In this document: positions 1 through 64,000 of the stretch, one piece after another
Layout of the letters: each line of letters opens with the position of its first letter
Position numbering within the stretch: position 1 is the stretch's first letter
Assembly: GCA_044375895.1 (NCBI GenBank)
Contig: JBILLV010000004.1
Location: 26,901 to 90,900, forward strand
Reading direction: 5' to 3'
Origin: Polyangiales bacterium
GTDB lineage: Bacteria; Myxococcota_A; Polyangia; Polyangiales; Ga0077539
Length of the DNA stretch: 64,000 nt
The notes under the pieces: generated by a model
Seen by the model: the letters and a program-made list of their open reading frames with translations, nothing else
Told to the model about the DNA's origin: nothing
The model's database searches: none
Position numbers and translations under genes: made by a program

Positions 1-2167
1 CGCGGCCGCCGAGGGCCTCGTCGAGCGAGCTGCCGTCGATGAGCTCCATGGCAAGGTAGAAGAGCTGTCCGGCCACCTCGCCGTAGTCGTAGATGGCGAC
101 GCAGTTGGGGTGACGCACCGACGCCGCGAGCCGCGCCTCCTTGCGAAAGCGCTCGGCGAGCTGCCCCTCGGTGCGACCGCGCACGAGGAGGACCTTCACC
201 GCGCACTCGACCCCCGTGTCGGCGTGGCGCGCCCGGTACACGACGCCCATGCCCCCTTCGCCGAGGCGCGACTCGCAGCGGTATTGCCCCACCGCGAAGG
301 GCTTCATGTCGGGCTGCGTGGCCTGCGCGGGGCGCGCCGCGTGGGGGTCGACGGTGGAGCCGTGCGTGCGCAGGTCGACCCCGTCGTTGGGGCAGAAGCG
401 AGCCTCGGCGGGCGAAGGGGTTCCGCAGCGGAGGCACCAGACGGCGCTGTGCAGGGGCGCGGCGGCGAGGGTCTTCGCGAGCGCGTCAGGGGAGGTCCCC
501 TGCCAGACGGGGGTGTCGGGGACGGTGGCGGGCGCGTCGGCGGGAACCACCACCGTCGCGGGGATGTGCGCGGGCCGACCCGGCGGCGCTGGTGCAGAGA
601 ACACGGGCGGGGGAGACGCGGGCGGCTGGTACGCGGGCGGCGTGTAGGGAGGCGGCGCGGCGCGGCGACGGAGTAGGAGCCCGACGGCCACCAGCGCGAG
701 CCCGAAGAGCCCCGCACCGAGCGCGAGGGCGATGGGGAGGAGCGGCGTCGCTTCGGACGGCGGTGGGGCGACGACGGGCGACGGGGCGCGCTCCGGTGGC
801 GGCGCGAGGTCGACGGTTGGCGGTGGCGCGACGGGGGGCGCGGTGACGTGCGTCGCGGGCGCTCCCTGGATGGGCTCGGCAGGAGCGGCCGGGGGCGGTG
901 CGACCAGTGCCGGCGCGGCGTCACGGGGGTGCGGCCGACGGTGGGGACGACGAATGGGGTGCTGGCCATCCGGGGCGGTCGCGGGGCTCGGCGCGCCCAT
1001 CGGGACGTCGCCTTCGCCCAGACCGAGCTCCGCGTCGTTCGAGCGGCCGATCGCGCCGGGGGCTGAGGGGGAGCCGCCGAGCCTGGCGCCGCGGGTCGCC
1101 AACCGAGGCGCCCCCGTGGTCCGGGTGCGCTCGCCGTGAGACCGGTGCGTCGCGCGCGAAACGACCGGCGGTGCTGGAGGATCTGTGGTCGTGGGGACGG
1201 GGCCCGCGACCGGGGTGGTGGCGGTGGTGGGGGCGGGCGCGCTCGGCGCCTCGCGGACCGGAGCGCCTTCGCTCGCGTGCCGCACGGGCATGGACGGCGC
1301 GGCGTCGCGGCGGGGACGGGCGAGCGTGAGCGAGAGGGCGGCGATGACCCCGACGAGCGCGAGTCCCCCACCGAACACGAAGAGGCCGCGGGAGGATGAG
1401 GTTGGGGGAAGGGCGGGCGGTGCGGTCGCGACCTGGGTGGCACGCGCGGCGGCGGGCAGAGGTGCCGCCGCGGCGGGCATCGCGCCGGGGGCCATCGCGC
1501 CAAACGCAGCGGGCGGTGGAGCCGCCGTCGGGAGCGGGGCCACGGGTTCGACGACCACCGCCGCGAGGGCCTCGGCGAACGCTGCGGGCGAGGCGAAGCG
1601 GCGGGTCGGATCGCGGTCGAGCGCGCGGGCGAGGGCCGCGTCGAGGGACGCAGGGAGCTCGGGGCGGAGCGAGCGGGCGGAGGGCGCGTCTTCGAGGAGC
1701 TTGCGGACGGCGACCGCGGCGTTGGTGCTCCCGTCGAAGGGAGGGGTCCCGGTGAGGAGGAGGTAGAGCAGCGCGGCGACGTGGTAGACGGACGTGGCGT
1801 CGGACACCGCGTCGCCGCCGGGGAAGGTCTCGGGCGCGGCGAAGGGGGCGGTGGGGTCGAGGTCGCGCTCACCGCTCGCGGCGGGCTTCGCGTCGTGGCC
1901 GAAGGTGACGAGCGCGCGGTCGTCGTCGGTCACCTCGACGTCCAGCGGGAGCAAAGGGGGGGGGACGCGGCCGCGGGTGCGCTCGGGGCCGTAGGCGTCG
2001 CACAGGCTGCGGGCGAGGCGGAGCGCGCGGGCGAGGGGGAGGAGAGGTCGCGCCGCGGCGAGGTCGGCCAGGGTCCGGACGCTCGTGGCTTCGAGGGTGG
2101 CGCCGTCGTCGACGCAGAAGGTGAGGTCGTCGGGGCAGGTGCGGGCGCAGGTCGGGCAGCGTTTCAT
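1..2167 (-). CDS. Membrane Ser/Thr protein kinase with an N-terminal degenerate kinase domain and two TM helices (3' end runs off the window)
   Basis: Not in the ORF track because it has no stop in the window. Hand translation from ATG 2167: MKRCPTC..FCVDDG zinc ribbon; kinase C-lobe-like FAAPE..VYHVAALLYLLLTGTPPF..DPTRRF; TM GLFVFGGGLALVGVIAALSLTL; Pro-rich loop; TM LLPIALALGAGLFGLALVAVGLLL; WCLRC..FCPNDG; then canonical kinase RLGEGGMGVVYRA..AVKVL..RFRKEA..HPNCV..YLAMELIDG. Confidence 0.85.
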   Translation of the reverse strand, partial: MKRCPTCARTCPDDLTFCVDDGATLEATSVRTLADLAAARPLLPLARALRLARSLCDAYGPERTRGRVPPPLLPLDVEVTDDDRALVTFGHDAKPAASGERDLDPTAPFAAPETFPGGDAVSDATSVYHVAALLYLLLTGTPPFDGSTNAAVAVRKLLEDAPSARSLRPELPASLDAALARALDRDPTRRFASPAAFAEALAAVVVEPVAPLPTAAPPPAAFGAMAPGAMPAAAAPLPAAARATQVATAPPALPPTSSSRGLFVFGGGLALVGVIAALSLTLARPRRDAAPSMPVRHASEGAPVREAPSAPAPTTATTPVAGPVPTTTDPPAPPVVSRATHRSHGERTRTTGAPRLATRGARLGGSPSAPGAIGRSNDAELGLGEGDVPMGAPSPATAPDGQHPIRRPHRRPHPRDAAPALVAPPPAAPAEPIQGAPATHVTAPPVAPPPTVDLAPPPERAPSPVVAPPPSEATPLLPIALALGAGLFGLALVAVGLLLRRRAAPPPYTPPAYQPPASPPPVFSAPAPPGRPAHIPATVVVPADAPATVPDTPVWQGTSPDALAKTLAAAPLHSAVWCLRCGTPSPAEARFCPNDGVDLRTHGSTVDPHAARPAQATQPDMKPFAVGQYRCESRLGEGGMGVVYRARHADTGVECAVKVLLVRGRTEGQLAERFRKEARLAASVRHPNCVAIYDYGEVAGQLFYLAMELIDGSSLDEALGGR

Positions 2168-2280
2168 GGGTCGATCCGACGAGCGGACGGGTGGAGCGTA
2201 TCAGACCCGCGGGGTTGTCGACCGTTGGGCCTCAAGGTCGAGCCTGGGGGAGTCGTTGGGAGGAGACGAGAGACAACACG

Positions 2281-4368
2281 ATGGAACCCGCCGCTCGAAT
2301 TCAGACCCGCGACGACCTCGCCGTGGAGGCGTTTCTTCGAAGCGCTACGCTCTTCAAGGGCTGCGACGCGGCCGTCATCGCCCGCGTGGCGCCCCACGTC
2401 GAAGCCATGGCCTTCAGCGCCGGCGCGACGATCCTGCGTTCGGGGGTCCCCTCCGAGGGGGTGGTGATTCTCCGCGAGGGCAAGGCGAGCCTCGTGTCGA
2501 CGCATGCGGTCACCGGATCGACGAGCACGCTGGAGACGCTCCAGCCGGGGGATCACGCGGGGGAGATCTCGGCGCTCCTGCGCGCCGCCCAGCCGCACGC
2601 GCTCGTGGCCGACGGGCCCTGCGCGGTGCTCCGGGTGCGGGCCGAGCTCGTGGACACGCTGGCGAACAAGGTGCCGGCGTTCTCCCTGGCGCTCGCGCGG
2701 CGTCTGGCGTCGCGGACGATCCAGCTCGGGATGGCGGCCCTTCGGGGCGTGCCGACGGCCGGGGCGCTGGGGGCACCGCCGCGGGCAGACTCCTCGTCGT
2801 CGGTGCAGGCGGTGGGCGCGAAGACGATCCCCTTCGTGGAGGTGAGCGAGTTCGACCCTTCGCCCAAGGTGATCGGGACGATTCCTCCGCGGCTCATCGT
2901 GACGCACCGGCTGATGCCCCTCCGTCTGGTGGGCGACGTGCTCACGGTGGGGATGGTGAACCCCCGCAACGTCGAGGCGCTCGAGGACGTCCGCCGCGTG
3001 CTCCAGAAGGTACGGCTGGAGGTCGTGGCCATCAGCGCCGACGATTTCGTCCAGTCGCTGATTCGGTTTCGCATCGAGCTGCCGGCGCGCGACGGGGGGC
3101 GGGGCGAAGGGGCAGGCATCTCCGCGGAGTCGCTGGCCTTCGACGTCACCGACAGCGAGCGCGAACCCGACAAGGGCGCGCGGGTCATCGGCGACGAGGT
3201 GGTGCGGTCGCTCAACAAGATCCTCGCGGCGGGCCTCTCCAAGGGCGCGTCGGACATTCACATCGAGCCCGAGGCCGCGGGGGTGCGGGTGCGCTTCCGC
3301 GTGAACGGCGTGCTCCACGACTGGCCCGAGACCGTGCCCGCCTCGTACGGCAAGGGGATCGTCGCGCGCGTGAAGATCCTCGCGGGGCTGGACATCACCG
3401 ACCGTCGGCTCCCGCAGGACGGGCGCGTGGGGATGAGCGCGGGGACGCGCGAGCTCGACCTGCGCGTGTCGACCATGCCCACGGGCCGCGGCGAGAAGGT
3501 GGTGATGCGCGTGCTGGAGGGCGGCGGGATGATGCGCCCGCTCGACCAGGTGTTCGTCGACCCCAACGTGCTGGCGGTGGCGCGCAAGGCGATCCAGCGG
3601 CCGCACGGGGGCGTGTTCATCTGCGGCGGCACCGGGTCGGGCAAGAGCTCGACGCTCTACGCGATGATCCACGAGCGGAGGAAGGCGCGGCCCGACTCGT
3701 CGGTGATCATGGCCGAAGACCCGATCGAGTACCGCCTCCAGGGCGTGACTCAGGTGCAGGTGAACGGGGGCGCCGGGCTCGGCTTCCCGCAGGTGCTCCG
3801 CGCCGCGCTCCGCCAGGACCCCGACGTGATCGCGGTGGGCGAGACGCGCGACGAGGCCACGGCCCACATGGCCCTGGAGGCCGCGATGACGGGCCACCTG
3901 CTGCTCACCTCGCTCCACGCCAACAACGTCGTCTCCGCGCTCCAGCGCCTGGAGAACTTCGACTGCAACCGCACCCTCATCGCCCAGGCCGTGGCGGTGG
4001 TGCTGGTGCAGCGGCTCGTGCGGCGCCTCTGTGCTCAGTGCGTGCGCGTCGAGGCGCCGCCGCAGGCCATCGTCGACAGCCTCGTCGCGCGCAAGCTGAT
4101 GGAGCGCGGCGCGAGCGCGGCGATGCCCCGCGCGGTGGGCTGCGACGCCTGCGGGGGCACGGGGTACGTCGGGCGGGTGCTGGTGGTCGAGTCGATGCAG
4201 CTCAACGACGCCACGCGCGACGCGCTGATGGCGGGCGAGGCGCTCGGCGAGATCGAGCGGGCGGCCAAGGCCGCGGGGACCTTCGTCCCCTTCGCGACCT
4301 ACGCGTCGTTGCTGATGGCTCGAAAGATGATCTCCGCGAGCGAGGCCCTCCTCGCCGTGGCCGAATGA
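2281..4368 (+). CDS. GspE/PilB-family secretion ATPase with N-terminal cyclic-nucleotide-binding (cNMP/CAP) domain
   Basis: N-terminus LFKGCD..GATILRSG..LQPGDHAGEISALL is cNMP-like. ATPase motifs: ASDIHIEP, RLPQDGR, Walker A GGTGSGKS, EDPIEY, LRQDPDVIAVGETRD, His box TGHLLLTSLH, CAQC/CDAC zinc motif. GGAGGAG upstream. Confidence 0.92.
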   Translation: MEPAARIQTRDDLAVEAFLRSATLFKGCDAAVIARVAPHVEAMAFSAGATILRSGVPSEGVVILREGKASLVSTHAVTGSTSTLETLQPGDHAGEISALLRAAQPHALVADGPCAVLRVRAELVDTLANKVPAFSLALARRLASRTIQLGMAALRGVPTAGALGAPPRADSSSSVQAVGAKTIPFVEVSEFDPSPKVIGTIPPRLIVTHRLMPLRLVGDVLTVGMVNPRNVEALEDVRRVLQKVRLEVVAISADDFVQSLIRFRIELPARDGGRGEGAGISAESLAFDVTDSEREPDKGARVIGDEVVRSLNKILAAGLSKGASDIHIEPEAAGVRVRFRVNGVLHDWPETVPASYGKGIVARVKILAGLDITDRRLPQDGRVGMSAGTRELDLRVSTMPTGRGEKVVMRVLEGGGMMRPLDQVFVDPNVLAVARKAIQRPHGGVFICGGTGSGKSSTLYAMIHERRKARPDSSVIMAEDPIEYRLQGVTQVQVNGGAGLGFPQVLRAALRQDPDVIAVGETRDEATAHMALEAAMTGHLLLTSLHANNVVSALQRLENFDCNRTLIAQAVAVVLVQRLVRRLCAQCVRVEAPPQAIVDSLVARKLMERGASAAMPRAVGCDACGGTGYVGRVLVVESMQLNDATRDALMAGEALGEIERAAKAAGTFVPFATYASLLMARKMISASEALLAVAE

Positions 4369-4385
4369 GGGGAAGAGGTAACGTC

Positions 4386-7280
4386 ATGGAGTTTCTGGAG
4401 AGGCTGAGCGAGCGACCGGCGCTCGCGCTCATCGTCGTCGGCATCGTGCTCGGGGTCCTCGTCGTCGTACGGGCGCTCCGCGGGGGCGCGCAGAAGGAGG
4501 AGGCCGTCCCGGGCCTCGAGGCGCTCATCGCCGCGGGGCGCCTCCGCGACGCCGCGATGCTGTGCCTGCGCCACGATCGCTTCGCCGACGCGCAGGAGTA
4601 CTTCCTCCGCGCCAACGAGCCGGCGCGGGCCGCCCAGGTGGCGCAACGCCTCGGCAACCACAAGCTCGCCGCGGAGCTCTACGAGCGCGGCGGCGAGCTG
4701 CGCAAGGCCGCCGCCTGCTACGAGCGCGTCGGGCTGCTCCCGAAGGCGCAGGAGCTGCTCAACGCCGCGGTTGAGCGCGACGGCACCGCGGCGCAAGGGG
4801 CCGAGGCACCGAGGCCCGCCGCGCGGAGCGCCGGCGCGCAGTACCAGGAGATCAAGGCGAAGGGCGCGGCCGATGACGCCGGGCGCATCGAGACGCAGCA
4901 GGCCGCCCAGCGCGCGGGCGAGGAGGCGCTGGCCGCCGGCAACATCCGCGCGGCGGCCGAGATCTACCGCGACGCAGGGCTCGCCGACGAGGCGATCCAC
5001 CTGTACGCCAACGTGCTCGGCGCGCCGGGTGACGCCGCTCCGCTGGTGGCGTCGCGCGGGCTCCACGACCGGGCCGCGGAGCTCTACGAGCTCGCCGGGC
5101 AGAAGGACCGCGCCGCCGCCGCCTGGGTGGAGATGGCGCGCAAGGACGGCCGCGTCGAGGCCTACGTCGATCGGGTGGAGCGCCTCGACCCCCGCACGGC
5201 GCTGCGCATGTTGGAAGACGCCACCGGCGCGCGCACGCTGACGGAGGACTCGGCGGAGCTGTACTACCGCTTCGGCGACATGCTCGAGCGCCTGGGCGAG
5301 CGCGTCCGCGCCCTCGAGGTGATGCAGAGCCTCCAGCGCACCGTGGCCGGGTACAAAGACGTCGACCTGAAGATTCGGGCGCTCAGCGCCGGGCGCTCGC
5401 CGCGCAACACCCCCGCGGGTGAAGCCCCGGCGCGGCCCGTCGCCCAGGCGCACCCCGCGGCGAAGGCGACCGCCACGGCCGATCGCGCCGAGGCGGCGCC
5501 CCCCAGCACCGTGGTGGTTCAGCACTTCCAGATGGCGGGCGACGCGCGCCCCGTCGATCTGCAGGCGCTCGCCAAGGAGGCCGCGCGCGCCGCGTCGGCG
5601 CACCTCGGCGGGCACTCAGGCGAGGGGGATGGCCGGGGGCCGAGCGTGGTGCTGGTGCAGTCAGGGGGCGACGCGCAGCGCCTCGAGCTGCTGCACGACG
5701 GGGAGGTGCGCGCCGCGCGCGAGGGGCCGTCCCTGGAGGCGCTCCGCCGCTACGTAGGCGACACCGCCTGCACGCTCAAGAACATCGAGGTCTACTACAA
5801 GATGGGCCTGGTGTGCCTCGCCAACGGCGACTGGGGCGCGGCGCTCGAGCACTTCCGGGCGGTGGACGAGGCCTCGCCGGGGTACCGCGACGCGTCGGCC
5901 CGCGCGTCGGAGATCCGCAAGTGGCAGTCGTCGATGAGCGGCAAGTCCAGCGTGGCCAGTGGCATCCTCCAGGCCGGCGCGCAGAACGCCTCCCGCTACG
6001 CGCTCCACGGCGAGCTCGGCCGCGGCGGCATGGCGGTGGTGTACCGGGCGACGGACACGGTGCTCGGCCGCGACGTGGCGCTGAAGTTCATCGCCGACGA
6101 GGCGCTCGGGCGGAAGGAGTTCCGCGAGATGTTTCTGCGTGAGGCGCGGAGCGTGGCGCAGCTCAACCACCCCAACATCGTCACCATCTTCGACGTGGGG
6201 GCGCTCGAAGGCCGCACCTTCATCGCGATGGAGCTGGTCGAGGGGCAGACCGTCGATCAGCTCGTCGTCGAGCAGAAGAAGCTCCCCGTCGTCGAGGCCC
6301 TGCGCGTCACCCTCCAGGTGCTCCAGGCGCTCGAGTACGCCCACGGTCGGCAGATCATCCACCGCGACATCAAGCCCTCCAACATGATGCGCAACGCGTC
6401 GGGCACGGTGAAGCTCATGGACTTCGGCCTGGCCAAGTCGCTCGACCACTCCGCCAAGGCGTCCGTCATCGCCGGCACCCCCGCCTACATGCCGCCGGAG
6501 CAGTTCGCCGGGCAGAACGTCGACCACCGCGCCGACCTCTACGCCGTCGGCGTCTCGCTCTTCGAGATGCTCACCGGCGAGATCCCCTTCCCGTCGCCGC
6601 TCCGTACGGGCGAGGCCCCCTCGGTGCGCGCGCTCGTGCCGCAGGTGCCGGCCCTCGTCGACGACGTGCTCCGTCGCGTGCTCGAGGTCGACCCGGCCCG
6701 CCGCTTCCAGAGCGCCCAGCAGTTCGCGGCCCCGCTGCAGAAGGTGCTCGGCGTCTTCGCCCGCGCCCAGGAGGAGCGCGAGGCCCGTCACACCCACCCG
6801 CAGTCTGGGACGGCGAACACCGCGCCCCTCGGCGGCGCGCAGACCCAGGCCGCGCAGCGTCCGCTGATCGTGAAGGCGCCGACGCAGGGCGCCCCCGTCC
6901 CCGCGGCGGCCCCCAAGGCCCCGGCGCCTCAGGCGACGACGGCGGTGGAGAAGACCTCGGACGTGCGCAAGCAGACGATGCTCATGGCGGCCACGCAGCC
7001 CCGCCCGGCCTCGCCCGCGCCCGCGCCCGCACCGACGCTGGCGGCGTCCGTCACGAAGCCCGACGCCTGGTCCATTCCGCCGAAGGCCCCGATGGCCTTC
7101 CAGTCGAAGAAGGGGACGATGCTCATGCACGCCGCTCCCCCGAGCGCGGCGCGCAGCCCGTCCGCGTCGAGCGCCGCCAGCGACACCGGCCCGGGCGCCC
7201 GCAAGGCCACCATGATGATGGGCGTCGCTCAGGCCGCGAGCGCTACGCGTCGCTCCAGCACCATCCCGCCGCCCGCCTGA
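4386..7280 (+). CDS. Membrane-anchored TPR-repeat Ser/Thr protein kinase
   Basis: N-terminal TM (LALIVVGIVLGVLVVV), helical repeats (AAELYERGG, AAEIYRDAG, AAELYELAG), kinase motifs LGRGGMAVVY, VALKFI, HRDIKPSN, DFGLAK, GTPAYMPPEQ; Pro/Ala tail. ATG 4386 follows GAGG. Confidence 0.9.
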   Translation: MEFLERLSERPALALIVVGIVLGVLVVVRALRGGAQKEEAVPGLEALIAAGRLRDAAMLCLRHDRFADAQEYFLRANEPARAAQVAQRLGNHKLAAELYERGGELRKAAACYERVGLLPKAQELLNAAVERDGTAAQGAEAPRPAARSAGAQYQEIKAKGAADDAGRIETQQAAQRAGEEALAAGNIRAAAEIYRDAGLADEAIHLYANVLGAPGDAAPLVASRGLHDRAAELYELAGQKDRAAAAWVEMARKDGRVEAYVDRVERLDPRTALRMLEDATGARTLTEDSAELYYRFGDMLERLGERVRALEVMQSLQRTVAGYKDVDLKIRALSAGRSPRNTPAGEAPARPVAQAHPAAKATATADRAEAAPPSTVVVQHFQMAGDARPVDLQALAKEAARAASAHLGGHSGEGDGRGPSVVLVQSGGDAQRLELLHDGEVRAAREGPSLEALRRYVGDTACTLKNIEVYYKMGLVCLANGDWGAALEHFRAVDEASPGYRDASARASEIRKWQSSMSGKSSVASGILQAGAQNASRYALHGELGRGGMAVVYRATDTVLGRDVALKFIADEALGRKEFREMFLREARSVAQLNHPNIVTIFDVGALEGRTFIAMELVEGQTVDQLVVEQKKLPVVEALRVTLQVLQALEYAHGRQIIHRDIKPSNMMRNASGTVKLMDFGLAKSLDHSAKASVIAGTPAYMPPEQFAGQNVDHRADLYAVGVSLFEMLTGEIPFPSPLRTGEAPSVRALVPQVPALVDDVLRRVLEVDPARRFQSAQQFAAPLQKVLGVFARAQEEREARHTHPQSGTANTAPLGGAQTQAAQRPLIVKAPTQGAPVPAAAPKAPAPQATTAVEKTSDVRKQTMLMAATQPRPASPAPAPAPTLAASVTKPDAWSIPPKAPMAFQSKKGTMLMHAAPPSAARSPSASSAASDTGPGARKATMMMGVAQAASATRRSSTIPPPA

Positions 7281-7292
7281 TCCCGCGACGCG

Positions 7293-8639
7293 TCAGGGCC
7301 CCGCCACCCGACGCTTGTCTCCCGCGCCCCGCCCCTCCGACGTGATCCACACCGCCGCCTCGACCTCGCGCTCCAGCCACGCGACATAGCCCGCGGCGTC
7401 CATTCCCTCCGCCAGATCTTCATACACGGGTGGTGCGTCGCGGAGGCTGCGTCCGAGCGCTTCCTGCCACGCGAGGTCGCGCGGCGGGCCGATCACGAGC
7501 TGCCCCGCCGCGGTGATCCACGGCGCGGCCTCGGCGCTTCGATACCCTGTCCCCGCGCGCCATCGCCCCACGGCCCCGAGCCGGTCGAGGTGCGTGACCG
7601 CGAGTCCGTCGACCCCACCGCACGCGGCGATCGCATAGCGCGTCAGGGCCACGTCGGGCCAGCCCGCACGGAAGGCTCCCTGCCACGCGCCGGTCGGGTT
7701 GTGCGGCTCGTCGAGCGCGCGGGTGAGCGCGCCGTCCTCCGTGGGGAAGGGACCCGCCCCGTGGCGCGTCGCGTACGCGCGGACGACGCCGAGGCGCCGC
7801 ACCGATCCGTCATAGCCACGCAGCGCGTCGAGGGCATTGTCGAAGGTGCAGGTGCTCCACGTCGTGTACGGATGGAAGCCGCGCCACTCGTCGAGCAGCA
7901 CGCCCTGCGCGCCTTCAAACACCACACTGCCCGTCGCCGCCAGCGCCGCAGCGAGGGCGTGGTCGTCGGCGCCCAACCGACGCGCGCGCCAGGGGGCGAG
8001 GGCATCGATCCATCGGTCGACCACGGCTTCGGACTCCAGCGCCTCGACCTCGGGGGCCGCTCGCTCGTCGCCGCGGAGCGCCCGCACCGCCGCGTCGAGC
8101 TCGGACCGCTTGCGAGACTGCGTCCGCAGGAGCTTGCGTCGCAGCGACAGCGCGTCGAGGAGCGCATCCGCCCGGATCGACTCGCCGAGCGCCGTCGCGT
8201 CGAGCATCACCTCGCCCACCCCGACGCCGCAGCTCCCGTGTCGGGCGTCGCCGCGCGCGAGCTCCCGCAGGCGCGTCGCCGCCTGATGGAACGGTGTGAC
8301 CACCTTGCACGATGCGCTCACCGACACGCGGGCGAGGGGGTCGCGCACGCCGGCTCGCTCCAGCCAGCGCGCCTCGGCCAGGAGCGCCGTCGGGTGGACC
8401 ACCACCGGCGGGGCGAGCACCGTCGCGACCCCGTCGACGAAGGTCCCTGCGCCAAACTGGGCGAAGGTGTGGTGCCGGCCGTCGGGGGTGACGACGTTGT
8501 GGCCCGCCTGCGCGCCGCCGTTGAAGCGAACGACGGTGTGGGCGTTGCGGCTTCGAACGAGGTAGTCGGTGACCGTCCCCTTGCCCGCGTCACCGAACCC
8601 CAGGTCCACCACGATCCATGCTTCGCGCGGGGGTGTCAT
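7293..8639 (-). CDS. Adenylosuccinate synthetase (PurA)-family protein, divergent
   Basis: DLGFGDAGKG, RFNGGAQAGHNV, FEGAQGVLLD, TRHGAGPFPTE, GWPD, AVTHLD. ATG overlaps upstream stop (ATGA). Confidence 0.88.
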   Translation of the reverse strand: MTPPREAWIVVDLGFGDAGKGTVTDYLVRSRNAHTVVRFNGGAQAGHNVVTPDGRHHTFAQFGAGTFVDGVATVLAPPVVVHPTALLAEARWLERAGVRDPLARVSVSASCKVVTPFHQAATRLRELARGDARHGSCGVGVGEVMLDATALGESIRADALLDALSLRRKLLRTQSRKRSELDAAVRALRGDERAAPEVEALESEAVVDRWIDALAPWRARRLGADDHALAAALAATGSVVFEGAQGVLLDEWRGFHPYTTWSTCTFDNALDALRGYDGSVRRLGVVRAYATRHGAGPFPTEDGALTRALDEPHNPTGAWQGAFRAGWPDVALTRYAIAACGGVDGLAVTHLDRLGAVGRWRAGTGYRSAEAAPWITAAGQLVIGPPRDLAWQEALGRSLRDAPPVYEDLAEGMDAAGYVAWLEREVEAAVWITSEGRGAGDKRRVAGP

Positions 8640-10597
8640 GGCGCGTCGATCACCGCGTACACGAAGGCCGTCTGCGGCTGCGCGCGGAGGCGCTCGGTGA
8701 TGACATCCATCGGGACGCGGTCGCCGTCGACGTAGCGGGCGGCGAGGGCCTCGGCGGCGGCCCGGTCGTTGGTCGCCTTGATGCGCAGCACGCGCGTCAT
8801 CGAGCGCTCGCACGCCTCCGGGAAGCGCGCGAGGTCGAAGGCGAAGGCCCCGCGGTGTTGCCCGTCCGCGCTCGCGACGCCGGGTCGCCATGCGAGCGCG
8901 CCCGCGTCGAGGAGCGCGCCCACCTGCACCGCCGCGAGCTGGCTGTAGGCGCGACGCTCGCCGCCCGGCGCGTACATCCCGCGGGAGATGTGCCCGAAGG
9001 CCCACGCCACCGCGTCGACGTAGATCTGCCGCGCGAGGGCCTCGTCGATGACGCCGCGGGCGCGCAGCCACCCCGTGAAGTACAGCGCGCCGCTCTGGGC
9101 CTTGAGCTCCTCCAGCATCGACGCCATCGAGCCGCCGAAGGCCTCGTCGCCGGTTCGGCCGCCGACCCGATACTCGTGGGCGGGGCCGAGGTTGTGCGTG
9201 GCCTCGTGCAGGATCGTCGAGACGAGCCCGGGCGTCGGATCGTCGGTGACCTCGCCCATCGCCTCCGCGGTGAAGAGGGCGGCGGCCTCGGCGCGGCGCC
9301 GCGCGTTGCTGTCGTCGTCGGTGTAGAGGTTGCTCATCGCGACGGTGCGCCCGCGCCCCTCGGCGGCCACCGCGCCCCAGTTGGGGAGGCTCTGTCCGAC
9401 GGTGGCGCCGAAGGGGTCGCGGTCGTCGCCCGCGTTCACGACGATGTCGATGAAGTCGGGCATGTGAAAGGCCACGTGCCGCGCCGTGTACACGTCGGGA
9501 GCGAGGGTCGCGAGGGCCCGCTCCATGTCGCCCTGCACGGGTGTGAGGCGCTCCTGCCAGGCGAGGGAGGCGCGGTTGATGCGCGCCAGGGTGAGGTGAA
9601 ATCCGGCCTTCTGGCTGCACGGCTCCCAGTACGTCTCGTCGGGCGCGACGCGGACGTACCAGCGCGAGTTCCGGGCGTTCATGCGCGCCCACGCCGCGTC
9701 GGCCGGGGCCCAGTCGTTGGTCTCGAAGGCCGTCGCGGCGTCGCGGAGGTAGCTCACCAGCGCCGACTCGTCGGGGTCGCTCATCGCGTCCGCGGCGGCG
9801 CGCAGCTCGGCGGCGACGTCGCGCATCGGCTCGCGGTACGCCTCGGTGTAGGCGACCGCGCGGAGCCCCGCCCCCTCGCCGCGCACCACGGTGAACGGCG
9901 AGAGCAGCGCCGCGGCGTCAGGACGCGCCTCGAGCGTGCGGCAGAACCCGTCGGCTTGCAGCGCCGCGGGGTAGACGTCCACCGGCTGCCGCGGCGCGCC
10001 CGGGAGCGCAGAGCACCGCGCGTCCCCCTCCGTGTTCGCTCCCCGGCAGCGCGTCCCCCAGTTGCGTCGGAAGAGCGCGCGGCTCGCAGCGTCGAGCGAC
10101 CCTGCCTGCGGCTCCAGGGCCGTCATGCCCGACTGCAACGCGTAGAGGCGATCGACCCGCGCGGCCGCGGCGAGCATGTGCCGCGCAAAGCTGCGGTGCG
10201 CCGGGGGCAGCGCCGTGAGGTCGGTCTCGACGAGCGTCGGAGCGGCTCGGTCGAGCTCGCGGACGACGCTCCCCACCCGCGGATCGGCCGGCGGCGGCGC
10301 GACGGCCTCGGCCTCGATCTGCGCGAGCGCGGCGCTCCAGGCCGGCGTGAAGCGGCCCTCGTGCACCCACCGCCCCTCCGCGGCGTAGAAGCGCAGGGGG
10401 CGCACCTCGTCAGGGTCGGGGGCGCCATCGCCGTCCGTGTCGCGCGCCCAGAACAGCGGCAGGTCGAGGCGCATCGCGAGCTGGTTGAAGCGAAGGCGCG
10501 TGAGGGGCGCGGCGCTGCGAGGCGTCGAGGACGAAGGGCGCGGCGCGGCGCTGCACGCGGCGACGAGGGAGAGGGCGAAGACGAGTCGAAGGCGCAT
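8636..10597 (-). CDS. Lipoprotein zinc metallopeptidase, dipeptidyl-peptidase III (M49)-like
   Basis: Lipobox LSLVAAC; GQSLPN; HEATHNLGP zinc motif followed by LEELKA; PDETYWEP. Confidence 0.75.
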   Translation of the reverse strand: MRLRLVFALSLVAACSAAPRPSSSTPRSAAPLTRLRFNQLAMRLDLPLFWARDTDGDGAPDPDEVRPLRFYAAEGRWVHEGRFTPAWSAALAQIEAEAVAPPPADPRVGSVVRELDRAAPTLVETDLTALPPAHRSFARHMLAAAARVDRLYALQSGMTALEPQAGSLDAASRALFRRNWGTRCRGANTEGDARCSALPGAPRQPVDVYPAALQADGFCRTLEARPDAAALLSPFTVVRGEGAGLRAVAYTEAYREPMRDVAAELRAAADAMSDPDESALVSYLRDAATAFETNDWAPADAAWARMNARNSRWYVRVAPDETYWEPCSQKAGFHLTLARINRASLAWQERLTPVQGDMERALATLAPDVYTARHVAFHMPDFIDIVVNAGDDRDPFGATVGQSLPNWGAVAAEGRGRTVAMSNLYTDDDSNARRRAEAAALFTAEAMGEVTDDPTPGLVSTILHEATHNLGPAHEYRVGGRTGDEAFGGSMASMLEELKAQSGALYFTGWLRARGVIDEALARQIYVDAVAWAFGHISRGMYAPGGERRAYSQLAAVQVGALLDAGALAWRPGVASADGQHRGAFAFDLARFPEACERSMTRVLRIKATNDRAAAEALAARYVDGDRVPMDVITERLRAQPQTAFVYAVIDAP

Positions 10598-10727
10598 CGG
10601 GGCGATGACCCTACCAGCACCCGCACGTGTCCATCCGCCGCAAAGGGTACCGTGATGGAGCACGGTCGAGCTCCCAGAACGAAACTCCGTTGCAGGCCCG
10701 CAGTGACGAATGCCGTAGGACGCCGCG

Positions 10728-10742
10728 TGGCACTTCGATTGC
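10728..10742 (+). promoter_or_regulatory. Sigma-54 (-24/-12) promoter
   Basis: TGGCAC-TTCGA-TTGC matches the consensus TGGCAC-N5-TTGC exactly, just upstream of the CDS at 10759. Confidence 0.7.
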
Positions 10743-10758
10743 GATGGGTGGATGCACG

Positions 10759-12936
10759 ATGCCCAACGCCCATTCGATTCGGCCCGCGATCGCCTCGGCA
10801 CTGCTCTCCGCTTCCATTCCCGCCTGCGGAATCAACGACACCGCGGAGCTGCCGCCCGCGCCGTTTGAACAGTCGGGCGTCTCGCGTCGCAGCGTCGCCA
10901 TCGCGGTCCGCGAAGGGGGCCGCGCCCTCTCCGGGGTCCGCGTGATGCTCCGCACGGTGGACGGCGCCGACGAGTTCGCGCCCGGCCTCCTCTGGCGCGG
11001 GGTCACCGACAGCAACGGGCGCGTCCAGACCGCCATCTCGCTCCGCGCCGACCAGCGCCAGGTGGAGGTCCTCGCGTACCGCCCCGGCCTCGTCGGCCCC
11101 TACACCACGCCCGCCGAACGCGCCGCCAGCGGTGCCTTCGCGCCGAGCGCCTGGTACCGCGTCGACGCCTCCGCGCTCGGCGCGCTGTCCCTCCCGCTCA
11201 CCCCCGCGCCCTCGACCGCGCCTGTCGCCGCCACCGCAGGCAACAACGCGGGGGCGCACCCGAGCGAGCGGGCCTTCATCGACGCGCAGTGCCCGATCCC
11301 CCAGGCGCTCACGGAGGCGCTCGGCGCGCAGCTTCTCTCGCACTGGTCGTACGGCGCGAAGCACTCCGAGCCCGCGCGCGACCCCAACCTCACGGTGCGC
11401 GCCGACACGGGCGTGTCGGTGACCTTTGTCCACGAGGGCTCGGCGTGGCGCAACAGCCTCGGCTACTTCGTCTGGCGCGCGAACGGCGACACGGTGACGG
11501 TGGTTGACGCGCAGCTCGTGTTTCCCAACGCCTCCTACCAGGACGCGACCCTCGGCGGCGGCGGCGGTCACCTCGCGCCCGGCGACGCGGTGACCCTCCG
11601 CGGGAGCGACGGCGCGCCGCGCATCTTCGCTGCCGGCACGCGCATCGGCTTCTTCCTCGTCGCCGACGGCTGGGACGGCGCCAGGGTCGCAGGTTGGAAC
11701 GCAGCCTCCCCTTCCTATCCCAGCGTGACGCCGACGCCCAACACCATCGGGCGCGGCCTCTACACCACCCTCGACGCCCTCAACCCCGAGGCGAACGGCG
11801 AGCACCCCGACCTCGCGCGTCACTTCGTTCGCGTGCGCGTCGTCGGCGCGTCCGAGCTCCCGTGCGCCAGCGACGCGCAGGTGTTCGGCGTGGAGGACGC
11901 GCGCCGCGATCAGGGCGCCGACGACGACTTCAACGACCTCGTCTTCCTCGTCAAGAGCGCCACGGTCGACGCGCTCACGGCCGACGACACCCGCTCCTTC
12001 AACCCCGCCAACGTCGACCCGGACGGCGACGGCACGCCGGGCCTCGACGACGCGTGGCCCGACGACCTCGCGCGCTCCCTCTATGTGCGGTCGCCGCCGC
12101 TCGGCTACCAGACCCTCGCCTTCGAGGACAACTACCCCAACCTCGGCGACGCCGACTACAACGACGCCGTGGTGCAGTACGCCTTCGAGGAGGCCCTCAA
12201 CACCCAGGGCGACCTCGTCGACCTCGTCGGCACCTTCCACCTCGTCGCGCGCGGCGCGGGCTTCGACGCGGCCTTCGGCGTCGCGCTCCACGACCTGCCC
12301 GCCGCCGCCACCGCCACCGTGCGCGTCGAGCGCTTCGATGTCACCGGCCGGGCGACCCGCGACGCGGTGGTGACGCTCCGGGCGACCCCCGACGCGGACG
12401 GACGGCCCATGATCCGCTTCGACGACGTCATCCCCAGCATGCGCGCGGCGATGCCGCCGATGAACACCGAGAACCCCACCCCCAACTCGCCCCCCGCGTC
12501 GGTGCGGGTGATCATTCACTTCGACACGGCGGTCCCGCGCGCACCCATCGGCGCCGCCCCCTTCGACCCCTACCTGCTCGTGCGCCGCGACCTCGGCCGC
12601 TACGACATTCATCGCCCGGGTGTGCGGGGCTTCCCGGGGCGCCCCTCGTCGCTGCCCGAGGAGCGCGGCAGCAACGCATTCATCGACGACGACGGCTACC
12701 CCTGGCTGCTGGTGGTCCCCGACTCCTGGCGCTTTCCGCTGGAGGACATCCCCATCGACGACCGCGTCGGTCACACCGGCGCGTATCCGACGTTCCCCTT
12801 CTGGCGCCGCAGCGCCGGCGCCCGCGAGGTGCAGTGGTACCGCACCCCGCGCACCCCCGCGCCGACCGACTTCGTCAGCGACCCTGTGGCGACGAGGCTC
12901 CGCACCCGCGCCTGGACGATCTCAGCCGACCTCTGA
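10759..12936 (+). CDS. LruC-domain (DUF4842-like) / DUF4114-like lipoprotein
   Basis: Lipoprotein signal ..ASIPAC; HEGSAWRNSLGYF; FGVED..DDDFNDLVF; DPDGDG..D Ca-type motif; TLAFEDNYPNLGDADYNDAVV; YPWLLVVP..WRFPLE..AYPTF..W..WY. Confidence 0.8.
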   Translation: MPNAHSIRPAIASALLSASIPACGINDTAELPPAPFEQSGVSRRSVAIAVREGGRALSGVRVMLRTVDGADEFAPGLLWRGVTDSNGRVQTAISLRADQRQVEVLAYRPGLVGPYTTPAERAASGAFAPSAWYRVDASALGALSLPLTPAPSTAPVAATAGNNAGAHPSERAFIDAQCPIPQALTEALGAQLLSHWSYGAKHSEPARDPNLTVRADTGVSVTFVHEGSAWRNSLGYFVWRANGDTVTVVDAQLVFPNASYQDATLGGGGGHLAPGDAVTLRGSDGAPRIFAAGTRIGFFLVADGWDGARVAGWNAASPSYPSVTPTPNTIGRGLYTTLDALNPEANGEHPDLARHFVRVRVVGASELPCASDAQVFGVEDARRDQGADDDFNDLVFLVKSATVDALTADDTRSFNPANVDPDGDGTPGLDDAWPDDLARSLYVRSPPLGYQTLAFEDNYPNLGDADYNDAVVQYAFEEALNTQGDLVDLVGTFHLVARGAGFDAAFGVALHDLPAAATATVRVERFDVTGRATRDAVVTLRATPDADGRPMIRFDDVIPSMRAAMPPMNTENPTPNSPPASVRVIIHFDTAVPRAPIGAAPFDPYLLVRRDLGRYDIHRPGVRGFPGRPSSLPEERGSNAFIDDDGYPWLLVVPDSWRFPLEDIPIDDRVGHTGAYPTFPFWRRSAGAREVQWYRTPRTPAPTDFVSDPVATRLRTRAWTISADL

Positions 12937-13060
12937 GCCGCCCCCTCCGCCCGCCGATCGGACGCGGGCACGCTTCATCCCTTCAGGAACGGCGTCCCAC
13001 CGCCGATCTGACCTCTCGACGAGGCCGCGACCATCGCATCGCCTCTCGAGGTCACCCTCC

Positions 13061-14464
13061 ATGCGCGTCATCCCCCTCCTCTGCACACTGCTGTTCGCTC
13101 CGATCGCATGGACGCAGGCCGGGCCGCCGCCGCGCACCCTGACCCCTCGCACCGCCACCGTCGCACGCACGCCTCCGCGCCCCCCAGGCCCGGAGCTCAA
13201 CGCCCGCCTCACCTCCGCCTGGGGCGACGTCACGGTGACCCACGGCCACACGCAACAACCAGCCGTCGGCGGTGCCACGCTCTCCGTCGGGACCCGCGTC
13301 CGCGTCGGTCGCGGCGGCGAGGCCGAGGTCACCTTGCACAACGGAACCATCGTCACGCTGACGGGACGCGCCGAGATCGTGATGTTCAACCCCCTCTCGC
13401 GGGGCGCGGACCGTCCGCCGATGCACCTCACGCTCCTCCGCTATGGCTCGGCCCGCTTTCGCCGCGGCGACGTGACGGCGCAGCGTCCTCCGTTCTTCCT
13501 CCTCTCCACCGGCCCTTCGGTCGTCTCGCTCGGACGCGCCGACGGCGAGCTCACCACCGACCTCAGCGGACGCGTCACCCGCGTGGGGGTCACCCGCGGT
13601 CGCCTGCCCGTGCGCACGCACCGAGGGACCATCCTCCTCCTCGCTCGCCGCGGCGCGCTGCTCGCGCCGTACGTGCGCGCCCGCGAGGCGACGCTCCCCG
13701 GCCGCCCCGTCTGGACGGTCGCACCGCCCGCGCGCGTCGTGACCGCGGGGGCGCCCGTGGACGTCACGGGCGAGTACCGCCTCCCCTCGGGAAGCGCGCG
13801 GCGCTGGCGCGTCGAGCTCGCCCGCGACGAGGCCTTCCGCGATCGCGTGTCGGTCACCACGGCGGCGGGCCGGGTGCGGCGCCTCCGCCTCCGCGAGGTC
13901 GCGCCGGGTCGCTACTTCGTCCGTGTCAGCGCGCTCAACGAAGACGGCCTCGCGGGCCCGGCCTCCGACGCCACATCGTTCACCGTCGCCGCCCCCACCA
14001 TCGTCGCGGGCGGTGACGGACGTCGCGCGGGCGTCGCGATGCCTGAAGGCTTCCTCTGCGCCGTCGACGAAGGCCCGCTCGCGCGGGTCGAAGGCCCCAT
14101 CGCGCTCTCTCCGGCGCGTCCGCACACCGTCCGCTGCGCCTCCTCATCCAACGCCGAGACCTCCACCACGTTCACCGTCCCCGCGGAGAGCGCCGGGCCC
14201 ATCGCCCACCACGTGCGCCTCTACGTCAGCCCCGAGGGCGGCGGCGTCCTCGGCCTCTCGCTGCACGACGCCGCGGGTCTCCCCCTCCCGTACGCCGACG
14301 TGCGCGCGGAGGTCGACGGCGGCGTTCGGCTCGAACCCCTGCGCGAGTCCGAGCGGCGGGGCGAGTACACCGCCGCCCTGCGCTGGCCGAGCGGCCTCCC
14401 CCGCGCGCACCTCCAGGTCACCGTCAACGGCGTGATGCGCTTCGACGAGACCCTGACGCCGTAG
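13061..14464 (+). CDS. Secreted FecR-like domain protein with FN3-like domain
   Basis: Signal peptide MRVIPLLCTLLFAPIAWTQA; LSVGTRVRVGRGGEAEVTLHNGT..TRVGVTRG (FecR-like); VELARDEAF..PGRYFVRVSALNEDGLAG (FN3-like). Confidence 0.65.
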   Translation: MRVIPLLCTLLFAPIAWTQAGPPPRTLTPRTATVARTPPRPPGPELNARLTSAWGDVTVTHGHTQQPAVGGATLSVGTRVRVGRGGEAEVTLHNGTIVTLTGRAEIVMFNPLSRGADRPPMHLTLLRYGSARFRRGDVTAQRPPFFLLSTGPSVVSLGRADGELTTDLSGRVTRVGVTRGRLPVRTHRGTILLLARRGALLAPYVRAREATLPGRPVWTVAPPARVVTAGAPVDVTGEYRLPSGSARRWRVELARDEAFRDRVSVTTAAGRVRRLRLREVAPGRYFVRVSALNEDGLAGPASDATSFTVAAPTIVAGGDGRRAGVAMPEGFLCAVDEGPLARVEGPIALSPARPHTVRCASSSNAETSTTFTVPAESAGPIAHHVRLYVSPEGGGVLGLSLHDAAGLPLPYADVRAEVDGGVRLEPLRESERRGEYTAALRWPSGLPRAHLQVTVNGVMRFDETLTP

Positions 14465-14470
14465 CGTCCG

Positions 14471-15736
14471 TCACCCGACGAAGGCTCGCTCCACGGTGCG
14501 GTAGTCCACCGTCGCGTCGAGGCGCGCGAGCACCGAGTAGAACCCGAACTGCAAGCGGTTCATGAACACCATCCCCGCGGGGAGTCCAGTGGCCTTGCTC
14601 TCGCGCTTGAACGCCGCCTTGCCGATGTCCCGCATGCCCGTCACCAGCCCCGCCACGTAGGGCCGCGTGACCCGGTACGGCGACGCGAACAACGGTTCGA
14701 AGCAGCTCCGGGTGTAGGCGATGGCGCGGTCTTCGTGGGGCCCCGGGCGCGACTCCAGCAGGGCGCGCGCCGCCTCCCGGAATCGCCCCTCGTCGCCGTC
14801 GAGCGCGGCGAGGTGGAGCGCCTTCGCGCGGGCGTGGTTGCCGTCGGGGATCTGCTGCACGCAGCCGAAATCGAGGAAGGTGACCGCGCCGCCCTCCCGC
14901 AGGAGGTAGTTGCCCGGGTGCGGGTCGGCGTTGAACATCTTGCCCACCAGCGTCCCCTTGAACACGAAGCGCCACAGCGTCTCGGCCCACCGCCGCCGCT
15001 CATCCTCCCCGCGCGCGGCGGCCTCGTCGAGCGTCATCCCGCGCGCCAGCTCCGTCGTGAGCACCCGCCGCCGACTGCGCTCCCGCACCACCGCCGGGAT
15101 GTGAATGTGCGGGTCGCCCGCGTGCACCTGCGCGAAGGCCTCGGCGCGGTCGGCCTCCAACCCGTAGTCGAGCTCCTCGGTGAAGCGCGCGCGGATCTCC
15201 TCGTAGGCGCGCCGCGTCTCCAGCCCGCCGGGCGCGATGGCGCCGAGCATCAGCTCCAGCGAGCTCGCGTTGTCGAGGTCGGCCTCCACCGCGCGGTCGA
15301 TGCCCGGGTGCTGCACCTTCACCGCCACCTCGCGGCCGTCCTCGAGGCGGGCGCGGTGCACCTGCCCGATCGACGCGCTCGCGAAGGGCGTGTCGCTCCA
15401 CTCGGCGAAGAGCCGCTCGGGCGCGTCGCCGAGCTCCTCGGTGATCGTGCGCCGCACGTCTTCGGGCGACGAGCTGGGGGCCGCCGCGCGGAGCACCTTG
15501 AGCGCGCCCTCGTAGGCGCCGTGGTGCTCGACCGGGACGACGCCGTCGACGTAGCTGGCCATCTGCCCCACCTTCGCCGCCAGCCCGCGGAGGTTGCCCA
15601 GCACCTCGGCGGCGTGCTTCGCGGCGGCGTCGTGGCCGTCACCCGAGAGCACGGCGCTGGCGCCCGCCCGCACGCCGAGAGCCGCCAGTCGCGCGAAGCG
15701 ACCGATGCGACCCTCGGGCACCTTCTTGTCCGTCAT
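14471..15736 (-). CDS. ABC1/AarF/UbiB-family atypical kinase
   Basis: KVGQMAS, PFASASIGQVHRA, VAVKVQHPG, EELDY, FNADPHPGNY, LDFGC. Confidence 0.93.
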   Translation of the reverse strand: MTDKKVPEGRIGRFARLAALGVRAGASAVLSGDGHDAAAKHAAEVLGNLRGLAAKVGQMASYVDGVVPVEHHGAYEGALKVLRAAAPSSSPEDVRRTITEELGDAPERLFAEWSDTPFASASIGQVHRARLEDGREVAVKVQHPGIDRAVEADLDNASSLELMLGAIAPGGLETRRAYEEIRARFTEELDYGLEADRAEAFAQVHAGDPHIHIPAVVRERSRRRVLTTELARGMTLDEAAARGEDERRRWAETLWRFVFKGTLVGKMFNADPHPGNYLLREGGAVTFLDFGCVQQIPDGNHARAKALHLAALDGDEGRFREAARALLESRPGPHEDRAIAYTRSCFEPLFASPYRVTRPYVAGLVTGMRDIGKAAFKRESKATGLPAGMVFMNRLQFGFYSVLARLDATVDYRTVERAFVG

Positions 15737-15740
15737 CGCG

Positions 15741-16760
15741 CTACTCCCGCCAGAAGAACTTCCAGGGGTTGTGCTTCAGGTCGCGCACCATCTCCTGGAG
15801 GTCGTCATAGAGCTCTTCGTCCATCAGCAGCGCGCCCACCGTCCCCTGGCCCGAGCGCACCCGCGACGAGATCACCTGCGCGTCGCCGGCGATGGCGTTG
15901 GCCCGCTGCGTGAGCGTCCGCACGTCGCGCAGGGCCGCCTGCACGTCCTGAATCTGCGGGTCGCCGACGCCCTGGAGGATGTGGTCGACGCGGCCCATCA
16001 CCACGCGGGCGTCGTGCGCGAGCGGCGGCACGTCGCGCTCGATGGACGCGAGGACAGACTCCGCCCGGTTGAGGATGCGCCGCGCCTGCGGGCCATCGAC
16101 GTAGCGGTCGCGGGCGGCGAGCACCAGCCCGTCGGCGTCGCGCACCGTGCGATCGACCCCTTCGACGATGCCGTCGATGCGCGGCCCGTTGCGGCGCAGC
16201 AGCTCGTTGGTGTTGTGGAGCACGCCCGCGAGGTCGTCGACCATGCCGCCGAGCTCGCGGCGGTTGGTGCGGATGGCCGTGACGGTGTCGTCGAGGAGGG
16301 CGTAGGCGCGCGCGAGGAAGAGGTCGAGCCGCGGCGGGTCGATGCCCTCCACCGGGCGGTCGGCGCGGAGCTGCGGCTGCGCGGCGCTGCCCGGGTCGAT
16401 CGCCAGAAACTGCTCGCCCAGCACCCCCTGCGTGGTGATGAAGAACTCCGCGTCGGCGTGGATCTCCGTGCGAAACCGCTCCTCCACCTCGGCGTGGACG
16501 CGCACGAGCGACGCCCGCCCGGTCGCCGGGTCGACGCGCGCCCCACGGAACTCCAGCCGATCGACCGTCCCGACGCGCACGCCGGCGATCTTCACCGGGG
16601 CGCCGGGCTGGAGCCCGCCCGGGTTGTTGAAGTCCACCATCAGCGTGAAGCGCCGGCCGAAATGGACGCCGCCCATCACGAGCACCAGGGCCGTGAGCAG
16701 GCTCACACCCACCAGGATGAGCAGACCTACCTTGACCTCGATCGAGCGCTCCGCCGCCAT
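15741..16760 (-). CDS. mlaD: MCE/MlaD-family lipid transport protein
   Basis: EVKVGLLILVG TM, GGLQPGAPVKIAGVRVGTV, GVLGEQFLAIDPG, coiled coil, GQGTVGALL..DLKHNPWKF. Confidence 0.88.
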   Translation of the reverse strand: MAAERSIEVKVGLLILVGVSLLTALVLVMGGVHFGRRFTLMVDFNNPGGLQPGAPVKIAGVRVGTVDRLEFRGARVDPATGRASLVRVHAEVEERFRTEIHADAEFFITTQGVLGEQFLAIDPGSAAQPQLRADRPVEGIDPPRLDLFLARAYALLDDTVTAIRTNRRELGGMVDDLAGVLHNTNELLRRNGPRIDGIVEGVDRTVRDADGLVLAARDRYVDGPQARRILNRAESVLASIERDVPPLAHDARVVMGRVDHILQGVGDPQIQDVQAALRDVRTLTQRANAIAGDAQVISSRVRSGQGTVGALLMDEELYDDLQEMVRDLKHNPWKFFWRE

Positions 16761-16791
16761 CGGTTCGGGCGGAGGATAACCACAGGTCGGG

Positions 16792-17535
16792 TCAAACCTC
16801 CATCGGTCCGTCGGCGATGCCGTTCACGAACTGCCGGACGATCGGGTCGTCGGTGGCGCGAAACTCCTCCGGCGTCCCCACGAGGCGGAAGGTCCCTTTG
16901 TAGAGCATCGCGATGCGGCTCGCGATCGAGAAGATCGACGCGAGGTCGTGCGACACCACGATGCTCGTGACCCCGAGCGTGTCGGACAGCTCGCGGATCA
17001 GCTTGTCGACGCGCCGCGCGCTCACCGGGTCGAGCGACGTGGTGGGCTCGTCGAAGAGCACGTAGCGAGGGTTCACCGTGAGGGCCCGCGCGATGGCCAC
17101 GCGCTTGCGCATCCCGTCGCCCAGCTCCGGGGGGTAGCGGTCGGCGAAGTCTTGCATGCGCACCTGCGTGAGGCGCCGCAGGGCCTCGGCGAGGGCGTCG
17201 CGCTGCGAGAGCCCGCCGTGCTTGCGGAGGGGGAGGGCGACGTTCTCCGCGCAGGTCATCGAGTCGAACAGGGTCGCGTGCTGGAAGACCATCGCGCACA
17301 CCTTCCGCACCCGATAGAGGCTCTGCTCGTCGAGGCGCGACACGTCCTCCCCGTCGAGGATGATCTCCCCCGCGTCGGGCTTCAGCAACCCGATGAGGTG
17401 CTTGATGAGCACCGACTTCCCCGCCCCCGACGACCCGATGATGAAGAACACCTCGCCGTCACGGATCGTGAGGTCGACCCCCGCGAGCACCGTCTTGGGC
17501 CCGAAGCTCTTACGGATTTGCCTGAACTCGATCAC
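16792..17535 (-). CDS. mlaF: MlaF/Ttg2A-type ABC transporter ATP-binding protein
   Basis: GSSGAGKS, VFQHATLFDSMT, signature variant LGDGMRKRV, LFDEPTT, VSHD; adjacent to the MCE gene. Confidence 0.88.
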   Translation of the reverse strand: MIEFRQIRKSFGPKTVLAGVDLTIRDGEVFFIIGSSGAGKSVLIKHLIGLLKPDAGEIILDGEDVSRLDEQSLYRVRKVCAMVFQHATLFDSMTCAENVALPLRKHGGLSQRDALAEALRRLTQVRMQDFADRYPPELGDGMRKRVAIARALTVNPRYVLFDEPTTSLDPVSARRVDKLIRELSDTLGVTSIVVSHDLASIFSIASRIAMLYKGTFRLVGTPEEFRATDDPIVRQFVNGIADGPMEV

Positions 17536-17689
17536 GGCAGTGGGGCACGGAGCCTACCGGACCGGCGCGCGCCTGTCGCCCGGAAGCCAACCGCCCGCTC
17601 TGAGTGGACGGAGTATGTCCACGCGTTTCTGTCGAGGAATTGCCTTCCCCGGGGGACGGGCGCTACGGTCGATGGCAAAGGAATCGACC

Positions 17690-18214
17690 ATGGCAGACGG
17701 ACTCAACAAGGCGATGCTCATCGGCAACCTGGGGCAAGACCCGGAGCTGCGCTCGACCCCCAACGGCCGCTCGAAGCTCACCCTCCGACTGGCGACGACC
17801 GAGTCGTACCTCGACCAGAACAAGCAGCGTCAGGAGGTGACCCACTGGCACAACGTGGTGCTCTGGGGTCCGCGCGCCGAGGCCCTCCAGAAGCTCCTCT
17901 CCAAGGGGAGCCGGGTCTACGTCGAGGGCCGCATCGAGACGCGCTCCTACGAAGACAAGGACGGCGTGAAGAAGTGGGCGACCGACATCGCTGCGCAGAA
18001 CCTCATCCTCCTCGACGGTCGCCGCGGTGACGGCGGTGGCGGCGGTGGTGGTGGCGGCGGATCCTCGGGCGGTGGCGGCTTCGGCGGCGGCGGCAATCGC
18101 GGCGGTGGTGGCGGCGGTGGCGGCGGCTCGCGCGGACCGTCTCGGGACGCCGGCGACTTCCCCCCCGACGACATCGGCGGCGGCGGCGGGAGCGACGACG
18201 ACATCCCGTTCTGA
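17690..18214 (+). CDS. ssb: Single-stranded DNA-binding protein
   Basis: LNKAMLIGNLGQDPE, WHNVV, KGSRVYVEGRIETRSY, Gly-rich linker, C-terminal DDDIPF. Confidence 0.97.
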   Translation: MADGLNKAMLIGNLGQDPELRSTPNGRSKLTLRLATTESYLDQNKQRQEVTHWHNVVLWGPRAEALQKLLSKGSRVYVEGRIETRSYEDKDGVKKWATDIAAQNLILLDGRRGDGGGGGGGGGGSSGGGGFGGGGNRGGGGGGGGGSRGPSRDAGDFPPDDIGGGGGSDDDIPF

Positions 18215-18242
18215 GGCCCGTCTACGGCGAGTGAACGACGCG

Positions 18243-20123
18243 CTACGCGACCGAGTGGGGGGGATCGCTCTCGTAGCGGTTGCCCACCAGGCGCCGTAGC
18301 GCGGCGAGCACCGCGCGGCGGTCGCGCGCCACCGCGAGGTCGGAGAGCACCTCGGCCACCATCGCCTCGATCGTCACCTGGGTGTTCGCGTTCATCTGGA
18401 GCGCGAAGGCCAGCACGCGGAGCATGGCCACCTCGCGCTCTGACAGCTCGCCGTCCACCAGCGCGATCCACCGCGCCACCGCGTACACGTAGGCCCGCTC
18501 GGCGGTGCGCAGTCGGTCGACGTGCAGCTCGTCGAGCTCGACCCGCGAGCGCGCGGCGGCCTTCAGGAAATCAATCTCCGCCGTCCCTAGCCGGGCCTCC
18601 TCCGCGGCCGCGAACACCGCGTCGCGCTCGACGTCATCGAGCCGCCCGTCGGCCCACCCCACCGCGAGCAGCGCGAGGAACACCTCCTTCGGCAGCGATC
18701 GCGGGCGCATCAGCGGGTCGGCGGGCTCGGGCACGGGGTTGGTGTCCTGCGCGGCGAGCTCGGCGATGCGCTGGATGGCTCGCACGAAGGCTTCGAACAC
18801 CACCGGCTTGTCGAGGAAGTCCTTCACGCCCAGCACGCTGAAGCGCCAGCGCTCGATGTCGCCGACGCTCGAGCTCACCACCAGCACCGCCGCGCGCGCG
18901 GCGCCCGGCAGCGCCCGCATCTCCGAGAGCGTCGCGATGCCGTTGGGCCCCGGCATGTCGTAGTCGAGCACCACGAGGTCGGGGGGGCGCTCGACGCACG
19001 CGGTGAGCGCGCGGATCCCCGAGTTGGCCTCCACCACCTCGACGCTCCGCCCCCGCGTCGCGAGCCGCGCAGCGCGCCAGGCGATGCGGCGAAACATCGG
19101 GTCGTCGTCGACGATGAGCACGCGCAGCACCCGCGCGTCGGCGGTCGGCGGCGGGTGCTCGGAGGGCGGCGTGGTGTACGGCGGCGGCAGCGGCGTCCCC
19201 ACCTCGCGCCACCGCAGCGACGCCACCTCCAGCGCCTGCGCGAAGGCCGCGGCGCTCTCGTAGCGCGCCGACGGGCTCTTCTGCAGCGCCTTGTGAATCA
19301 CCGGGTCGAGCGGCGCGAGCTCGGGGCGGAAGTGCGACACCCACGGCGCCTCCTCGTGCAGGTGCTTCTGGAAGAAGGCGTAGAGGTTGTCGGCGAGGAA
19401 GGGCGGGCGCCCCGTCAGCAGTTCGAAGGCCGTGCACCCCAGCCCGTAGACGTCCGTGCGGGCGCCGAGCTCGTCGTCGTCGTTGTGCGGGTCGATCTGC
19501 TCGGGGGCCATGTACGGCGCCGTCCCCGCGGTGACGGTCGCGTTCGCGGCGTCGCGCTCGACGGGGCGGGCGAGGCCAAAATCGAGCAGCACGGGGCGGC
19601 CGCTGCGGTCTTCGATCACCACGTTGCCGGGCTTCACGTCGCGGTGCACGATGCCCGCGCGGTGCACCGCGTCGAGCCCCAGCGCGAGCTGCCGGAGGAT
19701 GTTGAGCGCGGCGTACACGGGCACCATCGTGCCGTGCGACTTGTGCTCCCGGACGATCGCGTCGAGGTCGCGCCCCTCGACGTACTCCATCGCGTAGAAG
19801 GGCTTCCCCGCGTGCGTCCCCATGGTGAAGACGTGCACGACGTTGTGGTGCCGCACCGACGCCAGCGCCGTCGCCTCGCGGCGAAACCGCTCGAGAAATT
19901 TCGTCTCCCGCGCCCCGTCTGGCGAGATGAACTTCAGCGCCGCCGGCCGCTTCAACGCCACGTCGCGCGCCCGGTACACCGTCCCCATCGCGCCGCGCCC
20001 GAGCTCCCCCTCCAGCACGTAGCGACCGTCGACGAGCACCGACTCCCCCGTCGGCGCGCCGCAGTGCGCGCACCGAAGGCTGTCGGGGCCGAGCGGCAGC
20101 CCGCACTCCGCGCAGTCCTTCAC
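18243..20123 (-). CDS. Ser/Thr kinase fused to a response-regulator receiver and a TerB-like domain
   Basis: Double CxxC N-terminus; LGRGAMGTVY, HRDVKPGN, DFGLA, GTAPYMAPEQ; receiver VLIVDDD..LVVLDYDMP..KP; TerB-like AVGWADGRLDDVE and IALVDGELSERE. GTG start overlaps upstream TGA. Confidence 0.88.
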   Translation of the reverse strand: MKDCAECGLPLGPDSLRCAHCGAPTGESVLVDGRYVLEGELGRGAMGTVYRARDVALKRPAALKFISPDGARETKFLERFRREATALASVRHHNVVHVFTMGTHAGKPFYAMEYVEGRDLDAIVREHKSHGTMVPVYAALNILRQLALGLDAVHRAGIVHRDVKPGNVVIEDRSGRPVLLDFGLARPVERDAANATVTAGTAPYMAPEQIDPHNDDDELGARTDVYGLGCTAFELLTGRPPFLADNLYAFFQKHLHEEAPWVSHFRPELAPLDPVIHKALQKSPSARYESAAAFAQALEVASLRWREVGTPLPPPYTTPPSEHPPPTADARVLRVLIVDDDPMFRRIAWRAARLATRGRSVEVVEANSGIRALTACVERPPDLVVLDYDMPGPNGIATLSEMRALPGAARAAVLVVSSSVGDIERWRFSVLGVKDFLDKPVVFEAFVRAIQRIAELAAQDTNPVPEPADPLMRPRSLPKEVFLALLAVGWADGRLDDVERDAVFAAAEEARLGTAEIDFLKAAARSRVELDELHVDRLRTAERAYVYAVARWIALVDGELSEREVAMLRVLAFALQMNANTQVTIEAMVAEVLSDLAVARDRRAVLAALRRLVGNRYESDPPHSVA

Positions 20124-20515
20124 GGCGCCTCCGAGAGCGCCTTCACCCTGGCGTCGCCGAGCAGCCCCTCGAGGTCGCGGCGACCCGAGCGGAGCGCCTC
20201 CTGCGACCACGCGTCGAGCGCGTCGACCGCCGCCGTCACCCGCGCCACGTCCCGGCCCGTCCACTGGGTGCGCGCCCGCGAGAAGCGCTCGATCGCGCGC
20301 CCCACGTCGCCCACCGCGCCGAGGCCCACCGTCGCCGCCGTCCCGCCGAGCCGATGCCCCAGGCGCTGCACCGCCGCGCGCGCGCCCTGGTCCGTCATCG
20401 CAAGCGCGAGCGCCGAGCGCAGGTCGCGCACGTGCTCCGGCAGCAGGGCAAGGAGCTCTTGCTGCAAGTCGGCGATCTCGTCATCGAAGTCGGGTAGGTC
20501 GTGAGGCTCCGCCAC
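20120..20515 (-). CDS. Hpt (histidine phosphotransfer) domain protein
   Basis: Helical protein with RLGHRLGGTAATVG, resembling the Hpt H-x-L-K-G-S-A motif; start codon uncertain. Confidence 0.75.
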   Translation of the reverse strand: MAEPHDLPDFDDEIADLQQELLALLPEHVRDLRSALALAMTDQGARAAVQRLGHRLGGTAATVGLGAVGDVGRAIERFSRARTQWTGRDVARVTAAVDALDAWSQEALRSGRRDLEGLLGDARVKALSEAP

Positions 20516-20579
20516 GTGACCCACGCTAACACAACGACCGCCCCCCAAAAGAGGCTTCGAACGTCGTGCGCGGGAGAGG

Positions 20580-20663
20580 TGCGAGGAGCGGGACTTGAAC
20601 CCGCATGCCGTTTCGGGCGCCAGATCCTAAGTCTGGTGCGTCTGCCAATTTCGCCATCCTCGC
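20580..20663 (-). tRNA. tRNA-Leu (anticodon TAG)
   Basis: GCGAGGATGGCGAAATTGGCAGACGCACCAGAC-TTAGGA-TCTGG..long variable arm..GCGGGTTCAAGTCCCGCTCCTCGCA; acceptor and anticodon stems pair; CCA not fully encoded. Confidence 0.97.
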
Positions 20664-20685
20664 GGTGGGGCGGTCGGAGACGGTA

Positions 20686-21903
20686 TCACGGCTCGGTGAG
20701 TTCGATCACGCCTCCGTCGGCGCCCACGAGGAGCACCCGCGCGTGCCCGTGCGCCGCCGCCCACCGTCGCGCCGCCGCGCCGTCCGCCGCGTCGATCTCC
20801 GCCACCTGCCAGCCCTCCCCGCGCAGCACGCCGGCCACGGCCCGCCGCCGCGCGGGGGCGCCGCTCACCACCACCCGCCGCGCCCGCTCCGCCCCCTCGG
20901 CGCCGCGGCGTGTCACCAGGGCCTCCAGCACCTCCAGCGCCACCGCGCACCCCGTCGCGGGGGCGTCCGCTCCGTAGCGCCCGAGCAGCTCGTCGTAGCG
21001 CCCGCCCGACGCCACCGCCTCGCCCGCCCCCTCGCACACCACCGAGAACGTCGCCCCGGTGTAGTACCCATCCCCCGGGGCCTCCGCGAGGTCGACCTGC
21101 ACCCGCTCGCCGACGCCCTCCGCCGCGAGCGCCTCCAACAGCGCGCCGAGCGCTTCGAACACCGCCGCCGGCACCAGGTCACCGAGGGCCGCCTCGGCCG
21201 CCCGCAGCACCGCGGCATCCCCCGCGAGCCCATCGAGCGCGTCGAGCGCCCGGCACACCGTCGGGTCGCGCTGGAGGAGCCGCTGCCACGCCGCCCGATC
21301 GCGCGCCGCCAGGGCCTCCGCCACGGCCTCCCGCGACGCATCCTCCACCCGCGCCAGGAGCGCCCGGTGCACGCCCGCGTGGGCCACCGTCACCCGCCCG
21401 TCGGGCACCCCCGCGGCGGTCAGCGCCTCGCAGGCCGTCGCGATCACCTCGGCGTCGGCGTCCACCGTCGCCACGCCGACGCACTCCACGCCCGCCTGCG
21501 CGATCTGCCGGTGGCGCCGCGAGCGCCCCTGCGGCCGACGGAGCACCGTCCCCTCGTAGGCGAGGCGGACGGGCATCGGCGCGCCCCGGTAGCGCGTGGC
21601 GACGATGCGCGCGATCTGCGGCGTCATGTCGGGGCGGAGCGCGAGCACCTCGCCCGAGTCGGGGTCGACCAGGCGGAGCAGCGACGCCGCCGCGCCCGGC
21701 CCGAGGCCCCGCACCAGCACGTCTTCCCGCTCAAACGCGGGCGGCACCACGGCGTCGTAGCCGCGCCGTTCGAAGGCGCCCATCACCGCGCGGGCGAGGG
21801 AGCGTCGGAGCGCGGCGCGCGCCGGGAGCATGTCGCGCATGCCCGCCGGGAGCCCGAGCGGGGCGGCGTCGAAGCGGAGCGGGGGGGCGGCGGGGTCGTC
21901 CAT
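20686..21903 (-). CDS. hisZ: ATP phosphoribosyltransferase regulatory subunit
   Basis: LPAGMRD, LALRPDMTPQIARI, RLAYEGTVLR, QAGVECVG, YYTG, SGGRYDELL (HisRS-like HisZ). Confidence 0.88.
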   Translation of the reverse strand: MDDPAAPPLRFDAAPLGLPAGMRDMLPARAALRRSLARAVMGAFERRGYDAVVPPAFEREDVLVRGLGPGAAASLLRLVDPDSGEVLALRPDMTPQIARIVATRYRGAPMPVRLAYEGTVLRRPQGRSRRHRQIAQAGVECVGVATVDADAEVIATACEALTAAGVPDGRVTVAHAGVHRALLARVEDASREAVAEALAARDRAAWQRLLQRDPTVCRALDALDGLAGDAAVLRAAEAALGDLVPAAVFEALGALLEALAAEGVGERVQVDLAEAPGDGYYTGATFSVVCEGAGEAVASGGRYDELLGRYGADAPATGCAVALEVLEALVTRRGAEGAERARRVVVSGAPARRRAVAGVLRGEGWQVAEIDAADGAAARRWAAAHGHARVLLVGADGGVIELTEP

Positions 21904-21946
21904 GGTGACGCCGCGTGATGGAGCATTTGGCGCCCCGTGACAACGG

Positions 21947-22960
21947 TCAACGCACCGCGGCCTCGCCCATCCCCGCGCCGCCGCACAGCGCGATGAGGCA
22001 CTCCTCCATCACCCGCTCGTCGCCGCGCTTGGCCCCCTTGAGCGCCGCGTCGGTGGCCGCCAGCACGCGCAGCGCCCGCTGGATGAGCGCCGGCGACCAG
22101 CGCTTCGTCTGCTGCCCGATCTTCTCCGCCGCGAAGGGCGGCAGCTTCAGCGCCGACGCCAGCGGGGTCGTCGCCCGCGTGTCGACGTGCGTCCGGCACT
22201 TCGCGATCAGGTGGATCTGCCGCGCCACCAGCCCCAGCGTGGGCAGCGCGTGCTGGCGCTGCGCCGTCAGCCGGGCGAGCACGCCCAGACACGACGGGAG
22301 GTTGCGCTGCCCCACGGCCTCGGCGAGGTCCCACGCGGGGATCTCCCGCACCGGCGTGATCACCTCGTCCACCGTCTTCGCCGTCACGGGTGCGCCGCTG
22401 GTGTAGAGCGCGAGGCGTTCGAGCCCGTCGGCGAGCAGCGACAGGTCGGCCCCCACCGAGAGCGCCATGGACTCGGCCGCCCCGTGGTCGAGCGTGACCC
22501 CGGCGGCGCGCGCCTCCCGCTCGATCCAAGGCACCAGGTCGCCTTCGGATGGGGCCCGCGCGACGAGGAGCCACGCGCGGTCTTTGGCGGCGAGCGCGAG
22601 CTTCACGCGGAGGTCGAAGCCCGGGCCGATGAGCAGCAGCACCGTGGTGGGCTCGGGCTTCTCGAAGTACGTCAGCAGCGCTTCCTGATCGGCCTTGCGC
22701 ATGTCCTCGCAGCCGCGCACCGTGACGAGTCGTCGCTTCGACATCATCGGGAGCGTGCGGCACGCCGTCATCACCGTCGCCGCGTTGCTCTGCTTCGCGT
22801 CGAAGAGGTCTTCGGAGAGCCCGCGGGGGCCGTCGCCCACGGCCGCGCGGCGGATGGCGTCGGCGCAGCGGGTGATGAGGAGCCGCTCGTCGCCCGCGAG
22901 GAGGTACACGGGGAGGAGCTTCCCTTTGCTGGCCTGCTCGGCGGCGGTGACGATGTCCAC
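21947..22960 (-). CDS. holA: DNA polymerase III subunit delta
   Basis: PVYLLAGDERLL, TLPMMSKRRLV, LERLALY, WDLAEA, TDAALKG. Confidence 0.92.
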   Translation of the reverse strand: MDIVTAAEQASKGKLLPVYLLAGDERLLITRCADAIRRAAVGDGPRGLSEDLFDAKQSNAATVMTACRTLPMMSKRRLVTVRGCEDMRKADQEALLTYFEKPEPTTVLLLIGPGFDLRVKLALAAKDRAWLLVARAPSEGDLVPWIEREARAAGVTLDHGAAESMALSVGADLSLLADGLERLALYTSGAPVTAKTVDEVITPVREIPAWDLAEAVGQRNLPSCLGVLARLTAQRQHALPTLGLVARQIHLIAKCRTHVDTRATTPLASALKLPPFAAEKIGQQTKRWSPALIQRALRVLAATDAALKGAKRGDERVMEECLIALCGGAGMGEAAVR

Positions 22961-23011
22961 GGCGCGGCGGAGGGTACCACCGGGCGCCGGGCGGGCGGGA
23001 CTTTCCGACGA

Positions 23012-24445
23012 TCAGCGGCAGACGCCGCCGGAGCAGATGCCCGTGCAGCAGCTGGCCGTGGCCGCGCAGGAGAGCCCGAGGCTGACGCAGGTCGAGGTGC
23101 GGCAGACGCCGGAAGCGCAGCGCGACGAGCAGCACGACGACGAGAGCGAGCACGAGCCCCCGGCGGAGACGCAGGTGGACGAGCGGCACACGCCCGCCGA
23201 GCAGGTGAGCCCGGCGCAGCAGTCCGAGGAGAGGGTGCACGAGAAGCCCGACGACGCGCAGGTGGTGCTGCGGCAGATGCCCGCCGAGCACGTCCCGGCG
23301 CAGCAGTCGGTGGTGAGCGAGCACGTCCCGCCCGCCGCGCGACAGGTCGCGCTGCGGCAGGTGCTCGACGCGCAGACCCCCGAGCAGCAGGTGCTCCCGG
23401 TGGTGCACGACAGACCGGTGCCGCTGCACGTGGTGGCGCGGCAGACGCCCGCGGAGCACGTGCCGGAGCAGCAGTCGGAGGTGAGCGTGCACGACGAGCC
23501 CGACGAGCGGCAGGAGGCGCTGCGGCACGTGCCCGACGCGCAGAGGGAGGAGCAACAGGACGACGAGGCCGCGCACGAGACCCCGGCGCCGCTGCACGCG
23601 GTGACGCGGCACGTCCCGCCCGAGCAGAGGAGGCCCGAACAGCAGTCGGTGGCGACGGAGCAGGCGCCGCCGACGTTCTGGCAGGCCGGCGGGCGGGCGC
23701 AGACGCCACCGAGGCACGAGAGCCCCGCGCAGCACGGGACGCCCGCGGCGCACGCCGCCGACTCGGGGAGGCAGGTGGGCGGCGTCACGCACGACCCGCC
23801 CATGCACGTCAGCCCCATGCAGCACTCGGCCGACGACGCGCAGCCCGCCCCCGCCGTCCGGCAGGGCCGCCCGCAACGCCCGTCGAGGCAGCGGGTGCCG
23901 AGGCAGCAGTCGTCGTCCGAGGTGCACGCGGCGGTCTCGGCCTGACACGCGCAGCGGCCGCCGCGGCACGTCATGGTTCCGCAGCAGTCTCCGTTCGCCG
24001 TGCAGGAACCTTCGAACTCGCGGCAGCACAGCGTGCGGTCGGGGGCCACGCGGCACGAGGCGCCCTCGCAGCACTGGGCGGGGCTGTCGCAAGGGCTCTG
24101 GATCGCCCCGCACGTCGGCGCCGCCGCGCAGACGCCGTCGCGACAGGTGAGCCCCGCCGCGCAGGAGCTCCCGACGCAGCAGGGCTGCGCCGCCATGCCG
24201 CACGCGGGGGCGGCGTCGGGCGGCGGGGGCGGCGCGTCAGGTTCGGCGGGCGCGTCGAGGTCGACCGCGGCGTCGGGCTTCCCCGCGACGTCAGGCGTCG
24301 CGGGCCCATCCGCGGCCGGGCGATCGGCGCCGACGGGGCTGTCGGTGTCCGCGTCATCGGCGAGCGAGAAGCCGCCCGAGCCACGCGCGCCCCCGCAGGC
24401 CGCGAGCAGGGCGATGAGGAGGAGGCTGGAGACGGTCGTTCTCAT
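23012..24445 (-). CDS. Cys-rich repeat lipoprotein
   Basis: MRTTVSSLLLIALLAAC lipobox, Asp/Pro linker, then about 13 C-x6-C-x5-CC-x3/4-C-x4-C units. Confidence 0.85.
   Translation of the reverse strand: MRTTVSSLLLIALLAACGGARGSGGFSLADDADTDSPVGADRPAADGPATPDVAGKPDAAVDLDAPAEPDAPPPPPDAAPACGMAAQPCCVGSSCAAGLTCRDGVCAAAPTCGAIQSPCDSPAQCCEGASCRVAPDRTLCCREFEGSCTANGDCCGTMTCRGGRCACQAETAACTSDDDCCLGTRCLDGRCGRPCRTAGAGCASSAECCMGLTCMGGSCVTPPTCLPESAACAAGVPCCAGLSCLGGVCARPPACQNVGGACSVATDCCSGLLCSGGTCRVTACSGAGVSCAASSSCCSSLCASGTCRSASCRSSGSSCTLTSDCCSGTCSAGVCRATTCSGTGLSCTTGSTCCSGVCASSTCRSATCRAAGGTCSLTTDCCAGTCSAGICRSTTCASSGFSCTLSSDCCAGLTCSAGVCRSSTCVSAGGSCSLSSSCCSSRCASGVCRTSTCVSLGLSCAATASCCTGICSGGVCR
23015..24202 (-). 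repeat. Tandem ~84-nt (28-codon) Cys-rich coding repeats
   Basis: e.g. CRSSGSSCTLTSDCCSGTCSAGVCRATT / CRAAGGTCSLTTDCCAGTCSAGICRSTT. Confidence 0.85.
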
Positions 24446-24538
24446 GGCGGGTCGGCGGATATCACAGTCCTCGCTTCGCCGTCTCGTATCGGGGGGTGAT
24501 CGACGTCCACCCCGCCCATCCGAGGTAGGCTCTCGCGC

Positions 24539-25360
24539 GTGGAAGACCCTCGCACCGCCTTCGAATCCCTCTTCGGTCGCCCCCGCGCGCTCATCGGCAT
24601 GCTCCACGCGGGCGCGCTCCCGGGCACCCCGCACGCCCACGCCTCCGTCGACGAGCTCATCGAGCGCGCCGTCGCCGAAGCCCGCGTCTACCGCGACGCC
24701 GGCTTCACCGCCCTCCTCCTCGAGAACATGCACGACCGCCCCTACCTCAACGGCGCCGTCGGCCCCGAGGTGGTGGCCGCGATGGCCGTGATCGCCCGCG
24801 AGGTGCTCCGCGAGACCCGGCTGCCGCTGGGCGTTCAGGTGCTCGCCGCGGCCAACCGGGAGGCCGTCGCGGTGGCGCTCGCGGCGGGGGCGAGCTTCGT
24901 GCGGGTGGAGGGCTTCGCCTTCGCGCACGTCGCCGACGAGGGGATCATCGAAGCCTGCGCGGGCCCGCTCCTGCGCTACCGCCGCGCGGTGGGGGCGACG
25001 TCGGTGCGCGTCTTCGCCGACATCAAGAAGAAGCACTCGGCCCATGCCATCACCGCGGACGTCTCGCTCGCGGAGACCGCGCGGGCGGCGGAGTTCTTCA
25101 GCGCCGACGGGGTGATCGTGACGGGCGCCGCGACGGGCGACCCCTGCGCGCCGGACGACGTCGCGCAGGCCGTCGACGCGGTTCGTCTCCCAGTGCTCGT
25201 GGGCTCGGGGATCACCCCGGACAACCTCGCCCGCTACACCCGCGCTGACGGCTTCATCGTGGGCTCGTCGGTGAAGCGCGGCGGCGTGTGGTCGGCCCCG
25301 CTCGACGCGCGCGCCGTGAAGGACGTGGCCCGCGCGTTCGAGGCGCTCCCCCCGCGATGA
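24539..25360 (+). CDS. BtpA/SgcQ family protein
   Basis: LIGMLHAGALPGTP, LLENMHDRPY, ADIKKKHSAH, ADGVIVTGAATG, PVLVGSG, FIVGSSVK. Confidence 0.92.
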   Translation: MEDPRTAFESLFGRPRALIGMLHAGALPGTPHAHASVDELIERAVAEARVYRDAGFTALLLENMHDRPYLNGAVGPEVVAAMAVIAREVLRETRLPLGVQVLAAANREAVAVALAAGASFVRVEGFAFAHVADEGIIEACAGPLLRYRRAVGATSVRVFADIKKKHSAHAITADVSLAETARAAEFFSADGVIVTGAATGDPCAPDDVAQAVDAVRLPVLVGSGITPDNLARYTRADGFIVGSSVKRGGVWSAPLDARAVKDVARAFEALPPR

Positions 25361-26265
25361 CGCCCGAGGTGGTGTGCGCGGGCAACCTGCTCGTCGACGA
25401 CCTCGTGTTCGAAGACGGCCGCACGATGATGGCGCAGGCGGGCGGCGCGCTGCTCCATGCGGCCCACGCGGCGGCGGCGTGGGGTACGCGCGTCGGGTGC
25501 GTGAGCGTGGCGGGGACAGACTACCCGGCGGACGCGCTCGCGGAGCTCGAGGCGCGCGGCGCGCGGCTCGACGGCGTGGTGCGCTTGCCAGGGCCGGGCG
25601 CGCGCATCTGGCTGCTCTACGAGGGGGCGGTGCGGCAGATGGTTCATCGCGCGGGGCGGCCCTCGCACGCGGAGGTGTCGCCGCGACCGGTGGACGTGCC
25701 GACGGCGTGGCGTGGGGCGCCGGGGCTGCTCGTCGCGCCGATGCCGCTCGCGTGTCAGCGCGAACTCGTGGCCGCGGCGGCGCCGGGGACGTTTGTCGCG
25801 CTCGATCCGCACGAGCCGCTGTCGGTGCGCTCGGCCCGCGCGTGGGAGGCGGTGCTGGCCCACTGCGACGCCGTGTTCGTGGGCGACGACGAGCTCGATC
25901 TGCCGGCGGGCGACGACCCGATCGAGCACATCGACGGCATCGGCGGCCATCGACTGCGCTACATCGCATACAAGCGCGGTGCCGCGGGCGGCGTGCTGTA
26001 CGACCGGCACGCGGAGGCGACGTGGACGTGGGCCGCGGTGGGGACGGAGGTGGTCGATCCGACGGGCGCGGGGGACGCGTTCGCGGCGGGCTTTGTGAGC
26101 GCGCGGGTGGCCGGGTGCGAGGTGGCGGAGTGCCTCGCGCGGGGGGCGGCGGCGGCGAGCGTGGCGGTGTCGGCGCGGGGGGCGAGCGCGCTCGCGGCGG
26201 TGACGCGGGGGGAGCTGGAGGCGAGGAGCGCGCGGTGTGGGGTGGAGCGGCGCGACGATCGTTGA
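25357..26265 (+). CDS. PfkB-family carbohydrate kinase
   Basis: AGNLLVDD, AGGA, KRGAAG, signature VVDPTGAGDAFAAGF; ATGA overlap with the BtpA gene. Confidence 0.9.
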   Translation: MTPEVVCAGNLLVDDLVFEDGRTMMAQAGGALLHAAHAAAAWGTRVGCVSVAGTDYPADALAELEARGARLDGVVRLPGPGARIWLLYEGAVRQMVHRAGRPSHAEVSPRPVDVPTAWRGAPGLLVAPMPLACQRELVAAAAPGTFVALDPHEPLSVRSARAWEAVLAHCDAVFVGDDELDLPAGDDPIEHIDGIGGHRLRYIAYKRGAAGGVLYDRHAEATWTWAAVGTEVVDPTGAGDAFAAGFVSARVAGCEVAECLARGAAAASVAVSARGASALAAVTRGELEARSARCGVERRDDR

Positions 26266-26373
26266 TGGGTCGTGGCGGGCGCGCGACCAGGGCTTCGTGA
26301 CTGTGTGCGCAGCAATGCAGCCATGGCCGAGAGCAGAAGACGTGGCGGGGAGAGGGGCGTCGTGGCCCCGCGA

Positions 26374-27336
26374 TCAGAGGGGCATCGGGTCGGCGAACAC
26401 GTCGCTGACGCGCGTGGCGGTGACGGCGCGGGTGAGCCACCGCTGGAGCACCTCAACGCGGGACTCGGCGTCGAGGCGCGCGCGGAGGGCAGGCGTGAGC
26501 TCGAGGGTTCGTGCGGAGAGCGCGAGGGCGATGGATTGGCGGAGGCCGTCCTCGACACCTTTCTCCCTGCCCTTCTCTCGGATCTCGTTGGCCACCTCTG
26601 GGACGTGCTCGAGCCACGACCGGAGGATGTGTTGCTTGATCTTGCGCTGTGACTCGTCGTCCTCGGGCAGGGGGCTGAACTCGTCGGCGAGATCGGGATC
26701 CATGGGGAGTTCTTGTACCACACGCTCAACCCAGGCGAATCCCATCGCCACGGCCGCCCACTTCAGGAACGCCACGAACGCCGCACCCGTGCGCGCCAGG
26801 AGCAACGGGACGAGCTCGACCCGCAGCGGAAGCTCGTTGGCGGCCACCCAGAGGAGCTCATGGTCTCGTGGCCCCACCTGCCAGCACCCAGGAGCGACGC
26901 TCGCGAGGGCCACCGCCCCAGACGCCGCGCGCTGTCGAAGCCACACAGGCACACGCGGACCGACCACCCATAGCGCGAACTCGTCGGGCTCCGGCTGCGC
27001 AGGTGCTTGTGGCGATTCGCTCACCCGCGCGGCGACACGCGTCCGCTCCAACCATTGCACCCAGAGCGCCCAGCGACGGAACTCGGCGCGAGCGAGCGCG
27101 GCGCGGTCGATGTGGTCCCCGCGCATCTTGATCTCGATGACCGCCGCGCTCCGGAGCCTGCACCATGGCGCGGCAAGCGACTCGACCTCGGCCTTCGCGA
27201 CCACCCGGACGATGCCATCGGGGGTGAGGGACCCAACGGGCGTCTCCGAGGGCACCTCGAAGCGCACGCGCTGGCCGGTGACACGCTCGGTCTCCTCTTC
27301 GAAGATGCGCTTCGCGAACTGATCGGCCTTACCCAC
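26374..27336 (-). CDS. Hypothetical protein, PD-(D/E)XK/Rpn-like
   Basis: TPDGIV..VIEIKM motif; C-terminal REKGREKGVEDGL..LQRWLTRAVTA..DVF tail typical of Rpn-like proteins. Confidence 0.6.
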   Translation of the reverse strand: MGKADQFAKRIFEEETERVTGQRVRFEVPSETPVGSLTPDGIVRVVAKAEVESLAAPWCRLRSAAVIEIKMRGDHIDRAALARAEFRRWALWVQWLERTRVAARVSESPQAPAQPEPDEFALWVVGPRVPVWLRQRAASGAVALASVAPGCWQVGPRDHELLWVAANELPLRVELVPLLLARTGAAFVAFLKWAAVAMGFAWVERVVQELPMDPDLADEFSPLPEDDESQRKIKQHILRSWLEHVPEVANEIREKGREKGVEDGLRQSIALALSARTLELTPALRARLDAESRVEVLQRWLTRAVTATRVSDVFADPMPL

Positions 27337-27467
27337 GGCTCCGCGTCGTACCAGCGTCGATGGTGGACCTCAACCCGCTTCGCCCCGAGCGAGTGTGGGG
27401 AGGCCCGCGGTGCCGTCAGGTGGCGGTAGGTGACCAGGCGCAGGATGACCGTGCGAGCCCCCTGACC

Positions 27468-28907
27468 TCACCGCCGCACGCCCAGCTTCTTCATCCGGCT
27501 CTGCAGCGTCGTCGGCTTCACCCCCAGCAGCCGCGCCGCCCCATCCGCCCCGTACACCCGCCCTTCCGTCGCCCGCAGCGCCCGCTCGATGTGCTCGCGC
27601 ATCGCGTCGTCGAGCGTCGCCACCTCACTCCCCGCACTTCGCGCCGTCACCCTCGCTGGCTCCATCCGCTCCACCCCGTAGCCCATCTCCGGAAACAGCG
27701 TCGCGCGCATCACCGCCTGCTCCAGCTCGCGCACGTTGCCCGGCCACGCCCACCCGCGCAGCGCCGCCACCTCCGCGTCGGTGAACCTCCGCGGCGCCAC
27801 CCCGTGCTCGCGCCCCACGCGCTCGGTGAAATGCACCGCCAGCGGGAGCACGTCATCGGGCCGCTCCCGCAGCGGCGGCACCACCAGCTCGACCGCCCGC
27901 AGCCGGTGGTACAGGTCGAAGCGAAACGTCCCCGCCTCCACCATCGCGGCGAGGTCGCGGTGCGTGACGGCCACCACCCGAACGTCCGCCCGCAGCGTCG
28001 CCGCGCCGCCCACCCGCTCGAACTCTCCGCTCTGCAGCACGCGCAGGAGCCTCGCCTGCGCGGTCGGTGACAGCTCGCCCACCTCGTCGAGCTGGAGCGT
28101 CCCGCCGTGGGCCCGTTCGAAGTACCCCAGGTGGCGCTCGACGGCCCCCGTGAAGGCCCCGCGCTCGTGGCCGAACAGCACGCTCTCGACGAGGTTCTCC
28201 GGGAGGGCCGCGCAGTTGACGGCGAGCAGCGGGCGCGACGCGCGCGGCGACAGCGCGTGGATGCGCCGCGTCACGACGTCCTTGCCGACGCCCGACTCGC
28301 CTCGCACCAGCACCGTCACCGCGTAGCGCGCCACCGCCGGGACGGTCTCCTCCATGAGCCGCCGCATCGCCGCGCTCGGCAGCGACGGCCCGTCTCCCCC
28401 CACCCGCCGCACCAGCTCGTCGCGGAGCGCCCGACGATCGTGGTGGGCCTTGCGCGACACATCCGCCACCCGCGTGAGCACCGCGACGTGTTCGAAGCCC
28501 ACCGCCATCACCCGCGCCACCGCACCCAGCGCCACATCGTCCACCCACGCGCGCGCATCACCGACCGCCGCCACCGCCCACCGCCCCTCCGCCAGCGGCA
28601 GCACCCACAGCGCCGTCGCGCCGAGCGTCCGTGCCTCGACGCACTCCACCGCCTCCCCGTCGCACCCGCGCGCCGCCGCCGTCCTCACCCCCGCCACGAC
28701 GCTCGCACGACGCTCGCGCCGCCGCCGCGCGCCGTCGGGATGCCGCAGCACCGTGAGCGCGTCTCCATCGACCGCGACCCACTCCAGCGAGCGGAGCGCG
28801 ACGTGTCGACCGAGCGCCGCGGCCATCGCGTCGACGAGAGTCACCTCGGTGTGGGCGAGCGTCGCCGCCTCGCTGAGCTCGACCAGCAGCCGGGGGAGCG
28901 CGTCCAT
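27468..28907 (-). CDS. Sigma-54-dependent enhancer-binding regulator (FhlA-like) with N-terminal sensor region
   Basis: GESGVGKD, NCAALP..ESVLFGHERGAFTGA, LDEVGE, WPGNVRELE, HTH GAARLLGVKPTTLQSRMKKLG. Confidence 0.93.
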   Translation of the reverse strand: MDALPRLLVELSEAATLAHTEVTLVDAMAAALGRHVALRSLEWVAVDGDALTVLRHPDGARRRRERRASVVAGVRTAAARGCDGEAVECVEARTLGATALWVLPLAEGRWAVAAVGDARAWVDDVALGAVARVMAVGFEHVAVLTRVADVSRKAHHDRRALRDELVRRVGGDGPSLPSAAMRRLMEETVPAVARYAVTVLVRGESGVGKDVVTRRIHALSPRASRPLLAVNCAALPENLVESVLFGHERGAFTGAVERHLGYFERAHGGTLQLDEVGELSPTAQARLLRVLQSGEFERVGGAATLRADVRVVAVTHRDLAAMVEAGTFRFDLYHRLRAVELVVPPLRERPDDVLPLAVHFTERVGREHGVAPRRFTDAEVAALRGWAWPGNVRELEQAVMRATLFPEMGYGVERMEPARVTARSAGSEVATLDDAMREHIERALRATEGRVYGADGAARLLGVKPTTLQSRMKKLGVRR

Positions 28908-29023
28908 CGCGCGCGGAGTGTCGAGACAACGGCCCGTCGGTGGCAACGACATTTCGGTGCGTCGCCCACGACGGGCCGGTGCCCACCGCATCCATCCCCC
29001 CACGTTTCCGTCCCTCGCGACGT

Positions 29024-29038
29024 TGGAACGCCCCGTGC
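29024..29038 (+). promoter_or_regulatory. Putative sigma-54 promoter of the ferredoxin gene
   Basis: TGGAACGCCCCGTGC (GG-N10-GC) about 36 nt before ATG 29075, next to a divergent sigma-54 activator. Confidence 0.55.
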
Positions 29039-29074
29039 GCCACGGCTCCCCTCGAAAGGGACGAGTGACCCACG

Positions 29075-29371
29075 ATGACCTATGTGATCACAGACCAGTG
29101 CGACCTGCAGTGCCGGGGGGAGTGCCTCGACGTGTGCCCGGTGGACGTCATCCACGGCCCCATTCGATTCGAGACCATCGGCGTGGTGCCGCTGGCGGAG
29201 CGCCCCACGCGCTTCCCGGAGGTTCGGATGTACATCGACCCGGAGGGCTGCATCCACTGCGGGGCCTGCGAGGAGGCGTGCCCTTCGAAGGCGATCTTCG
29301 ACGAAGACGACCTGCCCGCTGGTGCCGAACACGAGCGGTCGCGCAACGCGGCCTTCTTCGCCGCCCGCTGA
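29075..29371 (+). CDS. Dicluster (4Fe-4S/7Fe-type) ferredoxin
   Basis: MTYVITDQC..CLDVCPVD and MYIDPEGCIHCGACEEACPSKAIF. Confidence 0.9.
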   Translation: MTYVITDQCDLQCRGECLDVCPVDVIHGPIRFETIGVVPLAERPTRFPEVRMYIDPEGCIHCGACEEACPSKAIFDEDDLPAGAEHERSRNAAFFAAR

Positions 29372-29376
29372 CGTCG

Positions 29377-29832
29377 CTACCGCAGCATCAGCCGCAGGGC
29401 GACGCGCTGGCACCCGTTGGGGTCGACCGCCACGCGGGCGAGGTACGTCCCCGGCACGGGCGGCGCAAACTGCTGCTCCCGCGGGTCCCAATTGGGCGAG
29501 CGCGCGAACACCGGCAGCGTCATGCGACCGAGCTCCGTCCCCGTCGGCGCAACGAACGCGAGCGCCACCGTCGCGCCGAGCGCGTTCTCCAGCGCCTGGC
29601 CGTAGACGGTCATCGTGAGCACGCGCGTCTCGGGCAGCGTGAGCGCGTACCACGCCACCTGACCGCACCCGAGCTGCCCGTTCACCTCCAGCCCCACCGG
29701 CAGGGGAATGGCCGTCTGCGGCGTGCTGTTGGGCAGCGGCGGCTCGGCCTCCACCGCGTACGTGGTGACCGTGCCCGTGGTGGCGCACGACGAGAGGGCG
29801 ACGAGGCTCAGGGCGACGAGGGAGCGCTTCAC
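29377..29832 (-). CDS. Lipoprotein with PPC-like beta-sandwich
   Basis: VKRSLVALSLVALSSC lipobox; EAEP..NSTPQTA, VAWYALTL, PGTYLARV. Confidence 0.65.
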   Translation of the reverse strand: MKRSLVALSLVALSSCATTGTVTTYAVEAEPPLPNSTPQTAIPLPVGLEVNGQLGCGQVAWYALTLPETRVLTMTVYGQALENALGATVALAFVAPTGTELGRMTLPVFARSPNWDPREQQFAPPVPGTYLARVAVDPNGCQRVALRLMLR

Positions 29833-29873
29833 GGGCGCTGTTGTGCCACCGATCGCCACCCGATGAGAAGCCT

Positions 29874-31154
29874 TCAGAACGTGTACCCCACGTCGATCGC
29901 CGCCAGCGGGTTGACGGTGCTCGCCGTCGGGGCGCGTTGGTACACCGCGCACACGTCCCCATCGCTCGTGCCCCCCACGCAGCTCGGACGCGCGGCGACG
30001 TCGTCCATCGCGCGCAGGTCGGAGGCGTTGGTGAGCACCCGCGCGCCCACCAGCGCCCGCACGGTGAAGCGGCTCCCGAGGCGGAGCTCCGCGCTCAAGC
30101 CCGCCGACACCGTGAGGGCGAAGGCGCTCGCCTCGCGCGACGAGACCGCGGGGCACAGGTTGTTCATCGCATCGGGCGCGGAGCACGTGGTGGTGGTGGT
30201 GACGAGGCCCGCGCCGACGCCCGTGAAGGCCCCGATGGCGAAGCGCTCGCCGGGGTAGCGAAGGTGCGCGAGGGCCGCCCCCGAAGGCCCGTACGCGCCC
30301 AGCGCGCCGCCCAGCAGCTCGACGCCAAACCACGGCTGCGGGAAGTACCGCACGCTCACCGCCAGCGTCCCCGCGGGCGCGCCGAACCCGAGCTGCAACC
30401 CCACCGTGAACGGCCGCTGCCGCCACAGGGAGACGGGGGCGGCGGTGGCGCGGGCGGCCCAGTCGATCCAGCGTCCGTCGGGGCCCGGGCGCGTGATCTG
30501 CCGACCGAAGGCGCGGGTGCGGGGCTGCCAGTCGGCCGCGGTCTGCTGCGACGGGGGCGTGCGCGACAGCTCGATGGTGACCGGGATGGAGTCCCCTTCG
30601 AGGAAGCCGCCGCTGCGTCGCTGACGATCGCCCGCGGCCCCCACCACCTCGACGAAGTGCTCCCCCGGATCGACGGGGATGTCGACGCCGAGGAGGGCGG
30701 TGTTCATCGGGCGGCCGTCGAGCGCGAACGAGCGCACCTCGTCGCCGGTCACCTCGACGTGGAGGCGCGCCACGCGGCGGGCGAGGGCGTCGATCTCGCG
30801 GGCGGCAGCGGCGACGCGGGCCGGGTCCTCGTCGCGGGGCGTGTCGCGGAGAAACTCGCGGTAGAGCGAGATGGCCTCCACGAGGGCGCCGTCGTTCTGG
30901 CACGCGACGGCGAGGTTGAAGCGGAGGATGGGCGCCGGGCGGAGCGCGAGCGTGCGGGTGAAGCGGTCGCGCGCCTCGTGCCACCGGCCCGACTGAGCGG
31001 CCACCACGCCCTCACGAAACAGCCGCCGCGCGGTCTCGATGGCCTCCGGCGTGAGCGTCTCGGACGGCGGCGCCGTCTGCGCGAGGGCCGTCGCGGGGAC
31101 CGTCGCAAGAGACGCGGCGAGGAGGAGGGCGCGGGCGCGCGTCACGACAAGCAC
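29874..31154 (-). CDS. Exported TPR + PEGA-like protein with C-terminal beta-barrel-like region
   Basis: Signal peptide; ARRLFREGV..FNLAVAC TPR; VDPGEHFVEV; alternating beta strands ending in VGYTF. Start uncertain. Confidence 0.7.
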   Translation of the reverse strand: MLVVTRARALLLAASLATVPATALAQTAPPSETLTPEAIETARRLFREGVVAAQSGRWHEARDRFTRTLALRPAPILRFNLAVACQNDGALVEAISLYREFLRDTPRDEDPARVAAAAREIDALARRVARLHVEVTGDEVRSFALDGRPMNTALLGVDIPVDPGEHFVEVVGAAGDRQRRSGGFLEGDSIPVTIELSRTPPSQQTAADWQPRTRAFGRQITRPGPDGRWIDWAARATAAPVSLWRQRPFTVGLQLGFGAPAGTLAVSVRYFPQPWFGVELLGGALGAYGPSGAALAHLRYPGERFAIGAFTGVGAGLVTTTTTCSAPDAMNNLCPAVSSREASAFALTVSAGLSAELRLGSRFTVRALVGARVLTNASDLRAMDDVAARPSCVGGTSDGDVCAVYQRAPTASTVNPLAAIDVGYTF

Positions 31155-33992
31155 TCAGCGGGCGGTGACGAAGCGGAGGTGACGCGTCGCCGCCGCCACG
31201 ACGGCGGCCTCGGCGCGGGGAACCTCATGGTACTGGTTTTGACGCCACAGCTCGGCGCCGTCGCGGAAGTGGGCGGAGCCCGTGTTGGCCGACTGCCCGC
31301 CCGGGATGGCGTTGAAGGCCCGCGGCCCCGTGGCGTCGAGCTCCACCACCAGACGCTGCGACGCGCCGCTGCCGAACGAGAAGTTGGGCGCCGTCAAACC
31401 CGGGAAGGACGCGTCCACCACGTCGATCCCGCCGTGCCGCGGAAAGCCCCGCGGAAACATCGTGTCGCCCTCGCGCGGGATCGACAGCGCCGCCCCCGGG
31501 CCCGGGATGATGCTGCTGAAGCGCACCGTGTGGAGCTGCCCCCAGCGCCACATCCCCATGTCCTGGGTGTTGTAGGCGTTCATCGCTTCGAGCGAGGCGA
31601 GGCCGCGGTCGAGCGAGCGGAGGATGATGAAGTCCCGCGTCTCGGTCACGTCGGTCGTCGCGAGGTCGTCCCAGAGCGTGCTCTGCCCCGTCGCCATGTC
31701 GCGCGTGCGGAGCGTGGCCACGTCCTCGAGGATGCGCAGCGTGAAGCGGGTGCGGTCGACCCCGACGCCCGAGGCCTGCCCCATGTTGAGCACCGCGAGC
31801 TCGTCGTTGATGAGCGCGTTGAAGAGCTGCCCCGCCCACGCGTGGAAGATCGTCGTCGCCACGGAGTCGTTGCGCTGCGCCTCGGTCGCGCTCGCCTCGA
31901 CGCCCGACTCGCCCTCCAGCGACCACGCCATCACGCGGCGGGCGGCCTCCCGGATGCGCTCCTGCCGCGGTCGCAGCGTCGTGGCCAGGGCCGCGAGGTC
32001 GCGCTGCGAGTTGGGCGTCGTCCACTCCATCTCCATGCGGGCGAGGGCCTGCATGAGGAAGGGCCGGTAGCGCCCCGCGGCCGTCACGTGCGCGTCGGCC
32101 TGGATGGACTTCATGTCGTCGACGGTCGCCCGCGTCCCGAGGGCCCGCAGCCGCGTGGCGATGCGCTCCCCGCGCCACCCGCGGTCAAACCCGCACCCGA
32201 GGTACGCCGGCGCGTCGAAGGGGTTGCCGTCGAAGGTGACGCCGGCCTGGTCCTGGTTGGCGGTCTCCAGCCACGGGAGCATCGGCCCCAGCGTCGCCTG
32301 CGGGATGCGCTCGGGCGGGAGGTTGCCCGTCCACTCGGCCTCGCCCGTCCCGGGGAGCACCGTGCAGGGGTTGGTGCCCATGGGCATCGTCGGCGACCAG
32401 GTGAGCGCCCCCGCCGCGCGGATCGGGATGTTGGCGTGGCTGGTGTACTCGACGTTGCCCTCGATGTCGGCGATCACCCAGTTCTGCGCGCCGACCCCGA
32501 AGGCGCGGACGGCCGTCTTGGCCTCGGCGGCGTTGCGCGCGTAGGCCACGTTGAGGAAGGCGTCGATCTCCGTCGTGGGCTGGTGGCCCGTCCACTTGAT
32601 CGTGAGGGCGCGGTTGCCCGTGCGCGGCACGATCATGTTGTTGCGAATCTCGGGGATGACCGGGCCGTGATGGGGCACGTACTCGTAGCGGGCCATGTAC
32701 ACGCCCGTCCCCGTCTGGACGGCCTCGGTGCGCACCTCGATGGGCACCTGGCGGCCGTTGAAGAGCACCGTGTCGGGCGCCCCCGCGGCCCCCGGGGTGA
32801 CGGTCTCGGCGTAGACGTCCGTCACGTCGTAGCCCGCCGTGGTGACGCCCCACGCGAGGCGCGGCGTAAACCCGATGATGACGCCGGGGATGCCGGGGAA
32901 GGTGGTGCCGGTGACGTCCAGCGCGTCGGGGCCGCGGGTGACGGTGATCTGCGAGCCCCACCAGATGGCCGGACCCGTGAGCGAGAGGTGCGGGTCGTTG
33001 GCGAGCAGCGCGCGCCCCGACATCGACGCCGAGGGGTGCACCACCCAGTTGTTGCTCCCGCGCGTCTCGTCGCCCCACACCTCCGCGAGGGCCTTGGCGT
33101 GGTGCATGAAAGTCTCCGCGCGGCGGTAGAGTCCGCCGACGGCGGGCCGGTCGACGTCCGGTCGGAAGGTGCTCATCATGCCCATCGGCCGCGGGAAGAA
33201 ATTGGGGACGACGGCCACCTGCGCGGGCGGCGCCCACCGCAGCACGTCGGCCAGCATCCCCTGGCGGGGGCTGCCCGCTCGCTCAAACTGCGCCGTCACG
33301 CGCTCGATGAGGGCCGAGAGGTTGATGTCGTCGTCGGCGTCATACGAGAGCGAGTACGACTGGTAGCGGCCGATGACGAGCGAGTCGACGGGGGTCCACT
33401 CGGGGGTGCTCTGGTCGATCACGAGCTCGGTGCCCGGCGGGAGCTCCGCGTCGCCGCGCGCGACATCGCGGAGGTACAGGTTGACGCCGCGGGAGAACGC
33501 TTCGAGCATCGTGCGCGAGCGCCCCGGGGCCGCCGCCGCCCACATCGCCTCGGCCGCGCGGCGCAGCCCCAGCACGCGGGCCGTGAGGTCTTGCCCCACG
33601 AGCGCGGGGGACAGCACGCCGAAGCGCTCGGCCAGGGTGCCCGAGGCCACGCGGCGCAGCATCTCCATCTGCGGCATGCGGTCGCGCGCCATGATGTAGC
33701 CCTGCACCGTGGAGGCGTCGCGGAGGCTCGACGCGTAGATGTGCGGCCAGCCCATGCGGTCGTACACGACGTCCACCGGGCCATCGAGGCCCATCAGCCC
33801 GGCCGCGGGCGACGACACCGGGTGCGCGGCGATCGCCGGGGGAATGCCATCCGGCGGCTGCGTCGCGCCGTCGACCCGGTCGCCCGCGGCGTCGGTGGCG
33901 TCGGCGGCAGCGGCGTCGGTGGGGGCGGGCTGCGGGTCGGTGCAGCCGAGGGCGGCGAGCGTGAACAGGCACGGGAGAACGGGGCGGCGCAT
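31155..33992 (-). CDS. Penicillin acylase-family Ntn-hydrolase (lipoprotein)
   Basis: YDRMGWPHIYA, QGYIMARDR, GSNNWVV (nucleophile Ser), LLANDPHL, WGVTT, QNWVIAD, WRWGQLH, PGGQS. Confidence 0.93.
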   Translation of the reverse strand: MRRPVLPCLFTLAALGCTDPQPAPTDAAAADATDAAGDRVDGATQPPDGIPPAIAAHPVSSPAAGLMGLDGPVDVVYDRMGWPHIYASSLRDASTVQGYIMARDRMPQMEMLRRVASGTLAERFGVLSPALVGQDLTARVLGLRRAAEAMWAAAAPGRSRTMLEAFSRGVNLYLRDVARGDAELPPGTELVIDQSTPEWTPVDSLVIGRYQSYSLSYDADDDINLSALIERVTAQFERAGSPRQGMLADVLRWAPPAQVAVVPNFFPRPMGMMSTFRPDVDRPAVGGLYRRAETFMHHAKALAEVWGDETRGSNNWVVHPSASMSGRALLANDPHLSLTGPAIWWGSQITVTRGPDALDVTGTTFPGIPGVIIGFTPRLAWGVTTAGYDVTDVYAETVTPGAAGAPDTVLFNGRQVPIEVRTEAVQTGTGVYMARYEYVPHHGPVIPEIRNNMIVPRTGNRALTIKWTGHQPTTEIDAFLNVAYARNAAEAKTAVRAFGVGAQNWVIADIEGNVEYTSHANIPIRAAGALTWSPTMPMGTNPCTVLPGTGEAEWTGNLPPERIPQATLGPMLPWLETANQDQAGVTFDGNPFDAPAYLGCGFDRGWRGERIATRLRALGTRATVDDMKSIQADAHVTAAGRYRPFLMQALARMEMEWTTPNSQRDLAALATTLRPRQERIREAARRVMAWSLEGESGVEASATEAQRNDSVATTIFHAWAGQLFNALINDELAVLNMGQASGVGVDRTRFTLRILEDVATLRTRDMATGQSTLWDDLATTDVTETRDFIILRSLDRGLASLEAMNAYNTQDMGMWRWGQLHTVRFSSIIPGPGAALSIPREGDTMFPRGFPRHGGIDVVDASFPGLTAPNFSFGSGASQRLVVELDATGPRAFNAIPGGQSANTGSAHFRDGAELWRQNQYHEVPRAEAAVVAAATRHLRFVTAR

Positions 33993-34038
33993 GGCGGCGG
34001 ATTGAAACGCAACCGGCGCCCCGCTACAAGCGCCGTCG

Positions 34039-34530
34039 ATGAACGATCCCACCGAAGCGCTCCGCTCCCTCGTCACCCGGGCGCACGTGCTGAGCCTCGC
34101 CACGATGGACGGCGGCGCCCCGGCCCTGTCGCTCGTCCCCTACGCCGTCGCCTTCGGGCCCGCGCGCCTCTACGTGCTCCTGAGCGAGCTCGCCGCGCAC
34201 ACCGCCGCGCTCCGCGCTGACGCGCGCTGCGGATGGATGATCCACGAGCCGGTCCGCGGCGACGACCCGCGCGGCGGCCACGGCCTCGCGCGCGTGACGG
34301 CCCGGGCGACGGCGCGGTTCCTCTCCCGCGACGAGGCGCGCGAGGCCGGCGCCGAAGGCCTCTACCGCGGGCGCTTCGCGGTGGCCGACACGCTCCTCGG
34401 GCTGCGCGACTTCCACTTCTGCGAGCTCGCCCCCACGGCCGGCACCGTCGCCTTCGTGCAGGGCTTCGGGCGCGCGTACCGGGTCACCGGCGACGACTTC
34501 GAAGGGGTCGAGCACGTCACCGGGCGCTAA
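34039..34530 (+). CDS. Pyridoxamine 5'-phosphate oxidase/HugZ-like protein
   Basis: LSLAT..SLVPY, LSELAAHTAAL, DFHF, FVQGFGRAY. Confidence 0.82.
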   Translation: MNDPTEALRSLVTRAHVLSLATMDGGAPALSLVPYAVAFGPARLYVLLSELAAHTAALRADARCGWMIHEPVRGDDPRGGHGLARVTARATARFLSRDEAREAGAEGLYRGRFAVADTLLGLRDFHFCELAPTAGTVAFVQGFGRAYRVTGDDFEGVEHVTGR

Positions 34531-34600
34531 GGGCGGGCGTCGCGGCGCGCAGAAGACGAGACAGGCGCCGCGGCCCGGTGCTAGAGTCGCGACGTCCTCC

Positions 34601-34792
34601 ATGGCCGACGACGAGCTCACCTGTCACGCCTGCAACGCGCCCATCGAAGGCGAACCCGCAGGGCATGGGCTGCTCTTGTTCGTCCGGGGCGACGAGGTGC
34701 TCCGGGAGGAGCCCCCGCTCTGCGAGCGCTGCGCGCTGGCCGTGAGCATGACGGCCCTCTACCGCTGGGAGATCGAGGAGGAGGAGGGCTGA
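34601..34792 (+). CDS. Small CxxC..CxxC hypothetical protein
   Basis: CHAC..CERC with acidic tail; fills the gap between neighbours. Confidence 0.6.
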   Translation: MADDELTCHACNAPIEGEPAGHGLLLFVRGDEVLREEPPLCERCALAVSMTALYRWEIEEEEG

Positions 34793-34817
34793 TCTTCAGC
34801 CCGCTCCGCTGCTCCCC

Positions 34818-35402
34818 ATGTGGCCCGCCCGCTCCGCCATCCGACCCGTGCCCGCCCACGCCGTGGTCCCGAGGGACGCCATCGACGCCGTCGAGGCCGA
34901 GCTCGACGAGGCCGACGACCTCGACGGGCGCATCCACCTCGCGCTCCGCGAGCTCGACCTCGCCCAGCCCACCCTCGCCGCCTGGCTGCGCGGCGAGCTC
35001 GACGGCGTCGCCGACGACACCGCGGTGGCCCTCGGGCAGTTTCTCGGCGTCGCCGTGCACCGCGCCTTCCTCGAAGCCTTCGGGCAGCGGCAGCGGAAGG
35101 TGGACGAGAGCGGCCTCGCGACGACGCGCGCCACCTTCGACTACGACGAAGAGCTCCGGCGCGGCGCCGTCGACGAGCTGCTGGAGAGCGACGACCTCGT
35201 CGCCATCGGACAGCCGCACCTCATGGCCTTCGTCCGCGAGCAGGTGGAGGTGTCGCTCGAACCCGATGAGGACGGCGACCCCCCCGACGTCGACCTCGAA
35301 GCCGTCGCGGTGATCTACAAGGTCGTCCTCATCGAGATCCTCGCGCTCGGTCAGGCGGTGGCGCCGCCGCGGGGCGTCCTCTCCACCGGCGTGCTGATGT
35401 AG
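34818..35402 (+). CDS. Hypothetical acidic helical protein
   Basis: Protein-like composition with QPTL/QPHL internal repeat; start may be GTG 34848. Confidence 0.65.
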   Translation: MWPARSAIRPVPAHAVVPRDAIDAVEAELDEADDLDGRIHLALRELDLAQPTLAAWLRGELDGVADDTAVALGQFLGVAVHRAFLEAFGQRQRKVDESGLATTRATFDYDEELRRGAVDELLESDDLVAIGQPHLMAFVREQVEVSLEPDEDGDPPDVDLEAVAVIYKVVLIEILALGQAVAPPRGVLSTGVLM

Positions 35403-35405
35403 CGG

Positions 35406-36299
35406 TCACACCTCGGGGAGCGAGCGGGCGTACTCCACCAGCGACTCCTTCACGCGGAGGGCCGCGGTCGTGCGGTGCAGGTCGCTCCGCCACGCGAGGT
35501 AGATGGTGTCGGGGATGTACGGCAGCTCGGCGTGGAGCCGACGCAGCCGACCGGGGTGGCCGTAGCCCGCCACGCGCCGCGGGATCACGCCGACGCCGAG
35601 GCCCGCGAGCGTGAGGCTCTTCACCAGCTCGAGGTCGCCGCAGGAGAGGAGCCGCGCGGTCGGCGTGTCGTCCGCGCTCAGGCGCTGGATGAGCTCCTGG
35701 CACTGCGGGACGCGGCCCGTGTAGATGAGCGGGCCCAGGCGAACGCGCTCGATCGCCGCGGCGAGGGACGTCGCTGGGGCCTCGTCGACGCAGACGAAGA
35801 GGTCCATCGCGTCGTGGAAGAGCTTCACCAGCACGAGGTCAGGGTGGGCGATGGGGTTCACCAGCAGCCCGTAGTGCACCTCGCGGGACAACACCGCGTC
35901 GCGCACGCCGGGGGAGGTGCCGTTCCAGAGCGTGAGCTCGATGCGGGGGTAGGCCGGGAGGAAGCCGCGCATGAAGCCCGGGAGAAAGTACGCCCCCAGG
36001 GACTCGTGGCACCCGAGCACCAGCCGACCCTGCGCGTCGCCCTCCAGCCCGCGGATGTCCTGCTCCATCCGCTCGACCGTCGCGAGGATCTCCCCCGCAT
36101 GCCGAACCAGCGCCTCGCCGGCGACCGTCAACTGCACGCCGTCGCGCCCCCGCAGCACGATCGTCGTGCGCAGCTCCTCCTCCAGGCTCTTGACCGCGCC
36201 GGTGAGCGTGGGCTGCGAAATGCCGAGCGCGCGGGCCGCCGCGGAGAGGCTCTTGTGCCGGGCGATCGCCTGCACATAACGGAGGTGCGTGAGGTGCAT
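35406..36299 (-). CDS. LysR-family transcriptional regulator
   Basis: MHLTHLRYVQAIA..SLSAAARALGISQPTLT..LEEEL..LTVAGE; substrate domain ..LAGLGVGVIP. Confidence 0.95.
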   Translation of the reverse strand: MHLTHLRYVQAIARHKSLSAAARALGISQPTLTGAVKSLEEELRTTIVLRGRDGVQLTVAGEALVRHAGEILATVERMEQDIRGLEGDAQGRLVLGCHESLGAYFLPGFMRGFLPAYPRIELTLWNGTSPGVRDAVLSREVHYGLLVNPIAHPDLVLVKLFHDAMDLFVCVDEAPATSLAAAIERVRLGPLIYTGRVPQCQELIQRLSADDTPTARLLSCGDLELVKSLTLAGLGVGVIPRRVAGYGHPGRLRRLHAELPYIPDTIYLAWRSDLHRTTAALRVKESLVEYARSLPEV

Positions 36300-36351
36300 C
36301 GAGTGTCGCGATCTGAAGCAATACTCGACCGCGCACGTCAAGCGTGTACGG

Positions 36352-36372
36352 TCTTCACAAGGTCGTTGAAGA
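36352..36372. promoter_or_regulatory. Inverted repeat TCTTCA-N9-TGAAGA, possible operator
   Basis: Palindrome in the AT-richer gap between lysR and the peptide gene. Confidence 0.35.
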
Positions 36373-36452
36373 AACTCCCCCGCGCGCCGTAACACGCTTG
36401 CGCGTGAGACCCGATGATGGTGTCCTCGGCGCACAGGAGGAGCGAACGTTCC

Positions 36453-36812
36453 ATGACCTCGAAGCAGGATCCGTCTCTCAAGAACCAGGGCACCCTCGAC
36501 GACAGCGACATCGAAGAGGTCGCGCAGCCGACCCGTCGCTCGGCCCTCGGCACCGTCGGGGCCGTTCTCGCGGGCGCCGTGTTCGGCGCCGCCGCGCTCA
36601 CCCCTGGTGAGGCCGAGGCGTGCAACCGCCGCACGGGCCGCACCGACAGCGATCCGGGCGACGGCGTCGGCCGCGGGCGCACCGGCCTCACGGACAGCGA
36701 CTCGGGCGACCAGGCCCAGTGCGGTCGCGGCCGCGGCGGTGGCCGTCGTCGCCGCACCTGCACCGATCAGGACAGCGGCAACGGCAGCGATCCCCCGAAC
36801 CACCCCTGCTAG
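36453..36812 (+). CDS. Small Tat-signal peptide with TDxDxG repeats (candidate RiPP precursor)
   Basis: RBS AGGAGG at 36435; 119 aa; PTRRSALG + hydrophobic stretch + AEA; repeats TDSDPGD, TDSDSGD, TDQDSGN; 4 Cys. Confidence 0.8.
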   Translation: MTSKQDPSLKNQGTLDDSDIEEVAQPTRRSALGTVGAVLAGAVFGAAALTPGEAEACNRRTGRTDSDPGDGVGRGRTGLTDSDSGDQAQCGRGRGGGRRRRTCTDQDSGNGSDPPNHPC

Positions 36813-36877
36813 TCGTCGCCTCGCGACACCCTCTCGCCCGCGTCGTCTCACCGCCTCGTAGCCCCCCTCAAGACATC

Positions 36878-38071
36878 ATGAACACCCACGGGAAGTTCCC
36901 GGCGCTGTCGCGGCTCATCGCGCCGGTGTCTGTCGACGATTTTCTCACGCGCTACTGGGAGCGTGAGCACCTCCACGTGCACGCGGCCGACCGCAGCGCG
37001 ACGCCCCCGCTGGTGACGCTCGCCGAGATCGACGCCGCCCTCACCGGACGCCCTCACCGCCACCCCGACCTCCAGCTCGTCGACGCCGCCCACACGGTCG
37101 AGGTCGACGAGTACGCCGCCGACGACGACTCCGTCGACCCGGTGCGCGCCATCAAGCGCTTCGCCGCCGGCGCGACCATCGTGCTCAACCGCCTCGACGA
37201 GCAGGCCCCGCGCGTCCGCGACCTCCTCGCCACCCTGGAGAGCGAGCTCGGGATCCTCGTCCAGGCCAACATGTACCTCACCCCCCGCGGGGCGCAGGGC
37301 TTCCCCATCCACTACGACAACCACGATGTCATCATCGTGCAGTGCGAGGGCCGCAAGCGCTGGCGCCTCTACGACGCGCCGAAGCCGCTCCCGATGCGCG
37401 GCGAGCGCTTCGAAGCCGCGGTGACCAAGCCCGGCCCGAAGTCCGCGGAGTTCGTGATGGAGCCCGGCGACGCGCTCTACGTGCCCCGCGGCCTCATGCA
37501 CGACGCGCTCGCCGAGGGCGACGAGCTCTCGCTCCACGTCACCATCGGCTTCCACGCGGTGCGCTGGTCGGAGGTGCTCCTGGAGGCCATCGCGCGCGCC
37601 GCCGTCGACGACATCGAGCTGCGCAAGGGCATCCCCCTCGGCGCCCTCGTCGGCGGGGCCTCCGACGAAGCGCTCGGGGCCTCGCTCCGCGCCCACGCCG
37701 CCCGCGTGCTCGACGGCGTGCGCTGGGAGCGCGTCCGCGACCGGGTCGAGTCGCAGTACTTCCGCGGCCACAAGGAGCGCCTCGGCGGGCTCCTCCTCGA
37801 CGCGGCGACCGTCATCACCGCCGACACGACCCTCGCTCGCCGTGAGGGCGCGCAGGTGGCGGTCGAGCACCAGGACGAGGCCGTGGTTCTCACGGTGCAG
37901 GGCCGCTCGACGCGCTGGCCCAGCCACGCCGGCTCCACGCTCGAAGCCGCCCTCTCGCGCTCGACCTTCACCCCCCGCGAGCTCGGCGAAGACCTCGACG
38001 AGAAGGGCCGCGTCACCCTCGCGCGCCGCCTCGTGGCCGAAGGGGCCGTCCGCATCGTGCGGGCGGGGTGA
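36878..38071 (+). CDS. JmjC/cupin 2-oxoglutarate-Fe(II) oxygenase (ROX/NO66/YcfD-like)
   Basis: FLTRYWE, ANMYLTP..GFPIHYDNHDV..EGRKRW, EPGDALYVPRGLMH (HxD..H triad), C-terminal winged-helix-like LARRLVAEG. Confidence 0.9.
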   Translation: MNTHGKFPALSRLIAPVSVDDFLTRYWEREHLHVHAADRSATPPLVTLAEIDAALTGRPHRHPDLQLVDAAHTVEVDEYAADDDSVDPVRAIKRFAAGATIVLNRLDEQAPRVRDLLATLESELGILVQANMYLTPRGAQGFPIHYDNHDVIIVQCEGRKRWRLYDAPKPLPMRGERFEAAVTKPGPKSAEFVMEPGDALYVPRGLMHDALAEGDELSLHVTIGFHAVRWSEVLLEAIARAAVDDIELRKGIPLGALVGGASDEALGASLRAHAARVLDGVRWERVRDRVESQYFRGHKERLGGLLLDAATVITADTTLARREGAQVAVEHQDEAVVLTVQGRSTRWPSHAGSTLEAALSRSTFTPRELGEDLDEKGRVTLARRLVAEGAVRIVRAG

Positions 38072-38280
38072 GCGCCATGGAGGAGACCATCGCCGTCGAA
38101 GGGATGACCTGCCAGGGATGCGTCGGCTCGGTGACCCGCGCGGTGAGCGCCGTCACGGGCGTCGAGTCGGTGGACGTCGACCTCGCGGGCAAGCGCGCCA
38201 CGGTGCGCTTCGACCCCGCCCTCACCACCCCCGCCCGCGTCCGGGAAGCCATCCAGGACGCGGGCTTCGACACCCCCTGA
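38068..38280 (+). CDS. Heavy-metal-associated (CopZ-like) chaperone
   Basis: VEGMTCQGC..VDVDL..IQDAGF; GTG overlaps the oxygenase stop (alternative ATG at 38077). Confidence 0.9.
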   Translation: MSAMEETIAVEGMTCQGCVGSVTRAVSAVTGVESVDVDLAGKRATVRFDPALTTPARVREAIQDAGFDTP

Positions 38281-38301
38281 AACACCCCCCGCGCGGCGTC
38301 G

Positions 38302-39036
38302 CTACGCCGCGTTGCCGAGGATCACCGTCGCCAGGAAGCCGATCCCCGCGGCGACGGCCGAGCCGATCACCACGATGGCCCGCGCCTTCGCGCTCCGGAG
38401 CTTGGAGCGGGCGGCCTCACGCTCGCGCGGATCGACCTTCTGCGCGTCGCCCCCGTCCTGACGAAACACCATCCCCTTGCTCACCTCGCGCAGCCCCTCG
38501 TGGAGGGCGCGGGCCTCGTCGCGCAGCGCCACCAGGGCCCCGAGCGCGTGCTGCAGGAGCGAGGGGTCGGGCTCGCGGCCCCAGGCGATCGACGCGATGC
38601 CTTCGCCGAGGCGCACGCGCGGCGAGTCGTCGTCGAGGGGAAAGGCCAGCAGCGCCTCGCGAACCGTGGCGGTGAGCACCTTGCGGGCGGCCTCGACGGG
38701 CGCCGACTCGATCACGAAGCGATCGTCGAAGACCCGGTCGCCCACCTCAGCGTCCACCGTCATCCCGAGTGCCTTGTCGAGGCGCTCCCCCGCGAGCTCG
38801 GGGCGGAGGGTGAGCTCCACCGGGCTGCCCGTCGCCTCCACCAGGACGGCCGTACGAACCGCGCGCGACCCGAGGCCCGCGAGGCGGATCGTGACGGCCA
38901 CGCCGAGGCGGTCGCCGACGAAGACGAGGCCATCGCGCCCCTGGGCTTGAAGGGAGAGGCGACGGATGCCGCAGACCCCCGCGACGGCTTCGAGCCTCGC
39001 GGCGGCGGCGTGGAGCGTGACTTCGTGCTTGCTCAT
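38302..39036 (-). CDS. Hypothetical protein with C-terminal TM
   Basis: RBS GAGGAG; GDRVFDDRFVI motif; terminal hydrophobic helix. Confidence 0.7.
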   Translation of the reverse strand: MSKHEVTLHAAAARLEAVAGVCGIRRLSLQAQGRDGLVFVGDRLGVAVTIRLAGLGSRAVRTAVLVEATGSPVELTLRPELAGERLDKALGMTVDAEVGDRVFDDRFVIESAPVEAARKVLTATVREALLAFPLDDDSPRVRLGEGIASIAWGREPDPSLLQHALGALVALRDEARALHEGLREVSKGMVFRQDGGDAQKVDPREREAARSKLRSAKARAIVVIGSAVAAGIGFLATVILGNAA

Positions 39037-39145
39037 GGGGCGCTCTCCTCAGGCGTGACGGCGATCGTACGACACAACGATCGAGGCGGTGGGCCTCGTC
39101 CCGGCGTGTCCATGAATCACGACGGACGAGGTGGCCTTCGGGTCT

Positions 39146-39937
39146 TCACGATCCGTGCGAGGGGAGGCAGTGGCCTTGCGGTGAGCAGGTGAGGCCGCGG
39201 GCGCAGGCGTTGTTTTCGCACGCCGCGACGCAGGCCCGCCACGTGCGCGCCGCGCCGTCGCGCGTGTGACGAACCTCCGCCTCCGTGGCCCCATCGACAC
39301 AGGGACGGTGGTGGACGAGCCACGGGTCCACGGCCGGGAGGCAGAGACGCCCCCCGTCGACCTCGGCGCACACGCCGCCGCCGTGGCAGTCGGTGTCGGC
39401 TGCGCAACCGCGCACCCAGCGGGCCGCCAGGGGAGCGAGGTTGGCGTCTTCGGGCACCACGTGCTGCACCCGCGTCGTCGGCGCCGGCGGGTCGCTCGCG
39501 CCGTGCGGAACCATGTCGACCACCTCCCAGTCACCGAGCCGGAGGATCCCCTCGGAGACGAGCCACGCCTTCGCGACGCGCTCGCAGGTCGGAGGGGTCA
39601 CGGGCACCGGGGTCGCCGCGCTCCAACGCGCGCGGAAGCGGATCTTGACCCGCGACCCGTCCTTCTCCGACGTGAGGTAGAGCGCTTCGTAGCCGCAGGG
39701 GACGCGCGCGCCGACCACCGCGTAGGGGGTCCGTCCGGTGGGGGCGGGGTCGGTGAGGAGGTAGATCCAGTCGAGGGGGACGTCGACCTCGCGGCGGTCA
39801 GCGGACGGGCCGAGCGGCGCGGCCTCGGTGACCGCGATGCGCGTGCCGGCATCGGGACGCGGCGGGCCCTGGGGCGGCGCCCGCGGCGGCTTGCACTGCG
39901 AGAGGAGAGCGAAGGCGAGGAGGGCTCGAGCGCGCAT
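39146..39937 (-). CDS. Hypothetical exported protein/lipoprotein with Cys-rich C-terminus
   Basis: MRARALLAFALLSQC; CAADTDCHGGGVC..CENNACARGLTC..C. Confidence 0.65.
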   Translation of the reverse strand: MRARALLAFALLSQCKPPRAPPQGPPRPDAGTRIAVTEAAPLGPSADRREVDVPLDWIYLLTDPAPTGRTPYAVVGARVPCGYEALYLTSEKDGSRVKIRFRARWSAATPVPVTPPTCERVAKAWLVSEGILRLGDWEVVDMVPHGASDPPAPTTRVQHVVPEDANLAPLAARWVRGCAADTDCHGGGVCAEVDGGRLCLPAVDPWLVHHRPCVDGATEAEVRHTRDGAARTWRACVAACENNACARGLTCSPQGHCLPSHGS

Positions 39938-40145
39938 GACGTGACGCGGGTGCTTCTACCAGATTCGAGAGCACGCAGGGGCCGCGTGACGTGGGCGCTG
40001 TACGGGGGTTGCGCGGGGGCGCGGGAGAGGCTGCGCATGAAGCGCACATGGCCTTTAAAAATAGGTGTTTGGAGAAAAGTCGCTTGCGCGGGGAGGCCGC
40101 GCGCGCGACGAAGAGCAGACGACCCCCACAACAGGAGAGACGAAC

Positions 40146-40724
40146 GTGAACAATCGGAAGATCCTGGCCTGCCTCAGCCTCGTGTGTGCCGGGCTGTCGG
40201 GCTGCGGCGATGACACGACGGGAGGCGCCAACACGGTCAACTACTCGGGGCCGGTGACGATCAACGTCGACAAGTTCAAGGACGGCGACGTGCGCAACGA
40301 GGCCTTCGACTCCGACAAGTCGGTGAGCACGGAGTCGGGCAACCCCTACGGTGCCTTCCTCCAGACCGCCCGCGGCGTGCTCGGGCGCCCGCCTGCCGCC
40401 GTCATCGTCGACCGCGCCACGCTCACCATCGGCCGCGACACCCGCGGCGTGACGGCCTTCGAGGAGTTTCTCGGCGGCCCGCTGACGCTCTACCTCGCGA
40501 GCTCGCAGAGCACCGTCAACATCGGCACCGTGGCCCAGCCCCGCGGCGCCGGTCCGGTCGAGGTGCAGATCACCGCCACCCGCGACACGCTCGCCCCCAT
40601 CAACAACGAGCTCACGCAGGGGAGCTTCAAGGTCGGCATCCGCGTGCCCGCCGCCGCGGGGCGTCCGCGCTCCTTCGACGCGAAGATCGCCACGGTTCTC
40701 TACTTCCGCGCGCTGGCGCTGTGA
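40146..40724 (+). CDS. Hypothetical lipoprotein
   Basis: RBS AGGAG; VNNRKILACLSLVCAGLSGC lipobox; beta-rich. Confidence 0.75.
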   Translation: MNNRKILACLSLVCAGLSGCGDDTTGGANTVNYSGPVTINVDKFKDGDVRNEAFDSDKSVSTESGNPYGAFLQTARGVLGRPPAAVIVDRATLTIGRDTRGVTAFEEFLGGPLTLYLASSQSTVNIGTVAQPRGAGPVEVQITATRDTLAPINNELTQGSFKVGIRVPAAAGRPRSFDAKIATVLYFRALAL

Positions 40725-40765
40725 GCGTCGCCGCGCTGGTACCGTGCGCGTCGGAGGTCTCCCCC

Positions 40766-41437
40766 ATGGGCGACGAGAGGCGACGCGCGCGGTGGTTCGG
40801 TCTCGTGGTCATGATCTTCGCTGTAGCGTGCTCCACGGGGACATCGCCGCCGCCGACCAACACGCCCGCGAGTGACGCCTCGCCCGGACGTGATGCCGCC
40901 GACCTGGGCGTCGCCGACGCACAACCCACGGATGACCTCGCGCGTGACGCCGCGCCCCCACCCGACGTCGCCACACCTGACGTCGCCCCGCCTGACGTCG
41001 CCCCGCCCGACGTCCCCATCGCCGCCGACGCCCCCGCTTCGATGGACGCCACCGTCGACGTCGCCGACGCCCCCGCTTCGATGGACGCCCCGCTCGGCCC
41101 CGACCTTCCCGCGCCTGATGCTGGTGGATGCGCTGCTCCCCTGACCTCGTGCCCCACCGATGGCGGTGCGCCCGTGTGCACCGACCTCCGCGGCGACACC
41201 CAGCACTGCGGGCGCTGCGACATCGCGTGCTGCTTCGGCCTGCGGTGCCTCGACGGCACGTGCACCTCCGTCCGATGCCCGCCCCTCCAGACGCCTTGCA
41301 CCGCGTCGTCGCCGACGCCCGCGGGCTGCTACGACGCGCCCTGCCGCGACCTCCTCGCCGACGACGCGAACTGCGGCGCCTGCGGCAACGCCTGCGCCGA
41401 GGGCACCTTCTGCCTCCGCGGCCGCTGTCAGGGGTAG
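40766..41437 (+). CDS. Cys-rich lipoprotein (DxxHCGxC/DxxNCGxC repeats)
   Basis: GGAGG before ATG; FAVAC lipobox; PDVA(T/P) and ADAPASMDA repeats; DTQHCGRC, DDANCGACGNAC. Confidence 0.72.
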   Translation: MGDERRRARWFGLVVMIFAVACSTGTSPPPTNTPASDASPGRDAADLGVADAQPTDDLARDAAPPPDVATPDVAPPDVAPPDVPIAADAPASMDATVDVADAPASMDAPLGPDLPAPDAGGCAAPLTSCPTDGGAPVCTDLRGDTQHCGRCDIACCFGLRCLDGTCTSVRCPPLQTPCTASSPTPAGCYDAPCRDLLADDANCGACGNACAEGTFCLRGRCQG

Positions 41438-41511
41438 CGCGACCGCCCCGCGAATTGGTCGCCGCGCCGACGCCCGCCTGGACTACCCTGCGACGCCCTC
41501 CAGAGCGCCCC

Positions 41512-44500
41512 ATGGAATTCCGCATCCAGAGCCTCGTCACCCAGCACGCGAGCGGCCGCGTCACGTACGCCCCGCTCGACCTGCCGCAGCTCGCCTACCA
41601 CGCCCCCTCGCTCGACGTCGCGGAGGAAGACCTCGCGCTCGCCATCGACGACCGCGTCACGCGCGCCCACCCGCGCCGCGTCCACGAGTACGCCCGGCCC
41701 CCGCGCGGTGAGCTCAAGACCGTCTACGTCGACGCGATCACCGTCTGGCACGCCGCGGGTAGTGAGCGCGCACCGATGCGCCTGTCGCTCGTGGTGTCAC
41801 CTGCGCACAAGCCCTTCGTGGAGGTCCGCTCGCTGGCCCTCGACCTGCGCGTGTGGCTGCCCGTCGGCGACGACCTCATGGAGCGGGCGGCGCCCATCTT
41901 CCTCCAGCACCTCCTCACGCTGAGCGACCACCAGCGCCTCGGGCTGCGCTCCGACGGCGACGACAGCCTCCGCGAGCTCGTCGTGGAGGCGACCCCGACG
42001 TCGCTGTCCGAGCTCAAGCGCCGTGAGCTGCAGATGGACGAGCGCCCGCCGCCGCTCCCCGACGACCTGGCGCCGCCGCCCGAGAAGCGCTCGCGCAAGA
42101 AGGACGACTTCGACGCGCCGCCCGCGGGCGAAGTCGACGACGAAGAAGACGACGACGAGGCCCTCGCCAAGAAGAAGAAGAAGCGCCCCGCCACGCCCAC
42201 CACCGCGCGCCTCGGCGTGGCCCTGCACAAGCTGGCCGAGCGGGGGGAGCTCACCCGCGCCTGGGAGGTCGACGCGGTGGTGGACAACCTCCTCGCCCGC
42301 GTGTCGGCGAAGCACCCGGAGCCCGTCGTGATCGTGGGCGACGCCGGCGCGGGCAAGACCGCCGTCCTCCACGAGCTCGCCGCGCGGCTCTACGAGAAGA
42401 CCAAGGACACCCCCGACGATCGGCGCCCCTTCTTCCACGTCGACGCCTCGCGGCTCATCGCGGGAGAGGGCTTCTTCGGCGACTGGCAGCAGCAGACCTA
42501 CGACGTGCTGGAGGAGTGCCGCCGGGCCGACGCGCTGCTCTACCTCGGCCACGTCGTCGAGCTCCTCGACGCGGGCAAGAGCGCGCACAGCGACCACAAC
42601 GTGGCGCAGATCCTCGGGCCCGCGCTCGCCTCCCGCGAGGTGACGCTCCTCGCCGAGGCGTCGCCCGAGGAGTGGGCGCGCGTCGAGCGGCGCAACGCCA
42701 GCTTCGCGCAGCACTGGGCGGTGGTTCGCCTGCCCGAGCTCCCCGACGCGGCGGGGCGGCGCATCCTCGATCGCGTCTCGAAGGAGCTCGGCGAGCGACG
42801 TGGCCTCGCCGTGACACCCGACGCGGTGGAGGCCGCCCTCCGGCTCACGCGGCGGTTTCGTCCCTACGGCGCCCTCGTGGGCAACACGGTGGCCTTCCTG
42901 CGCCGCGTGATCGACGCGCTCGCCCACACCAAGGCGACGGCGGTGGGCGGCGGCGACGCGGTGACGTGGTTCAGCGGCGAGTCGGGCATCCCGCAGGTGC
43001 TGCTGCGCGACGACCTGCCGCTCGACGCGGGGGCCGTGCGGGACTTCCTCGCGGCGCGGGTGAAGGGGCAGGGGGCGGCGGTCGAGCGCGTCGCGGAGAT
43101 CGTCGCGGTCATCAAGTCGGGCCTGGCCGACCAGCGACGTCCGGTGGGCGTGCTGTTCTTCGCGGGGCCTACGGGCGTAGGGAAGACGGAGCTGTCGAAG
43201 GCGCTGGCGGAGTTCGTGTTCGGCGCGCGCGACCGGATGGTGCGGCTCGACATGGGCGAGTACGCGGGGGGCGACGCGCTCTCGCGGCTCATCGGCGACG
43301 GGGCGACGGCCGGCGCGCTCACCGCCGCCGTGCGCCGACAGCCCTTCTGCGTGGTGTTGCTCGACGAGATCGAGAAGGCCCACCCGGTGGTGTTCGACGC
43401 GCTCCTCGGGGTGCTGGGCGAGGGGAGGCTCACCGACGCCGCGGGGCGCTTCACCGACTTCCGCAACGCCATCCTCATCATGACCTCCAACCTCGGCGCC
43501 GACACCCTGCGCGCCCGCGTGGGCTTCTCCCAGGGGAGCGGCGCCCGTGAAGCGGAGGCGGTTCGGCAGCACTACCGCGCCGAGGCCGAGCGCTTCTTCC
43601 GCCCGGAGCTCTTCAACCGCATCGACGACTTCATCGTCTTCGCGCCGCTCGGGGCCGACGTGCTGCGCTCGATCGTGACGCGCGAGGTGGAGAAGGTGTC
43701 GGCCCGCGAGGGGGTGCGGCGCCACAACGTCGAGCTCCACGTGACGAGCACTGCCCTCGACGTGCTCGCCGACCACGGCTTCGACCCGCGCTACGGGGCG
43801 CGGCCGCTCAAGCGCACGCTGGAGCGCGAGCTGGCCCTGCCCATCGCCACGCACCTCGCCGCCCGCGCGGAGCACGGCAACGCGCGCATCGACGTGACGG
43901 CCGAGGGCGAGTACCTGTCGCTCAAGGCCACCACCCTCGCGTCGCGCGACGAGGGCGGCGCGTCGCGCTCGCTCCACGCGCTGGAGGAGGCCGCGCGGCT
44001 GCGGGCGGAGGTGCGACGGTGGACGCGCGCCAACCTCGTGAAGGCGATTCGCAGCGACGTGAGCTTCTTCACCAAGGCGTCGCAGTCGCCGGGCTTCTGG
44101 AAGGAGCGCGCGCTCGCCGAGGAGACCGCCCGCGGCGCCGAGCGCTCCCGCGGGATGCTGGAGGGCCTCGACGCCCTCGCGGCCCAGTGCGAGTCGCTCG
44201 AAGACCTCGCGTTCGAGTCCTGGTACGAGCGCCGCGACGAGAACGCCGCCACGCTCATCGAGGAGGTGAAGACCCTCCGCGCGGCGCTCCGCCCGAGGAA
44301 GCTCGAGCTGTTCGCGACGATGTTCCCGATGGTGGAGGGGGTGGTGCTGTACTTCACCGCGGGGCGCTCGGCGTGGCACCGCGTGCCCGAGCTCGCGCTG
44401 ATGTACGCGCGCTGGGCCGAGTCGCAGAAGCTGGAGGTGAAGGCCTTCACGTGCTTCTTCACCCCCGAAGATCAGCGCCCCGAGCGCGAGGACAAGAACG

Positions 44501-44904
44501 ACCCCGCGGTGATCTGGAAGTGGAAGGAGGGCTATCCCCCGACGACGCACCAGCCGCTGCCCGACGCCGCCGCCCTCTCGATTTCGGGGGGCCCGGCGAT
44601 GTTCGCGCTCTGGGCCGAGCACGGGGCGCACCGCTTCCTCGACGGGAGCGGCACCGCGGTGGTGAAGGTGCGCTTCGAGCCCCGCGACGTGCGCCACGCG
44701 CGCGCGCTGCCCCTCCCGAACAAGCTCAACCCGCTGATGCCCGACGACGAGCTCCGCAAGGTGTCGATCTCGAAGGACGCGGTGAAAGACCTCCGCATGC
44801 AGCGCGACTACCCGTGGAAGAGCGGGCACCTCGACCTCGGCGCGCTGCTCGACGACGCCCTCGAGTTCAAGGTGTTCGGCCCCGACGCCGACCCCTACCG
44901 CTGA
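41512..44904 (+). CDS. ClpA/ClpC-like double AAA+ ATPase with C-terminal release-factor-like domain
   Basis: D1 GDAGAGKT; D2 FAGPTGVGKTE, RLDMGEY, VVLLDEIEKAH, IMTSNLG, FRPELFNRID, YGARPLKR; C-terminus MYARWAES, EHGAHRF, VKDLR. Confidence 0.9.
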   Translation: MEFRIQSLVTQHASGRVTYAPLDLPQLAYHAPSLDVAEEDLALAIDDRVTRAHPRRVHEYARPPRGELKTVYVDAITVWHAAGSERAPMRLSLVVSPAHKPFVEVRSLALDLRVWLPVGDDLMERAAPIFLQHLLTLSDHQRLGLRSDGDDSLRELVVEATPTSLSELKRRELQMDERPPPLPDDLAPPPEKRSRKKDDFDAPPAGEVDDEEDDDEALAKKKKKRPATPTTARLGVALHKLAERGELTRAWEVDAVVDNLLARVSAKHPEPVVIVGDAGAGKTAVLHELAARLYEKTKDTPDDRRPFFHVDASRLIAGEGFFGDWQQQTYDVLEECRRADALLYLGHVVELLDAGKSAHSDHNVAQILGPALASREVTLLAEASPEEWARVERRNASFAQHWAVVRLPELPDAAGRRILDRVSKELGERRGLAVTPDAVEAALRLTRRFRPYGALVGNTVAFLRRVIDALAHTKATAVGGGDAVTWFSGESGIPQVLLRDDLPLDAGAVRDFLAARVKGQGAAVERVAEIVAVIKSGLADQRRPVGVLFFAGPTGVGKTELSKALAEFVFGARDRMVRLDMGEYAGGDALSRLIGDGATAGALTAAVRRQPFCVVLLDEIEKAHPVVFDALLGVLGEGRLTDAAGRFTDFRNAILIMTSNLGADTLRARVGFSQGSGAREAEAVRQHYRAEAERFFRPELFNRIDDFIVFAPLGADVLRSIVTREVEKVSAREGVRRHNVELHVTSTALDVLADHGFDPRYGARPLKRTLERELALPIATHLAARAEHGNARIDVTAEGEYLSLKATTLASRDEGGASRSLHALEEAARLRAEVRRWTRANLVKAIRSDVSFFTKASQSPGFWKERALAEETARGAERSRGMLEGLDALAAQCESLEDLAFESWYERRDENAATLIEEVKTLRAALRPRKLELFATMFPMVEGVVLYFTAGRSAWHRVPELALMYARWAESQKLEVKAFTCFFTPEDQRPEREDKNDPAVIWKWKEGYPPTTHQPLPDAAALSISGGPAMFALWAEHGAHRFLDGSGTAVVKVRFEPRDVRHARALPLPNKLNPLMPDDELRKVSISKDAVKDLRMQRDYPWKSGHLDLGALLDDALEFKVFGPDADPYR

Positions 44905-44939
44905 ACGGAGGCGTCCGGTGCGGGCGAAGCGCTCGGACC

Positions 44940-44968
44940 TTGACGCCCGCACGCTTCGCTCGTAGCGT
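44940..44968 (+). promoter_or_regulatory. Putative sigma-70 promoter
   Basis: TTGACG-N17-TAGCGT upstream of RBS AGGAG and ATG 45017. Confidence 0.55.
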
Positions 44969-45016
44969 CCGCCGCCCGTTTTCCCACGGCCTCTCTACCA
45001 CCTACCCAGGAGCCTC

Positions 45017-45235
45017 ATGCGCACGGACATCACCCCTCGTGACATCCTCCTCGACCGCCGCATCGTCGAGCGCAACATCCGCAAGGGCGTTGTGACCCGC
45101 GAGGAGTACGAGCGGCACCTCCAGACGCTCCCCGACGTGGGCGGCAATGCTGAAGTCATCGCGGCACGCCTCGGCGAGTACGACGAGGTCGACACGTCGG
45201 ACGACGACGACGCCGACGACGACGAAGAGGACTGA
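45017..45235 (+). CDS. Small hypothetical protein with acidic tail
   Basis: RBS AGGAG; LDRRIVERNIRKG..YERHLQTLPD. Confidence 0.8.
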   Translation: MRTDITPRDILLDRRIVERNIRKGVVTREEYERHLQTLPDVGGNAEVIAARLGEYDEVDTSDDDDADDDEED

Positions 45236-45355
45236 ACCGCCCCCCCGCCCCGACGTTCGCCCGCCGCCGTGCGGAACAACCCACCGTCTCGCTGGGTTTG
45301 ATCCAACGGCGGCGTTGAAGCTCTCGCGCCAGCCGTGATACCGCGGACGGGCACC

Positions 45356-45697
45356 ATGGCGAACGATCCTCACGACAACCACCCCGACGACCACGACCCG
45401 CCGCTCCCGTCCACGGCCGGGGCGATGCCGCCGATCGACCTCACCACCTTCTTCCTGTCGCTGTCGGCGTCAGCGCTGGTCCACATGGGCCTCGCCCCCG
45501 CGCCCGACGGCCACCGACACCCGCCCGACCTCGCGCTCGCCCGGCAGAACATCGACATCCTGCTGCTCCTCCAGGAGAAGACGCACGGCAACCTGACCGG
45601 CGCGGAGGAGCGGCTCCTTCACCAGATCCTCTTCGACCTGCGCATGCGCTTCATCGATCAGGCCAGACGCGCAGGGGGAGCCCCCACCACGCCGTGA
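45356..45697 (+). CDS. DUF1844-family protein
   Basis: FFLSLSASALVHMG..DLALARQNIDIL..EKTHGNL..L..LRMRF. Confidence 0.85.
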   Translation: MANDPHDNHPDDHDPPLPSTAGAMPPIDLTTFFLSLSASALVHMGLAPAPDGHRHPPDLALARQNIDILLLLQEKTHGNLTGAEERLLHQILFDLRMRFIDQARRAGGAPTTP

Positions 45698-46929
45698 ACC
45701 GACCCGCCCTCGTCGCCCTCGCCTCCCTCGTCGCCCTCGGTCTGCCGGTCGCTTCCTGCAAGCGCCTGCGTCGGGACGACCCCCCGGGCCAGCTCGTCCC
45801 GCTGCCCCCGCCGCGCGCCACGGTCGACGCCGGGAGCGCCGCCGCGCCGCCTCCGCCTCCCACTCCCTCGGTGGCGCGCTCGGCCGATGCGGGCGAGGGT
45901 CCGATGCCGGGGTCGCCGCGCACCTTCGCGCCGCTCGTCCGAGCCACGCGGGCGTCGGTGGTGAGCATCTTCGCCAACACGCGCCAGGTGGTGCAGACGC
46001 CTTGGGGCTGGCAGCGCCCGCAGGAGCGCTACTCCCTCAGCAAGGGGACGGGCTTCCTCATCGCCGAGAACGGCGAGCTGCTCACGAACAACCACGTGAT
46101 CGAGGGGGCGGAGTTCATCCAGGTGCAGCTCGACGACGGGCGGCGCTTCGAGGCCTCGGTGCTCGGGCGCGACCCGCGGCTCGACGTGGCGCTGCTGCGC
46201 GTGAAGGCGCCGGGGGTGCGGCTCCAGGCCGTTCGGCTCGGCGACAGCGACCGCCTCGAGGTGGGCGACTGGGTGATGGCCATCGGCAACCCCTTCGGCC
46301 TGTCGCAGACGGTCACCGCGGGCATCGTGAGCGCGGTCGGTCGTACGGGGCGCGAGGTCGACCTCGGCGCCGGCAACTTCGGCAACCTCCTCCAGACCGA
46401 CGCGAGCATCAACCCGGGCAACTCGGGCGGGCCGTTGCTCAACACCTCGGGTGAGGTCATCGGCATCAACGTCGCGGTGCGACGCGAGGCGCAGGGCGTC
46501 GGGTTCGCGATCCCGATCAACATGGCCCGCACCATCGTCCCGCAGCTCCGGCAGTACGGCCACGCGATTCGCTCGTGGCTCGGCATCTCGCCCGGTGAAG
46601 TGACCGAGCAGATGCTCGAGTTCATGAGCCTGCCCGACACCCACGGAGCGCTCGTCCGCGAGGTGGTGGAGGGCTCCCCCGCGGTGCGCGCCGGCATCCG
46701 CCCGGGTGACGTCATCCGTCGCTTCGACGGCCATGAGATCCTCGATCACACGCAGTTGCCGTGGCTCGCCTCGTCCGCCGGCGTGGGCCATCGCGCGCGG
46801 GTCGAGCTCCTCCGCGAGGGCCAGCCCGTGCAGGTCGAGGTGACCCTCGAGGCCCTCCCCGAGCAGCCCGTGACGCCCACGGACATGCGCCAGGGCATGA
46901 TCCCGATCCCGCCGCCCGGCGCTCCCTGA
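45694..46929 (+). CDS. HtrA/DegP-family serine protease with PDZ domain
   Basis: GTGF..LTNNHV, DVALL, GNPFGL, QTDASINPGNSGGPL, WLGI..GSPA..GIRPGD. Confidence 0.95.
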   Translation: MNRPALVALASLVALGLPVASCKRLRRDDPPGQLVPLPPPRATVDAGSAAAPPPPPTPSVARSADAGEGPMPGSPRTFAPLVRATRASVVSIFANTRQVVQTPWGWQRPQERYSLSKGTGFLIAENGELLTNNHVIEGAEFIQVQLDDGRRFEASVLGRDPRLDVALLRVKAPGVRLQAVRLGDSDRLEVGDWVMAIGNPFGLSQTVTAGIVSAVGRTGREVDLGAGNFGNLLQTDASINPGNSGGPLLNTSGEVIGINVAVRREAQGVGFAIPINMARTIVPQLRQYGHAIRSWLGISPGEVTEQMLEFMSLPDTHGALVREVVEGSPAVRAGIRPGDVIRRFDGHEILDHTQLPWLASSAGVGHRARVELLREGQPVQVEVTLEALPEQPVTPTDMRQGMIPIPPPGAP

Positions 46930-46930
46930 G

Positions 46931-47872
46931 GTGACGCATCGGACCGCCCTCGTCGCCCTCGCGTTGGGGGTCGGCTGCCATCGCACCGCGCCATCGGCTC
47001 CCGCATCGCATACGCCTCGAAGCGAACCCCCCGACGCGGCGCTCGCACGTGACGTCCCTCGCGCTCTCGACGCGCCGCGGATCGTTCGTTCGGGGCGCTG
47101 CGACTCATGGGAGACGTTCGGGCGCGGGGTGTCGGTGCGTCGCTGCGACCGCGACGGCCCGCACGCCGCAGTGCTCCTCGCGGGCTGGGCGATTCGAACG
47201 CCCGCGGCGCGCGCGTGGGCCGACGCCCTCGACGACGCCCGACTGCGCGCGCTCGGCGTCTCGACGCGCTACGCCGTGGACGGACCGGCGCAGGTCGACT
47301 TCCGCGGCAAGGAGCTCGACGTCGACGGCCTCCTCCGCGCGCTCGCGGCCGCGACCAGCCCACGCGGGCGCGTGCTCGTCGTGGCGCATTCGAGCGGCGC
47401 CCATGTGGCGGCGACGATGTTCCATCGGGCCTTCGCGCGAGGCGCGGCGCCGGGGCTGCGTGGGCGGGTGGTGTACGTCGACCTCGACGGCGATGCGGGC
47501 ATCCGCGGCGACCCGGAGCGCGACCTCCACGTCGAGAGCGTGGCGGGGCTCCGTCGCCTGATCTTCGTCGCGACCGCGGTGCCCTCCCTGCGCTTGGAAG
47601 GCTTCAGCCGAGCGGCGATGGTCGCGGGGGCGCGCTCGTTCACCGAGCAGAGCGAGCTGTGGACCTACGACGCGACGCACTCGGGCTGCCGCGTCAACGC
47701 GTGCGCTCACCTCGCGCTCGTGGACACACGCCCCACCACGCGCGGCAACGAGTCGTACGCCCGCAGCACCCGTGAGACCGTCAACACCGCGTGGCTCACA
47801 CGCGCCGCGCCGTGGCTCGTCGACGACGCGCCAACCAACGACCGGGAGCTTGTTTCAGGGGAGAGTCAGTAG
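46931..47872 (+). CDS. Lipoprotein, alpha/beta-hydrolase-like
   Basis: LALGVGC lipobox; VVAHSSGA nucleophile-elbow-like motif. Confidence 0.55.
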   Translation: MTHRTALVALALGVGCHRTAPSAPASHTPRSEPPDAALARDVPRALDAPRIVRSGRCDSWETFGRGVSVRRCDRDGPHAAVLLAGWAIRTPAARAWADALDDARLRALGVSTRYAVDGPAQVDFRGKELDVDGLLRALAAATSPRGRVLVVAHSSGAHVAATMFHRAFARGAAPGLRGRVVYVDLDGDAGIRGDPERDLHVESVAGLRRLIFVATAVPSLRLEGFSRAAMVAGARSFTEQSELWTYDATHSGCRVNACAHLALVDTRPTTRGNESYARSTRETVNTAWLTRAAPWLVDDAPTNDRELVSGESQ

Positions 47873-48048
47873 GAGCGGACGGAGAAGCTCACCAGCGGGC
47901 GCGCGCCCGGCTGAGGCGCGGGCGCGGGCTGCGGGGCAGGAGCAGGCTGCGGCGACCACGCGCCGGGCTGCGTCCCCGCCGGACGTTGTGCGCCAAACTG
48001 AACGAGCGGCGTCGCGCCCGGAGCCCCGGCCGCGGGATAGGGACCCGC

Positions 48049-48189
48049 CGGCTGGGGATAACCGTACGGGGCGGGCTGGGGCTGCGGGTAGCCGTAGGGG
48101 GCGGCCTGCGGCTGCGGATAGCCATAGGGCGCAGGCTGAGGCTGGGGCTGGGGATAGCCGTAGGGGGCAGGCTGCGGCTGCGGATACCC
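48049..48189 (-). repeat. Coding tandem repeat (YGYPQPQPAP)n
   Basis: Four to five ~30-nt units. Confidence 0.8.
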
Positions 48190-48337
48190 GAAGCCCGAGG
48201 GGCGGCGCCAGGTTGACCGCCGAAGGTGACCAGGGGGGCGTTGGGGGCGGGCGCTCCGTACGGCGAAGGCTGCGGCGCGGCGCCATTCCATGCAGGTGCC
48301 GTCGGCGCACCGAAGCCACCCGGTTGGCCCGTCGTCG

Positions 48338-48435
48338 GCGCTCCAAGTGAACCCATCGGGGTGGGCGCACCGAGCGTCCCCATCGGGGTGGGTGCACCGA
48401 GCGTCCCCATCGGGGTGGGCGCACCGAGCGTCCCC
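48338..48435 (-). repeat. 27-nt coding tandem repeat (GTLGAPTPM)
   Basis: cccatcggggtggg(c/t)gcaccgagcgtc repeated three times plus a degenerate copy. Confidence 0.8.
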
Positions 48436-49585
48436 GGCATCGCGCCCGGCGCGGTGCCGACGGCAGGCGCCGTGGTGGGAGCGCCCAGCGACGGAGGGGC
48501 AGCAGGCGACCCACCCCATGACGGCGCCGCCACCGGGGTGGGAGCGGGCGTGGGCGGAGGAGCGATCGGGGCCGCGGGAGCCATCGGCGCAGGAGGCGCC
48601 ATCGCAGGCGCCGGGGCGGGCGCCGTGTCGGAGGGGATCGCCCAGAGCGGGGCTTCGTTGCCAGGGTTGGTGGGCACCGGCGGAACTTCCGCGACGGGAA
48701 CGGGTGCCGCGACCGGCGCGACGACCCCACCCCGACCGCGACGACCGCGACGCCCCCGCGCCGTGGTGGGCTCCGCGCCGAACATCGGCACCGCGCCCTG
48801 CACCGGCTGCGAGAGGCCCCCGCCCGGCATCACCGGGGTCGGCATCGCGGGGACGGCGCCCGGCGCAGGAGCCTCGACCGCCGCAGGACCTCCCCCCGTA
48901 CGGTTGCCCGAGGTGCGCTGCGAGGCCGTGCCGCTCACGGAGATGAAGCCCGCGTTGGTGGCGACGCTCCACGAGAGGTTGAGGCTCAGGCGGCTGCCGT
49001 TGATGGTGCCGGTGCCGTTGCGGAGCGTGAGGTTCATCCGCAGCTCGCGCACCGGGTCGGTCATGGTGCATTCCTGACCGGGGAGGAAGGTGAGCGACGT
49101 GGCCCCGGCGAGGTTCGCCTCCAGCACACAACGCTCCCCGCGACTGCTCGTCACGTGAAACGCCAGATCGCCCCGCGACCCGGGCCTCGCCTCGGCGCGC
49201 TCGCGGGTCGTGCGGGACTCCGTCGTCGCGATCGGCGACGTGACGTTGACCGTGGTGTTGGAGGTGACCGAGTACGTCCCAGCGAAGGCGCCAGGACCAC
49301 GCTGGGCCGCGGCGGGTGCAGCGACCAGCACCAGCGCACCGAGGGTGGGGACAGACAGGTGCAGGGTGCGGCGGATCATCCCCGCGATGGTGCGCCCGGA
49401 GCGAAACAGAATCAAACCCGGAGTGACACTTCTCATCGGCTTCGCTCCTTGCTGCGATGCGGCATGACCGGCAATGATGCGTTGTACGAGCGCCCCCCTG
49501 GACGCTTCAACGCCCCGCGGCGGTCTATGGATTGCAGACTGATCTGCGCATGACCGCGATGCTCGCCGCCCGACCGGTGTTTTCC

Positions 49586-50965
49586 ATGACCACGACGCCC
49601 CGCAAACCCCGCACCCTGGTCGTCGATGACGACGTCGACCTCGCCTCCCTCGTCGTCGACATCCTGCGCCGCGCCGGCCACGACGTCACTGCGGTCCATG
49701 ACGCCCGAGCGGCCATGGCGGCGATCGAGGTCGCCCCCCCCGACCTGCTGGTGACGGACGTGTGCATGGAGGGGGTCGACGGGCTCGAGCTCATCGAGTG
49801 GACCCGGCGCTTCGACCCGCGGGTCACGGCCATCGCGATCACGGCCTTCGGGAGCATCGAGACCGCCGTCCGGGCGGTTCGCCTCGGCGCCTACGATTTC
49901 GTCACGAAGCCCTTTGAACCGCAGACCTTCCGCCTCGCCGTCGAGCGCGCGGTGGAGCACAGCGCCCTCCACGACGAGGTCTCCCGCCTCCGGAGCGAGC
50001 TCGGGGCGCGCTTCGGTCGCGCGGGGATCGTCGGCCGCAGCGCCCACCTCGCGGAGATCGTCGACCTCGTGCGCCGCGTGGCCGACGGGCCCGCCACGGT
50101 GCTCGTCACGGGGCCGAGCGGCACGGGCAAGGAGCTCGTCGCCCGCGCGCTCCACACCGAGAGCAAGCGGCGTTCGCGGCGCTTCGTGGCCGTCAACTGC
50201 GCGGCCATCCCTGACGCCCTGCTGGAGAGCGAGCTCTTCGGCTACAAGCGCGGCGCCTTCACCGACGCCCGCACCGATCGGGTGGGGCTCTTCCAGGAGG
50301 CCGACGGGGGCACCCTCTTCCTCGACGAGATCGGCGACCTCCCCATGGGGCTCCAGGCCAAGATCCTGCGCGTTCTTCAGGAGCGGGAGGTGCGTCCGCT
50401 CGGGGCCGCGAAGGCCGAGCCCATCGACGTGCGCGTCGTGGCTGCGACCCACCATGATCTCCGGCGCTCGGTGAAGGAGGGGCGCTTCCGCGAAGACCTG
50501 TTCTACCGCCTCGCGGTCATCGAGATCGGGATCGCCCCTCTGCGCGATCGGACCGAGGACATCGCGCCGCTGGCCGACCACTTCCTCCAGAAGTTCAACG
50601 AGCGGTCGGGGCGATCGATCCAGGGGTTTTCGGGCGCGGCGCTCAAGCGGATGGAGGCCTACGTGTGGCCCGGCAACGTCCGCGAGCTGGAGAACGCCGT
50701 CGAGCGCGCCGTCGCCCTCGCGCGCGACGAATGGATCACCCCCGACGACCTCCCCGCCACCCTCCAGACCGCCGCCGCGCCCGACTTCCTCACCGCCGCG
50801 GCCGAGCGCGAGATGACCCTCGACGCTCTCACCATGGCGTACGTCCACCGCGTGCTCGAGCGCAACGGCGGCAACAAGAAGCGAACCGCCCGGCTGCTCG
50901 GCATCGATCGACGCACCATCCAGCGCTGGCTCGGCGAGACGGGTCCGGACGCCGAAGACGTGTGA
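49586..50965 (+). CDS. NtrC/AtoC-family sigma-54 response regulator
   Basis: Receiver LVVDDD..VTDVCM..TAFGS..KP; GPSGTGKE; ESELFGYKRGAFTDA; WPGNVRELEN; Fis-type HTH. Confidence 0.95.
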   Translation: MTTTPRKPRTLVVDDDVDLASLVVDILRRAGHDVTAVHDARAAMAAIEVAPPDLLVTDVCMEGVDGLELIEWTRRFDPRVTAIAITAFGSIETAVRAVRLGAYDFVTKPFEPQTFRLAVERAVEHSALHDEVSRLRSELGARFGRAGIVGRSAHLAEIVDLVRRVADGPATVLVTGPSGTGKELVARALHTESKRRSRRFVAVNCAAIPDALLESELFGYKRGAFTDARTDRVGLFQEADGGTLFLDEIGDLPMGLQAKILRVLQEREVRPLGAAKAEPIDVRVVAATHHDLRRSVKEGRFREDLFYRLAVIEIGIAPLRDRTEDIAPLADHFLQKFNERSGRSIQGFSGAALKRMEAYVWPGNVRELENAVERAVALARDEWITPDDLPATLQTAAAPDFLTAAAEREMTLDALTMAYVHRVLERNGGNKKRTARLLGIDRRTIQRWLGETGPDAEDV

Positions 50966-50998
50966 CAATCCGCCGCACGGGGCGGCCAACGCGTGCGC

Positions 50999-52282
50999 CT
51001 ACCGCAGCGCGAATCCATACACCGCCACCCGCGCCGCGTACGTCGCGCAGGTCGCATCACGGAACAACACCCCACACGCGGGCATCCCGCACAGCGCGCT
51101 CGACGCCGACCCCGCCCACCCCTCGAACGCGCTCGACCCCGTGTCGCACACGCTCCCCGCGGACACCGAGGTGGCGGTGAAGCACATCGGGAGGTTGAGC
51201 CGCGACGCCTCGCACGCCCCCGCGGCGGCGTAGCCCAGACGGAGCTCCTGCCCGCCCTCCAGCGCGACCCGCTTCGCCGCGAAGCCGCCATCGCTCCGGT
51301 AGGTGTCGGCGTCCCAGGTGAGCGTCGTGGCGGCTGTGCGGCGCACCGAGCGGCGGTCGGTGAAGTTGTCGATGCGCACCTCGCGGAAGCGTAGCCCCGT
51401 GAGGTCGACCGAGTGCTCGCTGTCCATCCACAGCGCCGCGGGCGCGCCGAAGGGGGTCACCCCCGCCACCCGCGTCCGGTCCATCGACGGGGTCGTCGTG
51501 CGAACCACGGCGCCGTACGTCCATCCGCCGCCGTCGGCCTCCATGTCGCAGTACACCGCGAAGGGCTCGCGCGGGCCGAGGCCGTCCGCGTCGATGGGGT
51601 ACACGCCCGTCGGCAGCGTCCGCACGATGCGGTGCAGGTCGGCGCAGCTCGCCGTCATCGGGACGCCGCACACCCCGCCCGCGCAGATCGTCGCGGCCTC
51701 ACAGACGCGCCCGCACGCGCCGCAGTTCGAAGGGTCGCCGACGAGGTCGGCCTCGCAGCCGTTGGCGCCGTCGCCGTCGCAGTCCCCACGCATCGGCGAG
51801 CCGCACGCCGCCCGCGCGCACACCCCCGCGGCGCAGGGGAGGGCGCCGCCCATGTCCGTGCCGCAGTCGTTGCCGCAGCGCCCGCAGTGCAGCCCGCTCG
51901 TCGCCAGCTCGGCCTCGCAGCCGTTCGATCGGTCGCCGTCGCAGTCGGCGTAGCCCACGTCGCAGCGCGCCCGACACACGCCGCTCTCGCACGAGGCGGC
52001 CGCGTGGGCCCCCGCCGCGCACGACACCCCGCAGGCCCCGCAGTGGGCGGCGTTGCTCGTCGGGTCGACGCACCGCGAGGCGCAACAGCGGCGGCCCGAC
52101 TCGCACATCGCGTCGCTGACGCAGAACGAGGGTGAACCGTCGGGCGGCGACCCGTCCGGCGCGTCGGCGTCGGGCACGGCGCCATCGATCACGTCCGCCG
52201 CGGGCGTTGCGTCCACGGGGGCGGGCGGCAGCACCTCCGAACAGCCCAGCAGCCAGAGTCCTCCCAGCGCCGCTCGCTTCAT
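50999..52282 (-). CDS. Cys-rich lipoprotein with fibrinogen-like (YCDxxxxGGGW) domain
   Basis: LWLLGC lipobox; DCDGDxxNGCE and HCGxCG repeats; SCADL..GVYPID..VYCDMEADGGGWT. Confidence 0.82.
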   Translation of the reverse strand: MKRAALGGLWLLGCSEVLPPAPVDATPAADVIDGAVPDADAPDGSPPDGSPSFCVSDAMCESGRRCCASRCVDPTSNAAHCGACGVSCAAGAHAAASCESGVCRARCDVGYADCDGDRSNGCEAELATSGLHCGRCGNDCGTDMGGALPCAAGVCARAACGSPMRGDCDGDGANGCEADLVGDPSNCGACGRVCEAATICAGGVCGVPMTASCADLHRIVRTLPTGVYPIDADGLGPREPFAVYCDMEADGGGWTYGAVVRTTTPSMDRTRVAGVTPFGAPAALWMDSEHSVDLTGLRFREVRIDNFTDRRSVRRTAATTLTWDADTYRSDGGFAAKRVALEGGQELRLGYAAAGACEASRLNLPMCFTATSVSAGSVCDTGSSAFEGWAGSASSALCGMPACGVLFRDATCATYAARVAVYGFALR

Positions 52283-53073
52283 GGCGTGCGCATCGGGTCG
52301 GGCTCTCCGTAGCGGGGCATCGGCGCGGGGGCGGGGGTGCGCACGCGGTCGGCGGGGAGCATCCCGGCGAGGTCGCCGACGACGGCGTCGGTCTCGTCGG
52401 CGTAGATGCCCTCACGCCCGTACACGGTGTAGACGCGCACCACCCGGCCGAGGCCCGCGATGTACTGGTCGGCCTCGCGGCGCAGCGTCACGGGGCGGAT
52501 CACCTCCAGCATCTCGCGCATGTCGAGGGCGTACTCGCGCACCGCGCCGCCCACCGGGAGACGCGCGCGGCGCAGCCAGGCCGTGAGCAGCCCGCGGCCC
52601 GGACCGATCACCACCGAAGGGCGTTGGCCGCGGAGGATCTCGTACGTGCGGGCGCCTGAGGCGACCCGGCGCGTGATGGTCACCTCGGGGGTGCGCAGCT
52701 CGTACCGACGGATGTCAGCCTGCCCGTCGGCGCGCTGCACGCCGGGGAGCGTCATGCGCTTCCAGGCCCGGAGCGGGAGGAGCGCGCGGTCGTAGACCAC
52801 CTCGATGTCCGAGACGTTGAGGGGCCACTCCTGCCGCGCGGTCAGGGCGAAGGCGCACCCGCGGTCGCGCAGCTCGTAGCGCTCCACCACGGTCTGCTCC
52901 ACCGCGGAGGGACCCGCGCGGAGATGGCCCGACGCCACGACGCTCCCGGGAGGCAGCGCGGCGCCGTCGCAGGTGGGGTACGGGAGCTCGGGGACGGAGG
53001 CCACGGCGACATGCTTGCGACGGCACGCGGCGAGCGCGGCGATGAGGAGGAGTGCGCGGAGGCGGCGGGGCAT
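52279..53073 (-). CDS. Hypothetical lipoprotein
   Basis: MPRRLRALLLIAALAAC; starts 2 nt after the vgrG stop; ATGA overlap with the next gene. Confidence 0.75.
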   Translation of the reverse strand: MPRRLRALLLIAALAACRRKHVAVASVPELPYPTCDGAALPPGSVVASGHLRAGPSAVEQTVVERYELRDRGCAFALTARQEWPLNVSDIEVVYDRALLPLRAWKRMTLPGVQRADGQADIRRYELRTPEVTITRRVASGARTYEILRGQRPSVVIGPGRGLLTAWLRRARLPVGGAVREYALDMREMLEVIRPVTLRREADQYIAGLGRVVRVYTVYGREGIYADETDAVVGDLAGMLPADRVRTPAPAPMPRYGEPDPMRTP

Positions 53074-53075
53074 CG

Positions 53076-55106
53076 TCAGTTGAGGTCGATGACTTCGCCC
53101 GTGACCACCACGGGGCCGCTCGCCTTGATGCGGATCTTCACGCCTTCGAGCGTGATGTTGCCGTCGGCGTCCATGGTGAGCTTCGACTTGCCGACGGTCA
53201 CCTGCTTGAGCTGGCCCACCGTCTCCAGGGCCTTCTGACCGATCTGCATGAGCTGGTTGGCGTCGATGCTGGTGCTCTGCCCCTGCGGCCCGTGGATCTG
53301 GTTGTCCTGGTTGCCCTGGACCTCCTTCGCCTCGTGGCCGCCCACCTGCGTCGAGCGGTTCTGGTCGACGTTGTTGGTCTCGTTGCCCTGGATGTGCTTG
53401 GCGCGGTGGCGGTTCACCATGAGCGACTGGTCGTTCTTCACCAGGGTGTCCATGTTGCGCTCGGCCTGCATGAAGAGCTGCTCCAGGCCCGCCAGGTCTT
53501 CGAAGCGCATCTCGTTGTAGCCGCCGGTCTTGGGCGTGCTCCAGGTCTTGAGCGAGGTCTTGGTCTTCTCCTCGGGGAGGCCGTAGGGCGTGGGGTTCTC
53601 GCCGTTGTACACCACCGACGTGACGAGGGGCCGGTCGGGGTCGCCCTCGATAAACTGCACCACCACCTCCATCCCGATGCGCGGGATGAACACGAAGCCC
53701 CAGCCCGCGCCGCCCATGTTCTGCGCCGTGCGGATCCAGCACGAGCTGTTCTCGTCCTCGCGGCCGACGCGGTCCCAGTGAAACTGCACCTTCACGCGCC
53801 CGTGCTTGTCCGTGTGGATGTCCTCGCCCGCCGGGCCCACGATCCGCGCGGTCTGCGGCCCCTCGATGACGGGACGCGGCGTGACGCGCTCGGGGCGGAA
53901 GGGCGCGCTCGTCTCCATCCCCTCCAGGCGGTGCGTGAAGAAGCGGTTGACGTAGCGGTCTTGAAGGGCCGTCGGGTCGTCGCCCGTCGCGCCCAGCGGG
54001 AGCCCCATGTCCGCCAGGATCTGCCGCGCCCGCGGGCTCTTGAGGATCTCCGCCGGCAGCGTGTGCCAGGCCTGCCCGGTGTGCTCGACGCGCGTGACGA
54101 GGTAGCGCCGATCGAGCGTCGGGCGCTCGTGGCCCGCCACCGCGACCGCGTAGCCCGGGGTGATCGCGTGGACGTTGCTGCGCCCCTGGCCCACGTGGTC
54201 GCGCGTGCGGTGCTCCTCGAGGCGGACGCGCGCGAGGCGGCGGGTGTTGTGCTGCTGGTACGTGGCGGTGTCCTGGTCGTACGAGCCGATGGCCGAGCGG
54301 GCCGGGTACTCGTAGATGGGCATGCGACCCGGCTCGGCGGGGTGCTGCGCCGTCATGTCGAGGGCCGCCCGCGGCCGCGTGAAATCGTAGTCGCGGAGCT
54401 GCACGCTCGTCGGGCGCAGCGTGTGGCGCTCGTCAAACCAGTGGACCGTCTCCGTCGAGGCCGTCGCCGAGCCCGCGTCAGACACCCGCGCCGGGGCGCC
54501 GCCCGCGATCGACTCCGCCCACGTGTGCTCGTCGCCCGCCAGCACCAGCGACTCCCCCTCGCCGTCGCCGTCGTGCTTGAAATAGAAGGGGATCCCTTCG
54601 TCTTCGAAGAGCCGACGGACGAAGGCGAGGTCGGTCTCGTGAAACTGCACGCAGTACTCGCGCGTCGGGAGCGACTGGAGCGACGGGTCGACCGCCAGCG
54701 CCGTCCCCTGGTAGACGTTCGCCGCGCGGAACACCGCCTGCGCGATCTGCACGACGTTGAGGTCCTGGAAGAGGCGCGTGTCCATGCGCTGCGAGAGGAT
54801 CCAGAGCGACGGGACGACGTCGACCCGCGCGAAGCGGTGGGTCGCGAGCGAGCCGAGCTCCTCCACCTGCTGCACGATCCCCTTCACCACGCGCTCGACG
54901 CCGCCGCGTGTGGTGCGCAGCGTCGCGGGCGTGCCGAGCAGCGACTCGAGCGACGCGCCGCCAGGCTCCATCGAGAGCACCACGCTCGCGCGGTAGAGCT
55001 CGGACATCGACTCGTTGACCTGCGTGTGGACGACGTTCCACGCGTCGTCCGGGACGTTGCCAGCCGCAAAACGGAAGGTGACCTCCGAGAGAACACTGTC
55101 GCTCAT
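53076..55106 (-). CDS. vgrG: Type VI secretion spike protein VgrG
   Basis: REYCVQFHETDLAFVRRLFEDEGI, LRDYDF, GPQTARIVGP..IHTDKHGRVKVQFHWDR, SSCWIR, IPRIGMEVVVQFIEGDPDRP, NEMRFED. Confidence 0.96.
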   Translation of the reverse strand: MSDSVLSEVTFRFAAGNVPDDAWNVVHTQVNESMSELYRASVVLSMEPGGASLESLLGTPATLRTTRGGVERVVKGIVQQVEELGSLATHRFARVDVVPSLWILSQRMDTRLFQDLNVVQIAQAVFRAANVYQGTALAVDPSLQSLPTREYCVQFHETDLAFVRRLFEDEGIPFYFKHDGDGEGESLVLAGDEHTWAESIAGGAPARVSDAGSATASTETVHWFDERHTLRPTSVQLRDYDFTRPRAALDMTAQHPAEPGRMPIYEYPARSAIGSYDQDTATYQQHNTRRLARVRLEEHRTRDHVGQGRSNVHAITPGYAVAVAGHERPTLDRRYLVTRVEHTGQAWHTLPAEILKSPRARQILADMGLPLGATGDDPTALQDRYVNRFFTHRLEGMETSAPFRPERVTPRPVIEGPQTARIVGPAGEDIHTDKHGRVKVQFHWDRVGREDENSSCWIRTAQNMGGAGWGFVFIPRIGMEVVVQFIEGDPDRPLVTSVVYNGENPTPYGLPEEKTKTSLKTWSTPKTGGYNEMRFEDLAGLEQLFMQAERNMDTLVKNDQSLMVNRHRAKHIQGNETNNVDQNRSTQVGGHEAKEVQGNQDNQIHGPQGQSTSIDANQLMQIGQKALETVGQLKQVTVGKSKLTMDADGNITLEGVKIRIKASGPVVVTGEVIDLN

Positions 55107-55182
55107 GGCCGCGGATTGTCTCACAGTGTGCCGATCGTGGGCGCGCGAAATGGAACCCCGCTGCGTGACCCCAGCGCCGACG

Positions 55183-57438
55183 TCAGCGGGCCGCCGTGCA
55201 CCCTTGACGCGCCGCGCGATCGACCGATGCGTGCGCCTCCGCGTTGGCCTCCGAGCGCTCCAGGAGGCTCTGCGCGCGCGGGGCGTCGAGGCGAGCGAGC
55301 GCCGCCAGGGCCGCGTGGCCGATCTCCTGCTCCCAGGGCGGGAGCGCCGGGTCCGTGAGCTCCGCCGCGATGTGCTCCAGGTCGTTGGCCACCGCCCGAT
55401 CGCAGCGCGCGCCGAGCGCCTCCACCGCGTCACGCCGCAGCCGCGGGTTGCGCCGCCCCTCTTGAACGAAGGCGACGAGCCGCGTCGACACCCCCGCCCC
55501 GGGGCTCTCCGCCAGCGCCGTGAGCGCCGCCCGCACCGTCACCGTCGAGCGCGCGTCGAGGGCCGCGAGGAGGGCAGACGTCGCGCGCGGCTCGTGGGCG
55601 AGCGCCACCGCCGCCGCCGCTGCCACCGAGGGCCACCGGTCGTTCGCGAGCGTCTGTTGGAGCGCCTCGGTCGCCGCCGCGCGCCCCACGAGCGCCGTCG
55701 CCGCCGCGGCCCGTACGCGGGGGGTCCGGTCGGCGAGCGCGGCCACGAGGGCGGCCGTGGCATCTTCGCGTCGGGCGAGGACGCGGGCCGCCTCGGCGCG
55801 GAGGTCGTGGTCTTCGTCGGACGTGAGAACGCGGGTCGCGAGCTGCGCCCCGTCGGCGTCGCCGATGAGCGCGGGGAGGAGCCGGTAGCGCGTTTCGAAG
55901 CCCGCCGCGGACTCGGACGAAGGGGCCACCGCCCACAGCGCGCGGGCGAGCGCAGCGACTCGGGCCGCCGCCGCGGGGTCGTCGACCGTCACCTCGGCGG
56001 CGAGTCGCAGGGCGCGCGAACGCTCTCGCGCGCCCTCCGGGAGTGAAGCGAGCCAGGCGTCGAGCTCCCCCGCCCGGAGCGCCTCCCGCAACACGTCGCG
56101 GAGCGCGTCGCGACCCGCCGTCCACGAAGCGCCCTCGGCTGCGAGTACGGGGCCGAGCGCGCGCAGACGTCCGGTCGTCGGCGCCGCCAGCGCGGCGAGC
56201 AGCGCCGACGCGCGAGGGACCTCGGTCACCTGCGCGGAGAGGGCGTCGAGCGCATCGGGGCCGCGTCGACGAAGCGCGTCGGCCGCCGCGTCGGCGACGT
56301 CGTCGCGAACGAGCGAGCGGGCGAGGGCGGCCGACACCGCAGGACCCGGCGACGCGGCGAGCAGGCGGAGCGCTCGACGCGCCCCCGACACCGTCATCCC
56401 CGGCAGCGCGTCCACCAGGGCCTGAACGCCTGGCGAACCGAGGTCGACGAGGAGCCGCGCCGCGTCGTCCCCCGACTCCGTGCCCGCCGCCTCCGCGAGC
56501 GTACGGAGCGCCGCCGCGCCATCATCGAGCTGCGTGCGAAGGGCGACCGTGGTGAGCGCGATGCCGCTGCCCACGAGCGACAGGCAACGCGCGGCGATGG
56601 GCTCGGGGAAGGTCACCCGCCAGGCGCCTCCCGCGGGCGGCACGGACGGTAGTTCGACCTCGAACCTTCTCGGCCCGGGCTCGACCAGGAGCGTCACGCG
56701 ACCGCCGCGACGCCCCGCCACTGGGACCAGATCGACCCCTCGCAGTTGCAGCGCCGCGGAAGCAAAGGGCACCGTCACGTAGCCCGACGTCACCGTCCAC
56801 GCGGTCGCCGGGTCGCGGTCGAAGAGGGCGCGCGCCTCCCCCTGAGACGCGACGGCGAGCCGCGGCGTGTAGGCCGCCATGGTCGTCGTGACCGCTTCGG
56901 CTCGGAGCGTCTCGACACGCGCGGACACCTCCGCGGTCGGGTCGAGCGCGGCGGCGACGAGGGCCGTCGCCGCCGGGTTGAGGCGCCGGGCGTCGCCGAG
57001 CACCGGGTCGCTCCCGCAGAGGCGCGGGGACTCGCGGCGTCGGCCCACCACCACCGCGCCGTCGCGCGTGGTGAGGTCGTGGCGCGCGCGGTCGCCGAGG
57101 TCTTCACCCTCCCAGCGGAGCGAACCCCGCCACAGCAGCGACGGGGGGCGACCGGGGCCGCACACCACCAGCGCGCCCTCCATCGGTCCGGCGTCGGTTC
57201 GGGTCCGAACGATCACCGCGACCCCGCCCGAGAGCTCGACGCGGGTGAGCTCCGCGGTGGCGCCCGCGAGGGGCACGGGGGCGCCGAGGCCACGCAGCGA
57301 GAGGGCGCCGTCACCCGCAGCGTCGACCCGAATCGAGCGCCCGCAGGCGTCCACCGGGGGCGTCTGCGCGGCGGCGCTCGGGGCCGCGAGGGCGACCAGC
57401 GCGAGCGATCGTACGGAGGCGAACCATCGCGGACGCAC
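55183..57438 (-). CDS. Exported HEAT-repeat protein
   Basis: Signal peptide ..ALAAPSAAAQ; beta-rich N-half incl. ALFDRDPATAW; repeats LVAALADRTPRVRAAAATAL, LANDRWPSVAAAAAVAL. Confidence 0.72.
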   Translation of the reverse strand: MRPRWFASVRSLALVALAAPSAAAQTPPVDACGRSIRVDAAGDGALSLRGLGAPVPLAGATAELTRVELSGGVAVIVRTRTDAGPMEGALVVCGPGRPPSLLWRGSLRWEGEDLGDRARHDLTTRDGAVVVGRRRESPRLCGSDPVLGDARRLNPAATALVAAALDPTAEVSARVETLRAEAVTTTMAAYTPRLAVASQGEARALFDRDPATAWTVTSGYVTVPFASAALQLRGVDLVPVAGRRGGRVTLLVEPGPRRFEVELPSVPPAGGAWRVTFPEPIAARCLSLVGSGIALTTVALRTQLDDGAAALRTLAEAAGTESGDDAARLLVDLGSPGVQALVDALPGMTVSGARRALRLLAASPGPAVSAALARSLVRDDVADAAADALRRRGPDALDALSAQVTEVPRASALLAALAAPTTGRLRALGPVLAAEGASWTAGRDALRDVLREALRAGELDAWLASLPEGARERSRALRLAAEVTVDDPAAAARVAALARALWAVAPSSESAAGFETRYRLLPALIGDADGAQLATRVLTSDEDHDLRAEAARVLARREDATAALVAALADRTPRVRAAAATALVGRAAATEALQQTLANDRWPSVAAAAAVALAHEPRATSALLAALDARSTVTVRAALTALAESPGAGVSTRLVAFVQEGRRNPRLRRDAVEALGARCDRAVANDLEHIAAELTDPALPPWEQEIGHAALAALARLDAPRAQSLLERSEANAEAHASVDRAARQGCTAAR

Positions 57439-57729
57439 TCAGGGCTCCTTCGAAGGGGGCGGCGGCGCGTGCACCTGCTCTCGTTGGAGCGCGTGGGCCT
57501 CCAGGTGACTGACGTGCGCCGCGCCGTGTGGATCGCTCATGACCTCGCAGGTGCCTCCGTTCGGCGCGACTGTAACGCTGGCTCCGGCGCGCATCCAACG
57601 GTCGGACATGAGATTCGCGCCGCCCTCAAGTCGCCCCGCGCGTTCGCCGTTCGAGGAGGTGTCCCCCGACGCCTGCGGTGCCTTCGCGCCGTCATTGCCA
57701 ACCCCAACCCGTTGTCCACGGAGCCTTCC

Positions 57730-59844
57730 ATGAGACCCCGCCTCTCCCCACGCGTCGCCGTCTTCTTCGCGCTCCTCGCGCAAGGGGCCATCGCCCGCGC
57801 GCAGAGCGCCCCGCCGACCGGATGGGCCCTCAACCGATTCGAACCCGCCCCCGCCGGCGAGCGCTTCTTCGCCGCGCAGCACCCCACCTACGGAGGCGGC
57901 GCGGTCGTTCCTCGCTTCGGCCTCACCTTCGACTACGCGCACAACCCCTTGATCGTGCGCGACCGCACCCAGGGGACCTCCGCGTCCGTCCTCCGCGCGA
58001 TGCTGGTCGGTCACCTCCAGGCGGGCCTCGTCTTCGACGACCGCTTCAACGTCCACCTCTCGCTCCCCATCTCGCTCCTGCAGGACGGCCCCGCCCCCAA
58101 CCTCACCGGCGTCAGCGCGGCGGCGGCTCCTGCGCCCGGTGACGTCCGCTTCGGCGCGCGCGTCCGGGTGTTCGGGCAGGCCGAGACGCGCCCCTTCTCG
58201 GTGCACGTCGGCGGCGAGGTCTTCCTCCCGGCGACGCTGTTCGGGACGGCCCTGACAGACAACGTCAGCGACGGCAACATCCGCGGCCGCGCCTACGTCG
58301 TCCTCGCCGGGCGCGTCGGGGCGGTCCGCTGGTCGGCGACCGGCGGCTACCACGGGCGCCCCGAGACCGCGACCTTCGGCGGTCGCTCCGTGGCGAGCGA
58401 GGCGTTTGCGACCGCCGGCCTCGCGTGGGTCTCCGCGGGGGGCAAGCTCTCGCTCGGCCCGGAGGCGTACCTCAGCGCGCCCGTCGGCGGCGCCGCTTCG
58501 GGGGTCAGCTCCGAGCTCATCGTGGGCGCTCACTACCACTTCACCGATGCCCTCTCCGTCGGCGTCGGCGCGGGTCCCGGGCTCACCGCGGGCCTCGGCA
58601 CCCCCACCTTCCGCGGGCTCGCAAGCGTCACCTGGGCCCCACAACCGACGGCTCCCGCGGTGCCGGCCGACACCGACCGCGACGGCGTTCCCGATGCGAC
58701 CGATGTGTGCGTCAACACGCCGCGCGGCGATCGACCCGACCCCGCCCGCACCGGCTGCCCCGTCCGTGACCGTGACCGCGATGGCGTCTTCGACCTCGAC
58801 GACCTCTGCGCGGATGACCCGTCAGGCGAACGGCCCGACCCCGAACGTGCCGGGTGCCCGCAATCCGACGCCGACCACGACCACGTGCCCGACGCGCAAG
58901 ACCAGTGCGTCGACGTGGCCGCAGGCGCCTCGCCCGACCCCGCCCGCGCGGGATGCCCCGAGGACGACCGCGACCACGACGGCGTGCGCGACAGCGACGA
59001 TGCGTGCGCGGAGGAGGCCGCGGGCGATCACCCCGACCCCGCCCGCATCGGCTGCCCAACCCTCGACCGCGACGGAGACAGCGTCGCCGACGTCGCCGAT
59101 CACTGCCCCGACGAGGCCGGAACGCCGTCGCCCGAGGCCGAGCGCAACGGGTGCCCGGGCATGGTGCAGGTGCAGAGCGGGCAGCTCGTCCTCGTCGATC
59201 CGGTGTACTTCGCGACGGGGCGTGACGTGATCCTCGAGCGCAGCTTCCCCGTGCTCGACGCGGTGGCCGGGGCGTTGCGCGCGTCGCCCAACATCCGCCG
59301 CGTGTCGGTGGAGGGCCACACCGACGACGTGCACACCGACGAGGCCAACGTCACCCTCTCCGAGCGCCGCGCGAACAACGTCGTCGCCTTCCTCGTGGCC
59401 CACGGCGTCGACGCGAGCCGACTCGAAGCGCACGGCTTCGGCGAGTCGCGCCCCGTCCGCCCCCTCGACGGCCTCGACCCGCAACAGACCGAGGCGGCCC
59501 GCGCGGTGAACCGACGCGTCGAGTTTCGCATCGTCGACCCCGCGACCGAAGCAGCCCCCGAAGTCGCCCCCGTGACTGCACCCGAAATCGCTCCCGAAGC
59601 CGCCCCTGAACCTGCGCCCATCGCCGCGCCCGCGCCGTCGCCGCATCCCGAAACGCCCGCCCGGCCCCGGCACCATCGCCGTCACCGCGCCGCGCCGGCC
59701 CCGCAGGCGGCGCCGCCCGCGGCACCCATCGCCCACGCCCCGCCCGCGAGCGCGCCGGCGATGAGCGTCGCCCCCGTCAGCCGCGCCCCGGCGAGCGCTC
59801 CGATGGCGCCCGGACCCCGGCGCGCCTACACGCTCCCGCTCTGA
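57730..59844 (+). CDS. OmpA-family outer-membrane protein with thrombospondin type-3 repeats
   Basis: Signal peptide; beta-barrel-like N-half; DTDRDGVPD..D.C repeats; VYFATG..VEGHTDD..LSERRA..GFGESRP..NRRVEF. Confidence 0.93.
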   Translation: MRPRLSPRVAVFFALLAQGAIARAQSAPPTGWALNRFEPAPAGERFFAAQHPTYGGGAVVPRFGLTFDYAHNPLIVRDRTQGTSASVLRAMLVGHLQAGLVFDDRFNVHLSLPISLLQDGPAPNLTGVSAAAAPAPGDVRFGARVRVFGQAETRPFSVHVGGEVFLPATLFGTALTDNVSDGNIRGRAYVVLAGRVGAVRWSATGGYHGRPETATFGGRSVASEAFATAGLAWVSAGGKLSLGPEAYLSAPVGGAASGVSSELIVGAHYHFTDALSVGVGAGPGLTAGLGTPTFRGLASVTWAPQPTAPAVPADTDRDGVPDATDVCVNTPRGDRPDPARTGCPVRDRDRDGVFDLDDLCADDPSGERPDPERAGCPQSDADHDHVPDAQDQCVDVAAGASPDPARAGCPEDDRDHDGVRDSDDACAEEAAGDHPDPARIGCPTLDRDGDSVADVADHCPDEAGTPSPEAERNGCPGMVQVQSGQLVLVDPVYFATGRDVILERSFPVLDAVAGALRASPNIRRVSVEGHTDDVHTDEANVTLSERRANNVVAFLVAHGVDASRLEAHGFGESRPVRPLDGLDPQQTEAARAVNRRVEFRIVDPATEAAPEVAPVTAPEIAPEAAPEPAPIAAPAPSPHPETPARPRHHRRHRAAPAPQAAPPAAPIAHAPPASAPAMSVAPVSRAPASAPMAPGPRRAYTLPL

Positions 59845-59895
59845 CCGCGCGGTCCCGTTGCGCACCCGGCGGGGTGTTCGTTACCCTCCCGCGCC

Positions 59896-61716
59896 GTGAC
59901 CACCGAGCTGCACTACAAGGCCAACCTCCGCGACCTCCAGTTCAACCTGTTCGAGTTCCTCGACGTGGCGCGCACCACGCTGGGGAAGGGGCCTTTCGAA
60001 TCGATGGACGAGGCCACCGCGCGCCAGTCCCTCGGCGCCATGGAGCGCCTCGCCTCCGGCCCCATCGCCGCCAGCTTCGCCGCGTGTGACCGGGTCACGC
60101 CGTACATCGCCGACGACGGCACGGTGGTGCTCCCCGAGGCCCTCAAGACCTCCATGGCCTCCTTCTTCGACGCCGACTGGCACCGCTTCGAACTCCCGCC
60201 CCACATGGGCGGCTTCGGCGCGCCGCCCACGCTCGTCTGGGCCGGCTTCGAACTCTTCGCCGGCGCCAACCCCGCCCTCACCTACTACCTCTTCGCGGGC
60301 GCCATGGCGCGCACCCTCGACCGCCTCGCCACCCCCGCCCAGAAGGCCCGCTACTTCCCCCAGATGATCGACAAGCGCTGGGGCACGGCCATGGTGCTCA
60401 CCGAGCCCGACGCGGGCAGCGACGTCGGCGCGGCGCGCGCGCGGGCGGTGCACGTCGCGGGCGACGAGTGGCGCATCGAGGGCGTCAAGCGCTTCATCAC
60501 CAACGCCGACTACGACACCACCGACAACATCGTCCACATCGTCCTGGCCCGCCCCGAAGGCGCCTCCATCGGCACCAAGGGTCTGTCGATGTTCATCGTG
60601 CCGAAGTACTGGGTGGAGGAAGACGGCACCGTCGGCGCGCGCAACGGCTGGCAGGTGACCCGCCTGGAGAAGAAGATGGGCATCCGCTCGTCGGTCACCT
60701 GCGAGGTGCACTACGGCGAGGAGACCCCCTGCCGCGCGCTGCTCGTGGGCGACAAGCACGACGGCATCCGGCAGATGTTTCTCATCATCGAGCAGGCCCG
60801 TATGGCCGTCGGGATGAAGAGCATGGCGACGCTCTCCACCGCCTACCTCAACGCCCTCGCCTACACGAAGGAGCGCACGCAGGGCCCCGACCTCGCGCGC
60901 GTCATGGACAAGACCGCGCCCCGCGTGAAGATCCTCGCCCACCCCGACGTGCGGCGCATGCTCGTCAGCCAGAAGGCCCACGCCGAGGCCATGCGCGCCC
61001 TCTGCCTCTTCACCGCGCACATCCAAGACCAGGTGGAGATCCTCGGCGGCCACGGCGACCACGCGGCCCACGAGCTCGACGGGCTCAACGACTTCCTCCT
61101 CCCGCTGGTGAAGGGCTGGTGCACCGACAAGGCCTTCGAACAGCTCGCCCTCTCGCTCCAGTGCCTCGGCGGTTCGGGCTACTGCGAGGACTACCCCATG
61201 GAGCAGTACATCCGCGATCAGAAGATCGACACGCTCTACGAGGGGACCACCCACATCCAGGCGCTCGACCTCTTCCTCCGCAAGGTGGCCCGCGACGGCG
61301 GCAAGACCCTTCAGGGCCTGCAAGATCGTGTGCGCGCCTCCCTCGACGGCGAGCTCCGCCACCCCGCCTTCACCGAAGACCGCGCCCTCCTCGCGACCGC
61401 CCTCGGCGACCTCGAAGGCATCTTCGGCGCGATGATGATGAAGGCCACCGAGTCGATCTACCACGTGGGCCTCCAGGGCAACCGCGTGCTCTTCTCGCTG
61501 GCCGAGGTGGTGGCGGGCTGGCTGCTGCTCCGCCACGCCGTCGTCGCGTACGACAAGCGCGAGGGGGCGAGCGAGGCCGACCGGCACTTCTACGAGGGCA
61601 AGGTGGCGTCGGCCCGCTGGTGGGCGCGCAACGTGCTGCCGGGCGTCGGGCACACGCGCTCGCTCATCGAGCGCTCGGCCCTCGACCTGATGGAGCTCGC
61701 GGACGAAGCCTTCTGA
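59896..61716 (+). CDS. Acyl-CoA dehydrogenase
   Basis: MVLTEPDAGSDVG, GVKRFIT, GTKGLSMFIVPK, EKKMGI, QCLGGSGY, LYEGTTHIQALD. Confidence 0.95.
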   Translation: MTTELHYKANLRDLQFNLFEFLDVARTTLGKGPFESMDEATARQSLGAMERLASGPIAASFAACDRVTPYIADDGTVVLPEALKTSMASFFDADWHRFELPPHMGGFGAPPTLVWAGFELFAGANPALTYYLFAGAMARTLDRLATPAQKARYFPQMIDKRWGTAMVLTEPDAGSDVGAARARAVHVAGDEWRIEGVKRFITNADYDTTDNIVHIVLARPEGASIGTKGLSMFIVPKYWVEEDGTVGARNGWQVTRLEKKMGIRSSVTCEVHYGEETPCRALLVGDKHDGIRQMFLIIEQARMAVGMKSMATLSTAYLNALAYTKERTQGPDLARVMDKTAPRVKILAHPDVRRMLVSQKAHAEAMRALCLFTAHIQDQVEILGGHGDHAAHELDGLNDFLLPLVKGWCTDKAFEQLALSLQCLGGSGYCEDYPMEQYIRDQKIDTLYEGTTHIQALDLFLRKVARDGGKTLQGLQDRVRASLDGELRHPAFTEDRALLATALGDLEGIFGAMMMKATESIYHVGLQGNRVLFSLAEVVAGWLLLRHAVVAYDKREGASEADRHFYEGKVASARWWARNVLPGVGHTRSLIERSALDLMELADEAF

Positions 61717-61719
61717 CGC

Positions 61720-62328
61720 TCAGGCGTCGCGGTTGTCGGGGAGGAGCGCGGTGCGGCGCCCGGTGCGGTTGTAGCGCCAGGTGTACCCCGCCGCCGCCAC
61801 CGCGCTCGACAGGTGCACGATCGGCACGAGGTACGCGACCAGCATCGTCCCCACCACGGGGATGAAGTTGAGCCCCACCAGACCGGCGATGTAGGCCACC
61901 GACGCGGCGATCGCGACGGGGTACGGCGCCGCGTAGAAGAAGCCCAGCGGACCAGCCACCAGCCCGAGGCCCGCGCCGACGCGGAGGTCTTTCTGCGGGC
62001 GCTTCGTCGCGCCGTGGACGCGCACGGGCTCGTCGTCGTCGAGGCCGAGCCGCTCCTTCACCGCGGCCTTCGCGGCGTTTTCAAAGACCTCGTCCTTCAG
62101 CTTGTTCACCTTGCGGAGGAGGTCGTCGGCGGGAGACTCGCCCTTCGCCTCACCCTTCGCCTTCGCGGCGGTAGGGGGGCGGCGCTCGGCCTCCGCCATG
62201 TCCTCCAGCCAGTCCTCGATCAGGTGCCGCGGGAGCTCGGTCCGCAGCATGAGGTTGGGCATGGAGAGGGACACGCCCTCGGTCTTCATCGCCCGGACGG
62301 TGCGCTCGAACTCCTCGCGGGTCATCAT
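61720..62328 (-). CDS. Hypothetical membrane protein
   Basis: Charged N-half, then hydrophobic helices (GLVAGPLGFFY..). Confidence 0.7.
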   Translation of the reverse strand: MMTREEFERTVRAMKTEGVSLSMPNLMLRTELPRHLIEDWLEDMAEAERRPPTAAKAKGEAKGESPADDLLRKVNKLKDEVFENAAKAAVKERLGLDDDEPVRVHGATKRPQKDLRVGAGLGLVAGPLGFFYAAPYPVAIAASVAYIAGLVGLNFIPVVGTMLVAYLVPIVHLSSAVAAAGYTWRYNRTGRRTALLPDNRDA

Positions 62329-62380
62329 GGCGCCGCACCGTACCACCGACCGGGGGCCGCTGCACCGGGCGAGCGTTGGC

Positions 62381-63700
62381 TCACAAGGTCAGAGTGAGCT
62401 CGGACACCAGCAGCGACGGGAGCCGCACGCTGTCCACCGCGCGCTCGCGCCACGTCTGGGTGCTCGGGATGAAGTCCCGCTCGCGCGACAGGCCCTCCAG
62501 CTTGTCGCCGAGGAGGCGCAGGAGGGTGTCGTCGAAGCGCATCACGTCGATCGGCGCCACCACCTCGCCCCCCTCCACCCAGAAGGTGCCGAAGCGGGTC
62601 ATCCCCGTCACCCGACACGCCGGGCGGTCGGAGAAGTTGAGGTACCAGAGGTTGCCCACGTAGAGGCCCCGGTCGAGCGCGCGGAGGGCGTCGTCGGCCG
62701 CGAGCTCGCCGCCCGCCATGTCGAGCGCGTCGGGGGACTCACCCCCGCTCGCCCCGTTGTGCGGCACGCCAAACTCCTTCGCCGTCCGCGGTGACACCAG
62801 GGCGTCGGCGAGGCGTCCGTCGGTGATGAGCGACACCCGGCCCGGACGTTCGAAGCCGTCGGACTGGAAGCGCGGCGCGATGCCCTCGGCGAGGTTCTCG
62901 CTGAGCGAGACGCGCGGGTCGAGGGTGACGCCGCCGGTCTGCATGCGCAGGAGGCAGCTCTGCTTCGTCTCCCGCGCGCGCCCGCTGAAGCCGCCCCAGC
63001 ACAGCATCGAGGTGAGCTCGTTGACGGCCGCGGGGGTGAGCCACGCGCGGTACTTCCCAGGGGTGAGCTTCATCGACGGGCGGGAGAGCGCCGACTGCTG
63101 CGCCCGCGCCCGCGCCATGCGCCGCGCGAGCTCGTCGCCCGACCAGTCGAAGCCCGCGTAGGAGGTCTTGATGGCCTTGTCGGCCCGCTCGTAGAGGCTC
63201 CAGTCGAGGGAGAAGCTCTCGATCTGGTGCCAGTGCGACTGGCCGAGCGACGACGCGAACCCGCGGTACACCTCGCCCGCCACGTAGAAGCCCACGAGGT
63301 CGGCGTCGCCCGCGGCGTCGAGCGTCGCCGCGATGGCCTCCTCGGACTTCGGGAGCGTGGCGCGACGCACCGTCCGCGAGGTCGCGGGGGCCGTCTCGTA
63401 GGTGAGGTGCGGGTCTTCGGGGGCCGCGCGCACCACCTCGCGCAGCGCGTCGAGCTCCGCGGCGATGAGCGCGCCGTCGTCGGGGCCGCCGGTGAGCGTG
63501 AGCGAGCTCTCCGCGTGGCGCCTCCCGTCGATGAGATGGAGCCGCGCGTAGGCCTGCTCCACCGTGCCCGCTTGACGAACCTTCGCGCGGTTGAGCCGCA
63601 CGAAATCCGATCGTTCGCCCGAGAACCAGAGCGACGCGACCTCACCCGAGCGGGCGCCCGCGGTCACCGCCGCGGCGGCGGATTGGAAGAGTGACTCCAT
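62381..63700 (-). CDS. TldE/PmbA-family protein
   Basis: SDFVRLN, LTPGKYRAWLTP, GLYVGNLWYLN, TGMTRFGTFWVEGG, MRFDD; follows tldD. Confidence 0.88.
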   Translation of the reverse strand: MESLFQSAAAAVTAGARSGEVASLWFSGERSDFVRLNRAKVRQAGTVEQAYARLHLIDGRRHAESSLTLTGGPDDGALIAAELDALREVVRAAPEDPHLTYETAPATSRTVRRATLPKSEEAIAATLDAAGDADLVGFYVAGEVYRGFASSLGQSHWHQIESFSLDWSLYERADKAIKTSYAGFDWSGDELARRMARARAQQSALSRPSMKLTPGKYRAWLTPAAVNELTSMLCWGGFSGRARETKQSCLLRMQTGGVTLDPRVSLSENLAEGIAPRFQSDGFERPGRVSLITDGRLADALVSPRTAKEFGVPHNGASGGESPDALDMAGGELAADDALRALDRGLYVGNLWYLNFSDRPACRVTGMTRFGTFWVEGGEVVAPIDVMRFDDTLLRLLGDKLEGLSRERDFIPSTQTWRERAVDSVRLPSLLVSELTLTL

Positions 63701-63708
63701 GACGCGCG

Positions 63709-64000
63709 TTAGGCCTCCCCGCCGAAGACTTCTACGTTTGAAAACACGCAGGCCGGCGAGGCGTGGCCCACGCGGATGATCTGTCCAGGCTCGCCCTTGC
63801 CGCAGAAGGGCGTGCCGAGGCGCATCAGGGTCGAGCCGTCGCCCACCGCGCGGAGCGAGCGCCAGAAGCTCGCCGAGACGCCGCGATAGTTCGGGTTGCG
63901 AACCACCGGCCCGAGCACCCCGTCGGTGATGAGCCGGGCGTACTCGCACCCGAACTGGAACTTGTTGCGCGAGTCGTCGATGGACCACGACGAGTTGGTC
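63709..64000 (-). CDS. tldD: TldD-family metalloprotease, C-terminal part (5' end outside the window)
   Basis: SWSIDDSRNKFQFGCE..NPNYRG..CGKGEPGQ..VGHASP. Confidence 0.9.
   Translation of the reverse strand, partial: TNSSWSIDDSRNKFQFGCEYARLITDGVLGPVVRNPNYRGVSASFWRSLRAVGDGSTLMRLGTPFCGKGEPGQIIRVGHASPACVFSNVEVFGGEA

Follow-up and report, generated by a model that had tools for sequence, protein, structure and literature searches.

What is the function of a gene for a small repeat peptide that stands directly ahead of a gene for a JmjC oxygenase, and do the metal-binding protein and the regulator encoded on either side of this pair belong to the same system? The question is raised by a locus within a 64,000-nucleotide stretch of a Polyangiales bacterium genome, referred to here as the window. 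An earlier note had read the four genes of the locus as one system in which the oxygenase modifies Asp/Arg-rich repeats to give an exported metal-binding peptide linked to copper or other metal homeostasis. Inspection of the open reading frames confirmed that the LysR gene is divergent and carries the expected domains, that exactly 65 nt separate the peptide stop from the JmjC start, and that all four genes lie where the earlier note had placed them (Table 1). The reading that we favour, with a probability of roughly 0.55, is that of a two-gene module: a cytoplasmic ROX-type JmjC enzyme would use the adjoining small repeat protein as its own substrate, and this protein would then be exported through the Tat pathway.

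Table 1. Features of the locus; positions are counted from the first base of the window.
Feature	Position	Strand	Remarks
LysR-type regulator gene	35406..36299	-	Pfam HTH_1 1.1e-17, LysR_substrate 2e-28
Intergenic/control region common to the LysR and peptide genes	36300..36452	.	153 nt; holds Shine-Dalgarno AGGAGGAG
Repeat-peptide gene P0001, proposed substrate	36453..36812	+	119 aa ORF
N-terminal export region of the peptide, residues 1-56	36453..36620	+	acidic TLxDxDIxEV, R28-R29, hydrophobic helix 31-48, AEA before Cys57
Repeat 1, TGRTDSDPGDGVGRG, residues 61-75	36633..36677	+	conserved columns, 63 sequences
Repeat 2, TGLTDSDSGDQAQCGRG, residues 77-93	36681..36731	+	conserved columns, 63 sequences
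Repeat 3, CTDQDSGNGSDPPNHPC, residues 103-119 (C-terminus), Cys at both ends	36759..36809	+	conserved columns, 63 sequences
NO66/MINA53-like JmjC 2-oxoglutarate/Fe(II) oxygenase gene P0002, 397 aa	36878..38071	+	PF08007 6.4e-30
HMA (heavy-metal-associated) protein gene, 70 aa	38068..38280	+	PF00403 1.1e-21, motif GMTCQGC

The ribosome binding site of the peptide gene proved as strong as had been claimed, with a perfect Shine-Dalgarno sequence at 36435-36442, ten bases 5′ of the ATG. Both this site and the ATG are unchanged in four related sequences, across which the control region showed a mean column identity of 88%. No Shine-Dalgarno sequence was seen ahead of the JmjC gene, and this arrangement fits an abundant substrate and a scarce enzyme. 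The RNA structure of the 65-nt spacer was unremarkable (z -0.11), so that an attenuator is not indicated, and a consensus scan of positions 35300-39100 returned neither sigma-70-like promoters nor terminators. Comparison with three relatives revealed purifying selection on the three genes of the + strand, with dN/dS values of 0.11-0.44 (0.11-0.36 for the peptide gene and 0.38-0.44 for the HMA gene). Contigs from RNA libraries matched the peptide gene over 420 nt at 96% identity and over 169 nt and 174 nt at 100%, the last of them extending from the 3′ end of the peptide gene across the spacer to 36904. These contigs, in which DNA carry-over is possible, give a weak hint of peptide-gene expression, and stretches of the operon that they leave uncovered carry no information.

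The product of the JmjC gene scored 103.7 bits against the Pfam JmjC_2 model (cut-off 22), and showed no signal peptide and no NCBIfam match. The residues of its HxD...H iron triad (H145, D147 and H208) and the 2-oxoglutarate-binding K160 do not vary among 15 sequences and line up with the motifs of NO66; judged by these residues, the enzyme looks active and its Fe/2OG site intact. When the protein was compared by sequence with solved structures, the best matches were human NO66 (2e-28) and MINA53 (2e-27), with the Rhodothermus YcfD-like enzyme at 6e-11 and YcfD at 4e-7. On these values we rejected identity with the YcfD/RoxA orthologue, a doubt that the earlier note had itself raised. NO66 was also the best fold match of the AF2 model (pLDDT 89.7), with a TM of 0.70 over 444 aligned columns that span the full ROX fold, whose three domains (JmjC, helical and C-terminal) we take to be the JmjC barrel, the helical dimerisation domain and the C-terminal winged-helix-like domain. 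The enzyme thus resembles the histidyl C3-hydroxylases NO66 (RIOX1) and MINA53 (RIOX2) more than any other in sequence, fold and iron and 2OG ligands, but identity in the fold alignment is 21-23%, and a loop motif, L171-P172-x-R174-G175-E176-x-F178, which is invariant or nearly so in the alignment of its clade, aligns to a different sequence in NO66. Furthermore, NO66 and MINA53 act on the ribosomal proteins Rpl8 and Rpl27a, whereas the implied substrate here is an exported repeat peptide encoded adjacently. The arginyl hydroxylases of L16, E. coli YcfD/RoxA and the Rhodothermus enzyme, share PF08007 and the three-domain build (fold ranks 26-33) but are far more distant, and we know of no partner peptide gene for YcfD. 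The predicted complex of the JmjC alignment with peptide residues 57-119 scored 0.01 against a mark of 0.32, a value that counts neither way on binding.

We then considered the peptide itself. None of the 106 homologues found carries a Pfam domain, and a profile built from 22 members retrieved 847 cluster representatives at E≤1e-3. An ESM Atlas search with the peptide gave a 0.90 match to methylamine dehydrogenase light chain, rejected as chance since few features are shared, and otherwise only unnamed 'hypothetical protein' clusters. The N-terminal region displays the pattern of a Tat substrate, namely a twin arginine, a hydrophobic stretch and an AxA site. R28-R29 is invariant in all 22 sequences and the RR motif occurs in 58 of 62 peptide ORFs; L15, D19 and I20 are invariant in an 11-sequence subfamily, as are A54 and A56 in the subfamily, and the signal is predicted to be cleaved ahead of Cys57. 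Four of six relatives scored above the 16.7-bit cut-off of TIGR01409 (TAT_signal_seq), the window's own peptide having no NCBIfam match at E≤0.01, and the same genome encodes TatC (3.8e-67, contig C277). We do not regard the window's peptide as a lipoprotein, because the A-E-A ahead of Cys57 is not a lipobox; a second peptide of the genome, on contig C457, carries L-G-G-C and might be a lipoprotein.

Beyond the signal helix (31-48) the peptide is predicted to be disordered, as extended hydroxylase substrates are, and the mean pLDDT of its AF2 model (49.9) leaves no usable fold for a structure search. The mature part, with its three TDxDxG repeats, contains 9 Asp and 11 Arg and is therefore not acidic overall. 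Across 63 sequences, the invariant residues are T61, D65, D67, D70 and G75 in repeat 1, D81, D83 and G91 in repeat 2, and D105, D107, D113 and C119 in repeat 3, while T77, T80, D86, C90, R92 and G93 in repeat 2 and C103 in repeat 3 reach at least 90% conservation. The number of cysteines in the mature part is even in 58 of 62 peptide ORFs. At locus L029, C-TDSDSG...G-x-G-R-x-C loops follow one another in series with cysteines flanking single repeats, and the subfamily of the window's peptide has four conserved cysteines and a C-terminal H-P-C. Even numbers of cysteines that bracket repeats fit disulfides better than copper sites.

The link between the two genes was evident from both sides. Starting from the peptide, a JmjC homologue was present directly downstream on the same strand in 13 of 14 species-representative genome loci, which come from Myxococcota and Sphingomonadales (Altererythrobacter). 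In the reverse direction, from the enzyme, a match to the peptide profile at E≤1e-4 was present in 52 of 80 metagenomic JmjC loci, and six further loci contained a low-GC variant, SDSDSSD, together with a Tat motif, 58 of 80 in total; of the remaining 22, nine had less than 310 nt upstream and 13 had ample flanks and no peptide. The same profile, run on 119,538 bases of control DNA, found only the window's own peptide. Among 401 genomes of the phylum, the JmjC protein was detected at E≤3e-60 in eight and the peptide in seven, all seven within those eight, and seven genomes with distant JmjC_2 proteins alone had no peptide, a table that overstates independence because the carrier genomes are kin. 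Similarly, the peptide adjoins 8 of 10 close-clade JmjC loci versus 0 of 10 distant ones. As to exceptions, G315 (98% complete) has a close JmjC gene and no detected peptide, and in G380 and G401 the peptides are sited away from the JmjC gene. Elsewhere in the genome of the window, contig C457 bears another peptide-JmjC pair, which differs from the first and adjoins a TatA gene, and contig C52 bears an orphan peptide paralogue (72% identical). Across the loci compared, the pair has no further constant neighbour, and two phyla preserve the arrangement amid surroundings that otherwise vary. The co-occurrence that the earlier note had proposed to look for is thus present, and the conserved unit is the peptide and the JmjC gene alone. 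We regard a functional coupling of the two as highly probable. Cultured carriers exist, for example Altererythrobacter strains.

In the mechanism that we propose, the substrate would be a disordered chain with repeats of the form (T/S)-G-x-(T/S)-D-x-D-x-G-x-x-x-D-x-x-G-x-G-R, in each of which the JmjC enzyme, supplied with cytoplasmic Fe(II), 2-oxoglutarate and O2, would hydroxylate one residue. Its target would most likely be C3 of an invariant Asp, with the Arg/His of the G-R/H-G element as second choice. The twin-arginine signal would then carry the finished peptide across the membrane and be cut off ahead of Cys57. Outside, paired cysteines would close the repeats into disulfide loops, and triads of Asp or hydroxy-Asp could bind a metal ion, with Ca2+, Fe3+ and copper as equally plausible candidates. 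In the window's organism and its nearest kin, the unit would have been extended by a translationally coupled HMA protein and by a LysR regulator encoded divergently. The gene anatomy, the intact catalytic residues, the fold, the co-occurrence and the export signal are observations; the substrate role of the peptide, the residue modified, the disulfides and the metal binding belong to the proposal. That the JmjC enzyme hydroxylates the neighbouring peptide seems probable to us. The choice of Asp as the modified residue is tentative, somewhat short of an even chance, and the conservation of Asp could equally serve metal binding alone, without hydroxylation.

The same enzyme-substrate pair might instead be directed at the Arg/His of G-x-G-R/H-G, with Asp needed for recognition or metal binding only. 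YcfD targets Arg81 of L16, and NO66 and MINA53 target His. All repeat types of the peptides include a G-x-G-R element, whose last position is R in 48% of 272 repeat windows, and in the 63-sequence subfamily the conservation of both R74 and R92 is 90% or higher. The characterised ROX enzymes, as far as they are covered by PMC9994133, all hydroxylate Arg or His in a glycine-rich loop. On the other hand, in 22 diverse sequences the repeat-1 Arg falls outside the conserved columns, with H, Y, N, F or Q in its place, whereas D65, D70, D81 and D83 are invariant. Other residues frequently take the place of Arg in the G-R-G element, and hydroxylation at Arg could then not apply to all members; the repeat logo, anchored on D-x-D, cannot rank Asp against Arg conservation. 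We consider an Arg/His target rather unlikely.

It is also conceivable that the JmjC enzyme acts elsewhere, on a ribosomal protein such as uL2 or uL16, and that the peptide is a co-regulated neighbour and no substrate, perhaps an exported calcium-binding protein or else one that regulates the enzyme or serves as its decoy. The enzyme has the fold and catalytic core of a ribosomal oxygenase, all characterised ROX enzymes act, to our knowledge, on ribosomal proteins, and some close JmjC genes have no adjoining peptide. In addition, a PDB sequence search with two other JmjC_2 paralogues of the genome (C429 and C448; C193 was left out) found no clear YcfD orthologue, C429 being YxbC-like and C448 weakly MINA-like. 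However, a housekeeping ribosomal role is ill-suited to a gene that occurs in 8 of 401 genomes and tracks the peptide, and the pair persists in two phyla while its neighbours change, so that we hold an action elsewhere to be very unlikely.

The HMA gene begins with a GTG that overlaps the TGA of the JmjC gene as GTGA. This overlap, already seen in the earlier note, is the same in all four related sequences, while an alternative ATG start at 38077 is not conserved in them, and HMA is predicted to be translationally coupled to JmjC. The description of its product as a CopZ-like chaperone stood in part. The protein has an HMA fold with an MxCxxC site (77.4 bits against PF00403, cut-off 24.8), but it fell below the cut-offs of all CopZ, CopP and MerP NCBIfam models (best, NF033795 with 66.6 versus 91 bits; TIGR00003, 59.8 versus 62 bits), and the 19 ORFs scanned at about 22.7-51 kb included no copper ATPase (CopA), CusA or multicopper oxidase. 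All NCBIfam matches of the LysR protein were far under cut-off. HMA and LysR genes accompany the pair at only one of the 14 genome loci and two of the 80 metagenome loci (L016, L077 and L078). In these three, the JmjC proteins are 81-91% identical and seven genes are syntenic, the whole neighbourhood being shared on both sides. Such fully syntenic close relatives amount to a single evolutionary event, and the copper link is accordingly a lineage-specific, candidate link. Contrary to the earlier note, which had taken them as parts of the system, HMA and LysR are lineage-specific additions.

Tat exports cofactor-loaded proteins, and one could imagine all four genes as a single copper or metal-homeostasis system in which LysR senses, the oxygenase matures a metallophore and HMA serves as chaperone, for instance by loading Cu(I) before export. 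The GTGA coupling, the purifying selection on HMA with its canonical GMTCQGC, and the four conserved cysteines and H-P-C of the peptide subfamily speak for it, as do bufferins, exported ribosomal peptides that in the account of PMC11626156 are able to buffer copper. Nevertheless, the linkage in three related loci is indistinguishable from common descent, loci L017-L024 with the same 4-Cys peptide subfamily are without an HMA gene, and the missed CopZ-type cut-offs, the lack of copper genes among the ORFs scanned and the bracketing cysteines all weigh against a four-gene copper system, which we judge very unlikely.

Compared with known systems, the two-gene module shares one trait with RiPP pathways, a precursor-type gene adjoining a modifying-type enzyme gene. 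A leader protease, an RRE, a dedicated exporter or transporter and a receptor are not conserved beside the pair, and the sole removable N-terminal part of the peptide is the general Tat signal. Bufferins carry a Sec-type export signal, not a Tat signal, and are modified on Cys by an MNIO (DUF692) enzyme instead of a JmjC enzyme; no DUF692/MNIO Pfam match was found among the operon genes or the neighbouring ORFs scanned. As reported in PMC11626156 and PMC12452194, they are ribosomal peptides that are modified in the cytoplasm, leave by a general export signal and bind metal outside it. BipG of biphenomycin synthesis, a JmjC ornithine hydroxylase of a ribosomal precursor peptide (PMC12707348), would be alike in that a JmjC enzyme modifies a ribosomally made peptide. 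Its cluster, as described there, comprises an MNIO, a radical SAM enzyme, an arginase-like protein, a protease and a short core, unlike the two genes, long repeats, Tat signal and missing protease found here. AspH on calcium-binding EGF domains and SmaO in a RiPP are described as 2OG oxygenases that make beta-hydroxy-Asp (PMC6817910, PMC12186529). Their short or disulfide-bounded substrates may parallel the Asp-rich, Cys-bracketed loops of the present peptides, but the enzymes are not of the JmjC_2 type, and Asp is a putative target here.

A more far-reaching reading, which we see as distinctly unlikely, is that the NO66-like JmjC enzymes of bacteria do not modify ribosomes but produce a large class, as yet without a name, of exported, disulfide-stapled metal-binding repeats with beta-hydroxy-Asp. 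These would have to be finished in the cytoplasm and would therefore exit by Tat, and in the present locus HMA would load the metal or service the enzyme iron before export, giving a ribosomal metallophore with a chaperone and a LysR sensor.

In agreement with the earlier note, to which the combination was unfamiliar, no description of a peptide-JmjC pair was found in the literature searched. Bacterial JmjC neighbourhoods were surveyed by Iyer et al. 2010 (PMC2938197), in whose main text the terms 'twin-arginine' and 'signal peptide' occur 0 times. The Figure 4 legend of that article mentions 'GlyRR', a glycine-rich repeat domain that is also standalone in prokaryotes, and these repeats possibly bear on priority. 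All in all, the overall interpretation of the earlier note is partly supported, and the peptide-JmjC pairing, present in many bacteria, is apparently undescribed so far.

JmjC protein hydroxylases are well studied in humans, and the sole proven job of their bacterial relatives that we know of is the hydroxylation of L16 by YcfD. If the proposed module is real, a dedicated, linked substrate would constitute a second biological role for this JmjC clade, accessible to a simple assay from two genes and one mass shift. A name would then also be due to the peptide family, which counts at least 847 clusters at 50% identity and for which neither Pfam nor NCBIfam has a model. If, moreover, hydroxy-Asp is formed within Cys-closed loops, these peptides would be a bacterial counterpart of the hydroxylated calcium-binding EGF domains and a new route to exported metal-binding peptides.

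Coordinates of the features at and near the operon
Feature	Coordinates	Strand	Description
Penicillin amidase family gene	31155-34103	-	982 aa; upstream of operon; PF01804 1.5e-154
HutZ/PNPOx-like gene	34039-34530	+	upstream of operon; TIGR04110 60.8 bits, far under the cut-off of 225
LysR gene	35406-36299	-	divergent; Pfam HTH_1 and LysR_substrate
Shine-Dalgarno of peptide gene, AGGAGGAG	36435-36442	+	strong ribosome-binding site
Peptide ORF	36453-36812	+	119 aa
Acidic TLxDxDIxEV stretch of peptide	36453-36530		residues 1-26, before the twin arginines
JmjC gene	36878-38071	+	start 65 nt past peptide stop; Pfam JmjC_2 6.4e-30
HMA gene	GTG start at 38068	+	GTGA overlap with JmjC stop; Pfam HMA 1.1e-21

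All four genes that the earlier note had placed at this locus, encoding a repeat peptide, a JmjC oxygenase, an HMA protein and a divergent LysR regulator, were found there, and the coordinates agree with the spacing it had given between the JmjC gene and a peptide gene with a strong ribosome-binding site. The HMA start overlaps the JmjC stop, as that note had also described. The GTGA formed by the overlap is unchanged between the window and three relatives, two of which have TCG in place of the alternative ATG at 38077; the overlapping GTG is therefore taken as the true HMA start. Comparison with the three relatives gave dN/dS values of 0.11-0.36 for the peptide, 0.19-0.39 for the JmjC gene and 0.38-0.44 for the HMA gene, indicating that all three are real genes. 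No Pfam match was obtained for the peptide, and neither it nor the JmjC protein has an NCBIfam model. The window, with a G+C content of 72-77% across its length, lies on contig C35 of a 10.3-Mb genome (672 contigs, 91% complete), and relatives with the same locus are labelled as Polyangiales or Myxococcales MAGs. The synteny of the penicillin amidase and HutZ/PNPOx-like genes is kept in the closest relatives, and conserved flanking proteins of 194 aa and 244 aa gave no Pfam or NCBIfam match. Fourteen DNA runs contained half or more of the words sampled from positions 36300-38300; 13 are labelled lake water metagenome, and three may represent the source sample.

Metatranscriptome contigs from four libraries map to the operon. 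They include a contig of 420 nt over 36445-36864 with 16 differences, one of 347 nt over 36465-36811, an identical one of 169 nt over 36484-36652, and another identical one, of 174 nt (36731-36904), that spans the 3′ end of the peptide gene and the spacer and reaches 27 nt into the JmjC gene; smaller pieces lie on the JmjC and HMA genes. Because such libraries can contain DNA, these contigs give a weak hint that the operon is transcribed.

A scan based on the peptide, with one genome kept per species, yielded 14 loci, and 13 of them had a JmjC homologue (31-82% identical) immediately downstream, encoded on the same strand. The paired loci include four alphaproteobacterial ones, from three Altererythrobacter genomes and one alphaproteobacterial MAG. 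The lone unpaired locus (L029) comes from a genome in which peptides occur on at least five contigs and one JmjC lies elsewhere. In this Sphingomonadaceae MAG (G401), three tandem peptide genes lie at L029 5485-7580, peptide matches occur on five contigs, and the sole JmjC sits on a contig separate from the tandem peptides; in one of the latter a cysteine pair encloses every repeat.

The converse scan, based on the enzyme, gave at least 600 matching metagenome stretches, at least 515 of which encode a relative, and the best 80 of these were examined. A peptide-profile match (E ≤ 1e-4) was present at 52 of the best 80 loci, with the peptide upstream on the same strand in 34, divergent in 13, downstream in 4 and otherwise arranged in 1. 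Six further loci, of ~43-47% G+C, carried a Tat-signal protein made of SDSDSSDxSGR repeats, which was missed by the profile and picked out by composition, so that the total rose to 58 of 80; the remaining 22 consisted of 9 loci with less than 310 nt upstream and 13 with ample flanks and no peptide. The same profile, run on 119,538 bases of control DNA, matched nothing besides the window's own peptide. The low-GC variant was seen on metagenome contigs L105, L111, L125, L133, L147 and L148 (42-47% G+C), upstream of JmjC proteins 27-30% identical to the window's.

Among 401 sampled genomes of the phylum, a JmjC match was found in 15 at E ≤ 1e-20 and in 8 at E ≤ 3e-60. The peptide profile (E ≤ 1e-6) matched 7 of the 401 genomes, all within the 8 with a close JmjC, and none of the 7 having only distant JmjC_2 proteins, a table that overstates independence because the carriers are kin (three families, one order). 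Independent support for the pairing comes from the alphaproteobacterial and low-GC loci. A peptide was present within 1.5 kb of the JmjC gene at 8 of 10 close-clade loci versus 0 of 10 distant loci, and clustering of all flanking ORFs revealed no additional gene shared more widely than within a single group of 5 to 7 related loci. The expectation that peptide homologues co-occur with the oxygenase was borne out in genome loci, metagenome loci and sampled genomes alike, and we regard the coupling of peptide and oxygenase as real.

Among solved structures, those closest in sequence to the JmjC protein are human NO66 (2e-28) and then human MINA53 (2e-27), with B. subtilis YxbC (7e-15), a Rhodothermus YcfD-like protein (6e-11) and E. 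coli YcfD (4e-7) ranking lower. Since NO66 and MINA53 match far ahead of YcfD, the enzyme is not the YcfD orthologue, an identity that the earlier note had counted against its own proposal. Residues H145, D147, H208 and K160 are invariant in 15 JmjC sequences, and the stretch containing H145, D147 and K160 closely matches the HYD and EGRKxW stretch of NO66. An AF2 model (pLDDT 89.7) aligned with NO66 chains over 444 columns with a TM of 0.70, NO66 coming ahead of MINA53, the YcfD enzymes, YxbC, JMJD5 and FIH in the fold comparison. In the family traits compared (Pfam match, iron- and 2OG-binding residues and three-domain build), the enzyme belongs with the ROX/JmjC_2 group. No signal peptide was seen at its N-terminus, and it is therefore regarded as cytoplasmic.

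The first 56 residues of the peptide comprise an acidic TLxDxDIxEV stretch, twin arginines (R28-R29), a hydrophobic helix and AEA ahead of Cys57, and the last 63 hold three repeats and four cysteines (C57, C90, C103, C119), with 14 Gly, 11 Arg and 9 Asp. A word-index search retrieved 106 homologues, none with a Pfam domain, named solely 'hypothetical protein' or 'twin-arginine translocation signal domain-containing protein'. When 1.84 billion proteins were searched with a profile built from 22 diverse members, 847 cluster representatives, mostly of 100-300 aa, matched at E ≤ 1e-3 and 375 at E ≤ 1e-10. Invariant in the 22 are R28, R29, D65, D70, G75, D81 and D83; in a 63-sequence Cys-bearing subfamily, T61, D65, D67, D70, G75, D81, D83, G91, D105, D107, D113, C57 and C119. 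The repeat unit derived from 272 windows of 62 metagenomic peptide ORFs is (T/S)-G-x-(T/S)-D-S-D-(S/T/P)-G-x-x-A-D-x-x-G-x-G-R, in which two Asp are fixed by construction, the windows being anchored on [TS]DxD. The RR motif is present in 58 of the 62 ORFs, and the post-signal cysteine count is even in 58 (0 in 26, 2 in 20, 4 in 7, at least 6 in 5). In one Sphingomonadaceae MAG every repeat is bracketed as C-TDSDSG-x3-D-x2-G-x-G-R-x-C, a shape shared by the third repeat of the window's peptide (C103 to C119). The peptide can be read as a series of Asp-rich loops closed by putative disulfides; its AF2 model showed no fold past the signal helix (pLDDT 49.9). The TLxDxDIxEV stretch, kept in myxobacterial peptides and absent from alphaproteobacterial ones, could be an enzyme recognition element.

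A second, different peptide-JmjC pair, whose peptide also has the acidic stretch, lies on contig C457 of the window's own genome (L015 1065-3218). There, the peptide has 177 aa and four regular TGLTDSDQGxWADPVxxGRG repeats, the JmjC protein encoded after it has 394 aa and is 34% identical to the window's, and a divergent TatA gene (PF02416, 9.7e-15) adjoins the peptide gene. This peptide has a possible lipobox, LGGC. Further along (L015 3287-6103), a 938-aa frame that matches the AcrB/ACR_tran profile at positions 98-361 alone, with an unrelated N-terminal part, appears to stem from a frameshift or a misassembly; the genes after it encode an OmpR-type response regulator and a histidine kinase. 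A third peptide, on contig C52 (L014 6377-6784, minus strand), is 72% identical to the window's, has the same four cysteines and shows no JmjC in the 13 kb around it. The existence of this orphan paralogue suggests that several peptide genes can share a single enzyme. Next to it lie genes for a PF10118 metal-dependent hydrolase and for a membrane protein without Pfam match. Contig C193 (L013) carries another cupin/JmjC-like gene, directly upstream of a gene that we take to encode adenylosuccinate lyase (purB); a MINA/No66-like neighbourhood including purB is mentioned by Iyer et al. 2010 (PMC2938197).

The HMA and LysR genes accompany the pair in the relative loci L016, L077 and L078 only, whose JmjC proteins are 82%, 91% and 81% identical to the window's. 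L016 and L078 are syntenic for all seven genes from the HutZ-like gene through the downstream 244-aa gene, and L077, a 4.6-kb contig, spans six of the seven. The HMA gene is absent at the other 13 genome loci and at 78 of the best 80 metagenome loci; among these HMA-free loci are some (L017-L024) whose peptides belong to the four-Cys subfamily of the window's own. In this lineage, the tight GTGA coupling points to joint action of the HMA protein with the JmjC enzyme or its product, an association that rests on a single evolutionary event. The ORFs scanned within ~10 kb of the operon encode the penicillin amidase, the HutZ-like protein, sigma-54 activators, a ClpB-like ATPase and others, with no copper pump or oxidase among them. 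Of the four-gene metal system proposed earlier, the peptide-JmjC pair recurs, and the HMA and LysR genes are limited to the window and three close, syntenic relatives; the putative copper layer, with HMA and LysR, was added locally.

No paper describing a JmjC enzyme together with a Tat-exported repeat peptide came up in full-text literature searches, and the main-text passages of a 2010 survey of bacterial JmjC neighbourhoods (PMC2938197) do not mention such a pair. As far as we found, it is undescribed. One RiPP pathway is known to use a JmjC enzyme, BipG (PMC12707348); our pair resembles RiPPs in logic but is without dedicated leader, protease or exporter. Compared with bufferins (PMC11626156), the proposed outcome is alike, whereas enzyme and chemistry differ.

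Because the aspartates are invariant across the 22 diverse peptides and Arg is replaceable, Asp is favoured as the putative hydroxylation target. Arg or His in the repeats is a less favoured candidate, kept because all ROX enzymes characterised to our knowledge hydroxylate Arg or His in glycine-rich loops. The simplest reading of the parts would be hydroxylation followed by export: the active-looking cytoplasmic JmjC enzyme would first modify the disordered repeat peptide, which would then leave through its Tat-type signal, a kind of signal that exports proteins whose maturation is completed in the cytoplasm. Outside the cytoplasm this would yield a disulfide-stapled peptide that binds metal, with cysteine pairs around Asp triads.
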